A stretch of DNA of 64,000 nucleotides, taken from the NCBI GenBank assembly GCA_910584165.1, contig CAJTZU010000001.1, forward strand, positions 200,321 to 264,320, read 5' to 3'. Of the stretch, positions 1-64,000 are shown piece after piece (the stretch's first letter is position 1; each line of letters begins with the position of its first letter). Below the pieces are notes generated by a model. It saw only the letters and a program-made list of their open reading frames with translations, did not search any database and was not told where the DNA came from. This DNA is from an uncultured Bacilli bacterium (GTDB lineage: Bacteria; Bacillota_I; Bacilli_A; RF39; UBA660). The position numbers were made by a program, and so were the translations under genes.

Positions 1-330
1 ACAAGTTGGATAACCAAAATATAAAATACCTGTTCCATGGTCTAAAATATCAACAGCTTCTTTCGCAGTCACATACTTCATAGGATTATCTTCTGGAATA
101 TTCAATTCTTGAAAATAATGCCCTAAATCATCTTCTCTTTCCTTGTTATTATAAGCTTCATATTCTTTTTTAAATTTCATTGCATCTGTTTCAGGAGTAG
201 GATTTTGATTAGTATTAGAAGGATTAATAGATGTTTTTTTATCTCGTAAAACAAAAGCAAATCCTACCAAAGCAACTAAAATAAAAGCAAGCATAACAAG
301 ACTTTTTAATATGGTTTCTCTTTCTTTCAT
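1..330 (-). CDS. Membrane-anchored thioredoxin-fold protein, N-terminal part only (runs off the window start)
   Basis: Own minus-strand translation from ATG at 330: MKERETILKSLVMLAFILVALVGFAFVLRDKK...DILDHGTGILYFGYPTC. It has one N-terminal TM helix and ends at a GYPTC motif, as found at the start of thioredoxin-like CxxC sites. It is not in the ORF track because there is no stop in the window. No clear RBS. Confidence 0.45.
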   Translation of the reverse strand, partial: MKERETILKSLVMLAFILVALVGFAFVLRDKKTSINPSNTNQNPTPETDAMKFKKEYEAYNNKEREDDLGHYFQELNIPEDNPMKYVTAKEAVDILDHGTGILYFGYPTC

Positions 331-333
331 AAA

Positions 334-2082
334 TTACTCTAGTATTGCTTTAATTCTTCTAACTCCAGCACTACTAGCTTCCTCCTTCTTGATTTTGAAA
401 TGTCCTAATTCCTTTGTATTTTGAACATGAGGGCCTCCACATAATTCTTTTGAAATATTATCTCCAATTGTATATACAGTTACAATATCTGGGTATTTTT
501 CAATAAACATACATTCTGCACCTGAAGAAAGCGCTTCTTCTTTCTTCATTTCTTCTACATGAACTTCTAGTCCCTCTTCTATCCATTTATTTACTAATTC
601 TTCTGTTCTAGATTTTTCTTCTTCTGTCAATTTATGGTCACAACTAAAATCAAATCTCATTCTTTCAGAAGTAATATTACTTCCTTTTTGATGAACATCA
701 GGACCCACTACTTCTTTTAAAGCAGCATTTAATAAATGGGTTGCGGTATGATATTTAGTTTCTATTTCGCCATCTCCTGCTAAACCACCTTTAAACTTTC
801 CTGCAGAAGCCGTGCGAGATAATTCTTGATGCTCTTTAAATTTTTTTTCAAATCCTTCTTCATCTACAGATATTCCTCTTTCATTAGCAAGCTCTATAGT
901 AAGCTCAATTGGAAATCCATAAGTATCATACAAATGGAAAGCAGTAATATCATCAATAGCATCCTTATTTCGAACTGCTTTTTCAAACTCTCTTAATCCC
1001 TTTTCTAAAGTCTTATTAAATTTTTCTTTTTCTTTTTTCAATACTTCTAAAACAATTTGATAATTATCATCTAATTCCTTATAGTATGTTTTATACTTAT
1101 CTAATAGTAACGTTGCAATTCTATTTTCCCAATCACTATTAATATCTATATTTAAATTTTTAGCATGCCTAATTGCTCTACGGATAAGTCTTCTTAATAT
1201 ATATCCTTGATCTGTATTACTTGGCTTTATACCAGATGGGTCTGCACTAATAAAAACAGCAGTACGCATGTGATCTGCAATAATACGCATACTTCTTTTA
1301 TATTCACCATCATAAGGGACATTAGAAATTTCTGAAATTAAGTTAATAACATCTTTCCAAATACTAGACTCATAATTGTCTTTTACACCTTCTAAAATAG
1401 CAGTAGTACGTTCTACTCCCATTCCAGTATCTACATTTTTATTAGGAAGTTCTGTTACCACTCCATTTACATCTTTGTGATATTGCATAAATACATTATT
1501 CCATATTTCTACCCAACGATTATCTTCAGGATCAAAAGTCTCTGGAATTTCTTCATCACTTCTAAAATAAAAAATCTCAGTATCTGGTCCGCATGGTCCT
1601 GATTCTCCTGCAATCCAAAAATTATCTTCTACTGTTTTTGCAATTCTAGATTCTGGTATTCCTAAACTTAACCATTTTTCATAACTTTCAGTATCAAAAG
1701 GAATAATATCATTTCCAGCAAATACAGTAACAGCTAAACGAGATGCTGGAATCTTTAAATCATTCGTTAAAAATTGATAACTCCACTCAATACTTTCTTG
1801 CTTAAAGTAATCCCCTAAACTCCAATTTCCTAGCATTTCAAAAAAAGTATGATGAGTAGTATCTCCTACTTCTTCCAAATCATTGGTACGAATACACTTC
1901 TGATAATCACACAATCTAGTTCCATAAGGATGAGGTTGCCCCATTAAATAAGGAATTAATGGTTGCATTCCTGCAGTATTAAATAAAACGCTAGGATCAT
2001 TTTCAGGAACTACTGGTGCGCTAGGAATTTGCTTGTGTCCATGGCGAACAAAAAAATCGATGTACAAATCTTTTAAATTCAT
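334..2082 (-). CDS. alaS: Alanine--tRNA ligase, short form (582 aa, no C-Ala domain)
   Basis: Class II AlaRS core motifs are present: FFVRHGHKQIPSAPVVP, FNTAGMQP, GNWSLGDYFK, WNNVFMQY, VDTGMGVERT. Editing-domain metal motifs HTATHLL and CGGPHV are also present. The protein ends about 25 aa after CGGPH. Confidence 0.9.
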   Translation of the reverse strand: MNLKDLYIDFFVRHGHKQIPSAPVVPENDPSVLFNTAGMQPLIPYLMGQPHPYGTRLCDYQKCIRTNDLEEVGDTTHHTFFEMLGNWSLGDYFKQESIEWSYQFLTNDLKIPASRLAVTVFAGNDIIPFDTESYEKWLSLGIPESRIAKTVEDNFWIAGESGPCGPDTEIFYFRSDEEIPETFDPEDNRWVEIWNNVFMQYHKDVNGVVTELPNKNVDTGMGVERTTAILEGVKDNYESSIWKDVINLISEISNVPYDGEYKRSMRIIADHMRTAVFISADPSGIKPSNTDQGYILRRLIRRAIRHAKNLNIDINSDWENRIATLLLDKYKTYYKELDDNYQIVLEVLKKEKEKFNKTLEKGLREFEKAVRNKDAIDDITAFHLYDTYGFPIELTIELANERGISVDEEGFEKKFKEHQELSRTASAGKFKGGLAGDGEIETKYHTATHLLNAALKEVVGPDVHQKGSNITSERMRFDFSCDHKLTEEEKSRTEELVNKWIEEGLEVHVEEMKKEEALSSGAECMFIEKYPDIVTVYTIGDNISKELCGGPHVQNTKELGHFKIKKEEASSAGVRRIKAILE

Positions 2083-2092
2083 AAATTCACCT

Positions 2093-2635
2093 CTATATAT
2101 TTTCTATAATAGAAAGCAGTCTATTTTTATAAGCCTCTAAATCATGATTATTATCAATATAATAGTCTGCCATAGCAATTGGACCACCCTTTGCCGAATT
2201 TTCAATTTCAGCGATATCACGTGCTACTGCCTGCTCTCTTGTAAATGGTCTAATCTCCCTTTTACTAAGTCTATCATAACGTAATTCTCTATCTGCGATA
2301 ATAGCAATTACTGTTAGCTTATCTTTTAACTCTTCTTGAAGAATCTTTAATTCATCCCAAGAATAAAGACCATCTAATACTGTATTTTCTTCCTCAGCAT
2401 ACTCTAAAATGCGAGGAAGCAAGATTTTAGCATAGGCACCCATTCCTAAATCTCTGCGCAATCCCTCTCTCATCATTTTTTCATTTTCTGGAGTTACTTC
2501 TAATCCAGCCTCTTTTAGTTTTTCCATGGTTACTCCACCAAAGTAAACCTTTTTCCATCCCATACTCTCTAATAAATCAGAAGCGATAGATTTACCGCTT
2601 CCGCACATTCCTACAATAGCAACTATTTTTTTCAT
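2093..2635 (-). CDS. P-loop nucleotide kinase (dephospho-CoA kinase-like / UPF0200-like)
   Basis: Walker A motif VGMCGSGKS at the N-terminus and a small 180-aa kinase-like layout. 4-nt overlap with the upstream AI-2E gene and 10 nt before alaS. Confidence 0.5.
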   Translation of the reverse strand: MKKIVAIVGMCGSGKSIASDLLESMGWKKVYFGGVTMEKLKEAGLEVTPENEKMMREGLRRDLGMGAYAKILLPRILEYAEEENTVLDGLYSWDELKILQEELKDKLTVIAIIADRELRYDRLSKREIRPFTREQAVARDIAEIENSAKGGPIAMADYYIDNNHDLEAYKNRLLSIIENI

Positions 2636-3831
2636 TCTTTCACCTCTTCAATTTTTTCTTCCATTTCCATATCGTCTACATAGTCTAATAATTTCCATTT
2701 TCTATCAAAAAAGTTAAATACAATTTTTAAAATACCAATCACTGGCGCTGATATAGCCATACCAATAATACCCCAGAAGTGTCCAAATATTAATAAGCCA
2801 ATAATAATGGTTACTGGATGTAATTTGGTTGTCTTACTCATAATATATTCTTGTAAGAAATTTCCTTCAAAGAATTGAATAACAACAATAGAAGCAGTTG
2901 TTAATAATCCCACTGTCGGACTAATTGAAAAACCTACAATAACCGCTGGTACTGCACCAATATAAGGTCCAACATAAGGAATAACATTAGTGATAGCACA
3001 AAAAACAGCAAATAATAATGGTGCTCTTAAGCCAATAATACTAAATACAACACCACAAATAATAAAGATTACAAGAGCATCTAAAGCAACACCCCTTACA
3101 TAATTCTTTAGACAAGTATTAATTTCTCCAAATAAAGAATCAGCATCTTTTCGCCATTTTTTAGGAAATAGATAAATGAACGTTTCTTCAATATTTTCAA
3201 AACTTAAAAGTAAAAAGAAGCCTATTACTAACCCTACTAAAAAAGTACTAAGTCCAGAAATAAGAGTTTTTCCAAAGTTTAAAACATACCCCGGCAAAGA
3301 AGAAGCCAGAGAACCACCAAATTCTTCTAATGATGTAACCATGTTATCTTTCATAGTAGCAATATCTAAATTCTCGATATTTTCCAATCTTGCAAAAGCC
3401 CCATTTAGCCATTCTTCTATCTGTGAAAACAAAGATGGCAAGCTTTCTACAAAATCCACAATTTGTTCATATAAAACAGGAATTAAAGTTCCCATAAATA
3501 GAGCTATAATTCCAATTAATAATATGTAAGATATAATAACACCTGGAAGTCTTTTTATTTTATATTTTTTTAACCATTTTACAAAAGGATTTAATAGCCA
3601 AGCAACCATTATTCCTATAAATAATGGGCTTAATATTCCTAGAATAGTTAAAAGAGTATCTTTTATTTTTAACTCTGAAATAATTCTAAGAGCAATCCAT
3701 GAAATTAAAATAATTAATAGGATTAAAAGAACTTCTAAAATCTTTTTTGTTAATCCTAAAACCTCATTAGCAGCTTGATAATCCACTTGTTTTTTATCTT
3801 TTCCTCTTAAATCTTTAAACACATTTATCAC
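2632..3831 (-). CDS. AI-2E family transporter (PerM/UPF0118)
   Basis: 399-aa polytopic membrane protein with the typical AI-2E C-terminal half (NVIPYVGPYIGAVPAVIVG). A perM-like gene also sits upstream of alaS in Bacillus (yrrI). Confidence 0.8.
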   Translation of the reverse strand: MINVFKDLRGKDKKQVDYQAANEVLGLTKKILEVLLILLIILISWIALRIISELKIKDTLLTILGILSPLFIGIMVAWLLNPFVKWLKKYKIKRLPGVIISYILLIGIIALFMGTLIPVLYEQIVDFVESLPSLFSQIEEWLNGAFARLENIENLDIATMKDNMVTSLEEFGGSLASSLPGYVLNFGKTLISGLSTFLVGLVIGFFLLLSFENIEETFIYLFPKKWRKDADSLFGEINTCLKNYVRGVALDALVIFIICGVVFSIIGLRAPLLFAVFCAITNVIPYVGPYIGAVPAVIVGFSISPTVGLLTTASIVVIQFFEGNFLQEYIMSKTTKLHPVTIIIGLLIFGHFWGIIGMAISAPVIGILKIVFNFFDRKWKLLDYVDDMEMEEKIEEVKE

Positions 3832-3911
3832 CTTTATTCATTATATCAAATATGTGTTAGTAGTGCAAACAAATCTTAGGAAAATAAGCAATATTTACAA
3901 AAAAAGAAGAA

Positions 3912-4769
3912 TTATAATTCCTCTTTTTTGGGAGACTTCTTTTGAAAATAAATTTTAGGAGGCTCTTCTTTTGAACATGCTTTCATAATTTCAAAAGCAT
4001 CTTCCCATGCCCCTTCAAAATATTTTTTGCTTTCTTCTAATTCGTAAAGATATTCTTGAAACTTTGGAATTTGACTAAATACTGATAACATCGGAAGTGA
4101 CAATGCTAAAAAAGATCCATAACCTTCTTTACTTTCTTCTGTCTGCTCAGCATAGATTTCTTTTTGTTCCCTATTAAAATCTTTTTTTCTAATTCGATAA
4201 GAAACTGTTAATCCATATCTTTTAGCAAACTCTTCTTCTTCAAAAAATCGTTTTGTTAAAACGTCTACTAAATAAGTTCTATCATTCATGAAAACTTCTA
4301 AAAAAGGTCTTTTTTCTACCCTCACACCTTGTCTAGTAGGAGATGAATAATCTGCTTCTATAAATGCAAAGTCTTCAAAGAAAACGCTAAGCGTGGTATT
4401 CGCATCATAAATACAATAAGAAACTCTTCCAGAAGGTCTTGAAGCATGAACAGAGATAGGAATAGAACCTGACTGTCTAATAATACGATTTCTCATTTTA
4501 TCCTTTAACCATAAAGGATAGCCCATTACAAAAGGAAATTTTCCGTAATGATAATCTGCTGGATTATTGGTAATAGCACAAGAATCTAATGACAAAAATT
4601 CCCGTTCAGGATGAATGGAATTTGAATCCACTAAAGCATTCATAATTGTTGCTTTTATTGCTTCCACATCTAAATCATCAAGATTAGGATATAATCTAAT
4701 ATACTCTAAAATAGAAACACCTCTATAAAATACTGTCTTTAATACTTCATATTCTTCCAATTTTTTCAT
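3912..4769 (-). CDS. Hypothetical protein (285 aa)
   Basis: Long ORF with a good RBS context. No motif recognised. Confidence 0.6.
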   Translation of the reverse strand: MKKLEEYEVLKTVFYRGVSILEYIRLYPNLDDLDVEAIKATIMNALVDSNSIHPEREFLSLDSCAITNNPADYHYGKFPFVMGYPLWLKDKMRNRIIRQSGSIPISVHASRPSGRVSYCIYDANTTLSVFFEDFAFIEADYSSPTRQGVRVEKRPFLEVFMNDRTYLVDVLTKRFFEEEEFAKRYGLTVSYRIRKKDFNREQKEIYAEQTEESKEGYGSFLALSLPMLSVFSQIPKFQEYLYELEESKKYFEGAWEDAFEIMKACSKEEPPKIYFQKKSPKKEEL

Positions 4770-4830
4770 AAACTCACCTCAGCTTGATTATTATAACAAC
4801 AAAAAAAGAATTCGTCAAAATTCTTTTTTA

Positions 4831-5862
4831 TTATTTTACTGTTTCTTTGGAAGAATATTGCAAATCTGGAATCATTCTAGAATATCCTTTTAATATCATA
4901 GTACCAATTCTACTTTTTGAAATATTAGAAGGTAAAGATAATAATTTATCTGCGCCCTCTTCTTCTTGTGGAAAAATTCCTAATATTTTATAGTTTGAAG
5001 AATATTCATCCATTCCTAATCCAGCCATTTGAAAATCACACATTCCTAATTTTCTTTCTTTTTCTATGTCAAAAAAATTGTATTTTTTATCAAAAGAAAC
5101 TAATAAAGAAGTATGCATATTATTTCCTTCTAAAGATACTACTATTTGACTAAAAATGCTTACTTGTTCTAACAAATATTGAAATGCCAAAGATGGAAAG
5201 AATTTTTTTAAAAGTTCATTTTCTTGTGATTCTAAAGGAATATTAGGATATTGTTCTTTAACAATCGCTTTATCATAATAAGGATTCTGAACTAAAAATT
5301 TATAAATTCTTAAGATATTATCTAACTTTTCTAAATCATTACGACAAGGTCCCAAAGAAAGAAATTTCATAATTTCTTCTACTTTAATATCTAATTGTTT
5401 CCATTCTTCTTTTTTAGGTGCTTCTAGTTTTGGAAGAAGACTTTCTGTAGGTTGAGGTTGTGGTATTGGTAAAGATGAACTTTGAAGCATTTTTTTCTGT
5501 GGAACAGGCTGAAAGTTTCTCACTCTTATGAATTCTGCCTTTCTTTCTAATACTTCTTTTTCCTCTTGTAAAACTTCTTGTGAAACAAAAGTTTGTACCC
5601 CGCTATCATATTCTATTCTATAAAAAACAGTATCTTCTGAGTCAAAAATAATCTCTCTCACAGTTACCATTTGCCCTAAAAATCTTACTCTATCTCCTAT
5701 ATAAAAATCTACCATAATAGGTAAAAAATTATTTTGAAAATTGGCTGGTGATAAAAAAATACATTCTTCTAAAGAAAATACTCTTCTTGGTAAATGTTCT
5801 TTGCTTACCCTTCTCTTTTTTTCAACAATTGTATTTCTAAAAAAACGTAACTCCTTTTCCAT
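4831..5862 (-). CDS. Hypothetical protein (343 aa)
   Basis: Long ORF with no motif recognised. The start is preceded by AAAGGGGGAATAAAAG. Confidence 0.6.
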   Translation of the reverse strand: MEKELRFFRNTIVEKKRRVSKEHLPRRVFSLEECIFLSPANFQNNFLPIMVDFYIGDRVRFLGQMVTVREIIFDSEDTVFYRIEYDSGVQTFVSQEVLQEEKEVLERKAEFIRVRNFQPVPQKKMLQSSSLPIPQPQPTESLLPKLEAPKKEEWKQLDIKVEEIMKFLSLGPCRNDLEKLDNILRIYKFLVQNPYYDKAIVKEQYPNIPLESQENELLKKFFPSLAFQYLLEQVSIFSQIVVSLEGNNMHTSLLVSFDKKYNFFDIEKERKLGMCDFQMAGLGMDEYSSNYKILGIFPQEEEGADKLLSLPSNISKSRIGTMILKGYSRMIPDLQYSSKETVK

Positions 5863-5931
5863 CTTTTATTCCCCCTTTTACGAATAGGTATAATATCATA
5901 AAAAAAGGAATTAGTCAAAATTCCTCTTTTA

Positions 5932-6234
5932 CTAACGACATTTTACTGTTGTCTCTTCTTCCACTATAGGGGTATCTGGATATACTCCAACCTGATGCTC
6001 TGTATTATCTTCCATTACTGGTACTGTCTCAACTCTTTCTTGACCAATTTGAGGTTCTGCACTTGCATATCTTTCACAATCTTCCTTCCTTGCAAATATA
6101 GTACCATCTGGAGCAGTATATTGTGGTGCAAATTCTGCTATTCCTCTAGCTTCTTCTGGTAGAGAAGCTAGATAGTCTTCTTTACTTGTCCAATAAGATC
6201 CATATGGATCAACATAATATGGATTTTCTTTCAT
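5932..6234 (-). CDS. Small hypothetical protein (about 100 aa)
   Basis: Track ORF is 5932-6303. I prefer the internal ATG at 6234 (MKENPYYVDPYG), which is preceded by AGGAAGGGA and avoids overlap with frr. Confidence 0.5.
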   Translation of the reverse strand: MKENPYYVDPYGSYWTSKEDYLASLPEEARGIAEFAPQYTAPDGTIFARKEDCERYASAEPQIGQERVETVPVMEDNTEHQVGVYPDTPIVEEETTVKCR

Positions 6235-6295
6235 ATAATCATCCCTTCCTATAATTAGGATATCATCTTTTCCATAAATAAGCAAGTAAAAATTT

Positions 6296-6841
6296 CTAGA
6301 CACTCATCAATTCTGTTTCTTTTACTTTAAATTTTTCATCTACTTCTTTATTATACTTATTAATTAACTCTTGAACAGATTCTTCACCAGATTTGATATC
6401 ATCTTCTGGTACTTCTAATTTACCAATTGCTTTATTTGCATCTTGTCTAATATTTCTAAGAACAATGCGGCAATCTTCTGCATATCCTTTTGCTTGTTTT
6501 ACATATTCTCTTCTCGTATCTTCTGTTAAAGCTGGAATATTTAAAATAATCATTTCTCCATTGTTATTAGGAGTAATTCCTATATTTGCTTCATAAATTC
6601 CTTTTTCTATAGCACTTATTGAACTACGGTCAAATGGTTTAATTGCTAATTGTCTTGCTTCTGGAATAGAAATAGTCGCTAATTGTTTTAAAGGAGTATC
6701 TACTCCATAATAATTTACCATAACACCATCTAACATAGCAGGATTCGCACGACCTGCTCGAATGTTAGTAAATCTCTTTTCCATATTCTCGATGGCTTCT
6801 ACCATTTCCATTTCTGTATTTTCCAATATCTCTTCTATCAT
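6296..6841 (-). CDS. frr: Ribosome recycling factor
   Basis: 181 aa with a typical RRF sequence (RAGRANPAMLDGV, LNIPALTEDTRREYVK). Confidence 0.95.
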   Translation of the reverse strand: MIEEILENTEMEMVEAIENMEKRFTNIRAGRANPAMLDGVMVNYYGVDTPLKQLATISIPEARQLAIKPFDRSSISAIEKGIYEANIGITPNNNGEMIILNIPALTEDTRREYVKQAKGYAEDCRIVLRNIRQDANKAIGKLEVPEDDIKSGEESVQELINKYNKEVDEKFKVKETELMSV

Positions 6842-6849
6842 ATTTCCTC

Positions 6850-8265
6850 CTAATATTGTTTTCCAAAATAAATTTGATATTTTGCTTTTTTACCGCAACA
6901 TACACAAGTTGCATCTTCTACTTCGCCTATAATACACCTTGATTTATAAGTAGTATCTTCTTTAATCTTATCTTCACAAGTTTGATTTCCACACCAAGTA
7001 GTCTTAATAAATCCAGTTTTTTCTTTTGTTGTATTTAAAAATTCTTCATAAGTAGAAACTTCATAAATTTTAGAATCTCTTCTCTTCTTTGCCTTCTCAA
7101 ATAAATTGTCTTGAATACTTACTAACAATTCTTCTATTTTTGAAATTGCTTCGTCTATAGAAACTTTCATTTTCTCTAAAGTATCTCTTCTAACAAGAGT
7201 TACTTCATTATTTTCTAAATCTCTTTTTCCAATCTCTAATCGAATTGGATATCCTTTTACTTCTGCTTCTGCAAATTTATATCCTGGAGATTTATCAGTT
7301 CTATCTACTAAGAATGTAATTTCCTTTTCTTTTAAAGAATTGGTTAGCTTTGTTACTACTTCTTCCACTTCTCCAATAGGAATAATTGCTACTTTAGTAG
7401 GAGCAATCTTAGGTGGTAATACAAGGCCATAATCATCACCATGCGTCATAATTAAAGAGCCAATCATACGTGTCGTCACTCCCCATGAAGTTTGATATGG
7501 TGTTTCTAATTCATTATCTTTATTTAAAAACTGAATATTAAAAGCTTTTGCAAAACCATTTCCAAAGTAATGACTAGTACCATTTTGAAGAGCAACTCCA
7601 TCATACATCATAGCTTCAATCGTATAAGAAGCTTCTGCTCCTGCAAATTTTTCTTTTTCTGTTTTCTTTCCTGTTACTACAGCAAGCGCTAAATAATTTT
7701 CTTGAACATCCTTATATACATCTAACATTTTTAGAGTTTCTTCTAATGCCTCCTCTGCACTAGAATGCATTGTATGCCCCTCTTGCCATAAAATTTCTCT
7801 ACTTCTTAAAAATGGTCTTGTTTCTTTTTCCCATCTAACAATCGTACACCATTGATTATAAAGAAGTGGTAAATCACGGTAAGACTTAATAATCTTTTTA
7901 AAATGCTCACAGAATAATACTTCACTAGTTGGTCTTACTATCATTTTATCAGCAAGTTCTTCTTTTCCTCCACGAGTAACTACTGCTACTTCTGGCGCAA
8001 ATCCTTCTACATGCTCTTTTTCAATATTAAATAAACTTTCGGGAATAAACATCGGCATTTGTACATTCACATGCCCAGTTTCTTTAAATTTCTTATCTAA
8101 AATAGATACAATATTTTCCCATATAGCATAACCATAAGGGCGAATAATCATACTTCCTTTTACAGAAGAATAGTCTACTAAATCGGCAGCCTTACAAACG
8201 TCAGTATACCATTTAGCAAAATCTACATCTCTTGATGTAATCTTTTCATTATTTTTTTCACTCAT
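6850..8265 (-). CDS. proS: Proline--tRNA ligase, archaeal/eukaryote-like type (no INS editing domain, C-terminal Zn-binding domain)
   Basis: 471 aa with class II motifs (IRPTSE, FLRSREILWQEGHT). The Cys-rich C-terminal tail ends in the characteristic terminal Y. Confidence 0.92.
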   Translation of the reverse strand: MSEKNNEKITSRDVDFAKWYTDVCKAADLVDYSSVKGSMIIRPYGYAIWENIVSILDKKFKETGHVNVQMPMFIPESLFNIEKEHVEGFAPEVAVVTRGGKEELADKMIVRPTSEVLFCEHFKKIIKSYRDLPLLYNQWCTIVRWEKETRPFLRSREILWQEGHTMHSSAEEALEETLKMLDVYKDVQENYLALAVVTGKKTEKEKFAGAEASYTIEAMMYDGVALQNGTSHYFGNGFAKAFNIQFLNKDNELETPYQTSWGVTTRMIGSLIMTHGDDYGLVLPPKIAPTKVAIIPIGEVEEVVTKLTNSLKEKEITFLVDRTDKSPGYKFAEAEVKGYPIRLEIGKRDLENNEVTLVRRDTLEKMKVSIDEAISKIEELLVSIQDNLFEKAKKRRDSKIYEVSTYEEFLNTTKEKTGFIKTTWCGNQTCEDKIKEDTTYKSRCIIGEVEDATCVCCGKKAKYQIYFGKQY

Positions 8266-8312
8266 TTTATTCCCTCCACATTAAAATTATATCATAAAGT
8301 TTTCTCTTTGTT

Positions 8313-8338
8313 TACAAAAAAAGATATTTTCATATCTT
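8313..8338 (-). terminator. Intrinsic terminator after the lipoprotein gene
   Basis: Minus strand: AAGATAT-GAAA-ATATCTT then TTTTTG. Overlaps the stop codon. Confidence 0.6.
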
Positions 8339-8786
8339 ATTTGCATGTAAATCCTGTTTGCTCCATCATACTTTTAAATCCTTCATAATCTTTATTTTCA
8401 GCTTCTTGAGTAAATAAAACATCCGTGCTATCACTATCTAACTCTTTCAATTTGACTTCTACATGAGCAATTATCTTTCTATTTTCTTTTTCAATATCGC
8501 ATTTTACACCCTTGAAATCTTTTAAATCTTCACAAGCTTTTAAGCCTGATTGATAAATTTCCTCTATTTCTTCCTCTTTTTTATCGCCAATGTATTCAGC
8601 TGTATCTTTTTTATCATACTTTGTTAAACTCTCACCTTTTTTATCAAAAGAGAAAGAATATTCCATTGTTCCTTTTACCTCGTTCGTATCTAATGTATAA
8701 GTACAAGTAAGAGACTTTTCTTTCCCACATCCTGTAAGAATAACTGCAGTAACGATAAATAGACCTAGCATCATTAATTTTTTCAT
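8337..8786 (-). CDS. Lipoprotein, unknown function
   Basis: Signal peptide with a lipobox: MKKLMMLGLFIVTAVILTGC. Confidence 0.75.
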   Translation of the reverse strand: MKKLMMLGLFIVTAVILTGCGKEKSLTCTYTLDTNEVKGTMEYSFSFDKKGESLTKYDKKDTAEYIGDKKEEEIEEIYQSGLKACEDLKDFKGVKCDIEKENRKIIAHVEVKLKELDSDSTDVLFTQEAENKDYEGFKSMMEQTGFTCK

Positions 8787-8828
8787 TTTATTCCTCCTAC
8801 CTCTTGTTTATTATAACATAATATTTGT

Positions 8829-10568
8829 CTAAAAACCACTTCGTTTAAACATTTTTTCTAAGTCTTGCTTAGAATAATAAATAACGGTTGGTCTTCCATG
8901 CGGACAATTAAATGGATTTTCACATTTTCTTAAATCTGAAATTAAATTATCCATTTCTTCTAATGTAATATTTGTATTTGCCTTAATACTCATTTTACAA
9001 GCAGCTGTTGCCGATACATGATCATAGAATAATTGCAAGTCAAAATTTTTCTCTCTATAAATGACAGTTTCTAATATTTTTCGAATATTATCTTCTTCAT
9101 ATTCATTTGGAATCCATACAGGATGAGCTTTTATAATAACAGAATTTATACCAAATTCATCAATATCAAAATTCATTTCTCTCAACAAATCAAAATTTTC
9201 TTTTAATATTACAAACTCATTCGTAGGATATTCCAAAGTAAGTGGAAATAATAAAGCGATAGATTCTTTTTTGGGATGTAACAACTTTTCTTTTACTTTT
9301 TCATAGTTAATTCTTTCTTTGGCAGCATGTTGGTCAATTAAATACATTCCTAATTCATTTTGACAAATAATATAAGTCCCATGCACTAAGCCTACCGGAT
9401 ATAATGGAGGCAATTTTTCAGGCACATCTTCATGGACTTCAATTTCTTCCTCAAAAATAAAGTCAGGATTTACCATAAGTGGCTCTTCTGGTTCTTTTAC
9501 TTCATCAAACGATAAAGTAATCTCTTCATATATTTTTTTAGGAGTTTCTTTTACTGCTTCTTTTTTTTCAATATGAGGAATTAAAGTTTTTTTCTTCAAT
9601 GCTTCTTTAATCATATTATATACAAGTTGATTCAATTCCTCTTGCTTTCCAAATTTAATATCCATTTTCGTAGGATGAATATTTACATCTACAATACTAG
9701 TATCTACTGTAATATTCAATACAACAATTGGATATCTATTTTCTGGTTGATAAGAATGATAGGCATCTTGAATATAACGGTTTAATTCCTGATTACGAAC
9801 AATCCTACCATTTACTAATGTAATCATTCCATTTCGATTAGAACGATGAAGTTCTGGCAAACTCACATATCCATCTATTTCATAATCAGCATTAGAAGAA
9901 TGAACTTCTAGCATTTTTTTAGCAATGCTTGCTCCATAAATATAATGAATAACTTTTAATAATTGGCCACTTCCATCTGTCTTTAATATTTCTTTTCCAT
10001 CGTTACTTAATAAAAATCGAATTTCTGGATGGGAAAGCGCTAATTTATTCATATATTCAGTGATGTTGGCAAGTTCTGCATATAAACTTTTTAAATGTTT
10101 TAATCTAGCAGGAGTATTAAAGAAAAGTTCCCTTACACAAATAATAGTTCCTTTTCTGCTATCCCCTTTAGCAGTGGATAACAGTTTACCACCTTCCATC
10201 ATAACAACAGTGCCTATTTCTCCTGTAGAAGTGGATAATGTAATCTTAGAAACAGCTGCAATAGAAGCTAAAGCTTCTCCTCTAAAACCTAATGTACCAA
10301 TTCTATATAAATCTTCTTCTCGATATATTTTACTAGTGGCGTGTCTAGAAAAACAAAGTAAAGCATCTTCTTCACTCATTCCTTTTCCATTATCAATCAC
10401 TTTTATTTCTTTCGTACCAGACTCTAATAATTCTACTTTAATTTCTGTACTCCCAGCATCTATACTATTTTCTACTAATTCTTTTACTACCGAAGAGCAT
10501 CTTTCTACTACTTCCCCAGCAGCAATTTTATTTGCAAGGATTTCATCTAATACTTTGATAACTGCCAT
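8829..10568 (-). CDS. mutL: DNA mismatch repair protein MutL
   Basis: GHKL ATPase N-terminus (IAAGEVVERCSSVVKELVENSIDAG, DNGKGM, GFRGEAL). MutL C-terminal domain with the QHAAKERI motif. Confidence 0.95.
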   Translation of the reverse strand: MAVIKVLDEILANKIAAGEVVERCSSVVKELVENSIDAGSTEIKVELLESGTKEIKVIDNGKGMSEEDALLCFSRHATSKIYREEDLYRIGTLGFRGEALASIAAVSKITLSTSTGEIGTVVMMEGGKLLSTAKGDSRKGTIICVRELFFNTPARLKHLKSLYAELANITEYMNKLALSHPEIRFLLSNDGKEILKTDGSGQLLKVIHYIYGASIAKKMLEVHSSNADYEIDGYVSLPELHRSNRNGMITLVNGRIVRNQELNRYIQDAYHSYQPENRYPIVVLNITVDTSIVDVNIHPTKMDIKFGKQEELNQLVYNMIKEALKKKTLIPHIEKKEAVKETPKKIYEEITLSFDEVKEPEEPLMVNPDFIFEEEIEVHEDVPEKLPPLYPVGLVHGTYIICQNELGMYLIDQHAAKERINYEKVKEKLLHPKKESIALLFPLTLEYPTNEFVILKENFDLLREMNFDIDEFGINSVIIKAHPVWIPNEYEEDNIRKILETVIYREKNFDLQLFYDHVSATAACKMSIKANTNITLEEMDNLISDLRKCENPFNCPHGRPTVIYYSKQDLEKMFKRSGF

Positions 10569-10622
10569 ATTTTATCCTCCTATACCTCTTTATTATATCA
10601 TGAAAACGAGAAATCTCCTATT

Positions 10623-11399
10623 CTATTCTGATGTTAGAAAATTACTTTTTATAAAAACTTTTGGAGAATCTTTTTCTTCATATATCGTTGAATTATCTAT
10701 CCAAAATGTATTCCAGTTAAGTTTCTTTGTCTTCCTATTGACTACTAATTGTAATAACTGATTTGCTAATTTTCCTTTTTGAATATCTTCTTCTGATAAT
10801 TTTCTTTTATATTTTTTTATCATATCAACAGCTAAAAACTGAAAAGAAGTTTCTAAATAAAATTCAGCCATAACTGCTAGAAGAATTTCTTCTGACTGAT
10901 TTCCTAATAACTGAAGAATAGTTTCATACTTACTTGCATAATCTTCTACACTATAAATAGTTTCTCTAGCATTTCTAATCAATTCTGCCACTTCTTCTGT
11001 CAACGTAAAAAGATAATTTTTAATAGGCGCTATTTCTTTTTCAGAATCTATTACTTTTTTCAATCTATTTTTTACTTTTTTACTATTTGGATCTATCCTT
11101 GCATTCTCTAAGAGAATTTCTTTTACCCTTTCATGATTACCTGATTTTTGTTCTAATTGCATAAGCTCAAATAATATTTTCCCATTTGGAGACAATTGAT
11201 ATAAAGTTTCTAGCCATCTTTTTTGTTCTGAAATATCTCCCAACTTTTTTAAATTTCTGATAAGTGCATTTATCAATTTTAAATTAGTAGGCGCTAAAAA
11301 AAGAGCCTCCTCTAGATACATTTTCTCTAACATATAATCTTTTTCTTTTCTTGCTTGCTTTGATAATTCAAACAGTTTATAAACACTTAATCCTTTCAA
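10623..11399 (-). CDS. Hypothetical helical-repeat (TPR-like) protein
   Basis: 258-aa helical, Leu/Glu/Lys-rich ORF. The TPR-like assignment is weak. Confidence 0.5.
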   Translation of the reverse strand: MKGLSVYKLFELSKQARKEKDYMLEKMYLEEALFLAPTNLKLINALIRNLKKLGDISEQKRWLETLYQLSPNGKILFELMQLEQKSGNHERVKEILLENARIDPNSKKVKNRLKKVIDSEKEIAPIKNYLFTLTEEVAELIRNARETIYSVEDYASKYETILQLLGNQSEEILLAVMAEFYLETSFQFLAVDMIKKYKRKLSEEDIQKGKLANQLLQLVVNRKTKKLNWNTFWIDNSTIYEEKDSPKVFIKSNFLTSE

Positions 11400-11444
11400 A
11401 AGAATTCACCACCTAATCTACCAATCAGCAAAAATAATTATCCC

Positions 11445-11477
11445 CAAAAAAGAAGAAATATTATAGTATTTCTTCTT
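11445..11477 (-). terminator. Intrinsic terminator after sufS
   Basis: 11-bp perfect stem AAGAAGAAATA/TATTTCTTCTT spanning the stop codon, then TTTTT. Confidence 0.65.
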
Positions 11478-12651
11478 TGATATTTGGATTTTTTAAAGCA
11501 CTTACTAATTTATCTATTTCTTCTTTTGTATTATAAAAATATAGACTCATACGACAAGTATTTTTGATTCCTAAGTCGTCTTTTAAAATTTTCGCACAAT
11601 GATTTCCTGCTCTTACACAGATTTGATACTTATTTAAATAAATAGCTAAATCTTGTGAAAAAATATCTTTGATATTAAAAGTGATAATTCCTGCTTCACT
11701 AGTTTCATTATATAAAATAATATTAGGAACTTCTTTTAACTTTTGTATTGCATAATTTCTTAATTCTTTTTCATAGGCTTCAATTCTATCCATTCCAATT
11801 GTATCTAAATATTCTATTATAGCGCCGAAACCAATTACAGCAGCAATAGAAGGAGTTCCTGCTTCAAAAAAGTGAGGAATTTCATTATAAATAACTGTTC
11901 CGTCAAATTCAAAAGAAGAATTCATTCCTCCTCCTACTATCAAGGGGCGAAACTGCTTTAATAATTTTTCCTTGCCATAAAGAACACCTAGACCAGTGGG
12001 TCCACACATTTTATGAGCGGAAAACGCTAAAAAGTCTATATCCAAATCTTTGACATCAACAGGCATATGGGGAATACTTTGTGCTCCATCACAAACAACT
12101 AATATATTTTTCTCATGAGCCAATTTTGTAATCTCTTTTATTGGTCGCAAATCCCCTACTACATTTGTAACATGGGCAAGAGAAATTACTTTTGTTTTTT
12201 CAGTAATACTCTTTTCAACTTGCTCTAACGATACTTTTAAATTGTCATCTAATGGTATATAGTTAATAGTAATTCCTTTTCTCTTTTTTAATTCAAACCA
12301 AGGAAGAACATTAGATGCATGCTCTGCTTTTGTAATCAGAACTTCATCTCCCTCTTGTAAATAGTCTTCAAAAAAGCCCCATACAATTTTTGAAAGAGTA
12401 TCTGTAGCATTATTAGTAAAAGCTACTTCATTCGTATTCGCATTAATAAAATTACTGACTAAATATCTAGTACGCCCAAATAAAGTATCCACTTTTAAGC
12501 TAATATCATAATCCCCTCTATGGGCATTTGCACTATAATGATTATAATATTCACTAATTGTATCAGCAAGAACTTTAGGTTTTAAAGTAGTTGCTCCACT
12601 ATCCAAATAAATAATATCATCTTGAAGCATTAAAAAGTCTTCACGATTCAT
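11461..12651 (-). CDS. sufS: Cysteine desulfurase, SufS/CsdA class II
   Basis: PLP-lysine motif SAHKMCGPTGLG and active-site RAGNHCA. Lies downstream of sufC and sufD-like genes. Confidence 0.9.
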   Translation of the reverse strand: MNREDFLMLQDDIIYLDSGATTLKPKVLADTISEYYNHYSANAHRGDYDISLKVDTLFGRTRYLVSNFINANTNEVAFTNNATDTLSKIVWGFFEDYLQEGDEVLITKAEHASNVLPWFELKKRKGITINYIPLDDNLKVSLEQVEKSITEKTKVISLAHVTNVVGDLRPIKEITKLAHEKNILVVCDGAQSIPHMPVDVKDLDIDFLAFSAHKMCGPTGLGVLYGKEKLLKQFRPLIVGGGMNSSFEFDGTVIYNEIPHFFEAGTPSIAAVIGFGAIIEYLDTIGMDRIEAYEKELRNYAIQKLKEVPNIILYNETSEAGIITFNIKDIFSQDLAIYLNKYQICVRAGNHCAKILKDDLGIKNTCRMSLYFYNTKEEIDKLVSALKNPNIKEEIL

Positions 12652-12657
12652 TTTCTA

Positions 12658-13455
12658 TCACCTCCACTCATCTTTTATAGCATGAATAATTTCTTTCTGC
12701 ATTCTTTTATTAGAAATATCACTTAATAAAAATCCATTTAACAATAATTTAGTTGCTTCCATCTTAGAAATTCCTCTACTCTGTAGATAAAACATTTCCT
12801 CACTACTAAACTTTCCAATAAGGGCAGAATGATTCGCTATAACATCATACTCATCAATATAAAGATTTGGTCTAATTTCATTCTTTTTCTCATTTAAACT
12901 AATAATGCGATTACTCTGATTGGCAACACAACCTTTTTTTCCTTTTGGAACAAAAGTAGATACTTGAATGGTAGATTTTCCACCCTTTATACTAAAAATA
13001 TTATTCTTTATATTACTACTAGTATTTTTTTCATCATGATAGACATAATAATCTAATGTTTCTTTTCCAATACACATATCTTTTAATTGGTAATCAAATT
13101 GTGCATTTTCTCCTAGTAAATGAACGGCCATCATTTCTTTTCCAACAGGAACTTTTTGAAATTTAAATACATGCAAAATTCCATTTTCTAAAACATCATA
13201 ATTATATTGTACTTTACTATTTTCTAGTCTTTGATACAAATAAAGGTTAAAAGTTACATTTTTTTCCACTAATATTTTTATTCTTATTTTTTTAGCATTT
13301 GAAGTTAAATCTAACTCTAAATCGCAATCCTTAGAACAACAAATTTCTAAAGAAGCAATATCAAATTCATTTTCAGATGGTTTTAACGAAAAAGAGATTT
13401 TTTTAGGTATTTTTAATTCTACAATTTCATTTTCAATAACTTTTATTCTATTCAT
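12658..13455 (-). CDS. sufD: SufB/SufD family Fe-S assembly protein (short, about 265 aa)
   Basis: C-terminal SufBD signature (PNLYIDEYDVIANHSALIGKFSSEEMFYLQSRGISKMEATKLL). I prefer the start at the internal ATG 13455 (MNRIKV), which removes the 41-nt overlap with sufC. Confidence 0.75.
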   Translation of the reverse strand: MNRIKVIENEIVELKIPKKISFSLKPSENEFDIASLEICCSKDCDLELDLTSNAKKIRIKILVEKNVTFNLYLYQRLENSKVQYNYDVLENGILHVFKFQKVPVGKEMMAVHLLGENAQFDYQLKDMCIGKETLDYYVYHDEKNTSSNIKNNIFSIKGGKSTIQVSTFVPKGKKGCVANQSNRIISLNEKKNEIRPNLYIDEYDVIANHSALIGKFSSEEMFYLQSRGISKMEATKLLLNGFLLSDISNKRMQKEIIHAIKDEWR

Positions 13456-14236
13456 TTTTAGTAAGTTCCCTAACTGCACAAGTGCCAAGCTCTATCTTTT
13501 TTTTCTCTATTTTTTCATAACCATTTTTTTCAATATAATCTACTAAGCTAAAATCCCCACTTTTTACTATCCTTCCATTCATCATAATATGCACATATTC
13601 GGGTTTGATATATTCGAGTAGCCTACGATAATGCGTAATTAATAAAACACCACAATTGCTATTTTTTTGATATTCTGTTACATTTTCTCCTACTATCTTT
13701 AAACTATCTACATCTAGACCAGAATCTATTTCATCTAAAAGAACCATAGATGGTTTTAATAAATACATTTGAAGAATTTCATTTTTTTTGCGTTCTCCAC
13801 CACTAAACCCTTGATTAACACCACGATTAATCATCTCTTGCTCCATTCCTAACTTTTCAATAGTTCCTTCTAATTCTTTAATAAAAGGAAACAATTTAAA
13901 TTTTGTCTTCTCTTTAGAAGAAACAATGGTACGTAAAAAATCAGCATTGGTTACTCCTTCAATAGCAATAGGAGACTGCATTCCTAAAAATATTCCTAGG
14001 TGCGCCCTTTCATCAACTGGTAATTTCGTGATATCTTTTTTATCATAAAGAATTTTTCCATTTTCTATCACATAGCTATCATCGCCCATAATCACTTTCG
14101 TAAGCGTACTTTTACCAGTACCATTTGGTCCCATTATCGCATGAATTTCTCCACTATTTATTGTCAAAGAAAAATTAGAAAGGATTGTTTTACCTTCTAC
14201 TGTTACTGTTAAATCCATTATCTCAAGTGTGTGCAT
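13448..14236 (-). CDS. sufC: Fe-S cluster assembly ATPase SufC
   Basis: Walker A GPNGTGKST, ABC signature FSGGERKK and Walker B LLDEIDSGLD. Confidence 0.92.
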   Translation of the reverse strand: MHTLEIMDLTVTVEGKTILSNFSLTINSGEIHAIMGPNGTGKSTLTKVIMGDDSYVIENGKILYDKKDITKLPVDERAHLGIFLGMQSPIAIEGVTNADFLRTIVSSKEKTKFKLFPFIKELEGTIEKLGMEQEMINRGVNQGFSGGERKKNEILQMYLLKPSMVLLDEIDSGLDVDSLKIVGENVTEYQKNSNCGVLLITHYRRLLEYIKPEYVHIMMNGRIVKSGDFSLVDYIEKNGYEKIEKKKIELGTCAVRELTKNE

Positions 14237-14268
14237 CTAACCATCTCCTCTTTGTATTATACTAAAAA

Positions 14269-14297
14269 TTCAAAAAAAACAAAAGAACTTGTATAAT
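14269..14297 (+). promoter_or_regulatory. Promoter-like element in the sufC/hit divergent region
   Basis: TTCAAA, a 17-nt spacer, then TATAAT. It is followed by a hairpin (14325-14344) and a terminator-like hairpin (14348-14372). Confidence 0.35.
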
Positions 14298-14347
14298 ATT
14301 TATCCATATTTTCCATAATACTAGTGAATATCCGCAAGTATTCATGG

Positions 14348-14372
14348 AAAACGAGACTTCTCGTTTTTTTTT
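14348..14372 (+). terminator. Terminator-like hairpin plus T-run upstream of hit
   Basis: AAAACGAG-ACTT-CTCGTTTT followed by TTTTT. There is no upstream plus-strand gene for it to terminate. Confidence 0.45.
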
Positions 14373-14407
14373 AAAGTTATGTTATAATAAATACGGAGTG
14401 TGAAAAT

Positions 14408-14776
14408 ATGAATGATTGCTTATTTTGTAAAATTATAAAAGGAGATATTCCTTGTTTTCAAGTATATGAAGACGAAGTAGTTGTTGCTTTCTTAGACATT
14501 AATCCTGAAAGTAATGGGCATACTTTAATTATCCCCAAAAAACATTATAAAGATTTATTGGATATTGATAGTAATACGCTAAGCCATATTATAGAAGTTG
14601 CTAAAAATTTAATGAAACTACTAGAAGAAAAACTAGGTTGTAGTGGATTTACACTTGTTCAAAATAATGGAGAGGTTCAAGAAATAAACCATTTTCATCT
14701 TCATATCAAACCATATTATCATAAAAAAGAAGAGTTAGAAAAACCAGAAAATATCTTAAAAAAACTATCAGAATAA
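14408..14776 (+). CDS. HIT family nucleotide hydrolase/transferase
   Basis: Histidine triad motif HFHLHIKP. N-terminus CLFCKII is typical of Hint proteins. Confidence 0.9.
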   Translation: MNDCLFCKIIKGDIPCFQVYEDEVVVAFLDINPESNGHTLIIPKKHYKDLLDIDSNTLSHIIEVAKNLMKLLEEKLGCSGFTLVQNNGEVQEINHFHLHIKPYYHKKEELEKPENILKKLSE

Positions 14777-14788
14777 TCTGATAGTTTT
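14761..14788. terminator. Bidirectional terminator between convergent hit and the zinc-ribbon gene
   Basis: AAAACTATCAGA-ATAA-TCTGATAGTTTT, a 12-bp stem flanked by A and T runs. Confidence 0.7.
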
Positions 14789-15581
14789 ATTTTATACTTG
14801 CAACTACATCTGCAATATCTTTAAATATATTAAAATCTTCTTTAAAGTAATAATCAGTTGCAGTTATTAAAATAGTATCTTGTTCATTAATAGCTACATA
14901 AGCACACATTGTATAAATGTCTTTATACCTTTTAGATACAATTAGATATTCTTTTTCATTATACGTTTTATATTGAATATTGGATATGTCATAAATATCT
15001 AATCCTAATTCTTTTTTTATTTCTGCTTCATTTGCCTTATAATCACTATACTTCTTAATTGCAAATTCTAATTGATAATTCGCTTTTGTTTGTAGATTAT
15101 TCATATACAAATAATCTCCTATCAATTCATACCTGTCTATCGTTGCTTCATATTCATTCGGAATAAATACTGTATACTTTCCAAAACTAGTACTTCCTAC
15201 TACTTTATTGTCATCAGAATTGGTATTCGTATTCGAGTTTGTATTCGTATTTACTCCAGTATTAGAATTTGTACTTGAGTTTGTATTACTGTCTATTTTA
15301 TTTGTATTCTCACTACTAGAAAAATTAGAATTATCATTTTCTTTCTTAGAAGAATTAGCAGATTGTACTATCATAATAATAGAAATTACTGTTGCTACTA
15401 AAATTACTATTATAATAGAAATTCCAATATAAATTGTTTTTTTATTATTAGATTGTTTAGGTATTATTTGATTATTCATTTCTGTTGAAACTGGTAGTTT
15501 TTCCTTTTCACAAGTAGTACCACAATTCATACAAAAAGAATATCCGTCTTGAATAGGTTCCCCGCAATGTTTACATTGCAT
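14787..15581 (-). CDS. Zinc-ribbon membrane protein with a low-complexity Asn/Ser/Thr linker
   Basis: N-terminal CxxC...CxxC (CKHCGEPI...CMNCG), one TM helix and a (NTNS)n tract. Confidence 0.65.
   Translation of the reverse strand: MQCKHCGEPIQDGYSFCMNCGTTCEKEKLPVSTEMNNQIIPKQSNNKKTIYIGISIIIVILVATVISIIMIVQSANSSKKENDNSNFSSSENTNKIDSNTNSSTNSNTGVNTNTNSNTNTNSDDNKVVGSTSFGKYTVFIPNEYEATIDRYELIGDYLYMNNLQTKANYQLEFAIKKYSDYKANEAEIKKELGLDIYDISNIQYKTYNEKEYLIVSKRYKDIYTMCAYVAINEQDTILITATDYYFKEDFNIFKDIADVVASIK
15215..15295 (-). repeat. Imperfect short coding repeats (NTNSNT tract)
   Basis: Reiterated GTATTCG/GAGTTT units encoding NSSTNSNTGVNTNTNSNTNTNS. Confidence 0.6.
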
Positions 15582-15679
15582 AATATCCTCTCCTATTTTC
15601 TATAGTATATAGAGTATCATGTTTTGAATGGATTGTAAATAAATTTAGTTTTATCCTCTTTTGAATTTACAATGTTATA

Positions 15680-15701
15680 CAAAAAAAGCTATTTAATAGC
15701 T
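15680..15701 (-). terminator. Terminator after pnp
   Basis: Minus strand: AGCTAT-TAA-ATAGCT then TTTTTTT. The stem is short and the loop is 3 nt. Confidence 0.45.
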
Positions 15702-17821
15702 TCTTTTCTTGATAGATTAAGGCGTCCTCTATTATCATATCCCATGCATTTAACGATAATTTCGTCCCCTTCTTTTACAACATCTTCTACTTTTTCAACT
15801 CGTTCTAAAGAAAGTTGACCAATATGCACCATTCCTTCACATCCTGGCCATAATTCTACGAAACAACCTTTGTCACTTAATATTTTAACAACTTTACCAG
15901 TATAAATTTTATCCGTTTCTGGTTCTCTTACAATGTCTTTAATACGATTAGCAGTTGCTTCTATAATCTCTTTATTAGTGTGATAAATAATAACTCTACC
16001 ATCATCTTCTAAATCTACTTTAACTGCATTGATATCATTAACAGCTGTGACATTACTGCACTCTAAGATAATCTTAGTAATGGTTTCTCCACCTTTTCCA
16101 ATAACTTCTTTAATCTTATCTGGATTAATCATAAATGTCATTGTCTTTGGCGCATACTCAGATACTTCTGGTCTTGGTTCTGGAATTTGAGCAGTAATCA
16201 CATCTAGAATTTGCATACGTGCTTCACGAGCTTGCGCTAAAGCTTCTTTTAAGATTTGTTCAGTAATTCCTTTAATCTTAATATCCATCTGAAGAGCACA
16301 AATTCCGTCTTTTGTTCCTGCTACTTTAAAGTCCATATCTCCTAAGTGGTCTTCCATACCTTGAATATCTGTTAATATTGTATAGTCATCCCCGTAAGTA
16401 ATAAGTCCCATAGCAATACCAGCAACTGGTGCTTTAATAGGAACACCGGCTGCCATTAAACTCATACATCCAGCACAAATGCTTGCTTGTGAAGAAGAAC
16501 CATTACTTTCTAAGATTTCACTTACAACACGAATGGTATATGGGAATTCATCCTCTGATGGAATTACTTGGGCAAGAGCTCTTTCTCCTAAAGCACCATG
16601 ACCAATTTCTCTTCTTCCAGGAGAGCCATAACGTCCAGTCTCTCCAACACTAAATTGTGGAAAGTTATAATGTAACATAAATCTTTTTTCTGTTTCTAAA
16701 TCAAGACCATCTAAAATCTGATGTTCTCCTAAAGCACCTAATGTTGTAACACTTAAGCTCTGTGTTTCTCCACGAGTAAATAAAGCAGAACCGTGAGTTC
16801 TTGGAAGTAGGTCAATATCTGTTGATAATGGTCTAATCTCTGTCATCGCACGTCCGTCTGCACGAACTCTCTCTTTTACAACAATCGCTCTAAATAAATC
16901 GTATTCTACGCTTTCTAAAATTAATTTTACTTTCGTTAAAAGTTCCCTTAAGACATCATCTTCTAACTCTTTATTCTCTTCTTCATATTTAGCAACAATA
17001 CGTTCCTTGATTTCGTCAATTGCTGCATATTTCTCTAATTTATCTTTAATACGTAATGCTTTATCTAAATCTGCAGAGCATAAAGAGGTAACTTCTGCTT
17101 TTAATTCTTCTGTAATTTCTAAAACATCATATTCCATCTTTTCTACGCCAACATCAGCAATAATTTCTTCCTCAAAAGCAATTAACTCTTTAATAGCTTC
17201 ATGACCAAACATTAATGCTTTTAACATATCTTCTTCTGATACTTCTTTAGCACCTGCTTCTACCATATTGATAGCCTCTTTAGTTCCAGCAACCGTAAGT
17301 TCAATATCAGAAACTTCTGCTTGCTCTGCAGTTGGATTAATTACAAATTCTCCATTTACTCTTCCTACTTTCACTCCTGCAATAGGTCCTTCAAATGGGA
17401 TTTTAGAAATAGAAGTTGCTAAAGAAGAACCAAACATTGCTGTCATCTCTGGAGAGTTATCAGGATCTACACTTAATACTGTATTAACAATTTGTACTTC
17501 ATTTCTAAAGTTTTCTGGGAATAATGGTCTCATTGGTCTATCAATCATACGAGCTGCAAGGGTTGCTGCCTCCGTAGGTCTACCTTCCCTTTTAATAAAT
17601 CCCCCTGGAATCTTACCAACAGAATATAATTTTTCTTGATATAAAACCATTAATGGAAAGAAATCAGATAATACATTTGCATTCTTACTAACGACTACTG
17701 TACTTAAAATAACAGTATCTCCATAACGAACTAAAACAGACCCATGGGCTTGTTTAGCAAGTTCACCATGCTCTACTACTAACTTTCTTCCTCTAAAATC
17801 TAATTCATATACTTTTTTCAT
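15689..17821 (-). CDS. pnp: Polyribonucleotide nucleotidyltransferase (PNPase)
   Basis: Two RNase PH domains plus KH and S1 domains. I prefer the start at ATG 17821 (MKKVYELDF), which has AGGAAGGA 9 nt upstream. The track start at 17830 has no spacing to the RBS. Confidence 0.95.
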
Positions 17822-17894
17822 ACTACACATTCCTTCCTAGTAGGTTATTACTATCATACCACACTTTTATTTTCTATCATAGTCTTTTCAAGTA

Positions 17895-17920
17895 AAAGAC
17901 ACTCAAAAAAGAGTGTCTTT
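17895..17920 (-). terminator. rpsO-pnp intergenic hairpin (partial terminator/processing site)
   Basis: 10-bp stem AAAGACACTC/GAGTGTCTTT. The T-run is weak on the minus strand and strong on the plus strand. Confidence 0.5.
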
Positions 17921-17937
17921 GTTTTTTCCCTTAAATT

Positions 17938-18207
17938 TTATTTTCTTAAACCTAATTCTTTAACGACAGTACGATATCTTGTAACATCGTTTTCAATTAA
18001 ATAGTTTAATAAGCTTCTTCTTTGACCAACTTTTCTAAGTAATCCTCTTTTAGAATGATGGTCACCTGGATGCTCTTTAAAGTGTTCTGTTAAAGTATTA
18101 ATTTCTTCTGTTAAAATAGCAATTTGTACTTCAATAGATCCTGTATCGTTCGCATCTTTACCAAACTTTTTAACTAGTTCTGCTTTTTTTTCTTTTGTTA
18201 AAGCCAT
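17938..18207 (-). CDS. rpsO: 30S ribosomal protein S15
   Basis: 89 aa, with [16 protein letters not shown] typical of S15. Confidence 0.97.
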
Positions 18208-18290
18208 AACTCATTCTCCTTTCTCATCTACCATGCTTCTTCCTAGACAAAAGTCGGAGACTCTCAAGTCCAAGAACAAGTACTGGATAT

Positions 18291-18319
18291 AATATACAAC
18301 AAATTTATAAAATAAGCAA
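18291..18319 (-). promoter_or_regulatory. Promoter of rpsO
   Basis: Minus strand reads TTGCTT, a 17-nt spacer, then TATATT. The leader of about 75 nt contains a GGACT-TGAG-AGTCT hairpin. Confidence 0.4.
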
Positions 18320-18454
18320 GTATTTCTAGCTATCTATTTTAAATCTTCTTCTTTATTTCCGTCCGCATCAAGATTGAATTCAATAGACGTTAAATCAAAA
18401 TACTCATTAATATCATTATTGACCTGATTTTTTGTTTCTTCATCTTTTACTTTA

Positions 18455-18826
18455 TCATGCATTTTCATCACCCAATACTTCTTCCCATTCTTTTTCTTTA
18501 AATCCAACTAAAATAGTATTTTTCAAAACACAAATTGGCCTTTTTATTAGCATTCCATTAGAAGATAATAATTTTATTTTTTCTTCCAATGTATATTTTT
18601 CTAAGTTCTCCTTTAAATTTAATTCTTTATAAATTAATCCACTGGTATTAAATAATTTTTTAATAGGAATAGAATATTCTTTAATCCATCGATTGATTTC
18701 TTCTTCACTAGGAATTTCTTCTTTGATATTTTTTAACTCATAAGGGATTTTCTTTTTGTCTAAAAAAGATAAGGCTTTTTTACAAGTACTGCATTTTGGA
18801 TACCAATATACGATCAACTTTATCAC
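18455..18826 (-). CDS. ArsC/Spx family protein (YffB-like)
   Basis: N-terminal CSTC redox motif and LIKRPI near the C-terminus. 123 aa. Confidence 0.75.
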   Translation of the reverse strand: MIKLIVYWYPKCSTCKKALSFLDKKKIPYELKNIKEEIPSEEEINRWIKEYSIPIKKLFNTSGLIYKELNLKENLEKYTLEEKIKLLSSNGMLIKRPICVLKNTILVGFKEKEWEEVLGDENA

Positions 18827-19571
18827 TACTCCTTTCTATCGGCTTTAAAAGTTCCTTTAAATATGAGATACCATCTACACATTTTTCAACATTGCCATAT
18901 TCCGCACAAACATCACAATAATATTGAAAATCTAAAGAATGAACTGGTAAAAAGCCCTCTTTTATCATTCGAATAGCTGTATCTAAATGTTCTTCCATAA
19001 TCCTACCACCCATTTCACAAGTTCGAATATAGGAAGGATGGGGATAATATCTATTCTTAAAATTATAACCTAATAAGAAGAACTGCTGATACGTACAATC
19101 TATTAAATAAAATTCTTTTGAATCATAAGCAATCACCACATAATGAGAATAGGGAAAATGAAAATGAGAGCCGATATCTACTACGATTGCTGGGACTTGT
19201 AACCCCTTCGCAATTTCTACAATCAAATTAGAAAACTCTAAACTACGTGTTCGCAAACTATCCTCTATAATGTTACAATTATATATATCTTGCGCTTTCT
19301 TTCTCGTATAGTAAACTATCTGTTCTAATAAATAATGTTCCTTATTTTTATTTAAAGATGGTTCTACTTTAGGAACTACTTCTATCATTCTAACATTTAA
19401 TTTGTTTTCAAGTTGAGAGACTCTTAAAAGTTCTTTCATTTCTACTTCATGATTTTCAATATATTCATATAGTTTTTGAAAAAGGGGTTCTAATATCTCT
19501 TTTTTTTCCTCAACTGATAAAATACTGCATTGCTCTATTTTTTCTTCTATCTCATTTATTAGATTATCCAT
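18780..19571 (-). CDS. Hypothetical protein, possibly with a transglutaminase/papain-like fold
   Basis: 263 aa. The YSHYVVIAYDSKEFYLIDCTYQQFF segment resembles the His..Asp part of transglutaminase-like cores, but no clear nucleophile Cys is present. 47-nt overlap with the downstream ArsC-family gene. Confidence 0.55.
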   Translation of the reverse strand: MDNLINEIEEKIEQCSILSVEEKKEILEPLFQKLYEYIENHEVEMKELLRVSQLENKLNVRMIEVVPKVEPSLNKNKEHYLLEQIVYYTRKKAQDIYNCNIIEDSLRTRSLEFSNLIVEIAKGLQVPAIVVDIGSHFHFPYSHYVVIAYDSKEFYLIDCTYQQFFLLGYNFKNRYYPHPSYIRTCEMGGRIMEEHLDTAIRMIKEGFLPVHSLDFQYYCDVCAEYGNVEKCVDGISYLKELLKPIERSSDKVDRILVSKMQYL

Positions 19572-19579
19572 AAGTCCCC

Positions 19580-20740
19580 CTAAAATTTAAGCTTATAACG
19601 TTTTGTTTCAATATGCACACGCTGTACAATTCCTAAAGATGCTATCAAAGAAAGTGTAAAACTTCCTCCATAAGATAAAAATGGAAGTGGTACTCCTGTT
19701 AGTGGAATAATTCCAAACATTCCTCCTAAATTGATAAAAATATGTGCGAAAATATAAACCGCAACTCCTAGACACATATATTTTCCTCGAATAGTACTTG
19801 CCCTACTCGATAGCATTAAAATTCTCCATAATATAATAGCATATAATAGTAACAAAAATAAACCAGCTAGGCAACCATATTCCTCTGCGAAAATAGCAAA
19901 CACCATATCTGTATGAGCCTCTGGAATATAAGAATACTTTTGTGTACTTTTTCCTATTCCTACCCCATTTAACCCACCTAAATTAATAGCAATATAGGCA
20001 TTGCACACCTGATAACCAGTACCTGCATATTTTGAGCATGGATTAAAATAATTAAAACGGTCCATCTGCTTTTGGGATAATACTTCTCCTTTATAAGCAT
20101 ATACAGCTAATAAAAAGACTACTAACAAAGCCCCTAAGCCACCAATTATTTTCCACTTTTCTTTTGGTAAAATTGGGCTTAGTAGATAAATAACACCAAA
20201 AATAGCTAACTGAATAATGGTTGTACCCAAATCTTTCTGCATAAAAACAAGAGCTGGAATAATTAGACCTATTCCACAAAAAATCCAAATCAAATTCCAA
20301 TGTTTCGTTTTAGGACTTCTAACCCGCTTCCCATATCTTTCTACTAATAAAGCTAATGCTGCAATAATAATCGGCTTCGCTACTTCACTAGGTTGTAAAT
20401 TAAAGAAGCCTAAAGGAATCCAGTTCATCGCTCCCCTAGTAAAAGTTCCATTTACAATTACAAAAACATTCAAAAATACAAATGCACAAAAAAGTGGTGG
20501 AACAATTCGATAATAGTGTTTTGTTTCTACACAAGAAATAACAATAAAGGCAATCAAACCACCAATCAAAATAATCAAGTGACGATAAAAGTAAAAATAT
20601 ACTGACTTATCCATTCCTACTACTGCTTCTCTGCTAGATGCCGAAACAATATTAAAAAGGCCAAATATACTAAGAAAAAACATAATGATTAATAGTATCT
20701 TATCCATATCCTCAAAATTATTTTTTAATTTTCTAAGCAC
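19580..20740 (-). CDS. FtsW/RodA/SpoVE (SEDS) family peptidoglycan glycosyltransferase
   Basis: 386-aa polytopic protein with conserved SEDS segments (LQPSEVAKP, PEAHTDMVFA, GVPLPFLSYGGS). Confidence 0.9.
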   Translation of the reverse strand: MLRKLKNNFEDMDKILLIIMFFLSIFGLFNIVSASSREAVVGMDKSVYFYFYRHLIILIGGLIAFIVISCVETKHYYRIVPPLFCAFVFLNVFVIVNGTFTRGAMNWIPLGFFNLQPSEVAKPIIIAALALLVERYGKRVRSPKTKHWNLIWIFCGIGLIIPALVFMQKDLGTTIIQLAIFGVIYLLSPILPKEKWKIIGGLGALLVVFLLAVYAYKGEVLSQKQMDRFNYFNPCSKYAGTGYQVCNAYIAINLGGLNGVGIGKSTQKYSYIPEAHTDMVFAIFAEEYGCLAGLFLLLLYAIILWRILMLSSRASTIRGKYMCLGVAVYIFAHIFINLGGMFGIIPLTGVPLPFLSYGGSFTLSLIASLGIVQRVHIETKRYKLKF

Positions 20741-20886
20741 AGAATCACCTTTTCTATCTTATTACATATACTATGATATCATATTATCCCATATTTGACA
20801 AACGATTTTACTAGAAATATAGTTATTCATCATGAACAAACTGGAAATAAAACAATATGATATATTGAATAGTTAGGAGGGTTTAT

Positions 20887-21069
20887 ATGTATTACTACGG
20901 TGGATATCAAGGATACGGCGGATACCCTGGCGTTCAAGGTAACAATTGCTGTAATAACGGTGGATATGGCACTGGATATGGAGCAGCTATCATTTTAGTA
21001 TTATTTATACTTTTAGTTATTGTTATAGGTGCGCGTGCTTTTGATAACGGTCCTGGACCAAGAAGATAG
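20887..21069 (+). CDS. YjcZ-like tiny sporulation membrane protein
   Basis: Gly/Tyr-rich N-terminus followed by AAIILVLFILLVIVIG, as in the tiny-TM YjcZ family of Bacilli. Strong RBS (AGGAGGG). Confidence 0.6.
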   Translation: MYYYGGYQGYGGYPGVQGNNCCNNGGYGTGYGAAIILVLFILLVIVIGARAFDNGPGPRR

Positions 21070-21097
21070 AAGGAAACTTCTATTTTCTTTGCTTTTT
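21067..21097 (+). terminator. Terminator after the yjcZ-like gene
   Basis: ATAGAAG-GAAA-CTTCTAT then TTTCTTTGCTTTTT. Confidence 0.65.
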
Positions 21098-21109
21098 AAA
21101 TAGTTTTTT

Positions 21110-21118
21110 GCTATAATG
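21110..21118 (+). promoter_or_regulatory. Extended -10 element for def
   Basis: TGCTATAAT 20 nt upstream of the def ATG. Confidence 0.35.
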
Positions 21119-21138
21119 GTACTGTTGGAAGTGAAATT

Positions 21139-21702
21139 ATGCGAAGTGAAAAAGATTTTAAAAAATTAACAATATTAGACGAAAAAGAAAAATTATTGCG
21201 CATGAAAAGTAAAGAGGTAACCTTCCCTTTAACAGAGGAAGATAAAGAGCTCATTGAAAGAGGAATTCAAGAATTAACTTATAGTCAAATAGAAAAATAT
21301 GAAAAGAAATATGATTTACGTCCAGGGATGGGACTTGCTTTCCCACAACTAGGATTACTAAAAAGAATTATTATTATTGTCCATGAAGTTGAAGACGGAA
21401 AATTTGATAACTACGTTGTAGTAAATCCTAAAATCATTAGTTATTCTGATGAAATGATTGCTGCTGAAGAAGGTGAAGGATGCTTAAGCGTTAATCGTGA
21501 TGTCGCAGGACATGTTAAAAGACATGCTAGAGTTACAGTAGAAGGATTTAATATAGAAGGTCAAAAAATAAAAATCAGAGCAAGAGAAGAATTATCTGCC
21601 TGTTTCCAACATGAAATTGATCACCTAAACGGTATTCTTTTCTACGATAGAATTGATCCAAAACATCCATTTTATACAGAGCAAGAAGTTCGATTAATTT
21701 AG
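21139..21702 (+). CDS. def: Peptide deformylase
   Basis: Motifs GLAFPQ, EGCLS and HEIDHLNG. Confidence 0.95.
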   Translation: MRSEKDFKKLTILDEKEKLLRMKSKEVTFPLTEEDKELIERGIQELTYSQIEKYEKKYDLRPGMGLAFPQLGLLKRIIIIVHEVEDGKFDNYVVVNPKIISYSDEMIAAEEGEGCLSVNRDVAGHVKRHARVTVEGFNIEGQKIKIRAREELSACFQHEIDHLNGILFYDRIDPKHPFYTEQEVRLI

Positions 21703-21710
21703 GAGGAAAT

Positions 21711-21839
21711 ATGAAAGGTGCATTAAAATATATTTTATTATTTTTAGTTGCTTGTCTTTGCTCTTTTGTTATCTACTACTATTTAGGTCCTAAAGACAAT
21801 CATCATATTGGAATTATTATTACAGCACAAGAAAAGTAA
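21711..21839 (+). CDS. Unannotated 42-aa membrane peptide
   Basis: Own translation: MKGALKYILLFLVACLCSFVIYYYLGPKDNHHIGIIITAQEK. Perfect AGGAGG 5 nt upstream of the ATG, which lies 9 nt after the def stop. Below the ORF-track size cut-off. Confidence 0.5.
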   Translation: MKGALKYILLFLVACLCSFVIYYYLGPKDNHHIGIIITAQEK

Positions 21840-21854
21840 GCATTGCTTACTTTT

Positions 21855-22550
21855 TTATTTATACTTTAAAATTTCTATATCCATATTTCCTTTTTTATTA
21901 CGATAACAAATTTTAGAAAAAAGATATTTTCCATACCCTCGAATAGAAAAAATATCTCCTTCTTTTAAATAAGTATCTTTTTTTACTGCTACTTCATAAT
22001 TTAAAAAGACTTCTTTATCTTTTATTATTTCCTCTACCTTTCTTCTGCTTTGTTTCGTAATTTTAGAAACTATCATATCTAATCTTAGTCCACTTACATG
22101 ATAAAGAGAAATATCATATTTAGGACGATAATCTCCTAAAGAAGCTAAATCAATTTTTACAAATTCTACTGGATTTTTTCCAATCTCATGAACATGACTC
22201 TTTAAATATTCAGCAACAGGTTTTAAAGCTACTAAATAATGCGTATTGTCAGTAATCATGATATCCCCATAAAAGTGTGGCAGAATTTGATGAGCAAATA
22301 AAACTCCTAAAATATCTCTATGCTCTAATCTTTTTTTTGATATAATTTCTAATAATTCTATTTCTGGATAATTTTCATTATAAACTAAAACCTTTTCTGC
22401 TTCTCTATAAGGAGTATAAATCTCATAAGAGATTTTTTTCTTTCTCAATTTAGAAATAACAAATTCTCTTTCTTTTGGATCTAGAAAAAAACTACTCTTT
22501 CCTTTCTCTATTTTTTCTATAGTATTTTGCAAGAAAAATTTATTTTCCAT
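21855..22550 (-). CDS. ylmH: YlmH-like S4-domain RNA-binding protein
   Basis: 231 aa with N-terminal FLDPKEREF, as in YlmH, and a C-terminal S4-like segment (RLDMIVSKITKQSRRKVEEIIKDKEVFLN). Confidence 0.7.
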   Translation of the reverse strand: MENKFFLQNTIEKIEKGKSSFFLDPKEREFVISKLRKKKISYEIYTPYREAEKVLVYNENYPEIELLEIISKKRLEHRDILGVLFAHQILPHFYGDIMITDNTHYLVALKPVAEYLKSHVHEIGKNPVEFVKIDLASLGDYRPKYDISLYHVSGLRLDMIVSKITKQSRRKVEEIIKDKEVFLNYEVAVKKDTYLKEGDIFSIRGYGKYLFSKICYRNKKGNMDIEILKYK

Positions 22551-24129
22551 ATTTTTTTAAATATTCCTCATAAGTAAGTTCTTTATCTGTATAACTACCA
22601 TCCTCATGAATTTCAATGATACGATTTGCTAGAGTCTCAATTAAATGTTGGTCATAAGTTGCAAAAACAATACTACCTTGAAATTTAGATAAGCCTTCAT
22701 CTAAAGAGGTAATAGATTCCATATCTAAATGATTCGTTGGCTCATCTAATAATAATACATTACCATGCTCTAACATCATTTTAGATAGCATACATCGAAC
22801 TCGTTCTCCACCTGATAAAACATTTACTTTTTTTAGTGCCTCTTCCCCACTGAATAACATTCTACCCAAAAAGCCTCTTACAAAAGCATCTTCTTTTACT
22901 GAAGAATATTCTCTTAACCATTCCACCATATCTTTATCTTGTGAAAAATAATCATCATTCTTTTTTGGATAATAAGAAGTTATTACTGTAGTTCCAACTT
23001 TTACAGTTCCACTATCAGGTTCTTCTACTCCCGCTAAAATCTCTAAAAGTGCCGTTTTAGCAATTTCATTATTCCCAATTAAGGCTATCTTATCCCCTGG
23101 TTTTAATGTAAATCTCATATTTTTTAATACTTCTACTCCATCAATTGTCTTAGAAATATGGTCTAAATGAATAACTTCTTTTCCAAGAAAACGTTCTGGT
23201 TCAAATTGAATAAAAGGATATCTTCTGCTAGATGGTTTAATATCTTCTAAAACAATTTTCTCTAATGATTTCTTTCTGCTAGTAGCTTGTTTAGATTTTG
23301 ATGCATTAGCACTAAACCTACGAATAAAATCTTGTAGCTCAGCAATTTTTTCTTCCTTTTTCTTATTAGATTCTCTCATTTGCTTTTGAATTAATTGACT
23401 AGATTGATACCAAAAGTCATAGTTACCTGCAAACATCGTAATCTTTTCATAATCAATATCTACCATGTGTGTACAAACCTTATTTAAAAAATAGCGGTCA
23501 TGAGAAATAACAATTACTGTATTTTTAAATTCAATTAAAAATTCTTCTAACCAGGTTTTACTATCTAAATCTAAACCATTTGTTGGCTCATCTAACAATA
23601 AGATATCTGGTTCTCCAAAAAGTGCTCGAGCTAACATTACTTTTACTTTATCAGACTCTTTTAAATCACTCATCATTTTATTGTGCAACGAAGAATCAAT
23701 TCCTAATCCATCTAAAAGAATAGCTGCATCAGCATCTGCTTGCCAACCATTCTTTTTTAAAAATAAATCTTCCAATATTCCTGCTCGAATTCCATCTTCA
23801 TTCGTGAAATCCTCTTTCATATATAATGCATCTTTTTCTGTCCTAATATCATATAATTCTTGGTCACCCATAATAACAGTATCTAATACATTAAACTTAT
23901 CATAAGCATTATGGTTCTGTACTAAAAAAGACATTCTTTCGCCTTTTCCAATAATTACTTCCCCACTTGTAGAATCTACTTCCCCACTCAATATTTTTAA
24001 AAAAGTACTTTTTCCAGCGCCATTTGCACCAATTAATCCGTAGCAATTATTATTTTCAAATTTTAAATTCACGTTTTCAAAAAGAATTCTCTTTCCAAAA
24101 CGTAATCCAATATTATTAGCGATTAACAT
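22540..24129 (-). CDS. ABC-F family ATPase (two ABC domains, no TM)
   Basis: Two Walker A motifs (GANGAGKST, GNNEIAKT) and two signature/Walker B sets, joined by a charged linker. Confidence 0.9.
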   Translation of the reverse strand: MLIANNIGLRFGKRILFENVNLKFENNNCYGLIGANGAGKSTFLKILSGEVDSTSGEVIIGKGERMSFLVQNHNAYDKFNVLDTVIMGDQELYDIRTEKDALYMKEDFTNEDGIRAGILEDLFLKKNGWQADADAAILLDGLGIDSSLHNKMMSDLKESDKVKVMLARALFGEPDILLLDEPTNGLDLDSKTWLEEFLIEFKNTVIVISHDRYFLNKVCTHMVDIDYEKITMFAGNYDFWYQSSQLIQKQMRESNKKKEEKIAELQDFIRRFSANASKSKQATSRKKSLEKIVLEDIKPSSRRYPFIQFEPERFLGKEVIHLDHISKTIDGVEVLKNMRFTLKPGDKIALIGNNEIAKTALLEILAGVEEPDSGTVKVGTTVITSYYPKKNDDYFSQDKDMVEWLREYSSVKEDAFVRGFLGRMLFSGEEALKKVNVLSGGERVRCMLSKMMLEHGNVLLLDEPTNHLDMESITSLDEGLSKFQGSIVFATYDQHLIETLANRIIEIHEDGSYTDKELTYEEYLKKYGK

Positions 24130-24181
24130 ACTATCACACCCTCAACTATTCCATAATATCATATTTTCTTTAAAATAGAAA

Positions 24182-24205
24182 GAAAAAGACGAGTAATTAT
24201 TACTC
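24182..24205 (-). terminator. Weak terminator after the Flg_new-repeat gene
   Basis: Minus strand: GAGTA-ATAAT-TACTC then GTCTTTTTCTTTC. Confidence 0.35.
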
Positions 24206-25045
24206 ATCTATTTTTTCTAAAGACTCTGCTTTAAAGAAACCTGTTGTACCAGTTTCATTACCAACACGATAAGGATATTCTCTTCCTTCATAAATTTTTA
24301 AAACAACACGTTTCCAACCAACTGCACGTTTATGTAGTGCTCTTTTAGAAGTAGAACTTTCTGCATATTCACCTACAATTTTAACTCTATCTCCTACTTT
24401 TAAATCTGCTGATAAACTAGAATCTGTAGATGGTTTCTTATTCTCATCTGGTTTTGTTGGTTTTTTATCTTCATTTGGTTTTTTATCTTCATTTGGTTTT
24501 TTATCATCTGTCTTATCTGGTTTCTTAGTATCACTCTTTTTTTCTTTCCATTTTGCTTTTAATGTCATATCTTGAGTGATTTTTTTACTAAAATCAAATT
24601 TTGAGTCTCCAAAGTACCAACCCTCAAAAATATATCCATCCTTTACAGGATCTGTTGGCTTTTTAACAGATGTTCCAGGAGAGACTTCTTGTGTATTTAC
24701 ACTAGAACCTCCATCACTATCAAAAACGACTTTATATAAAATTTCAGATACTGATGATATTTTTCTCCACTGTGCTTTTAAAGTCATATTCTTTCTTACT
24801 TTTTTTGAAAAATCATATTTTTCATCATTTAATTGCCATTCAACAAATTCATATCCCTCTCTAACAGGATCTACTGGTTCTTCTACTCTAGTACCAGTTT
24901 TAACAATTTGTTTTTCTACTTCTGTACCACCTTTAGAATCAAATATTACAATATATTGATTTCCAAAGAAAAGGCAATACAAGGTTATACCAAGAGTAAT
25001 GGCAATAACTACTCCAAGCATAACAAAAACTTGCTTCTTTTCCAT
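24200..25045 (-). CDS. Membrane-anchored protein with two Listeria-Bacteroides (InlB B-repeat/Flg_new) repeats, a KPNEDK linker and an SH3-like tail
   Basis: Two copies of the GG..V......G....P.DP.[KR][ED]GY.F.GW pattern. I prefer the start at MEKKQVFVMLG (25045). Confidence 0.7.
   Translation of the reverse strand: MEKKQVFVMLGVVIAITLGITLYCLFFGNQYIVIFDSKGGTEVEKQIVKTGTRVEEPVDPVREGYEFVEWQLNDEKYDFSKKVRKNMTLKAQWRKISSVSEILYKVVFDSDGGSSVNTQEVSPGTSVKKPTDPVKDGYIFEGWYFGDSKFDFSKKITQDMTLKAKWKEKKSDTKKPDKTDDKKPNEDKKPNEDKKPTKPDENKKPSTDSSLSADLKVGDRVKIVGEYAESSTSKRALHKRAVGWKRVVLKIYEGREYPYRVGNETGTTGFFKAESLEKIDE
24459..24508 (-). repeat. 18-nt tandem coding repeat (about 2.8 copies)
   Basis: Plus strand reads GGTTTTTTATCTTCATTT twice plus a partial third copy. 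It encodes (KPNEDK)n in the linker of the 24200-25045 gene. Confidence 0.8.
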
Positions 25046-25110
25046 AAAACCTCCCTGTATGATGACCTTATCATCTATATACATTATACAAATTTTAAAA
25101 AAGCGAAGTC

Positions 25111-25141
25111 AATAAAAAAAGGAAAAAATGTTATTTTTCCT
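25111..25141 (-). terminator. Terminator after sigE
   Basis: Minus strand: AGGAAAAA-TAACAT-TTTTTCCT then TTTTTTATT. Confidence 0.6.
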
Positions 25142-25150
25142 ATCTTTTTT

Positions 25151-25825
25151 CTACTTATATAGAAATTTTAGACGATTTATGACCTTCTTTTCTATTCTAG
25201 AAATATAGGATTGACTAATTCCTAAGGCATTAGCGACCTCTTTTTGAGTCATTTCTTCTTTGTTATTAAGACCATATCGTAAAGTCATAATTTCTTTATC
25301 TCTTTTATTTAGTTTTTCTATTTCTGCATACATTAAATTTTTTTCTGTTTCTTCTTCTAAACCACGAGTAACAATATCTTCTTCTGTACCTAAGATATCT
25401 TCTAAATGAAGTTCATTTCCCTCACTATCAAAACTTAGACTATCTTCAAACGAAACTTCACTTCTCCTTTTTTTATTTTTTCTTAAAAACATTAATATTT
25501 CATTATCAATACACCGGGATGCATAAGTCGCTAATTTAATGTTTTTATCCATATTATAAGTATTAATACCTTTTATTAAACCAATCGTACCAATACTAAC
25601 TAAATCTTCTAAATCTACTCCTGTATTCTCATATTTTTTTGCTAAAAAAACAACTAATCGCAAATTGTGTTCTATCAGTTTTGCTTTTGCTTCTTCATCT
25701 CCCTTTTGAATATAGAAAAGTTCTTCTTCTTTTGATAAAGGCTCTGGTAATTTATCTAAACTACCAACAAAATAAACAGGTTTTAAAAATAAATTTCTAA
25801 GAAACTGCCATATTTTTTTAATCAT
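25151..25825 (-). CDS. sigE: Sporulation sigma factor SigE (pro-sigma-E)
   Basis: Sigma-70 regions 2-4 (HNLRLVVFLAKKY, GTIGLIKG, QKEVANALGISQSYISRIEKK) with an N-terminal pro-sequence. Lies immediately downstream of spoIIGA. Confidence 0.88.
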   Translation of the reverse strand: MIKKIWQFLRNLFLKPVYFVGSLDKLPEPLSKEEELFYIQKGDEEAKAKLIEHNLRLVVFLAKKYENTGVDLEDLVSIGTIGLIKGINTYNMDKNIKLATYASRCIDNEILMFLRKNKKRRSEVSFEDSLSFDSEGNELHLEDILGTEEDIVTRGLEEETEKNLMYAEIEKLNKRDKEIMTLRYGLNNKEEMTQKEVANALGISQSYISRIEKKVINRLKFLYK

Positions 25826-25826
25826 C

Positions 25827-26597
25827 CTATCCTCCTAACATAGAATTGTGAAGCAAAAAATCAATCCCATCTATCTGAATATCTTCATCCATAATTCCTA
25901 AATAAACGTTTTTCCACCTCCTACCTTCTACCCACACTTCTTTAAGAGATATACATTTTAAAAGACTAATTCCTTGTACTGTTTTGTAAGGAAGAAAAAA
26001 AGTTTTTCTTCTTGTATCTACTTTTTCTTTGGTTGCTAAAATAACAGGCTTATTTTTATAAGTAAGGGTATTCCCACTATCACAAAACCCTACTCCTTGA
26101 ATAAGAGAATCTCCTAAAGAAAAAGTAACTGTTTTATAAAATTGATACTGTTCTTTCATTGACTTCATCTTACGAACATAATAAGCAATACAAATAGGCG
26201 ATAACAATAAAAGTCCAAAAAAATTTAATTGATAACTATTCGATATAAAAGAAGAAGTTACTCCTTCATAAGAAAAGGTTGTATTCCATAAATAAATCAT
26301 TCCTCCTAAAACCATACTAGCAAAATAAAAGTATCCCATATTCTTCATAAAATAAGAAAAATCTCGATAAGAAAAGGTACTAATAATCATTAAAACACTA
26401 ATCACTATCTTAAGAAATAATAATAGAAAATTAGAGATTGGAAGAAATAAAATAAAAACACTTAAACTACCCAAAAAAGCACCTAATACTAGACGATTAA
26501 AAGTAGCCATTCTCTTTAAAATAAGAGAAACACTCATTAATAATAATAAATCTATTAAGAAATTAAAAATAAGTAGCAAATCTATATACACTTTCAT
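25827..26597 (-). CDS. spoIIGA: Sigma-E processing peptidase SpoIIGA
   Basis: Five N-terminal TM helices and the aspartic protease motif GFCDSGN. I prefer the start at ATG 26597 (MKVYIDLLL), which has a GGTGA RBS. Confidence 0.88.
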   Translation of the reverse strand: MKVYIDLLLIFNFLIDLLLLMSVSLILKRMATFNRLVLGAFLGSLSVFILFLPISNFLLLFLKIVISVLMIISTFSYRDFSYFMKNMGYFYFASMVLGGMIYLWNTTFSYEGVTSSFISNSYQLNFFGLLLLSPICIAYYVRKMKSMKEQYQFYKTVTFSLGDSLIQGVGFCDSGNTLTYKNKPVILATKEKVDTRRKTFFLPYKTVQGISLLKCISLKEVWVEGRRWKNVYLGIMDEDIQIDGIDFLLHNSMLGG

Positions 26598-26674
26598 CGT
26601 ATCACCACTATCATTATAAAAAAAAAGAGACACTAAATGTGTCGCTTTTTATGAATTAATTTAATACTTAAAAA

Positions 26675-27754
26675 TTAGAAACCTCTCTTTTTTAAGAATG
26701 ATGGAATAATATCATCGTCATCATCTGAATCATCATTATCTGTTTCTTCATGTCTAGTAGTAACTGGTGTTTCTGGTTTTGTATAAGAATGATATAAAGG
26801 TTCTGTATCTTGATCAAATCCAGTAGCAATAACTGTTACAATAATTTCATCTGTTAAATTTTCATTGATAACAGCTCCAAAGATGGTATTCATATCTGTA
26901 TTCGCACTTGTACGAATTACTTCGTTTGCTTCTTCTACTTCAAATAATGTTAAATTATTACCACCTGTTACATTGATAATAGCATCAGTTGCTCCACTAA
27001 TACTTGTTTCTAATAATGGACTAGATACTGCTTGACGAGCTGCTTCTGTTGCTCTATTTTCTCCTACACCAATACCAATACCAATTAAAGCACTTCCACG
27101 TTTTTCCATAACAGTTTTAACATCAGCAAAGTCTAGGTTAATTAATCCTGCTACTGCAATTAAATCAGAAATTGATTGAACACCACGGCGTAATACATTG
27201 TCTACCTCTTTGAAAGAATCTAATAAAGGAGTTTGTTTATCAATAATTTCTCTTAATCTATCATTTGGAATAACAATAAGCGTATCTACGTTTTTCTTTA
27301 ATTCTTCTAATCCAGCAATGGCTTGCTCCATTCTTTTCTTTCCCTCAAATGAGAATGGCTTAGTTACAATACCAACTGTAAGAGCGCCTAATTCTTGAGC
27401 AATTTGGGCAACTACTGGAGCAGCTCCTGTACCAGTTCCTCCACCCATACCACAAGTTACAAATACCATGTCAGCTCCTCTTAGTGACTCTTCGATTTCT
27501 TTTTTACTTTCTAGTGCAGCTTCTCTACCAATATCTGGTTTTGCCCCAGCACCTCTTCCACCTGTTAAGCTTTCACCTATTTGAATTTTTGTAGGAGCTT
27601 TTGAACAATTTAAAACTTGTAAGTCTGTATTTGCTACTATAAATTCTACACCTTTTACTCCTGAATCTATCATACGGTTAACGGCATTATTTCCACCACC
27701 ACCGATTCCAATGACCTTAATTTTTGCTATTTGATCCATTTCTAATCCAAACAT
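26675..27754 (-). CDS. ftsZ: Cell division protein FtsZ
   Basis: GGGTGTG tubulin signature ([13 protein letters not shown]). AGGAGGA RBS. Confidence 0.98.
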
Positions 27755-27770
27755 ATTTTATATCCTCCTA

Positions 27771-29015
27771 TTATTCGTTAAAAAAATATCCAAATATTTT
27801 TCCCAACATGCTATCATTTGCTGATTCTACTGAACTTTTTCTAACGGTTGCAAGTGTCGATGCATCCTCGTTACTAATCATTGAATAGTTCTTTCCTTTT
27901 AATTTTAATTTACTGATAAAGTAAACTATATTACCAACACATGATGAATATTTGTTATTACGTATACCAAGTAATTTAACATTTCCTATGCTTACATTCT
28001 TACCTAATACTTGAGATGCTACATATTCAATATCATCCATATTACTAGTACCACCTGTTATTATCATATAATCAATTTGCTTGGTTGTCAATATATTCAA
28101 CTCTTTTTTTGCTAGATTTAAAATCTCTTCTAACCTAGAAGAAACAATTTCGGACACCTCAAACTGGTTGACTTTTAAGGATTTATCTACTGATGTAGAA
28201 ATTTCATAAGTATCACTTACATTCGCATTTCTTTTATGTGCTAAAGCAAAAGAATGCTTCAATTTATTGGCCGTTTCCAAATCTGTCTTATACATATAAG
28301 CAATATCACTATCTACATTTTTACCACCCATATGAATAACAGAACTCTTCACAATTACGCCTCTATTATAAAGAGATAACGAGGTTGTTTCACTACCAAT
28401 ATTAATGATTGCCCCTATTTTTTGATCGATATCTTTATTTTTAAATGCATATAAATCACCAATATTATTAATAGAAATATCTACTACTTCTATTCCTAAA
28501 CCCTCTAATAAACTAATAACGGAATAAACATTTTTCTTAGGAGTCGTTACTAATATTCCTCTTACTCCTAAAGTACTTCCCATTTGATTATAAGGGTCTT
28601 TTACCACTTTATCATCTATTCTAAAGTCTACTGGAAGAACAGTTACAAATTCTCTATCCACTAATGGCTTAGAAGCAACTGCTTCTGCTAATACATTAGA
28701 AATATCCTCATGAGTAATCCCAATGTTTTCATCTGAAACAGTAATTTCAGCCTTCACAATAGAATATTCAGCAAAATAAGAAGGGATAGATGCAACTACT
28801 CTTCTAATAGGAATTCCTATCATCTGCTCCACATCTTTCATTGCTTCTCTTACACAATTACTTGCCTTTTCGACATCTGTAATTAAACCTTTTTTAATGC
28901 CACTAGAACGATAAGATGATGCTGCAAGCAAATTAAGTTTGTTCTGAAAAAGTTCACAAACAACTACTTTTATACTATCTGAACCAATATCCACACTAGT
29001 ATAAACATGCTTCAT
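27771..29015 (-). CDS. ftsA: Cell division protein FtsA
   Basis: Actin-like ATPase (DIGSDSIKVVV, ITGGTS). Lies upstream of ftsZ. Confidence 0.95.
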   Translation of the reverse strand: MKHVYTSVDIGSDSIKVVVCELFQNKLNLLAASSYRSSGIKKGLITDVEKASNCVREAMKDVEQMIGIPIRRVVASIPSYFAEYSIVKAEITVSDENIGITHEDISNVLAEAVASKPLVDREFVTVLPVDFRIDDKVVKDPYNQMGSTLGVRGILVTTPKKNVYSVISLLEGLGIEVVDISINNIGDLYAFKNKDIDQKIGAIINIGSETTSLSLYNRGVIVKSSVIHMGGKNVDSDIAYMYKTDLETANKLKHSFALAHKRNANVSDTYEISTSVDKSLKVNQFEVSEIVSSRLEEILNLAKKELNILTTKQIDYMIITGGTSNMDDIEYVASQVLGKNVSIGNVKLLGIRNNKYSSCVGNIVYFISKLKLKGKNYSMISNEDASTLATVRKSSVESANDSMLGKIFGYFFNE

Positions 29016-29060
29016 ACAACCATCTCCTATAATCTAACATATATTATACTATAAAATTTT

Positions 29061-29098
29061 AAAAATGAAAAGAAAATCCCTACTATAAATGGGATTTT
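29061..29098 (-). terminator. Terminator-like hairpin between divIB and ftsA
   Basis: Minus strand: AAAATCCC, a 10-nt loop, GGGATTTT, then CTTTTCATTTTT. Confidence 0.5.
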
Positions 29099-29182
29099 TC
29101 TTATAATAATTTTCTATCATAATATTCCATACAATTTTTACAAAAAATGTTTATTCAAAATATAGTTTATAAAAAAAGAGGG

Positions 29183-30004
29183 CTATTTTCCCTCTAATAC
29201 TTCTACGTATTCCCCACTATCTAAATGAAGAATTCCTTTTTTATTACCCAATCCCTCAGCATATTCTAAATAATCATAAATTCTTTCAAATTTTGGTAAT
29301 GTTACATAAACATAGTTACCATCATTCATTGCCATTAAAAAGAGTTCCGCATCTACATCTGTTGGATAATATCGAATTTCTGATATTTTGATAAGGACAT
29401 CATTTGGTACAGACACCATATTTTTTAAAAATCTTTTATAAACATCTTCAGGGATTTGATTTAGAACAATGGGAACACGAAAATTTCCTTCTATCTTTGT
29501 TCCATCCTGTAAAACCACTAAATCATCTGGCTGATAATAAAATAATGGTTTATTTTCTTCCACAGTAATTACAACTTTCCTTAAAAAATCTCCTTTTTTA
29601 ACAGTTGCCTTTAAAATCAAATCATTTTGAATTAAATTTTTTTCTATCTTTATGCTCGAAGTTGGTATCGTTTTTGGATATTCCCGAATACCTGCCATAT
29701 CGATAACTTCTTGATCACTTAAATAAATATTTCCTTTCACAATAATAGATTGAATAGGAACTTGTAACAGCAAATAAATAACTACACCCAAAAAAGCTAT
29801 TCCTAACAAACTTAAAAAGACATTAAAAAGGCGTATTCTTCTTTTCCTTTGCTTAATTTTTTTCTCTTTTTCTTTTTTCGTTGCCATTCTTGTTTTCTGC
29901 TTTACTTGGCTTTGCTTTATTTGACTCTGTTTTACTTTATTTTTATTTCTAGATACTCTAGTTGCTTTTGTTGTCACATTTTTTCCCTTTTTTGGTTTTG
30001 ACAT
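29183..30004 (-). CDS. divIB: Cell division protein DivIB/FtsQ
   Basis: Basic N-terminus, one TM helix and POTRA-like and beta domains. Sits between murB and ftsA. Confidence 0.8.
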   Translation of the reverse strand: MSKPKKGKNVTTKATRVSRNKNKVKQSQIKQSQVKQKTRMATKKEKEKKIKQRKRRIRLFNVFLSLLGIAFLGVVIYLLLQVPIQSIIVKGNIYLSDQEVIDMAGIREYPKTIPTSSIKIEKNLIQNDLILKATVKKGDFLRKVVITVEENKPLFYYQPDDLVVLQDGTKIEGNFRVPIVLNQIPEDVYKRFLKNMVSVPNDVLIKISEIRYYPTDVDAELFLMAMNDGNYVYVTLPKFERIYDYLEYAEGLGNKKGILHLDSGEYVEVLEGK

Positions 30005-30012
30005 TGTATCAC

Positions 30013-30909
30013 CTATTCTACAAATTCTTGTTCAACTTTTAGCTCTATCCCATATTTTTCTTTTACTTTTTCTTGTATTTCAACAATTAATTTTTTAATA
30101 TCGTCGCCATTAGCATGACCTTTATTAATAATAAAATTTGCATGTTTTTCACTAACACAAGCATCCCCTATGCTATAACCTTTATACCCAATTTCTTCAA
30201 TTAATCTACCAGCAAAATCTCCCTCTGGATTTCTAAATACAGAGCCTGCTGAAGGATATTCTAATGGTTGAGTCTCTATTCTTCTTTTTTTTCTATCTTC
30301 AATTAATTGCATAATTTCTTCCGCATTTCCTTTTTTTAACAAAATAGTAGCTTCTAAACAAATGTAATCCGGATTCTTTTGTAAAAAAGAAGTACGATAA
30401 TGAAATTTCATATCATAGTTTGTCATTTCGACAACACGATAGCGAGGGGTTAAAACCTTTACACTTTTAATAATATATCCCATATCACTTTTATAGGCTC
30501 CTGCATTCATATAAACCGCTCCACCTACTGTTCCTGGGATTCCTGTTGCAAACTCTATTCCTGTATAGCCTAAACGAGATAACCTAGTTGCCAATTTTGT
30601 TAAAGAATAACCAGCTCCAACGCGAATTTCTCTTCCCTTTATCTCTAAATCATTTAATTTATCTAATTTAATTAAAATTCCATCATAAAAAGAATCTCCA
30701 AAAATTAAATTAGAACCTTTTCCTAAAATTTTATGTTTTATTTGATTTTCCCTTAAAAATTTTAGCAAAATAATTAAGCCTTCTATATCATCAGGAATGA
30801 CAAGACCTAGCGCATGCCCTCCCACTTGATAAGTTGTATATTCTTTTATGTCTACATCAGACAAGATGGTACCAACATTTAATTCCTCTATATTTTTTAT
30901 TATATCCAT
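30013..30909 (-). CDS. murB: UDP-N-acetylenolpyruvoylglucosamine reductase
   Basis: FAD-binding MurB motifs (GKGSNL, GIPGTVGGAVYMNAGAY, SAGSVFRNP). Confidence 0.95.
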   Translation of the reverse strand: MDIIKNIEELNVGTILSDVDIKEYTTYQVGGHALGLVIPDDIEGLIILLKFLRENQIKHKILGKGSNLIFGDSFYDGILIKLDKLNDLEIKGREIRVGAGYSLTKLATRLSRLGYTGIEFATGIPGTVGGAVYMNAGAYKSDMGYIIKSVKVLTPRYRVVEMTNYDMKFHYRTSFLQKNPDYICLEATILLKKGNAEEIMQLIEDRKKRRIETQPLEYPSAGSVFRNPEGDFAGRLIEEIGYKGYSIGDACVSEKHANFIINKGHANGDDIKKLIVEIQEKVKEKYGIELKVEQEFVE

Positions 30910-30913
30910 ATTA

Positions 30914-31996
30914 TCATTTTCCCTCTATTAGTTTTTGGATTTCTTGATAAATAATAGTTGCACTATTTGATACACCTAGCTTACTTAAATTCTTTTTCAT
31001 TTCTTCTTGTTTTTTAGTAGATACAAGAATTGAGTTCACATTTTGCATTAAAACTTCTGGTGTTAAATCCTTCTCTTCTATTAACATAGCTGCATCTTCT
31101 TTGACTAAATCCATTGCATTCTTATATTGATGATTATTCGGAACATAAGGGCTTGGAATCAAAATCGAAGGAACTTTTAAAGCCATAATCTCACTTAATG
31201 TAGAAGCTCCAGCCCGTGTTATCATTAAATCTGTATTCTTCATAATACAAGTCATATTGTCAATATAAGGAACTACTTTAACATTCCTTGGAAATTCACA
31301 TTTTTTAATTTCTTCATAATCATTTTTACCAGTTACAAATAAAAATTGGTAAGGTTCTCCCCCTACTTTCGGAAGCGTTTCTTTTAATACCTCATTTACA
31401 CTACTAGCCCCTAATGAGCCCATTACTATTAAAATTAGTTTTTTAGAATCATCTAATCCTAATTCTGATTTTTTCATAGGCTCTTTCTTAATAGCATCTT
31501 CACTACATGGATTTCCTGTAAAAACAGTCTTATTTTTTGGAAAACTATCCATAGAAGATTTAAAAGAAACACCAATTAAATCTGTATGAGAAGCTAAAGA
31601 AAGATTCGCTTTTCCTGCAACACTATTTTGCTCATGTAAAAAAGTTTTAATTCTTAATTTATGAGCAGCAGATAGTACTGGTACTGTAACATAGCCACCT
31701 ACTCCAATCACAATATCAGGCTTAAATTCCTTTAACCATTTAATACATTTCTTCTTAGATTTATATAAACAATGAATTACTTTGATATTTTTCCATAATT
31801 GTTTTCTATTGAATCCATAAACTTCAATAGAACGAAAAGGAATTCCTTCTTTTGGAACAATATCTTTTTCCATACGATTATGGGTCCCAATATATAAGAA
31901 TTCACTATTTGGCTCCTTTTCTTGTATCTTATGAATAATCGCTAAAGCAGGATAGATATGCCCCCCTGTTCCTCCAGCACTAATGACTACTCTCAT
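30914..31996 (-). CDS. murG: UDP-N-acetylglucosamine--lipid I transferase MurG
   Basis: N-terminal GGTGGHIYPALA and C-terminal RAGASTLSE. Confidence 0.95.
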   Translation of the reverse strand: MRVVISAGGTGGHIYPALAIIHKIQEKEPNSEFLYIGTHNRMEKDIVPKEGIPFRSIEVYGFNRKQLWKNIKVIHCLYKSKKKCIKWLKEFKPDIVIGVGGYVTVPVLSAAHKLRIKTFLHEQNSVAGKANLSLASHTDLIGVSFKSSMDSFPKNKTVFTGNPCSEDAIKKEPMKKSELGLDDSKKLILIVMGSLGASSVNEVLKETLPKVGGEPYQFLFVTGKNDYEEIKKCEFPRNVKVVPYIDNMTCIMKNTDLMITRAGASTLSEIMALKVPSILIPSPYVPNNHQYKNAMDLVKEDAAMLIEEKDLTPEVLMQNVNSILVSTKKQEEMKKNLSKLGVSNSATIIYQEIQKLIEGK

Positions 31997-32074
31997 GTCA
32001 TCACATCCTTATCGATATTATACCATAATTATATGCAAAAGCATAGGAAAAAAATATCACAAAAAAAAGGAATA

Positions 32075-32884
32075 TTACTTCCTTTTTCCACCTTTAGAAT
32101 TATAAGAATCTGTTGCTAAAATAGAATATAAGTCTGGATGTCTTTCCCCACAAGCATCTAATAAAGCAACATCACTATATAATGGGGTTCCCTCTTCTTT
32201 TCTTTTTTCAAAATATGCACTTAATCCACTAGCCATAATACATAATTCCTGAGAATCATCTAAAATACTTTCTAACTGCTTTCTACTAGTATCTTTTAAA
32301 GATGTTCCTAATTCTTCTAATATAGCATTTATAAGGACAGTAGATTGATTTCGCAAGTAAGAAAGCATTCTTTCCTCACTTATTCTAGACCCATCTACAA
32401 TATTTTGAATAAACCCTAAATCCTCTGAAGCTTCCCCTCTTTTTATTTTACTTTTTGCTTTTTGAGTCATTCTTTGCACACTTAGTTTTCTGCTATTCCA
32501 TTTATAACCATCTAAATAAGTTTGCCTTACAGTCATAAAATGAGTAAAAACGCCTAATATTAACATCATTTCAGTAATCGTAAAACGTTTTGATAATTTT
32601 CTTTCTTTATCTTTATCAACAACACCCCTATAATAAGTTTCAAATACTTCTCTAATTTCTGTATCATTTCTAAATAAGTAAGAAGAAATATCATCGCCAC
32701 GCTCTGTTATTTTTTTCTTTTCAGACTCTAATAATGCTTTTACCTCTTCTGTATCTTTTGTAATTTCTACAATACGTTTTGATACTTCATCACTCAAAGA
32801 TCTAAATTCTGTAGGTGCAAATTCTCCTTTATCTAATATTAACAATAATGGTGTAATGGCACCACTTTCAATTGTTTTTAACAT
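32075..32884 (-). CDS. Hypothetical protein (269 aa)
   Basis: Long ORF, helical and charged. No motif recognised. Confidence 0.55.
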   Translation of the reverse strand: MLKTIESGAITPLLLILDKGEFAPTEFRSLSDEVSKRIVEITKDTEEVKALLESEKKKITERGDDISSYLFRNDTEIREVFETYYRGVVDKDKERKLSKRFTITEMMLILGVFTHFMTVRQTYLDGYKWNSRKLSVQRMTQKAKSKIKRGEASEDLGFIQNIVDGSRISEERMLSYLRNQSTVLINAILEELGTSLKDTSRKQLESILDDSQELCIMASGLSAYFEKRKEEGTPLYSDVALLDACGERHPDLYSILATDSYNSKGGKRK

Positions 32885-32956
32885 AATAATCCCCCTTTAA
32901 CAGTTGGATATTATACCATATTTTAAAAAATTTGCAAATTAAAAGAAATTACTCAA

Positions 32957-33778
32957 TTATAATTTCTTTTTCTGCTCATGAAGAGCAAGAACCAGAGCAT
33001 TTGCCATATTTCTTCCCTCTAATAAACTAGTACGGGACAAATCCTCATATCTCTTTTCTTCCCTTGTTTCACAAATAATTTCATCCTGAAATAACTGATG
33101 ATAATCCTTCTCTTTATAAACACAGCTACTAGCAGCATCTACAATAAAACCATCCTTATCTCTTATTACACTATGATAAGCAGTACCTACAAAACTATTT
33201 GACATTAAAGAAGTTACTAATGTAGAACCTGGCATATAATCCATTAAACTCCAAGATACATTATGACATTGCCCTTTTACTTTATCATCTTGTAAAAGCA
33301 TTTTCATAAAATAATTTTCTCCAAAATATTTCTTAATAGAACAAAATGTTATATTTCCCAATTGCTCACTATGAACGGTAACAGTTCCCTTTTTTTCGAT
33401 TACCTTTTCAATATAAGGAGCTTTTACAACAAAATTTCTAACACAATTTGATAAACCATATTCTGTATACTGTCCTATCAACCGAACAAAAGAAACATAA
33501 TCTTCTGTCAAATTATATCCAAAATGTTCTAACGTTTGATAAAATAAAGGAATAAATTGGTTTCCTGCTTCATGATTAAATAATAAACTATGGAGAGCCC
33601 AAAAAACATCTTTATACTGGAAGGAAGCTATTTTTTCTCTTTCAGCAACAGCTCTCCAATCAATTCCACTACATTTTTTAAATTCTTCCAAAAATTTTCT
33701 ATAAATCTCATTATTTTGGATACGATATTTTCCTTCATATTCATCAAATATTTGTTGATAAGTCATATTTTCCTCCAA
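32957..33778 (-). CDS. Hypothetical protein with a transglutaminase/papain-like Cys-His-Asp pattern
   Basis: GQCHNVSWSL (candidate nucleophile Cys) followed by AYHSVIRDKDGFIVDAA (candidate His and Asp). Confidence 0.55.
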   Translation of the reverse strand: MEENMTYQQIFDEYEGKYRIQNNEIYRKFLEEFKKCSGIDWRAVAEREKIASFQYKDVFWALHSLLFNHEAGNQFIPLFYQTLEHFGYNLTEDYVSFVRLIGQYTEYGLSNCVRNFVVKAPYIEKVIEKKGTVTVHSEQLGNITFCSIKKYFGENYFMKMLLQDDKVKGQCHNVSWSLMDYMPGSTLVTSLMSNSFVGTAYHSVIRDKDGFIVDAASSCVYKEKDYHQLFQDEIICETREEKRYEDLSRTSLLEGRNMANALVLALHEQKKKL

Positions 33779-33810
33779 TGGTTGTTATTATAAAGAAAAA
33801 ATTACTTTTG

Positions 33811-35577
33811 TCAAGCTTTATCATAAGCTTGTAAATATTCATATAATTCTATTGCTACTTTTTCAGGCAACAATTCTTTTAAATCTTCTATTGTTAATTT
33901 CTTTAAAGCAGTAACTGTTTTATATTTTTTTAACAATTGTTTCTTTCTTTTATCCCCTATACCAGATACTGGGTCTAATATACTCTCTAATGAGCCTTTA
34001 CTACGAATTTGTTTATGATAATTAATTGTAAATTCATGAACTTCATCTTGCATTCTCTCTAACAAATAGAATAAATTACTTTTTTTATCAATGTTATATT
34101 CTTTTTCTTCTGTAAGTAACGCATTCGTAGTATGTCTATCATCTTTTTTTAACCCTACTACCATAATCGGCAAATATAAACTATCTATAATTTCTTTTGC
34201 TGCATGAATTTGGCCTAAACCACCATCCACTATAATTAAGTCTGGCTTTTCTAATTGCTCCTTCAATACTCTAAAATATCTTCTGTAAATAACTTCTCTC
34301 ATTGTATTATAATCATCGTTTTTATCAATCGATATTTTAAACTTACGATATTCATTCTTAGCAGGTTTTCCGTTTTTAAAAACAACCATTCCTGATACAT
34401 TGTATGTTCCAAATAAATGAGCATTATCAAATATTTCAATGCGATCTAATTTTTCCAAACCTAAAATATTTCTTAGTTCCTCATTTGCATTTAGTGTCCT
34501 AGCTTCATCTCTCTCAATTAATTCAAACTGTTCCTCTAAAGCTATTTTCGCATTTTCATTAGCCATATCTATTAATTTTAATTTTTCCCCTTTTTGCGGT
34601 TTTCTAACATCCAGTTCTAAATAATCAGATAAAACACCTGCATCCACTATCTCAGGAACTAAAATTTCTTTAGGCTTTACAATATTCTGATAAAAATCAG
34701 CAATATACCTTGTTAATTCCTCTCCATCGCTTTCAATCATTGGAATAATTTTAGAATGCCTTCCAACAATTTTAGAACCTCTTATAAAGAAAACTTGAAT
34801 ACTTAAATATCCTTTATTAACAAAATATCCAAAAATGTCTCTATCCACTTGGTCTTTTACTTCCACTTGTTGATGAGTAAGAGTTACTTCAATATAATTC
34901 AATAATTGTTTCATTTCTAACGCTTTCTCATATTTCATCTCTTCACTAAATTTCTGCATTTCTTCTTCAATGCGTTTTGTAATAAAAGAGTGATCTCCTT
35001 TTAGAAAACGGATAATTTCTTCTTTCATCGCGTTAATATCTTCTTTTGAAACTTTTTCTGTACAATATCCCAAACACTGATGGATATGATAATAAAGACA
35101 TGGTTTTGAATTATAGGTATTACATTTTCTAATTGGATACATACGATTTAATAAATTAACAACACCACGTGCAGCAGTTACATTTGGATATGGTCCATAT
35201 AAATACTTCTGATTTTTTTTACGAGTTAAAGAACGAATAACTTTTAAACGTGGAACTTCCTCGTTAGTAAGTTCAATATAAGGATAAGTCTTATCATCTT
35301 TTAAAAGAATATTATATTTAGGATTATATTTTTTTATCAAATTATTTTCTAGAATAAAGGATTCTACTTCACTATTTACAGTTATATATTCAAAATCAAC
35401 AATTTCACTTACTAATTTTGCTGTTTTACCTGTATGCTTTCCGCGAAAATAAGAACTAACTCGATTCTTCAAGTTTTTTGCTTTTCCTACATAAATAATA
35501 ATTCCATCTTTATTCTTCATTAAATAACAACCTGGACTAGTAGTTAATAAAGATAATTTTTGTTTTATATAATCCAT
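33811..35577 (-). CDS. uvrC: Excinuclease ABC subunit C
   Basis: GIY-YIG N-terminus (GCYLMKNKDGIIIYVGKAKNLKNRV), UVR domain, endonuclease V-like region and HhH C-terminus. Confidence 0.95.
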   Translation of the reverse strand: MDYIKQKLSLLTTSPGCYLMKNKDGIIIYVGKAKNLKNRVSSYFRGKHTGKTAKLVSEIVDFEYITVNSEVESFILENNLIKKYNPKYNILLKDDKTYPYIELTNEEVPRLKVIRSLTRKKNQKYLYGPYPNVTAARGVVNLLNRMYPIRKCNTYNSKPCLYYHIHQCLGYCTEKVSKEDINAMKEEIIRFLKGDHSFITKRIEEEMQKFSEEMKYEKALEMKQLLNYIEVTLTHQQVEVKDQVDRDIFGYFVNKGYLSIQVFFIRGSKIVGRHSKIIPMIESDGEELTRYIADFYQNIVKPKEILVPEIVDAGVLSDYLELDVRKPQKGEKLKLIDMANENAKIALEEQFELIERDEARTLNANEELRNILGLEKLDRIEIFDNAHLFGTYNVSGMVVFKNGKPAKNEYRKFKISIDKNDDYNTMREVIYRRYFRVLKEQLEKPDLIIVDGGLGQIHAAKEIIDSLYLPIMVVGLKKDDRHTTNALLTEEKEYNIDKKSNLFYLLERMQDEVHEFTINYHKQIRSKGSLESILDPVSGIGDKRKKQLLKKYKTVTALKKLTIEDLKELLPEKVAIELYEYLQAYDKA

Positions 35578-35586
35578 AATTCACCT

Positions 35587-36633
35587 CTATCCTAAATCAT
35601 ACTTTTCTATTAAACGATATATTTTTTCTGTAATTTCTTTTCGGCTTTCTCTAAGGGGCATATTTTCCCTAGAAGGATGAATAGAATTGGAAAAAAAGAT
35701 AATCGCTATATCATTAGTTCTATCAATTAAAATATGGTGTCCTGGAAATCCAGTATGATAAATAGCATCCTCACCACATACTTCTTTACAAACAGGAGAA
35801 CTTTTTCCATAAATCCATCCAATTGTTCTCCTAATACCACTACTATCGATAAATAATGGAGAAAACCATAAATCGATATATTTCTTTTCTAAGAATTCTT
35901 TTCCTTGATAAAAGCCATCATTTAGTATCATCATAAGAAAATGACTCATATCTAAAACTGTAGAAAAGACTCCAGCATGTCCTGCAATCCCATCTAAAAA
36001 AGCAGCTTTCTCATCATGGACAGTTCCCCAAACAAGACCTCTATCATCAGTTAATTCCATAGGAACACATCTTTTTTTGTCAGTAGGGTTATAGCTTGTA
36101 TCCATCATTTCTAATGGCTCAAAAATAAGAGTACGAGCTAAAACATCTAAGGAATTACCAAATATTTTTTCTATAATAAATCCTAGTAAAATGAAGTTAA
36201 CATCAATATATTTTACATCTTCTCCTGGTTGAAACATTCTATCTAATTTCTCAATAAATTCTTTTTTATCTATTAAATGAAATTTATCAAAAGTAGGTTT
36301 TAAACCAGAAGAATGTGTAAGTAAATGAAGAATTTGAATATCTTCATAAGGAAATTCTTCAATATAGTCTTTTACATAATTCTCTAATTTTATTTTTTTA
36401 TCACGGATTAAAAAAGAAATTAACGTATTAGTTACTAACAATTTCGTAATACTTGCAATATCATACAAATTATGAGTATCATTCTCCTCCCTTTCAGGAA
36501 TTAACGATTTATAGCCAACACTTGAAAATATAGTTTCTTGACTAGTAATGATACTGTAATTACAACCTGGAAATACTTTTTTTTCTACTAATGTTTTTAA
36601 ATAATTATCAAGTTCTTCTTTCATATACATCAC
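35587..36633 (-). CDS. Serine hydrolase, beta-lactamase/PBP4*-like family
   Basis: SxxK motif (ASITKLL) and a 348-aa class C-like layout. The true start may be at M3/M4. Confidence 0.75.
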   Translation of the reverse strand: MMYMKEELDNYLKTLVEKKVFPGCNYSIITSQETIFSSVGYKSLIPEREENDTHNLYDIASITKLLVTNTLISFLIRDKKIKLENYVKDYIEEFPYEDIQILHLLTHSSGLKPTFDKFHLIDKKEFIEKLDRMFQPGEDVKYIDVNFILLGFIIEKIFGNSLDVLARTLIFEPLEMMDTSYNPTDKKRCVPMELTDDRGLVWGTVHDEKAAFLDGIAGHAGVFSTVLDMSHFLMMILNDGFYQGKEFLEKKYIDLWFSPLFIDSSGIRRTIGWIYGKSSPVCKEVCGEDAIYHTGFPGHHILIDRTNDIAIIFFSNSIHPSRENMPLRESRKEITEKIYRLIEKYDLG

Positions 36634-36658
36634 AAATTTATTTTAACACAGTTTGTCC

Positions 36659-36684
36659 TAAATAAAAAGAACCTTAGGTTCTTT
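36659..36684 (-). terminator. Terminator directly after the radical SAM-MazG gene
   Basis: Minus strand: AAAGAACC-TAA-GGTTCTTT then TTATTTAGG. It begins 1 nt after the stop codon. Confidence 0.55.
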
Positions 36685-38352
36685 CTAAATATGTTTTTCA
36701 TAGGGCTTTTCTATACTTACCTCACTTGTCTTATATTCTGTAAGTAAATCAATTCTACCATTAGATATGACAGTATCAAATCCTTTCTCATAACGAGATT
36801 TTAGTTTTTCTATATTAAGACGAGCTGGTACTTCAATAGAAATGCCTAATTCATGATTAACAATAGCTGTTAAAACTACCATAAAACTAGCACTAAGTTT
36901 TATCACTTCTTTTCTATCTTGAGCATATAACAACTTACAAGCAGTAGCTACTAAATCTTTCCAATACGTATCAAAATCGTAGTCGCTAGAAAAGTTATCT
37001 AAAGAAGATAGCAGATAGTATTTAGAATGCGGTGTAAAAAGACATTCAGGATCTTTCCTCTTAACACATTTTTCAACATCTTCTTCTCCAATTGGAGTTC
37101 TAGTAGATGGAACTTTTCTTTTATATCCTAATAAAGATTCTCCAATTTCTTCAAAAGAAACACCATAAGAATTACTTAAAGAAGCCGCAATATACCACAT
37201 GATATCTCCTGCTTCAATTGCCAAATTTTTACGGATTTTTTCTTGATTTTCTTCTGTTAACTCATGAGTTTTTAATTTTTTAAAAGAGTCAAAAAATTCT
37301 CCTAATTCTCCAATGATTCCAAGTTCTCCATTCATTCTTTTTATTTTATTAGAACCAAAGTCTTTCATTGTTCTTAATGCTTGGTCGCCATATTCTTGAA
37401 ATGTTAAATGCGTACTATCTACAAACGCTATCATCTTTTGTCCTAAGCATCCACCTTTACAACATGCAAATTGTGGACATTTTATGCATTCATCAGAAGA
37501 TTCCACTTTATACTTTCGAATCGCTTCGAAATAAGATGATGTATAAATATCTCCCAAAGATGATTCATAAATATTTCCACCACTTCCTAAATAATCAAAA
37601 TACTTCATCGCATCACATGGATAGACATTGCCATCAAAACCTACTATCATTGTTTTATCAGCAGCAGTACAAGGAGTATGAGTAATTCCTAAATAATTCC
37701 AAGGGCTACCTAATCTTAATTTATCACCATATTGTCTTTTCCAATATTCAATATCTTCTTTTAACCCTAACGTTTCTTCTTTTGTTAATAACAATCCTCT
37801 ATCGCCTCGTCCATGAGGAACAAATCGCAATAAAGAAAACCTAGAAGTTTTATTTTCAGGTAAAGAGAAAAATAAATCTAAAGCTTCCTGAATATTTAGA
37901 TACGTTAGTTTAGTAACTGCATGGTGAACACCTAATGTAATATCAGTTTCTTGTAATAACTTTGGAAAAAATTCCAGTAATTTTTGAAGATTAACAGCAC
38001 CATCTCTAGTAAGTCTCCAAGTAGTGGAATAAATCATTTCACCTAATCCATAAAATGTTAAATTTCTAATTTGCTCTATGGTTTTATCATTAGGCGTTGC
38101 CATCGTATAAAGTTTACTTTTCATTCCCTGATTAGAAGCATAATCCACTACTTCCTCCAAATAAGGATATAAAGTTGCCTCACCACCTGTAAAAACAATA
38201 GAATGAGCACCTAATTCTCTTGCTTCTCTAATCACTCTTTTTACAATAGACGGTTTCATCGAAATATAGTTTTTATTAATTGCATTACTAGAGCAGTGAA
38301 TGCACATTCTTTCACAACGCTCTGTTAATTCTATTTTTACCTCTTTTAACAT
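36685..38352 (-). CDS. Radical SAM/SPASM domain protein fused to a MazG-like NTP pyrophosphohydrolase domain
   Basis: CX3CX2C at residues 13-20 (CERMCIHC) and GGEATL. SPASM-type Cys cluster at residues 228-302 (PCTAADKTMIVGFDGNVYPC...CIKCPQFACCKGGC). Residues about 340-395 (GELGIIGELGEFFDSF...AIEAGDIMWYIAA) match the EXXE/EXXD helices of all-alpha NTP-PPases. A 150-aa tail follows with unknown function. Confidence 0.75.
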   Translation of the reverse strand: MLKEVKIELTERCERMCIHCSSNAINKNYISMKPSIVKRVIREARELGAHSIVFTGGEATLYPYLEEVVDYASNQGMKSKLYTMATPNDKTIEQIRNLTFYGLGEMIYSTTWRLTRDGAVNLQKLLEFFPKLLQETDITLGVHHAVTKLTYLNIQEALDLFFSLPENKTSRFSLLRFVPHGRGDRGLLLTKEETLGLKEDIEYWKRQYGDKLRLGSPWNYLGITHTPCTAADKTMIVGFDGNVYPCDAMKYFDYLGSGGNIYESSLGDIYTSSYFEAIRKYKVESSDECIKCPQFACCKGGCLGQKMIAFVDSTHLTFQEYGDQALRTMKDFGSNKIKRMNGELGIIGELGEFFDSFKKLKTHELTEENQEKIRKNLAIEAGDIMWYIAASLSNSYGVSFEEIGESLLGYKRKVPSTRTPIGEEDVEKCVKRKDPECLFTPHSKYYLLSSLDNFSSDYDFDTYWKDLVATACKLLYAQDRKEVIKLSASFMVVLTAIVNHELGISIEVPARLNIEKLKSRYEKGFDTVISNGRIDLLTEYKTSEVSIEKPYEKHI

Positions 38353-38373
38353 AAAGTCACCTCAAATGCCTTT

Positions 38374-38382
38374 ATTATAGCA
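38374..38382 (-). promoter_or_regulatory. Extended -10 element for the radical SAM-MazG gene
   Basis: Minus strand reads TGCTATAAT about 20 nt upstream of the GAGGTGA RBS. No good -35. Confidence 0.35.
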
Positions 38383-38384
38383 AA

Positions 38385-38413
38385 TTGTAATTAAAAAGAA
38401 AAGTTGTTATAAT
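38385..38413 (+). promoter_or_regulatory. Promoter-like element for yigZ
   Basis: TTGTAA, a 17-nt spacer, then TATAAT with a TG at -15/-14. It sits rather close to the RBS. Confidence 0.35.
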
Positions 38414-38428
38414 ATTTTTGGTGGTTTT

Positions 38429-39013
38429 ATGCAATCCATATCTCAAAAAGTACTATCTACTATCGAAATTCAAAAATCTAAATTTGTTTGTATCTTAATT
38501 CCTCTTAACAAATTAGAAGATGTAAAAATAGAACTAGAAAACATAAAAAAAGAATATAAATGCGCTACTCACTATTGCTATGGATATATTTTTGACCAAA
38601 TGAAAAGATTTTCTGATGATGGAGAGCCCGGCGGTACGGCAGGAATGCCTATTCTAAAAGTATTAGAAAATCATTCTTTTAATCATGTTTTAGCAGTGGT
38701 AGTAAGATACTTTGGTGGCATTAAGTTAGGCGCTGGTGGACTTGTTAGGGCTTATACAAATAGTGTAGTAGACGCAATTGAGAAATGCGAAAAAATAAAT
38801 TTGATTGTAGGAATAAAATTAAAGATTTCTTTTTCTTATAATCAAGAAAAGAATATTCAAAATATTCTTTCTCCTTATCCTATTTTAGAAAAAGATTATC
38901 AGGAAGAGATTTCCTATACTTTATTTCTACCACAAAATTATCTAGAAAATCTTAAAAACTATTCCTATCAAATATTAGAAGAAAATGTCTTAGGTGAAGA
39001 AAAAAAAGCCTAA
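38429..39013 (+). CDS. yigZ: YigZ/IMPACT family protein (UPF0029)
   Basis: KSKF...HYCYGY...SDDGEPGGTAGMPIL...VVRYFGGIKLGAGGLVRAY, the hallmark of the family. Confidence 0.88.
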   Translation: MQSISQKVLSTIEIQKSKFVCILIPLNKLEDVKIELENIKKEYKCATHYCYGYIFDQMKRFSDDGEPGGTAGMPILKVLENHSFNHVLAVVVRYFGGIKLGAGGLVRAYTNSVVDAIEKCEKINLIVGIKLKISFSYNQEKNIQNILSPYPILEKDYQEEISYTLFLPQNYLENLKNYSYQILEENVLGEEKKA

Positions 39014-39396
39014 GCTTTTTTTAGTTTTACTTCATCTCTTACAAGTGCTACAGAAGCAGATATAATTAAAATAATTCCTACTCCTGCTAGAAATAAAGAT
39101 TTAAATCCACAATCATCCGCTGTACAATATTCTATGTTTTGATATTCTACAATTCCCTTTATTGTTAAAATAATTCCTATTAAAATAAAAATAAGCATAA
39201 ATACTTTTCCAACTGGAAATTCTTGTTTAATAACAAATTCTTTCTCTTCTTCTTGTTCCTCCTCTGGATGCTCTACTACCATATGACAAATAGGACAAGA
39301 CTTTTCATCTTCCTTTAAAGCTGTGCCACAGTTTAAACAACGTAATTTTTTCTTTCTTCCCATATTATCATTCCTACTCTGATAATATTTTATCAT
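39010..39396 (-). CDS. Zinc-ribbon membrane protein
   Basis: CLNCG...CPICH zinc ribbon, an acidic linker and two TM helices. Confidence 0.6.
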   Translation of the reverse strand: MIKYYQSRNDNMGRKKKLRCLNCGTALKEDEKSCPICHMVVEHPEEEQEEEKEFVIKQEFPVGKVFMLIFILIGIILTIKGIVEYQNIEYCTADDCGFKSLFLAGVGIILIISASVALVRDEVKLKKA

Positions 39397-39420
39397 GTTT
39401 ATAAAAAAAAAGGAAGAATT

Positions 39421-40299
39421 TTATTTTCCTTCCATTTGTTTTGCAACTTCTTCAGCAAAATTTTCTTCCCTTTTTTCCATTCCTTCTCCAACTTCAAAAC
39501 GAGTCATTGAAACAATAGAGCCACCATTATTTTGAACAAATTTAGCAACTGTTTCTTTGTTTTCTGCTTTTACGAAGATTTGATTTTCTAAACATACTTC
39601 TTCATAATATTTATTAACTTTTCCAACAAGAATTTGCTCAATCTTATCAGCTGGTTTTCCTTCATTAGCAAGTTGTTCTCTCATGATTTCTTTTTCTTTC
39701 TCTAATACTTCAGTTGGAACATCACTAGATTTTACATATGCAGGTCTCATAGCTGCTGAATGCATAGATACATCTTTAGCAACTTCTGAAGAAGCTCCCT
39801 TTACTACAGTTAAAACAGCAATTTTACCACCCATATGAATATAATCACCGAATGCTTCATCATCTGATTTTACAATTCTTTCAAATCTTCTGAAACTTAA
39901 TTTTTCTCCAATTTTTGCTGTCTTATTAACAATTAAATCATTAATTGTTCCTTCACTAGAAGATAATGCTAAAACTTCTTCATTTGTCTTAACATCATTA
40001 TTTACAATTGCTGAAAGAATCTCTTCTACCATAGAAGTAAATTCCTCATTTTTAGCAACAAAGTCTGTTTCTGAATTTACTTCAACGATAGCAGCTACAT
40101 TGCCCTCTATTTTTATAGCAGCAATTCCTTCTGCAGCAATACGATCTGCTTTTTTAGCCGCTTTAGAAATTCCTTTTTCTCTTAACCAATCTGCTGCAGC
40201 ATCTAAATTTCCTTCTGTTGCTTCTAACGCTTTTTTACAGTCAAGCATTCCTGCCCCAGTTTTTTCTCTTAATTCTTTAACTAAACTAGCACTTATCAT
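39421..40299 (-). CDS. tsf: Elongation factor Ts
   Basis: MISASLVKELREKTGAGMLDCKKAL, the canonical EF-Ts N-terminus. I prefer the start at ATG 40299, preceded by GAGGAGGA. The track start at 40320 is an upstream TTG. Confidence 0.96.
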   Translation of the reverse strand: MISASLVKELREKTGAGMLDCKKALEATEGNLDAAADWLREKGISKAAKKADRIAAEGIAAIKIEGNVAAIVEVNSETDFVAKNEEFTSMVEEILSAIVNNDVKTNEEVLALSSSEGTINDLIVNKTAKIGEKLSFRRFERIVKSDDEAFGDYIHMGGKIAVLTVVKGASSEVAKDVSMHSAAMRPAYVKSSDVPTEVLEKEKEIMREQLANEGKPADKIEQILVGKVNKYYEEVCLENQIFVKAENKETVAKFVQNNGGSIVSMTRFEVGEGMEKREENFAEEVAKQMEGK

Positions 40300-40323
40300 A
40301 ATATTCCTCCTCTTATACAAAAT

Positions 40324-40347
40324 AAAGATGATTAAAAAATCATCTTT
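40324..40347 (-). terminator. rpsB-tsf intergenic hairpin (attenuator)
   Basis: 10-bp perfect stem AAAGATGATT/AATCATCTTT with a 4-nt loop, followed by ATTTTGT. Confidence 0.5.
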
Positions 40348-40353
40348 AATAAT

Positions 40354-41367
40354 TTATTTTAAAGCTTCTAATAATTCAGCTTTTTTCATTGTAGAATAAC
40401 CTTTTACTTCTTTAGCTTTTGCTAAATCACGAAGTTCTGAAACTGTTTTCTCTGTTAAATCTTCTTTAACTTCGGCTTTTTGTGGTTCAACAGTTTTTTC
40501 TTCTTTTGTCATTTTTGGCTCTTCTTTTGAATCTTTTTCTACTTTATTAAATGATTTTTTATTGCGATCAAATGGTTTTTTCTCAAATGTTCTTTTTTCT
40601 TCTTTTCTTCTTACAGATTCAACAGCACGTTGCATAATATCAGTACCATTTTCATCTGTTTTTCCACTAACGTAGTCAGTAATATGTCCACCATTAGCTT
40701 CAATAATAGCATTATTCATAACACCAATAATTAATTTTACAGCACGAATTGCATCATCATTAGCTGGAATTACATAATCTACCATATCTGGATCACAGTT
40801 AGTATCTACAATACCAAATACTGGAATATTTAACTTTCTAGCTTCACGAATAGCAATTTCTTCTTTAGATGGATCTACGATAAACATAGCTTGTGGTAAT
40901 TTATCCATATTGCGAATACCACATAATAATTTATCTAATTTAGCATATTCTTTCTTTAAACCTACTACTTCTTTTTTAGGTAATACATCAAATACACCAT
41001 TTTCTTCCATCTTCTCGATTTCTTCTAATCTTTTAATTCTCTTTCTAATTGTTTTAAAATTAGTAAGAGTTCCCCCTAACCACCTTTCAGTTACATAATA
41101 AGAATCACTCTTAAGTGCTTCCTCTTTTGCTGCTTCACTAGCTTGTTTTCTAGTTCCTACAAAGATAGTCTTTCCACCATTTTTTGCGATTTCATAAAGT
41201 GCAGCATAAGCCTCTTCAATCTTCTTAGCTGTCTTTTGTAAATCAATAATATAAATATCATCTCTTGAAGTAAAAATATACTCTTTCATTTTTGGATTCC
41301 ATCTTTTTGTTTGATGTCCAAAATGAACTCCTGCTTCTAGCAATAAATTCATTGATACTACTGCCAT
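40354..41367 (-). CDS. rpsB: 30S ribosomal protein S2 with an approximately 85-aa C-terminal extension
   Basis: S2 core ([30 protein letters not shown]). The extension is Lys/Glu-rich and ends in [28 protein letters not shown], which is Rho_N/SAP-like. Confidence 0.95.
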
Positions 41368-41475
41368 ATTTTACACATCCTTTCGTTACTTCTTCCATTT
41401 ATTTCGACTTAGAACACCACCCATTGGCACTAGGCATTCCAATCCATAAATGTGTTTTTTCAAAAAGCCATTATT

Positions 41476-41503
41476 ATTATATCACAATATTTCCTTTTTT
41501 CAA
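41476..41503 (-). promoter_or_regulatory. Promoter of rpsB-tsf
   Basis: Minus strand reads TTGAAA, a 16-nt spacer, then TATAAT. It sits directly after the terminator of the upstream gene and gives a leader of about 100 nt. Confidence 0.5.
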
Positions 41504-41525
41504 CTATTTTTCTAACTCTTTTTTT

Positions 41526-41550
41526 GAAAAAAAAGCTAGTTTTCACTAGC
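41526..41550 (-). terminator. Terminator ending the pilin-trmH-rimM-trmD-orf163 operon
   Basis: Minus strand: GCTAGT-GAAA-ACTAGC then TTTTTTTT. Confidence 0.7.
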
Positions 41551-41554
41551 CATT

Positions 41555-42046
41555 TTATCTACTTTTTCCATTGACATTCATATTCTCATAGGAATCATCA
41601 TAAGATTTTTGTCTTTCTAACATTTTCATAACTTTTAATTTTAGTTCATACTCTAAAAGTTCAATTTTTTGAACCATCAAAAGTGTATATTCTTCTCCTA
41701 AATATTTTTGATATTTATATCGGATAATATCTTTATAACGGCTTAATTCTCCTAAAATTTCATTTAAGCCACTTCCATCAGTAGAATCAGAATCATCATC
41801 AATAACATCAATAATATATTGAAGATATAAATCTAGCTTTTTCTTGATTTTTCTTTTTAGTAGTTTTTCAACAAAAGTTCTTTTAATAATTACTAACTTA
41901 TTTACTACTACCCCATCGTATTGCATTTGATTTTTAGGAGTGATATTAAATCCTTCACTGATTTTTTGAAAATCAAAATAGACAACATCTCCTGGCTGAG
42001 TTTGTTTTACTATATTGTAATATTGTCTATTAGTCATAAAAATCAT
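41555..42046 (-). CDS. Hypothetical protein (163 aa), translationally coupled to trmD
   Basis: ATGA overlap with the trmD stop. No motif recognised. It occupies the position where rplS usually lies. Confidence 0.6.
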
Positions 42047-42711
42047 CTCTCTTCTAGCAAATCAGGTCTTTTTTCTTTTGTCTTTCTAAGTTGCTCTTCA
42101 TAACGCCATTTACGAATATTTTCATGATGACCAGATAGAAGAACCTCTGGTACTTTCATTCCTTCAAAATCTAAAGGTTTCGTATAAACTGGATAATCTA
42201 ATAAATTTTCATGAAAAGAATCTTGAATATGAGACTCCTCTTCAATTACACCCTCTAACAGTCTTACAACACTGTCAATAACTACCATACTAGGAATTTC
42301 TCCTCCTGTCAATACATAATCACCAATACTAATCTCTTCATCCACAAAAGAGCGGATTCTTTCATCAAATCCTTCATAATGACCACATACTAAAATTAAA
42401 TGAGAAAAATTCGCTAATTCATAAGCATGGCTCTGCTTATAGGGTCTCCCTTGTGGTGTCATCAATAAAACTCTTGATGTAGGTGTTCTTAAATCTTTAA
42501 TCGCATCACAAATTGGCTGAGGCATTAAAACCATCCCAGCTCCTCCACCATAACCATAATCATCCACTTTATGATGGGGATCTTTAGAATAATTCCTAAA
42601 ATTAATAATATTAATTTCTACTTTACCAGACAATCTAGCACGTTTAATAATAGACTCCTCTAATATACCTTTAAACATTTCTGGAAATAAGGTTAATATA
42701 TCAATCTTCAT
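42043..42711 (-). CDS. trmD: tRNA (guanine37-N1)-methyltransferase
   Basis: Typical TrmD sequence ([44 protein letters not shown]). Confidence 0.96.
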
Positions 42712-43192
42712 CTAATAGTCCCTTCATATAACGAATCTCTAATCTTTTTTTGGATAAATCAACATTTTTGATAAACTCATTAACATTAGGAATCATATGT
42801 TTACTACCATTTTTTACTACTAAAATATCATGAGCATTAGTCTTTAAAATACTATCAACATGCCCAATATGGTTATCATTACAATATACTTCTAATCCTA
42901 TTAAATCTTCATCCAAATATCCATCATACTCAATATCAGAACGATTTACATACATAGGCTCATTTTTATAAATGATAACATCGTCTATATGATTTTTATC
43001 TTTAAAAGTAACCATATCGTAATTCTTATGTACACGGTGTGTATTAATAATTTCTTCTTTATGATTTTTACCAATATAGCATTTTCTATTGGTCATAAAA
43101 ACAGTGTCTTTAAATTTAAAGTCACTAACAATTCTAATTTCTCCTTTTAAACCGTGGGTATTTACAATATCTCCCACATATATATAATCCAT
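42701..43192 (-). CDS. rimM: 16S rRNA processing protein RimM
   Basis: N-terminal [16 protein letters not shown] and a PRC barrel C-terminus. Lies upstream of trmD. Confidence 0.88.
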
Positions 43193-43199
43193 ACTACAC

Positions 43200-43928
43200 C
43201 TACTTATCTAATTCATACATAAGAATACTTGCCGCTACTCCTACATTTAAACTCTCACATCTCTCATCCATATTAATATAAGCAAATAAATCACAATAGT
43301 TTGCTACTTTATCGCTCATACCTTTTCCTTCATTACCAACTATTATAGCAAATAACTTTCCTTTTTCAACATTTTTTATACTTACTCCACCAGTTACTTT
43401 TGTTCCCATAATAGTATAACCTTTTTTTTGCAATTGAGGTAATAGTTCTTCTAAATCACCAACTACAATATTTACTTGAAATAATAATCCTTGAGTTGCT
43501 CTTAATACTTTCTCATTATAGACATCTACAGTATCTTTACTTAAAACAATAGTATCTACATGAAAAGCTACCGCACTCCTAATAATAGTCCCCAAATTTC
43601 CAGGATCTTGAATATTATCTAAAACAATAACATTCCCAATAATTTCTTTCCTATCTAACTTTTTACAAACACCCATAATTGGTTGAGGAGTTTCTAATTC
43701 TGATAAATAAGAAAGAACCTGATTAGATACAACAATAGTATCAATATCTAAGGAAAAAGAAGTTCCTTCCCTGATAATTAAAGTTTCTAAAATACCTCTT
43801 TTATAGGCCTCTATCACAAGATGTTCTCCCTCAATCAAGAAAAGATTCTCCTTATCACGATATTTCTTACTACGTAACTTTTTGAAATCCTTAATAGTTT
43901 GATTTTCTATTGATTCAATTCGTTTCAT
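43200..43928 (-). CDS. TrmH/SpoU family RNA 2'-O-methyltransferase
   Basis: SPOUT motifs (LDNIQDPGNLGTIIRSA, IVGNEGKGMS, ESLNVGVAASI). Confidence 0.85.
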   Translation of the reverse strand: MKRIESIENQTIKDFKKLRSKKYRDKENLFLIEGEHLVIEAYKRGILETLIIREGTSFSLDIDTIVVSNQVLSYLSELETPQPIMGVCKKLDRKEIIGNVIVLDNIQDPGNLGTIIRSAVAFHVDTIVLSKDTVDVYNEKVLRATQGLLFQVNIVVGDLEELLPQLQKKGYTIMGTKVTGGVSIKNVEKGKLFAIIVGNEGKGMSDKVANYCDLFAYINMDERCESLNVGVAASILMYELDK

Positions 43929-44335
43929 GATAATTTTTCCGAACTACACTTATTAGAATCATCTTGAGAAGATGTATGCTCATCTTGGAAAGCATACTCT
44001 AAATTTTTATTATTTCTTTTTATTTTTATATAGGCATTTTTATAAGGTTCTGATTTTTTTGGATCCTTTAAATCTAAATCCACAAATCCTTCTTTTTGTA
44101 ATCTCTCTATAGAAACACATATATGATTTCCATCTGATGGTAAATATTTTATATTATCAATATCAGAAGCCCAATCTTTTGCAGCTAAAATTACATTATT
44201 CTTTTGTGCTTCCGATAATTCATCTTTACTATTTTTAATAATACCTGTAACAGCAGGAACAGCAACAAGTGCTAATAATCCTAAAATAACAATAACTGCT
44301 ATTAATTCTACTAAAGTAAAACCATGTTCTTTCAT
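43925..44335 (-). CDS. Type IV pilin / pseudopilin-like protein (prepilin N-terminal cleavage/methylation motif)
   Basis: I prefer the start at ATG 44335 (AGGTGAG RBS): MKEHGFTLVELIAVIVILGLLALVAVP, a class III signal with G|FTLVE. ATGA overlap with the downstream TrmH-family gene. Confidence 0.75.
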   Translation of the reverse strand: MKEHGFTLVELIAVIVILGLLALVAVPAVTGIIKNSKDELSEAQKNNVILAAKDWASDIDNIKYLPSDGNHICVSIERLQKEGFVDLDLKDPKKSEPYKNAYIKIKRNNKNLEYAFQDEHTSSQDDSNKCSSEKLS

Positions 44336-44431
44336 ATTCTCACCTAGTACCATTATAACAATATATCGCTTTTTTTTCAATAAAATTATGTTAGGAAAGG
44401 ACATTTCATATACATCCATAAAAAAAAGAGA

Positions 44432-45709
44432 TTACTCTCTATATTCAAATTCATAATCTAGAATCTTAACAGTATCTCCATTTTGTATTCCCATCTCTTT
44501 TAATTTATCATCAATTCCTAATTTTCTTAGTTTATTAGAAAATCTTAAAAATGCTTCATCCGTTACAAACCAAGTCATTTTATAGATTTTTTCTATCTCG
44601 TCACCTTTCACAACATAAACATTATCAGATTCTTTATAGACTTTAAATGGTTGTTCCTCTTTAAATTTATATAAAACATGACTTTCAAACTTTTCTTCCT
44701 CATAAAGAGGTACTTTTTCAATCTTTTCTAATTGATTTGCAAGTTCCACTAAAACTTCTTCTAATCCTCTATTTTCCATCGCACTAATTTCAAAAATAGG
44801 AACATTTGTAACTTTCTTTTTAAATTTTTCTAAATTACCTTTCGCACTATCCATATCCATTTTATTTGCTAAAATAATTTGTGGCTTTTCCAATATCTTA
44901 GAATTAAAATTTTCTAGTTCCTTATTAATCGTTACATAATCTTCATAAGGATCTCTACCTTCAAATCCACTCATATCAATAACATGCGCAATTACTCTTG
45001 TTCTCTCAATGTGTTTTAAGAATTTATCGCCTAATCCTTCTCCTAAAGATGCACCCTCAATTAATCCTGGAAGATCGGCAACTACAAAAGAGCGACCATC
45101 TTTTGTTTTTGTAACACCTAAATTTGGATGTAAAGTTGTAAAATGATAAGCAGCAATTTTAGGTTTCGCTGCTGATATCTGAGAAATAATAGTAGATTTT
45201 CCAACACTAGGCATACCAACTAATCCAACATCCGCTAATAGTTTTAATTCTACTTTTAGCTTTTTTTCTTCACCAGGTTCCCCATTCTCAGCAAAGTCAG
45301 GAGCAGGGTTTGTCCTTGTTACAAAAGCCATATTACCACGACCACCACGACCACCTTCTGCTGCTACTACACGGTCCCCTTTTTTTGTTAAATCTCCTAA
45401 TATAAAGTTTGTTTCTAAATCCGTAACAACCGTTCCTAAAGGCACTTTTACAATTAAATCTTGAGCATTCTTACCATTCATGCCTTTTCCTTGACCATGC
45501 TCTCCATTTTTGGCCTTGTATCTTTTACTAAAACGTAAATCTATTAGTGTATTTAAACCTTCATCTACTTCAAAGATTACATTACCACCACGGCCACCAT
45601 TTCCACCAAAAGGGCCACCCATCTCAATATATTTCTCTCTTCTGAAAGCAAGACATCCATTCCCACCATTTCCAGCTATTACTTCCACTTTTACTTCATC
45701 AATAAACAT
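44432..45709 (-). CDS. obg: GTPase Obg/CgtA
   Basis: Gly-rich Obg fold N-terminus (GGNGGNGCLAFRREK), G domain (GMPSVGKST, DLPGLIEGA, NKMD) and an OCT C-terminal domain. Confidence 0.96.
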   Translation of the reverse strand: MFIDEVKVEVIAGNGGNGCLAFRREKYIEMGGPFGGNGGRGGNVIFEVDEGLNTLIDLRFSKRYKAKNGEHGQGKGMNGKNAQDLIVKVPLGTVVTDLETNFILGDLTKKGDRVVAAEGGRGGRGNMAFVTRTNPAPDFAENGEPGEEKKLKVELKLLADVGLVGMPSVGKSTIISQISAAKPKIAAYHFTTLHPNLGVTKTKDGRSFVVADLPGLIEGASLGEGLGDKFLKHIERTRVIAHVIDMSGFEGRDPYEDYVTINKELENFNSKILEKPQIILANKMDMDSAKGNLEKFKKKVTNVPIFEISAMENRGLEEVLVELANQLEKIEKVPLYEEEKFESHVLYKFKEEQPFKVYKESDNVYVVKGDEIEKIYKMTWFVTDEAFLRFSNKLRKLGIDDKLKEMGIQNGDTVKILDYEFEYRE

Positions 45710-45762
45710 TTTACATGCCCCCTTTTGAACTTTGCTATTATATCAAATAATCGAAAAGAAAT

Positions 45763-47358
45763 CTATTGTTTTGTATAAAATTCTTTGGCAGTTCTATAAG
45801 AATAATAGGTATTACCAATCGTATAATAATGTTCTTGTAAACTAGCATTACTAAAATGATTCTCTCCTACTTTTGTCCCGTCAGTACTATTATAAACAAT
45901 AAGCTTATCATCATAAAACAAGATTACAAAATTTAGTTTCGAACCTTCTCTATTTGTATTTTTAAAACTTCTAAAACCACTTTCTAATACCTGATGTTTC
46001 TTATCAATTAATTGATAATTTCCTGATTTATCCATGCCCACATAAAGATTATTAGCTGCATATAAAACACGATAAATTTCTGATACTCTCTCCATCGTAT
46101 CATTTAATAAATAATAATTCTCGGAATCACTAGCAACAATTGCTAATCCATTTTCATCCCAACCAGAAGCCTTATAAAAATAATCTGTTAGTTTTTCTCC
46201 AGTTTTGCTATGATAAGCATAGCCAGTTCCTGTTCCAGCACAATTACCTTGATTATAGGCTCTGACTAAATATCCATCTCGTATCATTTGATCTACTGTT
46301 GCACAATCCACACGATAGCGCTCTATACCATCTATATAAAATACTAATCCTGTATCTTTTTTTAAGGCATAAGTCTTTGCATTATGATATCCTGAAACTA
46401 AATCTTCATGTACAGTTCCATTGCTAATAAAATGGTATATATCCGCACTTGCACTATCACAAACTACTTCACCATCTTCCATAATATCCAACGAACTGCA
46501 AACAAATTTTCCCACATTGTAACGTTCTTTTCCCTTTTGAATAACACGATAATCTCTTACTGTATCATTAATAGAGCAACTAGATAAAATAACTGTATTT
46601 TCTTTCGCTTTAAATACACAGTATGTTCCATCTAATTCTAATATTTTTTTTCCTTCATCTATATTATATAAATAAGTTTTATAAGCATCCATCAAGGTCA
46701 CATAGCCATCTGATACTTTAGAAGATTTAGAATAATTCCCCTTTTTTAATGTATCTAAAGTATCTCCTTTATAATTTACAACGGTAACATCCTCACTTCC
46801 CTCTTTTGCAATTAAGAAAAGAGATGGGTCTTCAAAAGGGATAATCGCAAGATTGGAGTCCTCCATAATCTTCTCTCCCTTATAGTTTACGATTTTAAAG
46901 GAACCACCATTTGCTGGTTTTACAAGAAATAAAGTTTGATAATCCACGATATAGTCATCTGCAAATGGAATCAAATAAGTACCATCATCTCGGATAAGTG
47001 CTGATTTTCCATCGTGGCTTTCTACTCTTGTTACACCGCCATAAAAAGTACCAATTCTTTTAAAAATAAAATCGCTTAATTGTGTCCCATCTTCATGAAA
47101 CAAAGCATAACGCATATTACTATTTTCAATAAAGAAAGAATCTGTTTCCTTTAATTTATCATATTCCATTTTATTTTTTGATGACTTTTTACCAAAAAAG
47201 AGAAATCCCACTACTACTAATATCACCATTATAATGCCTATCACAGCTATCCACCATTTGCTTTTCTTTTTTGGTGGTATCACTTCTGGCATCATTTGAT
47301 AAGAATAATTTGGAACTTGACAATAATTATTTTGATTTTGATTATACATAACATACAC
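45763..47358 (-). CDS. Membrane-anchored protein with WG-like beta repeats
   Basis: Pro/Gln-rich N-terminus and one TM helix. Repeated segments of the type F.GG..RV...DGK.ALI..DGTYLIPF.DDYI resemble WG-containing repeats. Confidence 0.55.
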   Translation of the reverse strand: MYVMYNQNQNNYCQVPNYSYQMMPEVIPPKKKSKWWIAVIGIIMVILVVVGFLFFGKKSSKNKMEYDKLKETDSFFIENSNMRYALFHEDGTQLSDFIFKRIGTFYGGVTRVESHDGKSALIRDDGTYLIPFADDYIVDYQTLFLVKPANGGSFKIVNYKGEKIMEDSNLAIIPFEDPSLFLIAKEGSEDVTVVNYKGDTLDTLKKGNYSKSSKVSDGYVTLMDAYKTYLYNIDEGKKILELDGTYCVFKAKENTVILSSCSINDTVRDYRVIQKGKERYNVGKFVCSSLDIMEDGEVVCDSASADIYHFISNGTVHEDLVSGYHNAKTYALKKDTGLVFYIDGIERYRVDCATVDQMIRDGYLVRAYNQGNCAGTGTGYAYHSKTGEKLTDYFYKASGWDENGLAIVASDSENYYLLNDTMERVSEIYRVLYAANNLYVGMDKSGNYQLIDKKHQVLESGFRSFKNTNREGSKLNFVILFYDDKLIVYNSTDGTKVGENHFSNASLQEHYYTIGNTYYSYRTAKEFYTKQ

Positions 47359-47380
47359 GTCCTTACTCTACTTATTATTA

Positions 47381-47413
47381 TAACAAAAGAGATGAAATAA
47401 ATCCATCTCTTTT
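47381..47413 (-). terminator. Terminator after the ABC-2 operon
   Basis: Minus strand: AAAAGAGATG, a 9-nt loop, CATCTCTTTT, then GTTAT. Confidence 0.55.
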
Positions 47414-48208
47414 CTATATTCTTGCATTCATTAAGTTACTAGAAGAATACCTTTTAAGACCTCTGTTAAAGATAAAGAAAGCAAGAAATACTACAAAAAA
47501 CATAATAACAATAATCAATAAGAAAACATCTAGTTGAAAAGATACTAATATTTTAATAGGAATATAATTAATAAAGCCAACAGGCACTATTGTAAATAGT
47601 AGTACCTTTACTACCCCTTTAAATATTCCATCTGGATAAGTTGCAAAATTAGTCATTAATCCGTTCCCAGTATCTGCTATCATATCTGCTTTTTGAATCC
47701 AGAAGCTAAGACTTCCTAAAATGACTGCAAAAGAGGTTAATATAATGCCTCCTGTAATACAGAAGAAAAAGAATAGAAAAAATTGTATACCTGTTAAAGT
47801 AGCGATAAAACACATAAAAAATCCATATAAAATATCTCCCAAAGCTGAAGTTTTTACATCAGAAGTAATTGCTGATAATAAAACATTTTTAGGTTGTACT
47901 AAAAAAACATCTAATTTTCCTTCTGTTATAGTATCCGCTAAGGTATAAGCTTTTTCAAAAAAGAAATGGCTGACTCCATAAGTGCCTGCTGCTATTCCCC
48001 ATAAAAGCATTACCTCTTTAAATGTATATCCTCCTACATTATCTTTAATCGAATAAAGGATAATCCATTGAACAATAAAACATGCATTATTTAAAATCAT
48101 AAAAACAATATTCGTAATAAAAGTTGTCTTATTAAGCATTTCACGCATAAGAGCATACTTAATATTTAAAAGAGTAACTTTTACTTGATTTTTAACCACC
48201 GTTAACAT
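47414..48208 (-). CDS. ABC-2 family transporter permease
   Basis: 264 aa with 6 predicted TM segments. Overlaps the preceding permease gene. Confidence 0.75.
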   Translation of the reverse strand: MLTVVKNQVKVTLLNIKYALMREMLNKTTFITNIVFMILNNACFIVQWIILYSIKDNVGGYTFKEVMLLWGIAAGTYGVSHFFFEKAYTLADTITEGKLDVFLVQPKNVLLSAITSDVKTSALGDILYGFFMCFIATLTGIQFFLFFFFCITGGIILTSFAVILGSLSFWIQKADMIADTGNGLMTNFATYPDGIFKGVVKVLLFTIVPVGFINYIPIKILVSFQLDVFLLIIVIMFFVVFLAFFIFNRGLKRYSSSNLMNARI

Positions 48209-48983
48209 TTAATTTTTTCACCCCTTTCTTGTATAACAAAGTGCAAATAAAATATACTACTACTAAATAAATAAATTGAATACCAATTACTTGCAAAGCA
48301 TATAACATATCAAAATGAACAAATAACTTAGCTGGTCCATAACAAATCGCAAAAATAGGACTATAATTTAAAATTGGCCTTACTATCTTTGGAAAAAATT
48401 CTATAGGAAAAAGAGTACCTACAATTAATATAAATTTACTATATAACCAGTAAAATGGTTGGGCATCTTCGATAAAAAAAGAAAATAATCCAATAATTAA
48501 AATTAATAAAGTACTAATTCCTAAAGATAGTATAGAAGAAAATGCTATTAAAAGGATTGAAATCAAAGATAATTTTGGAAATCCTCCTAAAAAGAAAAAT
48601 CCCATTATCATTCCTAACAAGAAGTAAATAGCAGTTTTTACAGCAATACTTCCTAAGTGACTAGATACTACATAACCTATATAACTATATGGTTTACAAA
48701 TATTATAAGCAATATTTCCGCTTTTAATATCATTACAAATCTTTGTACAGAGTTTTCTGCCTCCTAAACTACTCCATAAGATTTCTGTAATAATCACATA
48801 CCAAACCATCTCACTCATTGTATATCCATTAATTAATTCATTAGGGTCACTATATAAATATTCCCATAATTGGAAAAATACAAATAAAATAACTGCATAT
48901 CCAATAAATCCAAATATAACATTTAGAATGTATTGTAAGCTACTCATAAATTCAGATTTAAAAATAAATACATATTTTTTCAT
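48192..48983 (-). CDS. ABC-2 family transporter permease
   Basis: 263 aa, polytopic. 4-nt overlap with the ATPase gene. Confidence 0.75.
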   Translation of the reverse strand: MKKYVFIFKSEFMSSLQYILNVIFGFIGYAVILFVFFQLWEYLYSDPNELINGYTMSEMVWYVIITEILWSSLGGRKLCTKICNDIKSGNIAYNICKPYSYIGYVVSSHLGSIAVKTAIYFLLGMIMGFFFLGGFPKLSLISILLIAFSSILSLGISTLLILIIGLFSFFIEDAQPFYWLYSKFILIVGTLFPIEFFPKIVRPILNYSPIFAICYGPAKLFVHFDMLYALQVIGIQFIYLVVVYFICTLLYKKGVKKLNVNGG

Positions 48984-49960
48984 TTTTCTTCCCCTTGATA
49001 AATATCTGAAATAATATCCTCTAAAGGAATATTAGAGATATTAATATCTACTATATTATCTGGATTTAAAAGTTTTAAAGCATCAGCAACAGATTTCTTT
49101 TTGGTATCTACTTCTATTTTTAGATTATAACCTTTATCCTTTAAAATAGAAATGCCATCTTCCCCTTCTAAGTTTACTTTTTCTTTCATTTTTGCTTCTA
49201 CAATTTTTTTATTTAAATAATGATACTTTAAATTTTCCATAGAGTCATCTAATACTAACTTTCCATGATTTACAATGACTACTCTCTTGCAAAGTTTTTC
49301 AATATCACCAACATCATGGCTTGTTAAAAATACAGTTGTTTTATATTCTTTATTCATTCTTTTAATTAAAGAACGAATATTTTCTTTCACAACAGGATCA
49401 AGACCAATAGTTGGTTCATCTAAAAATAAAATTTTAGGATTGTGAATTAAAGATGCTACTATTTCACAACGAATACGTTGTCCTAAAGAAAGATTACGCA
49501 CAGGTGTATTTATAAAATCTTCTAATTCAAATAATCCTTTTAATTCTTCTATTTTCTTTTCCACTGCTTGCTCTGGAATATCATATATAGCTCCAAAAAA
49601 TTTAAAGTTATCATAAGGCGTTAAGTGAGTCCATAACTGTTCCTTTTGACCAAATACAGTACCTATCTCATAAGCTAAATTTTTTCTTTCTTTTTTAGGG
49701 TCAAAACCTAATATTGAGATATCACCACTATCTGGATAAAGAATTCCAGTAAGCATCTTAATAGTAGTTGATTTTCCTGCTCCATTTGGTCCTATAAAAG
49801 CAATCATCTCTCCTTTTTCTACAGAAAAAGAAATATCTTGAACTGCCTCTATTTTTTTATATTTTGGTTTCCATAAACTTTTTAAACTCCCTTTTAATCC
49901 TTTTTCTTTCTTTTTAACTTTAAACGTTTTACAAAGATTTTTTACTTCTATAACACTCAT
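48980..49960 (-). CDS. ABC transporter ATP-binding protein
   Basis: Walker A GPNGAGKST, signature LSLGQR and Walker B LFLDEPT. I prefer the start at ATG 49960 (MSVIEVKNL), preceded by AGAGGTGAG. Confidence 0.9.
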   Translation of the reverse strand: MSVIEVKNLCKTFKVKKKEKGLKGSLKSLWKPKYKKIEAVQDISFSVEKGEMIAFIGPNGAGKSTTIKMLTGILYPDSGDISILGFDPKKERKNLAYEIGTVFGQKEQLWTHLTPYDNFKFFGAIYDIPEQAVEKKIEELKGLFELEDFINTPVRNLSLGQRIRCEIVASLIHNPKILFLDEPTIGLDPVVKENIRSLIKRMNKEYKTTVFLTSHDVGDIEKLCKRVVIVNHGKLVLDDSMENLKYHYLNKKIVEAKMKEKVNLEGEDGISILKDKGYNLKIEVDTKKKSVADALKLLNPDNIVDINISNIPLEDIISDIYQGEEK

Positions 49961-50024
49961 CTTACTCACCTCTTTCATTATAGCACATTCCAAAATATAA
50001 AAAAGTCCAAACGGCACAAAGATA

Positions 50025-50105
50025 TCACTTTAAAAGTGACTCCCTCCATTTGGACGTGTAGGATATAATCCCTATGCAGCTTGGAAAACCTCATGCATAC
50101 TCACT
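50025..50105 (-). promoter_or_regulatory. Copy 2 (gene-proximal) of the duplicated structured element
   Basis: Minus-strand sequence: AAGTGAGTATGCAT...AAGCTGCATAGGGATTATATCCTACACGT...GGAGGGAGTCACTTTTAAAGTGA. It lies 65 nt upstream of the ABC ATPase start. Confidence 0.45.
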
Positions 50106-50136
50106 TAAACATTGTCTTTAGTACTTTGAAAAGCAG

Positions 50137-50172
50137 AAAAAAACACAAAGCACTATTTAGTGACTCCGTGTT
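50137..50172 (-). terminator. Hairpin plus T7 run overlapping the 3' end of element copy 1
   Basis: Minus-strand sequence: AACACGGAGTCACTAAATAGTGCTTTGTGTTTTTTTC. Outer stem AACAC/GTGTT, inner stem CACT/AGTG. It sequesters the TCACT that could otherwise pair with the 5' AGTGA. Confidence 0.5.
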
Positions 50173-50236
50173 TTAAATAACAACGTGTAGGTTTCCCCTA
50201 TGTAGCTCGAAGTAAAACTTTTTATACATACTCACT
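50150..50236 (-). promoter_or_regulatory. Copy 1 (promoter-proximal) of a duplicated structured element, candidate cis-regulatory RNA
   Basis: Minus-strand sequence: GAGTGAGTATGTAT...GAGCTACATAGGGGAAACCTACACGT...GGAGTCACTAAATAGTG. It shares the blocks AGTGAGTATG, AGCT.CATAGGG, CCTACACGT and GGAGTCACT with copy 2. 5' AGTGA can pair with 3' TCACT. TATG/CATA and TAGG/CCTA pairings are possible in both copies. Confidence 0.45.
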
Positions 50237-50271
50237 CGACGTCAATAATATATAATATTTTTTCACAATTG

Positions 50272-51495
50272 TCAAATTTTATTTTTTTCTTTTTTACCTA
50301 CTAATTTAGATACCATCATAGCACTTGGCAAATCTCCTACCACATTTAAAGCAGTAGCGGGAGAATCAATTAACCAACCAATTGTTGCAATAATAGGAAA
50401 AGCAGCAAGTGGAAAATCATATAAAGTTACAATTAATAATTCTCCTATCAAAGCCCCACCTGGAACGCCAGACATTACTACCCCGCTTAAAACAGATATT
50501 AAAATAGCAATCAAAATAGAATCAAAACTGGCAAGAGATTTACCAAAAATAGTAAATAAGAAAGCAATCTTTAAAACAGATGCCATACTAGAACCTTCCA
50601 TATGCATTGTGGCGCCAATTGGAAGAGTTACCTCACTAACATCTTTTTCGATACCGATTTCCTCAGCCGCTTCTAAATTTGCTGGTAAAGATGCCAAAGA
50701 AGAACAAGTCCCTAAAGCTGTAACCGTTGGAACGAAAAGTTTCTTAAAAGTAGATTTTATACCTTTTTTTCCATTTACTACATAAATATATAATGGATAA
50801 AAAATACCAAAATAAAGAACTGCCATAATCACATAGAAAATAAGACTTTTCGCATAACTTCCTATTAAAGAAGGACCATATTCATTTGTTAAGCAAGCAA
50901 AATAAGCAAATAAACCAATAGGTGCATAATACATGACAAAATGGATAAACTTCATAAATACTTCAGATGAAATATCTAATAATTTCTTTAATGGTGCTGC
51001 TTTTTCACCCAATTGATTGACACTTAGACCAAATAAAATGGAAAAAATAATTAAAGGGAACATATGGCTTTTCGTTAATAAATCTTGAAATTCTGAAACA
51101 GTAAACATATCTACAATACTAGTACCTAAATCTACCGATTCTTTTACACCATCTACTAATACAATGTTAGCACCTTTAGCAGGGTTTACAATAAATACGC
51201 CAATCAGCATAAAGATACAAGAAATTAGACTAGTAATTCCAAATACTAATAACATATATCCAAAAATAGAACCTAATCTTTTTCTACTACTCATATGGGC
51301 AATACTACTAGATATCGTAAAAAATACAAGTGGTACTACAATCGTAAATAACATATTCATAAAAACAGAACCAAATGGTTTTAAGATGGAAGCTGTATTA
51401 TCTTTTAATAATAAACCTGTAATCATACCTGAGAAAATAGCAACTAATAATAAAATGGAAAAGCGATAATTTTTCCATATTTTTCTTACACTCAT
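50272..51495 (-). CDS. Dicarboxylate/amino acid:cation symporter (DAACS/SDF family)
   Basis: 407-aa polytopic protein with family-typical hairpin regions (TCSSLASLPA, GATMHMEGSS, VVGDLPSAMMVSK). Confidence 0.8.
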   Translation of the reverse strand: MSVRKIWKNYRFSILLLVAIFSGMITGLLLKDNTASILKPFGSVFMNMLFTIVVPLVFFTISSSIAHMSSRKRLGSIFGYMLLVFGITSLISCIFMLIGVFIVNPAKGANIVLVDGVKESVDLGTSIVDMFTVSEFQDLLTKSHMFPLIIFSILFGLSVNQLGEKAAPLKKLLDISSEVFMKFIHFVMYYAPIGLFAYFACLTNEYGPSLIGSYAKSLIFYVIMAVLYFGIFYPLYIYVVNGKKGIKSTFKKLFVPTVTALGTCSSLASLPANLEAAEEIGIEKDVSEVTLPIGATMHMEGSSMASVLKIAFLFTIFGKSLASFDSILIAILISVLSGVVMSGVPGGALIGELLIVTLYDFPLAAFPIIATIGWLIDSPATALNVVGDLPSAMMVSKLVGKKEKNKI

Positions 51496-51535
51496 AACAT
51501 ACCTCCTATTACAATGTATGCATAAATAAGAAAAA

Positions 51536-51563
51536 CATGAAAAAAAGGTTTCACCGAAACCTT
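51536..51563 (-). terminator. Terminator after orf271
   Basis: Minus strand: AAGGTTTC-GGT-GAAACCTT then TTTTTC. Confidence 0.65.
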
Positions 51564-52377
51564 ATTCTTCCATAAAGTCAATAGACTTGAATGTATAAGA
51601 ACCATCTGGTTGTTTTTCAAAAACATAACGATATTTATCCATATAATTCAAACAATCATTTACATTTTCTTCTGTAATAACTACTTCAAGAGTACTATTA
51701 TGAAGAGTCGTTGTTAAAATATTTTCAGGATCTGAAATATCTGTATATGCTACATACTCATAAATATATAATTCTTCATTATTCGGAATAATCTCTTTAG
51801 CTGTAATTTTTATCTTTTTGTTTTCTTTCTTTTTCTTTACAGTCCATACTTCATACATATTTTTAGCTGGTTTATAAACATACATTACATTATCTAAAGT
51901 AATCGTTTGATGTTGTATCTCAATATCTCCAAATAATTTTTTTAAAGATTCTTCTAAAGCTGGGACCATAACATAAGTTCCTTCATAATAATAATTGCCA
52001 TTCGCATTTGCTAAAGCTTCTTTAATACGATATCCATTATCTTTTGTTAAATATTTCTTTTCAATATTTTTAAATCCCAAATATAACTTTGTAACATCTG
52101 ACATTTTATAAAGAGTTAAAGAATCATTTAAATAAGTTTTATCTTCTGTTGTCAAGATACTTTCCTCTTCCATGGATAAAGAATAGGTTGCATAAAGTTC
52201 ATTTGCAATTCGATTGATTCTTTCTTCTTCCGTTTCTGTTGGTGCATTAGATACAGAAGGAGGAGCCTCCTTTACTAACATAGGCGCAATGATAAATTGA
52301 TAAACTCCAAAACCTATCATAGCTATTAATAAAATGACTAAGCCTGTCTGTCCATTCGTTTCACGTCCTTGTGGCAT
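51562..52377 (-). CDS. Hypothetical membrane-anchored protein (271 aa)
   Basis: One N-terminal TM helix. No motif recognised. Confidence 0.55.
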   Translation of the reverse strand: MPQGRETNGQTGLVILLIAMIGFGVYQFIIAPMLVKEAPPSVSNAPTETEEERINRIANELYATYSLSMEEESILTTEDKTYLNDSLTLYKMSDVTKLYLGFKNIEKKYLTKDNGYRIKEALANANGNYYYEGTYVMVPALEESLKKLFGDIEIQHQTITLDNVMYVYKPAKNMYEVWTVKKKKENKKIKITAKEIIPNNEELYIYEYVAYTDISDPENILTTTLHNSTLEVVITEENVNDCLNYMDKYRYVFEKQPDGSYTFKSIDFMEE

Positions 52378-52430
52378 AATATCTTCCTTTCTTAATATAC
52401 TTATCTTACATTATAATGTTATCATAAATC

Positions 52431-52456
52431 AAAAAAAAAGCCAATACTATGGCTTT
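52431..52456 (-). terminator. Terminator after the nifS-trx-membrane oxidoreductase operon
   Basis: Minus strand: AAAGCCA-TAGTAT-TGGCTTT then TTTTTTG. Confidence 0.7.
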
Positions 52457-53675
52457 AAAAGTTAAACATTATCCAACTAGGCTTTACAATTAATAGAATA
52501 CCAATTAATAACATAATAATTCCCCCAATTAAAGAAGAGTATTTTGTATATTTATTAGAAATTCCTGTTACTTTTAAAGTAGTCATGGCTATTATAAAAA
52601 TAATGATATCATCTAATAAGAAAAAGAAAATATAAATTCCCATATAGATAATATTTTCCATACCACTTAATTGATTCAAAGTAAGAATCTGTGTAAATAA
52701 TAAAGGAAGACCAGCAGAACAAGCAAGTTCTACCACATTAACAGAAAATGCTAAAACAATCATTCCTATAATGGCAAGAAAATAATTTTTTTCTTTTACT
52801 ACTTTTTCTATTCTAGCAATTATCTTTGTTTTCTTCTCTTTAGAAGTTACTTCACAACCAATTGCTTTCTTTCTTGAAAGCCAAAACTTTCGAAGATTAT
52901 AAATAGAGCCTGCAATGGCAATGATCCCTATTCCGTAACGAAACCAAGTGGATAATAAAGCACCTGATATTCCTAACCAAGAAACCATAAATAAAAGGTA
53001 GATGAAAGCTGATGAAATAAGAAAAGTAAGACCTAATATCCACATCTTTTTCCTATTTTTCATATCCAACATCATTGTAATTAAAAAAATCAACACCCAC
53101 ATTGCACAAGGATTAAAACCATCTACAAAACCAATAACAATAGCTACTAATGGCAAAGAAACCTCTCTTGTATTTACTTCTCCAATAATTGGTAAAACTC
53201 GATAAGAAGATAGATTATAAATTCCATTATTCTTAGTTTTACAACCTTTCGTACTTTGTCCTTCTTCTAGTAAGGAAACAATATCACAATAATTTTCATG
53301 TTCTGAATATGCTTTAAAAGCTTCCTCTATTTGTTTTTGAATATCTTCATTATATCCAATAAAATAATCACTACCAATAACTGTTAATGGTACATAAGAA
53401 TTATGAACCGATAAAGAATTTCTAACTTCTGATACTAATTCACTATAATCCTCTCTTTCATAATACTTGATTTTAGCATTTGGATATTTTGCTGAAAAAG
53501 TTTTTAACCATTCTCTTTCCCTATGACAATGAGGACATTCCTCACTATAAAACAAATGAATTACTACGCTATCCCCATCCGATACTGCACCATATCCCCC
53601 ACTAACAGCAGCAGAAGCAGATATCGGCATACATAAAATTAAAAAACTAATTATATAAAATACTACTTTTTTCAT
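52455..53675 (-). CDS. Membrane thiol-disulfide oxidoreductase: exported thioredoxin-fold domain fused to a DsbD/CcdA-like Cys-containing TM domain
   Basis: I prefer the start at ATG 53675 (GAGGAG RBS). Signal peptide, a CPHC motif in an N-terminal domain of about 150 aa, then about 6 TM helices with conserved Cys in FNPCAMW and ELACSAGLP. Confidence 0.5.
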   Translation of the reverse strand: MKKVVFYIISFLILCMPISASAAVSGGYGAVSDGDSVVIHLFYSEECPHCHREREWLKTFSAKYPNAKIKYYEREDYSELVSEVRNSLSVHNSYVPLTVIGSDYFIGYNEDIQKQIEEAFKAYSEHENYCDIVSLLEEGQSTKGCKTKNNGIYNLSSYRVLPIIGEVNTREVSLPLVAIVIGFVDGFNPCAMWVLIFLITMMLDMKNRKKMWILGLTFLISSAFIYLLFMVSWLGISGALLSTWFRYGIGIIAIAGSIYNLRKFWLSRKKAIGCEVTSKEKKTKIIARIEKVVKEKNYFLAIIGMIVLAFSVNVVELACSAGLPLLFTQILTLNQLSGMENIIYMGIYIFFFLLDDIIIFIIAMTTLKVTGISNKYTKYSSLIGGIIMLLIGILLIVKPSWIMFNF

Positions 53676-53676
53676 A

Positions 53677-53925
53677 TCAAATCTCCTCAAAAAAGTTTAA
53701 GATTTCTTTTTTATTCGTTTCCCCTACTAAAATAGAACCTGTATCTTCTCGAATATAAATAGGAAGAATATCTTCATTAATATGATATTGCTTTCTTACT
53801 TTCTCTGATTCTTCGTAATTCATTGAAATCCACTCTATATTTTTTTCTTTTAACAGCTCCTGAATTCTAGATTTCATAATCAAACAACTACTACACCATA
53901 CTTCTTCTATTCTAATAACTTTCAC
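53677..53925 (-). CDS. Small thioredoxin/glutaredoxin-like protein
   Basis: 82 aa with a WCSSC motif near the N-terminus. Confidence 0.6.
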   Translation of the reverse strand: MKVIRIEEVWCSSCLIMKSRIQELLKEKNIEWISMNYEESEKVRKQYHINEDILPIYIREDTGSILVGETNKKEILNFFEEI

Positions 53926-53926
53926 T

Positions 53927-55063
53927 TTATTTTCTCCTCATTAAACTTGTCAATTTTTGATAGCATTCCTCAAAACCCTCTAAAAATTTTTCTAGTTCTT
54001 CCTCTGTTGTTAAATGAGATAAACTAATACGAATACTAGACTGTGCTCTTTCTTTATCATGTGTTACAGCAAGAACTGCTTTTGATTCAGAATGACTAGA
54101 AGAGCAAGCACTTTGAGTAGACACATAAATATTCTTTTCCTCTAAAGCATGTAACATCGTTTCGGGTTTAACACCCAAAATACTAATATTTAGAATATGT
54201 GGCAGAGAATCTTCAGGACTATTTATTCTCACATATTCATAAGTACTTAGTTTTTCTCTTATGAAATCATTCTTTTTCTTCACTTCTTCTTCATTTTTTA
54301 AAACAGATTCGTTTACTAAACGCAAAGCCTTAGCCATTGAAACAATTAGAGGCAAAGCAGGAGTTCCACTGCGATACTTCGTAGTGCTCTTTCCACCATG
54401 AATAAGAGGTTCTAATTCCACCTTTTCTTTTTTTATTAAAACACCAATGCCTTTTAAACCATAAAATTTATGGGCAGAAAAGCTAACTAAATCTATATCA
54501 CTACAATCTACTTTTCTTTTACCTATCATTTGAGTCATATCAACATGAAAATGACATTTTGGGAATTCTTTTATAATCTCTACAATTTTTTCGATTGGTT
54601 GAACAATTCCTAGTTCACTATTTACAGCATTAATACTAACTAAAATAGTGTCTTCCCTCATTAAAGACTTTAAATTTTCTAAATCAACTTTTCCATCAGG
54701 CATTAAAGATACAAAGCTTACTTCGAAGCCTTGATCCATTAAATAATTTAGCGGACCATAAATAGAAGAATGTTCCAATTCTGTTGTAATAATATGCTTA
54801 CCCCTATTTTGATATTCCTGGCAGATACCTTTTATTGCCAAATTATTGGATTCACTAGAGCCACTAGTATAAATGATTTCATTATCTTTCACATTTAATA
54901 TTTGCGCAATTTGATGAGTAGATTTATCAATTAAATTTTTAGCATCTACTCCTAATTTATGCAAAGAATTAGGATTACCAAAATACCGCAAAGAAGCTTC
55001 TTCAAAACTATGTAAGACATCCTGATTAACAGGAGTTGTTGCACTATAATCTAAATATATCAT
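53927..55063 (-). CDS. Cysteine desulfurase, NifS/IscS class I
   Basis: PLP-lysine motif SAHKFYGLKGIG and active-site loop SACSS. Confidence 0.88.
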   Translation of the reverse strand: MIYLDYSATTPVNQDVLHSFEEASLRYFGNPNSLHKLGVDAKNLIDKSTHQIAQILNVKDNEIIYTSGSSESNNLAIKGICQEYQNRGKHIITTELEHSSIYGPLNYLMDQGFEVSFVSLMPDGKVDLENLKSLMREDTILVSINAVNSELGIVQPIEKIVEIIKEFPKCHFHVDMTQMIGKRKVDCSDIDLVSFSAHKFYGLKGIGVLIKKEKVELEPLIHGGKSTTKYRSGTPALPLIVSMAKALRLVNESVLKNEEEVKKKNDFIREKLSTYEYVRINSPEDSLPHILNISILGVKPETMLHALEEKNIYVSTQSACSSSHSESKAVLAVTHDKERAQSSIRISLSHLTTEEELEKFLEGFEECYQKLTSLMRRK

Positions 55064-55091
55064 GTTATCACCAAACTCATTATATCATAGT

Positions 55092-55124
55092 TAAAATAAA
55101 AAAGACATTGTAACCAATGTCTTT
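55092..55124 (-). terminator. Terminator after the surface-protein operon
   Basis: Minus strand: AAAGACATTG-GTTA-CAATGTCTTT then TTTATTTT. Confidence 0.7.
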
Positions 55125-55133
55125 CTTGCTTTA

Positions 55134-57503
55134 TTATGCAGTTTCTTTAACTGCGTTTTTAATAACATCTTCTGGAATCACTAATGATTCAGTTAAATCA
55201 CTTACAGTTACTACAAATGAAATTGCATTGTAATCTGCTACTGCTTCATCAGCGAATGAAGCTAATAAGTCAGCACTCATTTCAGTAATTTTTTCATCTT
55301 TCACTTTAATGATAACATGAACGTCTTTATCAGGTATGAAAACTTCTTTATTATCTTCACCTTCTGCTAAAGTTGATAAACCAGGAATCTCTACTTTATC
55401 TCCAGCTTTAATTAAAAGTACATCGAAAGTAATGGTTCCATCAGCTGCAACTTCTACAACTTTTACATCACCTTGAATACCTAACATAGTTGAAGAACTA
55501 TCATCAGAATTTGTATTATTAGAAGTTACTGTATAAGTCCAATTAACATTGTCATCTGATTCATAATTATAAGTTCCATCAGCCTTTTCTTGGCTCCATC
55601 CATAAATGTTCATTGTCCCATTTGAAGTAGTTACTGTTGCATCCATTTTTTGTACATTTGTTTTTCCATCAAATGCTGTATTAAATACTATACTAGCACT
55701 ATTCTCTGCAACCTTTGCATCTGCAGTAAGAGTTAAAGTTGCCTTTGCACTTTCTAGTTCCATTAAATTATTAATAGCATTTTCTAATACTTCGTCAGCA
55801 AATGTTAATTTAGAATAATCAATTGTATATGTTTCAGTAGTATATTCATTACCATTTCCATCTCTATCGACTTTAATAGTAATTACTTTATTTTCTGCTT
55901 TTGGATCTAAAGCAAATAATACTGATAATGATTCTGCTCCTGTATAATTTACAGTTTTCTTACCATTGATTTCAATAGTAGTTTTATCATTAGCACCATC
56001 TACATCAACATTAAATGCATAATAGTAACCAGTTCTATCTTCTGGGTTACTACTGAATTTTTCGTCATTAGCAACACCTTTTGAAATAATACCAGTTAAT
56101 TTACCATTTTCTAATTTTACATTAGTGTCATTTTCTTTAAAATCAAATTTTGCTGTTAAGTCTGTTACATCAGCGGCTGGAATATTTGAACTAACCGTTG
56201 CTGTAGTTTTCTTTGCAAAAACTAAATTTTCATAACTAAATGTTAATGTTTTTGGAGTATATTCTTTTCCATCACCATCTAAGTCTACAGTTACTTTAAA
56301 AGTCTTGTCAGTCTCATTTGGGTCTAATTGATGAATAACAACAATTGCATTATCTGTATCGAATGCCTCAATTCCTACTACTTTAGTAGCACCATCTGCT
56401 GGAAGAGTAATTTTAACATCTTTAAGATCTTCTTTTGTCATTCCTTCTGGCATTGTCAATACATAAGCAACATAATATCCAGTGTCATCCTTAAATCCTT
56501 TAACACCTTCCATTGGTGCTACAACACCTTCAAATATTCCATCTTTTAAAGTAATATTTCCTACATTACCATTAAAATTAAATGCATCTTTTAAGTTTTT
56601 TAATGCATCAGCAAAAGCTTCATCTTTTGCATCAAATAAAGTTGTTGTTACTGAAGATTCTTTTTCAAATACTAGTTCAGAGTAATCAATAACATATTTT
56701 TTAGGTCCATATTCTACTGCTTCTCCATCTAAATCTGCAATAATTTCCAATGTTTTATTTTCAGCATTTGGATTTAATGAATATAGGATAGTTAAATCTT
56801 CTTTACCTACATGAACTTTATTACCTTTACTATATGTAATAGTAGTAGCATCATTTGCATTTTCTACTTTTACATTGATTGGAAAATAAAATCCTGTTTG
56901 TTCTGCTTCTGGCCAATTTGAACTATCAGCATCGCCTTTAGCAATAAATCCTTTTAATTTTATTTTTCCATCTTCTACTACTAATTTAACATCAGTATTA
57001 CTATTTGTTCTATCATATCCAAAAGCATTTTTTAAAGCTTCTAAATCAGCAGCACTAATATCACTACTAATAATTGCTTTTGTTTCTTCTGGAATAAATA
57101 CATAATCAAGGTATTTTATACTAACCTTGTCAGCTGATGCAGTAGTACCTACTAAGTTTTTATCAGCTGTAAATCCATTATAATTCCAATTAGAATCTGT
57201 TGTTCTAGTATAAGAATGGATTGTCATTGCACCATAGATTTCATCTTTATTTGTTTTTCCAGGTGCATTTGTGTTAATTGAACGAGCAGCTAACATTGTA
57301 TCTTGAGTCGTTAAAACCCATTCAGAAGTATAAGCATATTCGCCAATAATATAAATTCCACTAACAGCGTCACTGTATTCTAATGTTTCATCTACCAAAT
57401 CATTTAATTCATCTAAAGTTACCTCTCTAGCAAAACTTGGAGTAATTGCTACAAAGAAAGCACAAAAGAATACTAATAACAACTTGCTATATTTCTTTAT
57501 CAT
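55134..57503 (-). CDS. Secreted/surface protein with three internal repeats of about 130 aa
   Basis: Signal peptide MIKKYSKLLLVFFCAFFVAITPSFA. Three copies of a module ending ...LDP.AENK...I..DLDG.G.EY....Y.IDYS.L.F. No LPXTG motif or TM anchor. Confidence 0.7.
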   Translation of the reverse strand: MIKKYSKLLLVFFCAFFVAITPSFAREVTLDELNDLVDETLEYSDAVSGIYIIGEYAYTSEWVLTTQDTMLAARSINTNAPGKTNKDEIYGAMTIHSYTRTTDSNWNYNGFTADKNLVGTTASADKVSIKYLDYVFIPEETKAIISSDISAADLEALKNAFGYDRTNSNTDVKLVVEDGKIKLKGFIAKGDADSSNWPEAEQTGFYFPINVKVENANDATTITYSKGNKVHVGKEDLTILYSLNPNAENKTLEIIADLDGEAVEYGPKKYVIDYSELVFEKESSVTTTLFDAKDEAFADALKNLKDAFNFNGNVGNITLKDGIFEGVVAPMEGVKGFKDDTGYYVAYVLTMPEGMTKEDLKDVKITLPADGATKVVGIEAFDTDNAIVVIHQLDPNETDKTFKVTVDLDGDGKEYTPKTLTFSYENLVFAKKTTATVSSNIPAADVTDLTAKFDFKENDTNVKLENGKLTGIISKGVANDEKFSSNPEDRTGYYYAFNVDVDGANDKTTIEINGKKTVNYTGAESLSVLFALDPKAENKVITIKVDRDGNGNEYTTETYTIDYSKLTFADEVLENAINNLMELESAKATLTLTADAKVAENSASIVFNTAFDGKTNVQKMDATVTTSNGTMNIYGWSQEKADGTYNYESDDNVNWTYTVTSNNTNSDDSSSTMLGIQGDVKVVEVAADGTITFDVLLIKAGDKVEIPGLSTLAEGEDNKEVFIPDKDVHVIIKVKDEKITEMSADLLASFADEAVADYNAISFVVTVSDLTESLVIPEDVIKNAVKETA

Positions 57504-57531
57504 TTTCTTTTTTCCTTTCTACGATATTATA

Positions 57532-59103
57532 TTATCCCTTTATTACAACTGTGGCTGAAATTTCCTTACCATCTACTATAATTTTTGCTGTTTTAATACT
57601 TGTTGTTACTTTTGTAGCATTAATTTGTGTTGAAGTTTCATTTAAAACTGTACCATTATAAATGATTTTACTATAAGCTTTAAATGCTGAACCATCTCTT
57701 GTTACAGAAACTCCATAATTTGCTACAGCATCTGTACCTTCTTGATGCTTTGCAGTAAATGTAATTACATATTTATGAGTTTTCTCCTTTACAGTAATAG
57801 TAATGCTTCCTACTTTACCACTGCCATCTTTAGCTGTTGCTGTAATAGTTACAGTTCCTGGAGCTTTAGCAATTACTTTACCTTTTGAATCTACAGTTGC
57901 AACAGCTGGATTACTACTCTTCCATGTAACGCCTTTATTAGAAGCATTATTTGGCTTAATAGTTGCTTTTAATGTTTGATTTCCACCAACTGTCATTGTT
58001 TTATTACCACTAACAGTAATACCTGTTACAGGTTGATTTTTAACAGTTACTTTAACTGTTGCTGTATAACTACCATCATTTGTAGTTACAGTAATAATAG
58101 CAGTTCCTTCTTTCTTACCAGTAATTTTTCCATTTTTATCTACTGTTACAATTGAAGAATCGCTACTCTTCCATGTTAATCCTTTATTTGTCGCGTCACT
58201 TGGTTTTACTGTTGCTTTCAACGTTGTACTTGAACCTGTTGCTAAGTTAAGTGTTGTTTTATCAAAACTTACACCTGTAACAGGAACAATATCTTTTGTT
58301 ACTGTTATAGTTGCTGTTGCTTTGAAACCACCATCTTTTGTAGTTACTGTAATTGTAGCAGTACCAGCTTTAAGAGCTTTAATGTTACCATTTTCATCCA
58401 CTGTTACAATACTATTATCACTACTTTCCCATGTTAATGATTTATCTTTAGCATTGCTTGGCTCTACTGTTGCTATTAAAGTCGCAGTTTCACCTGGCTT
58501 CATTGCTAAAGATGTTTGATTTAATGTTACCCCTGTAACACTAGCATCATTTGTGTCTCCGGCTCTCCATCTTGCTTCTAATTTTATATCACCTGTTACC
58601 TTAGTGTTAAAATCGAATAGCTCACCATTATAATACCAACCATCAAAGATATAACCTTCTTTTGTTGGGTCAGCTGGTTTTGGAATTCTACCGTCTTTAT
58701 CTACCTTTAAAGCTGACACTGGACTACCACCACGTGTATCAAATGTGATGTTAAATTGTTCTTTCTTACCACCACAAGACTTTAACAATAGAATAATGAT
58801 GATTGCTATAACAACAATTGCTATAACAATTTTTGCACCAAAAGATTCACCTTCATCTTCTAAAAGTTCATCCTTTTCTTCTTTTTTAGATTTTTTATCA
58901 TCTTTTGAATTCTCTTTGGAATCTTCTTCTATCTCTTCCAATTCTTCTGAATCCTCGTCATCAAAATCGTCATCTTCTGTTGAATGTTTCTCAGTTTCTT
59001 CGAAATCATCTAATTCCTCATCAGAAATTTCGTCTAAGTCAAGATCTTCATCTAGTTCTTCAACTTCATCTAAGTCAACATCTTTTCTTTTCTTGTCTTC
59101 CAT
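57532..59103 (-). CDS. Type II membrane protein: acidic cytoplasmic N-terminus, TM helix, one Flg_new repeat, three Big_2 (bacterial Ig-like) domains
   Basis: Residues 1-88 are Asp/Glu-rich and the TM helix spans 91-108. The motif GYIFDGWYYNG is present. Three repeats of about 82 aa follow: VTGV...L..G....L.ATV.PS.A..K.LTW.SS...IVTVD..G.I.....GTA.ITVTT.DG. Confidence 0.8.
   Translation of the reverse strand: MEDKKRKDVDLDEVEELDEDLDLDEISDEELDDFEETEKHSTEDDDFDDEDSEELEEIEEDSKENSKDDKKSKKEEKDELLEDEGESFGAKIVIAIVVIAIIIILLLKSCGGKKEQFNITFDTRGGSPVSALKVDKDGRIPKPADPTKEGYIFDGWYYNGELFDFNTKVTGDIKLEARWRAGDTNDASVTGVTLNQTSLAMKPGETATLIATVEPSNAKDKSLTWESSDNSIVTVDENGNIKALKAGTATITVTTKDGGFKATATITVTKDIVPVTGVSFDKTTLNLATGSSTTLKATVKPSDATNKGLTWKSSDSSIVTVDKNGKITGKKEGTAIITVTTNDGSYTATVKVTVKNQPVTGITVSGNKTMTVGGNQTLKATIKPNNASNKGVTWKSSNPAVATVDSKGKVIAKAPGTVTITATAKDGSGKVGSITITVKEKTHKYVITFTAKHQEGTDAVANYGVSVTRDGSAFKAYSKIIYNGTVLNETSTQINATKVTTSIKTAKIIVDGKEISATVVIKG
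57790..58539 (-). repeat. Three tandem coding repeats of about 246 nt (Big_2 domains)
   Basis: Protein residues 189-438 of the 523-aa ORF form three similar units of about 82 aa. Confidence 0.8.
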
Positions 59104-59192
59104 ACTACCTTCCTTTCTTATTTTTTCTTACCATCATTAACAGTTATGTTATCACACTTAACCAACATACACCTCCGTACTGTGACACACTC

Positions 59193-59221
59193 ATTGTATC
59201 AAAAATGCTAATTTTCGTCAA
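59193..59221 (-). promoter_or_regulatory. Sigma-A type promoter for the surface-protein operon
   Basis: Minus strand reads TTGACG, a 17-nt spacer, then TACAAT. It lies about 85 nt upstream of the ATG at 59103. Confidence 0.55.
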
Positions 59222-59485
59222 TATATATAACGACAATTTTTACACTTTACAAAAAAGAAAAAAGTGCTTTATTTTTCTTCCTTTTTTTGGCATGTGATGT
59301 CTTTATTTTATTGACTTTTCGAACTGTTTTAAGAAATTTATTTTTTTCTTCTTCTATTTACCATTTTTTTGCCAATAAACACCTTCCTTTTCTAAAACAA
59401 ATCCACTATATCATATCTTGAAACAAGTCTAATTATGACAAAAAGAAATGGGATAATTCCTTTTTTTTCACATAGGATGTATTAG

Positions 59486-59863
59486 GTGATTATTATGCAA
59501 ATGTGGAAAAACTTAGGAATTAACATAGGAATTTCCCTTCTCATTCTACTAATTGGAACCTTTTTTGTTAGCCTTCTTAGTTTTTTTAATATTTTAAAGG
59601 GAAACTTACTAACTATCATGAAATTTCTAATTCCTTTTCTAAGCTTTTTTATTGGAAGTTTTAAGCAAGGAAAAGAAAGTAAAAAGAAAGGCTTTCTAGA
59701 AGGTTTAAAAATTGGAAGTATCTTGGTGTTTATTCTCTTTATTTTCAATTATGGTATCTATCAAACCTTTCATTTTAAAAATTTACTTTACTATTTTCTA
59801 CTTCTTTTTATTTCTATGACAGGAGGAATATTAGGAATTTCAAAGAGAATAGAAAAAAAATAG
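59486..59863 (+). CDS. Small integral membrane protein (TIGR04086-like)
   Basis: 125 aa with 4 TM segments and a central basic loop (GSFKQGKESKKKGFLEGLKIG). GGTGA RBS. The opposite-strand ORF 59482-59748 is judged spurious. Confidence 0.6.
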   Translation: MIIMQMWKNLGINIGISLLILLIGTFFVSLLSFFNILKGNLLTIMKFLIPFLSFFIGSFKQGKESKKKGFLEGLKIGSILVFILFIFNYGIYQTFHFKNLLYYFLLLFISMTGGILGISKRIEKK

Positions 59864-59869
59864 GGAATC

Positions 59870-61844
<1,975 letters not shown>

Positions 61845-61940
61845 TTATACTATAGATTTACTTTTATTGCTATTCTTTTCTATTCTTCTTTTTTAAATTC
61901 TACTTTTAACTTACTACTGATAATAATATTGTTTAAAAGG

Positions 61941-61974
61941 GCAAATAAGGAAGCAGAATTCTTCTACTTCCTTA
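61941..61974 (-). terminator. Hairpin after the H..Y..E-module gene pair
   Basis: Minus strand: AAGGAAGTAGAA-GAA-TTCTGCTTCCTT (one mismatch) then ATTTGCCCTTTT. It overlaps the stop codon. Coordinates are +/-1 nt. Confidence 0.45.
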
Positions 61975-63108
61975 TTTTTGATATCCATCAAACATATCTA
62001 TTTTCACTTGATAAATTTTATTAGGCTTTTCTTTTTTACTAGCTTCGTACTTTTCCACAAACTTAGGATGACTGCTATCCACGATATCTAACCCCAACTC
62101 TTTAGCCAACAAAACAATTTTTCTTAATGTTTCAAAATCTTCTTTCACTAATCTACCCATAAAGTTTTTAAGTTTTTTTAAAGGAATTCCTATTCCTATG
62201 ATAGACGATAAGGGAATTTGGTCTTTTACTTGCCATTCATCAAACATATCACTAACACGTCTATCAATAACTTTATCAAAAATATTTGGCCGAATATAAT
62301 CAGGAGACAACTTAAATGCTGGAATGCTATCTGAAAGAATAAGACAGAAAGAATCCATAACATAAGAATAAAAAGCATTCATTCTATTTTGTCGATATTC
62401 TCCTTTTGGATATTTTTTGCAAACACTAACGTAGTCTGCTCCATTATATCCATAGAAACTTTCATACCCCAATAATCGTTTACTTTTGATACCTCCAGTA
62501 GTTAAAATGCTTAGTAAATAATATAAAGAATCTCTTATTTTTCCTAGGCCATGATAATAGTATCGACTACAAAAATTACCATCTACTATTCTTTCTAAGG
62601 AATAATCATAAATTGGATGTTCTAAAAATCCTTGTCTTTCATTATAATCTCTTAAACAAATTAGCGAGTCTGTATTTACAATATCTATTTTTAAATCTTT
62701 CACAAAAGTTAATAATTCTTGTAACTGACTTTTATAATAAGGAATTTCTTCCCAATCATAACATTTTAATTGATCCATAGGAAGACCAATCCCCACTATC
62801 ATAGATAGTGGAATACTACCTCTTACCTGATATTCATCATCATATTCACTAAATAATTGTGCAAAAGGTCCTTTTAAATACTTTATATACTTTTCTTTTA
62901 TCATTCGAATTTTAGAAGCTTTTACTTTATCAGAAATAATAAAACAAGTGCATCCTTCTACAAATTCATAAAAGCCTTGTCCATCTCTATAAAGTCGAAT
63001 GGGAGATGTTTCTTTTATTCTCCCAAAAGATAAATTTTCTACTGCTATTTCAACATCTTCTCCATGAAAAATTTTTCCACCAAAGCCATAATAAAAAAAT
63101 TTACTCAT
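61972..63108 (-). CDS. Unknown-function protein with two tandem copies of an H..Y..E (ADP-ribosyltransferase-like?) module
   Basis: I prefer the start at ATG 63108 (MSKFFYYGFGG; GGGAG RBS; ATGAGTAA overlap with the upstream stop). The N-module retains GFYEFV and DDEYQVRGSIPLSMIVGIGLP but lacks the His. The C-module has YYYHGLGK, NAFYSYV and FDEWQVKDQIPLSSIIGIGIP. It is a paralog of the upstream gene. Confidence 0.6.
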   Translation of the reverse strand: MSKFFYYGFGGKIFHGEDVEIAVENLSFGRIKETSPIRLYRDGQGFYEFVEGCTCFIISDKVKASKIRMIKEKYIKYLKGPFAQLFSEYDDEYQVRGSIPLSMIVGIGLPMDQLKCYDWEEIPYYKSQLQELLTFVKDLKIDIVNTDSLICLRDYNERQGFLEHPIYDYSLERIVDGNFCSRYYYHGLGKIRDSLYYLLSILTTGGIKSKRLLGYESFYGYNGADYVSVCKKYPKGEYRQNRMNAFYSYVMDSFCLILSDSIPAFKLSPDYIRPNIFDKVIDRRVSDMFDEWQVKDQIPLSSIIGIGIPLKKLKNFMGRLVKEDFETLRKIVLLAKELGLDIVDSSHPKFVEKYEASKKEKPNKIYQVKIDMFDGYQK

Positions 63109-63715
63109 GAACTTCACTCCCTAAAATTTTTTCTAATTGTATTTGATAAACTTTATTAAAATTCTTACTTTTTTCTTTTTCATATTCTTCTACAAAATTA
63201 GGAAGACTACTATCTACAATATCTAATCCTAATGCTAAAGCAATCTCAATAATTTTTTTAATTTTTTCTTGGCCTTCTTGTATATCTTCCATTAATTCTG
63301 CTAATTGTTGCATAGGAATACCTATCGCAACAATATCTGATAAAGAGACTCTATCTTTCACTTGCCATTCATCAAACATATCACTAAAGCGTGTGTTAGG
63401 TTTTGAATTCATATATCCAAAAAGTTCAAAACGATTCCATTTATCAGCATTTTCAATAATTTCTGGTTTAATAGCCTCCACTGTATCAGAAATAATAAAA
63501 CAAATACTATCTTGAACATATTTATAAAATGCATTATTAGAATGCCTAGAATATTCTTCTTCTGGTTCTTTTGTACAAATACTTACATGGTCTAAACCAT
63601 TAAAACCAATCTTTCTAGCACCAGGCATACATTTAATACCACCTTTTTGAAATATATCTAACGTTTTTTCTAATATATCTCCTCTTTTTACACCATGATA
63701 ATAATACTTACTCAT
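63101..63715 (-). CDS. Unknown-function protein with one copy of the same H..Y..E module
   Basis: I prefer the start at ATG 63715 (MSKYYYHGVKRG; GGGGGA RBS). Motifs are YYYHG (H7), NAFYKYV (Y64), FDEWQVKDRVSLSDIVAIGIP (E116) and the tail LGLDIVDSSLPNFVEEYE. Confidence 0.6.
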   Translation of the reverse strand: MSKYYYHGVKRGDILEKTLDIFQKGGIKCMPGARKIGFNGLDHVSICTKEPEEEYSRHSNNAFYKYVQDSICFIISDTVEAIKPEIIENADKWNRFELFGYMNSKPNTRFSDMFDEWQVKDRVSLSDIVAIGIPMQQLAELMEDIQEGQEKIKKIIEIALALGLDIVDSSLPNFVEEYEKEKSKNFNKVYQIQLEKILGSEVHE

Positions 63716-63783
63716 AATATCCCCCATTATTCGTTCCTTTTTTAAGAAAAAAGTACATACTATCATACCATATTTTCTAAAAT

Positions 63784-64000
63784 TTACAAATTCTGAAAGA
63801 AATTAACTAACTGAGATAACCCCATTTTATGGGAAGCTTTTAAATAAATAATAGAATAATCTTTTAAAGAAATAGTTTTCAAATATTCTTTTAGTTCTTC
63901 AATACTATAAAAATGTGGTTTATTCTTTAAGTAAGAAGTCTCTTCTCCCATTGTTATTACATTTAAATCATCATACTTTTGAATTTCCTGATAAACTTTT
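63784..64000 (-). CDS. 3' end of an unidentified gene (runs off the window end)
   Basis: Own minus-strand translation: ...KVYQEIQKYDDLNVITMGEETSYLKNKPHFYSIEELKEYLKTISLKDYSIIYLKASHKMGLSQLVNFFQNL, with the stop at about 63784. The frame is open to the window edge. Confidence 0.4.
   Translation of the reverse strand, partial: KVYQEIQKYDDLNVITMGEETSYLKNKPHFYSIEELKEYLKTISLKDYSIIYLKASHKMGLSQLVNFFQNL

Follow-up and report, generated by a model that had tools for sequence, protein, structure and literature searches.

We analyzed a 64,000-nucleotide stretch of DNA (the window) from an uncultured Bacilli bacterium, which carries on its minus strand two overlapping genes, A and B, between murF and tgt. 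The features of the locus are as follows, with positions given in the window.

63762..63789, minus strand: tentative candidate promoter (TTGTAA, 16 nt, TG-TATGAT), about 47 nt upstream of the start of gene A, at the end of murF
63715..63101, minus strand: gene A, 204 aa, a single module, stop codon included, beginning MSKYYYHG
63697-63695 (H7), 63589-63587 (H43), 63583-63581 (S45) and 63373-63368 (D115-E116), minus strand: conserved codons of gene A
63101..63108, minus strand: A/B junction ATGAGTAA, with the start codon of B over the GAG-TAA end of A
63108..61972, minus strand: gene B, 378 aa, two modules, stop codon included, beginning MSKFFYYG
62575..63108, minus strand: degenerate N-terminal module of gene B, about aa 1-178 (BLASTP E 1e-15; HMM positions 65-193 at 62991-62632)
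61975..62574, minus strand: complete C-terminal module of gene B, about aa 179-378 (BLASTP 44%, E 2e-50; HMM positions 4-198)
61931..61977, minus strand: terminator-like hairpin, whose 16-bp stem (61977-61943) spans the stop codon of B and is followed by GCCCUUUUAAAC
61820..60708, minus strand: tgt (PF01702 on orthologs in related contigs)
60715..59870, minus strand: metallophosphoesterase gene (PF00149 on orthologs in related contigs)

The longest open reading frames begin farther upstream, at 63766 for gene A and at a GTG at 63117 for gene B. We placed both starts at MSK because the same start is found in 40 homologs (M-S-K/R-Y is the N-terminus in 40 out of 40 close homologs) and because every internal junction from a start-motif scan of related arrays reads [AG]TGAGTA[AG], with a purine-rich stretch before it. 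Gene A may alternatively start at 63727, giving MGDIMSK and the 208-aa version found in the database. The minus strand at 63108..63101 reads C-ATG-AGT-AA, where the ATG of gene B and the GAG-TAA of gene A share an 8-nt overlap. This ATGAGTAA overlap is translational coupling, as the initial annotation of this DNA had described it. The same annotation had given the pair a hairpin of its own, and we found that the 16-bp stem, followed by GCCCUUUU, has a folding energy of -23.6 kcal/mol (z -5.81), with 0 out of 200 shuffles as stable. The hairpin was missed by a consensus scan. The candidate promoter is a consensus match only, and such sites are no commoner in the region than the shuffled expectation. 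Rfam gave no matches in the window.

Gene A matched both halves of gene B by BLASTP. B residues 181-377 were matched at 44% identity (E 2e-50), and B residues 43-175 were matched by gene A residues 60-198 at 29% identity (E 1e-15). These matches establish three modules in the pair, far beyond chance, and the same three modules, which had been proposed from the initial reading, were recovered by the family HMM. The C-terminal module of gene B carries YYYHG, GGIK, DYVSVC, and SDMFDEWQV. In the N-terminal module, YYG replaces YHG (His to Tyr) and there is no GGIK..NG.DYVS.C segment, but CFIISD, DDEYQV, and GIGLP are still present. The N-terminal module is thus a degenerate copy, as initially suggested, and it is a conserved one, with Y6, Y7, G8, and E92 unchanged in each of 7 two-module orthologs. 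A structure prediction of gene B made without an alignment was unusable (pLDDT 30).

The family to which A and B belong comprises 464 representative clusters (50% identity), nearly all of which are standalone proteins, about 200 aa long, encoded by uncultured gut Bacilli. It had been described as unannotated, and our searches agree. No model from Pfam, NCBIfam, PADLOC, or PHROGs matched gene A or gene B, and nothing recurrent was found with PADLOC and PHROGs in 66 diverse members. In a profile search for fusions and names, all 120 proteins listed were unannotated and without a Pfam domain; these 120 listed matches were standalone proteins of about 200 aa and six two-module proteins. Neither a signal sequence nor a delivery domain was found in the A/B-type proteins, in which the N-terminus is strand 1 (gene B begins MSKFFYYGFGG). 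Gene A has a net charge of about -10, and many other family members are acidic too.

We then related conservation in 242 members, whose overall identity is 20-45%, to a confident AlphaFold (AF2) model of gene A (pLDDT 89.4, pTM 0.87). H7, within model strand 5-9 and followed by G/A8, was kept in 229 out of 242 members (95%). Position 43 was aromatic in 239 members (99%) and S45 was present in 224 (93%), both within model strand 43-47; most members have Tyr at position 43 and gene A itself has His. F/Y63, in the helix after strand 2, was found in 93% of the members and D115 in 96%, and E116, with which model strand 116-120 (strand 5) begins, was found in 240 (99%). Tyr55 was Tyr in 106 out of 242. 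In the C-terminal part, D168, F174, and E179 were strongly conserved. The initial annotation had chosen H7, Y64, and E116 as motif residues. Its choice of H7 and E116, in model strands 1 and 5, fits the conservation, whereas Y64 was kept in only 62 members (26%) and the conserved positions are instead the aromatic at 43, S45, and F/Y63. We rejected a metal site formed by H7, C47, and C72, since distant members do not keep the two cysteines.

Foldseek searches with the gene A model against the PDB returned catalytic domains of ADP-ribosyltransferases (ARTs) at all of ranks 1-21. These came from at least 6 ART families and included DarT/DarTG (first), CteC, pertussis S1, cholera/LT A1, EcPltA, SopF, and TreTu. 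Each of these matches was weak (E 0.045-0.5, with probabilities no higher than 0.60 and TM-scores no higher than 0.38), and none of the PDB matches reached E<=1e-3. Eight structural matches in BFVD had E<1e-3, down to 4.8e-5, to unnamed proteins; at lower ranks, that list contained ARTs with names (an RNA 2'-phosphotransferase and a DarT). H7, S45, and E116 fall in model strands 1, 2, and 5, where ARTs carry motif residues. DarT (PF14487) was the only Pfam family matched by more than one of the 66 diverse members (5 members, below threshold, best E 0.02). The match of one of them, P0100, scored 12.4 bits against a gathering cut-off of 22.5 and aligned its DEWHV strand with positions 123-170 of the 201-position DarT profile. 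Genes A and B had no DarT match in Pfam, and PDB sequence and profile searches with alignments A1 and A2 returned no ART, the matches being chance ones only (NVL, VPS4, COMMD8).

These results partly support the initial reading of genes A and B as ARTs, which would make them a new family in the H-Y-E clade, neither DarT nor Tpt1. The fold is closest to ARTs and H7 and E116 are conserved, but DarT remains below the Pfam cut-off and the match to Tpt1/KptA is not significant. As every ART match is individually non-significant, we considered whether the proteins could be an unrelated alpha/beta enzyme with only a superficial likeness to ARTs. The conserved His, Ser/Cys, and acid could make a hydrolase-type triad of His7, Ser45 (or Cys47), and Asp115/Glu116. 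We regard this as very unlikely, since 21 out of 21 top PDB matches came from several ART families, DarT was the sole repeatedly matched Pfam family, Cys47 and Cys72 are lost in distant members, and no hydrolase family appeared in any search.

To place the family among known ARTs, we compared it with the closest systems. DarT (DarT1/DarT2), the ssDNA base ART toxin of DarTG, is likewise a single-domain cytoplasmic protein of about 200 aa and gave the best structural matches to the gene A model (7omu, 7omv, and 7omx). In DarT1, the His lies in strand 1, a Ser occupies the 'Y' position, aromatics lie in strand 1 and in the strand 2-3 helix, and the Glu lies in strand 5 (PMC11543638). The A/B family has the same layout, with a strand-2 Ser and aromatics in strand 1 and the strand 2-3 helix. 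However, its Pfam scores against DarT are under the cut-off, it is not in PADLOC, and no DarG macrodomain/NADAR partner lies beside it. It also has a further helix-strand-helix segment, conserved, at the C-terminus (residues 135-184), a short loop (N39-S45) in place of the R52/D54 NAD+ loop of DarT1, many acidic members, and an organization in tandem coupled arrays.

Tpt1/KptA (PF01885) shares a strand-1/helix-1 motif with the family, hYHGT....L..I...G in KptA and YYYHG....L..I..GG in the A/B family. The resemblance to Tpt1 noted initially was not significant and membership was rejected, with an hhalign probability of about 2%. Alignment A2 gave 1.7% against E. coli KptA and 2.2% against a 35-sequence KptA alignment, a shallow one containing only listed matches of at least 58% identity, and the 20 columns aligned in the latter covered the strand-1/helix-1 motif only. 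The family also differs from Tpt1/KptA in lacking the N-terminal winged-helix (its conserved His is residue 7), the invariant Arg/His tetrad, and a Pfam match. PARP1, for comparison, carries H862/Y896/Y907/E988 and NEYIV. The A/B family resembles PARP and diphtheria toxin, the archetypal H-Y-E ARTs, in having His7, then 36 residues, the aromatic at 43, Tyr55, and Glu116 in a D-E-W/V-Q-V strand. However, there is no detectable sequence or profile match to these proteins, they are absent from the top structural matches, and gene A has His, not Tyr, at position 43.

Taken together, we judge it slightly better than even that A and B are cytoplasmic members of an undescribed His-type (H-Y-E / ARTD-like) ART family, with DarT as the nearest known family. 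In the proposed mechanism, NAD+ would bind in a cleft lined by Y-H7-G of strand 1, aromatic 43-x-S45 of strand 2, and F/Y63 of the helix that comes next. D115-E116, at the start of strand 5, would activate the nicotinamide-ribose bond, and ADP-ribose would be transferred to a target. The stretches most variable among paralogs are residues 11-20, 51-60, 81-108, and 141-150, and these probably set target specificity; residues 81-108 precede the putative catalytic Glu, at the position of the target-recognition ARTT loop of ARTs. We lean slightly toward a nucleic acid or a protein over a small molecule as the target. Against the assignment to an ART family near DarT, a cell could hardly be expected to tolerate as many as seven DarT-like toxins with no antitoxin, and acidic members, such as gene A at about -10, fit a DNA-binding enzyme poorly.

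The initial annotation had seen no macrodomain or antitoxin-like partner, and the same was found on a wider scale. No macrodomain/NADAR partner is conserved according to Pfam matches on the neighbors of related loci, and PADLOC found nothing. Phmmer searches with E. coli YmdB and YbiA over all open reading frames of 60 loci and the window returned one NADAR reading frame, 7 kb from a distant homolog. Such genes would need no antidote if the ART-like fold were that of a harmless NAD+ glycohydrolase or of a small-molecule (xenobiotic or antibiotic) ART like Arr, the rifampin ADP-ribosyltransferase, a small cytoplasmic His-type ART that requires no antitoxin; the array would then be a detoxifying set with differing substrate pockets. 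This would be consistent with the lack of any conserved antidote (macrodomain, NADAR, or other) beside the genes, their stable housekeeping location, the absence of relatives in phage, plasmid, and IMG/VR searches, the acidity of many members, and the concentration of variability in loops around the presumed pocket. We nevertheless consider it unlikely. Arr is absent from the top 50 structural matches and there is no Pfam match to it, DarT, a DNA-acting enzyme, is the closest family in sequence as well as in structure, and the neighborhood gives no hint of antibiotic resistance or NAD+ signaling.

The neighborhood had also been taken to hint at a tRNA target, through the adjacency of tgt. We found that the linkage to tgt is limited to this lineage, while in other clades the single-copy gene lies beside gpmA/aaRS genes, gmk, tyrS, or glmS. 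The tgt linkage is thus the synteny of one lineage and gives no pointer to a tRNA target; it was rejected as a functional clue, because the neighbors differ in the other clades.

In close relatives, murF is followed by 1-7 coupled copies and then by tgt, and most genomes carry a single copy. The initial description of two paralogs therefore understates the locus, as the A/B pair is one state of a 1-7-gene array. Hybrid genes were found in which the two halves, joined at the catalytic block, come from different paralogs, and the coupled array may expand, contract, and reshuffle via recombination at the SDMFDEWQV block. The dN/dS against orthologs was 0.26-0.28 for A and B, indicating that both genes are under purifying selection. 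Rapid evolution of A and B was rejected, since these values are like that of the neighboring metallophosphoesterase gene (0.23). Elevated dN/dS was limited to residues 135-160 (0.58) and to the tail (1.43), the latter probably raised by recombination.

Diversified paralogs that lie in tandem and recombine within a conserved block are reminiscent of orphan toxin/immunity arrays. Together with the dead module in gene B, they could point to a classical toxin/immunity locus, DarTG-like or polymorphic, where certain members of the array neutralize others. This seems extremely unlikely, as the array genes are all of one family with intact motifs and unrelated small genes are not interspersed among them, the proteins begin directly with strand 1 and lack a delivery domain or signal sequence, no PADLOC model matches, and the gene was ancestrally present once, amid housekeeping genes.

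Under the preferred reading, gene B would consist of a dead module, with neither the His nor the strand-2 motif, fused to an active one, and the dead module may be an adaptor or regulator, as the parallel with two-domain ART toxins would suggest. In binary ART toxins (C2I, iota Ia, and VIP2), the enzymatic component contains two ART-like domains, of which the N-terminal copy is inactive. Gene B is similar in architecture only: a degenerate N-terminal module without the NAD+-binding His precedes a complete one. The toxins belong to another ART clade, whereas A and B have no secretion signal or binding/translocation partner (the neighbors are murF, tgt, and the metallophosphoesterase gene) and the duplication in gene B is recent, within an array of single-module genes.

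The conserved dead module, and an array gene of one module in which Tyr stands in place of the His (gene 1 of L009/L022), could also suggest that the proteins are inert ART-fold scaffolds (pseudoenzymes) that form hetero-oligomers with a binding or regulatory rather than a catalytic role. This would account for the strict coupling and for the conserved C-terminal LGLDIVDSS..FVE.YE segment, in keeping with the strong conservation of D168, F174, and E179, and the 8-nt overlap at every within-array junction found suggests stoichiometric co-production. However, the near-invariant His7, Ser45, Asp115, and Glu116 in the 242 sequences are the pattern of an active site, and the single copy in most genomes indicates that hetero-oligomers are not the general mode. 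We therefore hold this explanation to be distinctly improbable.

A bolder version of the ART reading, which we consider possible but unlikely, is that the murF-tgt locus is a battery of DarT-like ARTs that is fixed in the chromosome, reshuffles itself, and has no antidote. The N-terminal halves would be the NAD+ and target-recognition parts, the swapping of N- and C-terminal halves at SDMFDEWQV would create new specificities, and the dead-module fusion would serve as a regulator. Such a locus would be a new diversifying conflict/immune system or a multi-target regulatory system, based in either case on ADP-ribosylation.

The family would be a new one for Pfam and NCBIfam to define. If its members have no activity, it would be a well-delimited domain of unknown function; if they are active, it would be an unannotated ART family of 464 representative clusters at 50% identity, confined to poorly known uncultured gut Bacilli. 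To our knowledge, none of the ART families known or found here has been described with an organization of this kind. It has no reversing enzyme and occupies a stable housekeeping site, and one lineage carries a coupled array of 1-7 paralogs that exchange halves at the catalytic motif and include a conserved pseudo-enzyme fusion. This raises the question of how a cell tolerates several DarT-like enzymes and what those enzymes modify.

Genes A and B are overlapping paralogs on the minus strand, followed on the same strand by tgt and then a metallophosphoesterase gene.
63715..63101, minus strand: gene A, 204 aa, beginning MSKYYYHG
63108..61972, minus strand: gene B, 378 aa, beginning MSKFFYYG
61977..61943, minus strand: hairpin with a 16-bp stem, enclosing the stop codon of gene B, then GCCCUUUU

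The 8-nt overlap (63108..63101, minus strand) reads C-ATG-AGT-AA, the start codon of gene B overlapping the GAG-TAA end of gene A. BLASTP aligned gene A with residues 181-377 of gene B (44% identity, E 2e-50) and also with residues 43-175 (29% identity, E 1e-15), and the two genes therefore comprise three related modules. The N-terminal module of gene B is truncated and degenerate; the family HMM aligns at positions 65-193 only. The hairpin has a dG of -23.6 kcal/mol and a z of -5.8. The paralog pair, coupled overlap, three modules, degenerate copy, hairpin and tgt adjacency were all present as described in the initial annotation. Across the window (1-64000), all but one of the 49 ORFs of 200 aa or more lie on the minus strand. 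The ORF at 57532-59103 (minus) encodes a 523-aa protein whose N-terminal region is long and highly acidic and which also has one hydrophobic segment and repeats of an Ig-like unit; its orthologs on related contigs bear Flg_new and Big_2 domains and are arranged in tandem with paralogs of larger size.

Genes A and B have no model in Pfam, NCBIfam or PADLOC. A word-indexed search gave 47 clusters, none of them named and none with Pfam domains except on two apparently chimeric fragments. When 1.84 billion representatives were searched exhaustively with a profile, 464 proteins matched at E<=1e-3, of which 251 reached E<=1e-10; nearly all of the best 150 of the 464 were standalone and about 200 aa long. 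Among the matches listed from a second profile search, all were unannotated and the two-module form was the sole fusion type. In species-representative genomes, the hosts were uncultured gut Bacilli, 'Erysipelotrichaceae', 'Mollicutes/Tenericutes/Mycoplasmatota' MAGs and 'Clostridium sp. CAG' bins. Searches of phage, plasmid and IMG/VR collections turned up no relatives, PHROGs and PADLOC gave nothing recurrent for 66 members, and no Rfam family reached its gathering score in the whole 64-kb window.

Conservation was counted over 242 distinct family sequences (gene A numbering).
Position 7: His, 229/242
Position 8: Gly or Ala, 225/242
Position 39: Asn, 204/242
Position 43: aromatic, 239/242 (Tyr 196, His 27, Phe 9, Trp 7)
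Position 45: Ser, 224/242
Position 63: Phe or Tyr, 226/242
Position 64: Tyr, 62/242
Position 109: Arg, 213/242
Position 115: Asp, 233/242
Position 116: Glu, 240/242
Position 134: Pro, 238/242

The H-Y-E triad first proposed from the sequence (H7/Y64/E116) thus held for its His and Glu, but not for Tyr64. Cys47 and Cys72 are invariant in the near clade only, and a metal site there is unlikely for this reason.

The AlphaFold2 model of gene A, built from a 40-sequence alignment, was confident (pLDDT 89.4, pTM 0.87). In this model, His7 lies within strand 5-9, a further strand spans 43-47, F63 lies within helix 63-67, and Glu116 is the first residue of strand 116-120. In a Foldseek search of the PDB, ranks 1-21 were all ADP-ribosyltransferases (ARTs), including DarTG and DarT, CteC, pertussis S1, cholera and LT A1, EcPltA, SopF and TreTu, with unrelated folds below. 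The scores were individually weak (E 0.045-0.5, probability <=0.60, TM-score <=0.38). That the proteins are instead non-ART hydrolases is quite improbable. Against predicted viral structures, eight matches had E<1e-3, all unnamed phage or giant-virus proteins, and a 'putative RNA 2'-phosphotransferase' and a DarT appeared lower in the list. Several of the viral matches come from Bacillus phage G, which reportedly encodes at least 10 ARTs (PMC9503650).

Of 42 sub-threshold Pfam families, DarT (PF14487) alone was matched repeatedly among 66 diverse members (5/66, best E 0.02). In the distant homolog P0100, the match takes in the DEWHV strand and spans positions 123-170 of the 201 in the DarT profile. 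In DarT1, His17 is on strand 1, Glu152 is on strand 5 and the 'Y' of H-Y-E is a serine, with the aromatics relocated to strand 1 and to the helix that joins strands 2 and 3 (PMC11543638); the conserved residues of the family agree with this layout. The family differs from DarT, however, in scoring below the cut-off and having no DarG or NADAR partner. Comparison with the Tpt1/KptA profile gave no significant match (probability about 2%, over the YHG...L..I..G motif only), and the family differs from Tpt1 in lacking both a profile match and the N-terminal domain. Gene B resembles two-domain binary ART toxins in form only. At the motif level, the family has the features of the ART superfamily. 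The case that it has the ART fold of the His-type clade is good but not conclusive.

The site between murF and tgt-metallophosphoesterase holds one to seven family genes in the closest relatives, which are MAGs labelled 'uncultured Bacilli', several of them from mouse- or rabbit-gut sample sets. Examples by locus (L numbers) are:
L002: six single-module genes and a terminal two-module gene
L015: five genes
L016: two two-module genes
L019-L021: three genes each
L023, L024: one gene each

Each internal junction found by a start-motif scan reads [AG]TGAGTA[AG] with a purine-rich stretch just before, and translational coupling is therefore a constant feature of the array. The L002 orthologs are gene 2 for gene A (69% identity) and gene 7 for gene B (54% at full length, 61% in the C-terminal module). 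Four database proteins, divided for comparison at the conserved SDMFDEWQV block, are hybrids of array paralogs.
P0002: N-terminal part gene 2 (100%), C-terminal part gene 6 (93%)
P0011: N-terminal part gene 2 (100%), C-terminal part gene 3 (100%)
P0030: N-terminal part gene 4 (99%), C-terminal part gene 2 (100%)
P0038 (L015 gene 3): N-terminal part gene 4 (92%), C-terminal part gene 5 (84%)

The hybrids fit unequal recombination that would alter copy number and recombine halves; assembly chimeras are also possible. Some hybrids were seen again on several contigs or on long contigs.

Other irregularities were observed at these loci. On one metagenome contig, array gene 5 is broken into ORFs of 137 and 54 aa (L001:9816-10424), but contigs that are otherwise identical carry it whole, at 202 aa (L002:9816-10424); the break may reflect a frameshift or decay of this copy, or an error in sequencing. 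In one rabbit-gut MAG, a gene with a BRO-N domain, typical of phage-derived genes, is inserted between the array and tgt (L020:11794-12621). The MAG CASRZP01 (contigs L013 and L017) holds a window-type two-gene array and, on a separate contig, the 3' portion of an array of the seven-gene type, with tgt after it. This suggests that the bin is a mixture of strains.

Compared with the L002 orthologs, dN/dS was 0.26 for gene A and 0.28 for gene B, against 0.23 for the metallophosphoesterase and 0.05 for tgt. By these ratios, both genes are functional and not unusually fast evolving. Among 37 array modules, residues 11-20, 51-60, 81-108, 141-150 and the tail were the most variable, and the motif-bearing strands and the 161-179 segment the most conserved. 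The variable stretch 81-108 directly precedes the predicted catalytic Glu; ARTs carry a target-recognition (ARTT) loop just ahead of this residue. The degenerate N-terminal module is conserved in seven two-module orthologs, with Y6-Y7-G8 lacking the His, C53, C55, E92 and GIGLP. One single-module gene (L009:5602-6231, the same as L022 gene 1) has likewise changed the strand-1 His to Tyr (MSKYYYYG), the same change that the dead module of gene B shows, and retains N39, S45, C47 and D115-E116. That the proteins are inert oligomeric scaffolds is improbable.

Outside the murF-tgt lineage, the family is single copy in most genomes, with gpmA-SPFH-glucosaminidase to one side and aspS/lysS-like genes to the other, or with gmk, tyrS or glmS as neighbours. 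Since neighbours vary between clades, the tgt link reflects local synteny rather than functional association, and the tRNA target at which the adjacency had hinted loses that footing. The absence of a macrodomain or antitoxin-like partner was borne out: there is no conserved gene for a macrodomain, NADAR or other ADP-ribose-processing protein near family genes in related loci or the window. A phmmer search that used E. coli YmdB and YbiA as queries and covered every ORF in 60 loci and in the window returned one NADAR ORF only, the sole NADAR/macrodomain match near any member. It is an NADAR+DHH fusion 7 kb downstream of the P0100 gene, and the P0100 gene itself shares a 32-nt overlap with the start of a UDG-family (PF03167) gene.
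L008:8001-9177: P0100/UDG-family region
L008:15789-16556: NADAR+DHH fusion ORF

A 237-aa orphan with an ART-like N-terminal motif (..FYHFTNR.N..SI...GLIPS..) was observed at L042:12560-13270 and also at L031, L033, L040, L044, L047, L051 and L052, between two class-II aminoacyl-tRNA synthetase genes and with the single-copy family gene one or two genes upstream. The orphan has neither a Pfam match nor significant profile similarity to the gene A/B family.

The best-supported reading is that genes A and B represent a new family of His-type ADP-ribosyltransferases, closest to DarT, with NAD+ use and catalysis predicted. The pI ranges from 4 to 9.5 across the family; gene A is acidic, as is the C-terminal part in 80% of modules. 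With no antidote gene and with many members acidic, a DarT-like attack on the DNA of the cell itself is disfavoured. A toxin/immunity array is highly unlikely, and an Arr-like small-molecule transferase or NADase is unlikely though plausible. On the best-supported reading, the proteins are cytoplasmic and have no dedicated reversing enzyme, and foreign or specific nucleic acids, proteins and small molecules are possible targets. On the same reading, the family has expanded in one lineage into an array whose coupled paralogs recombine and differ mainly in putative target-binding regions, and which includes a pseudo-enzyme module fused to a predicted active module. This would matter as a new ART family in under-studied gut bacteria, one that is, unusually, antidote-free and array-forming.
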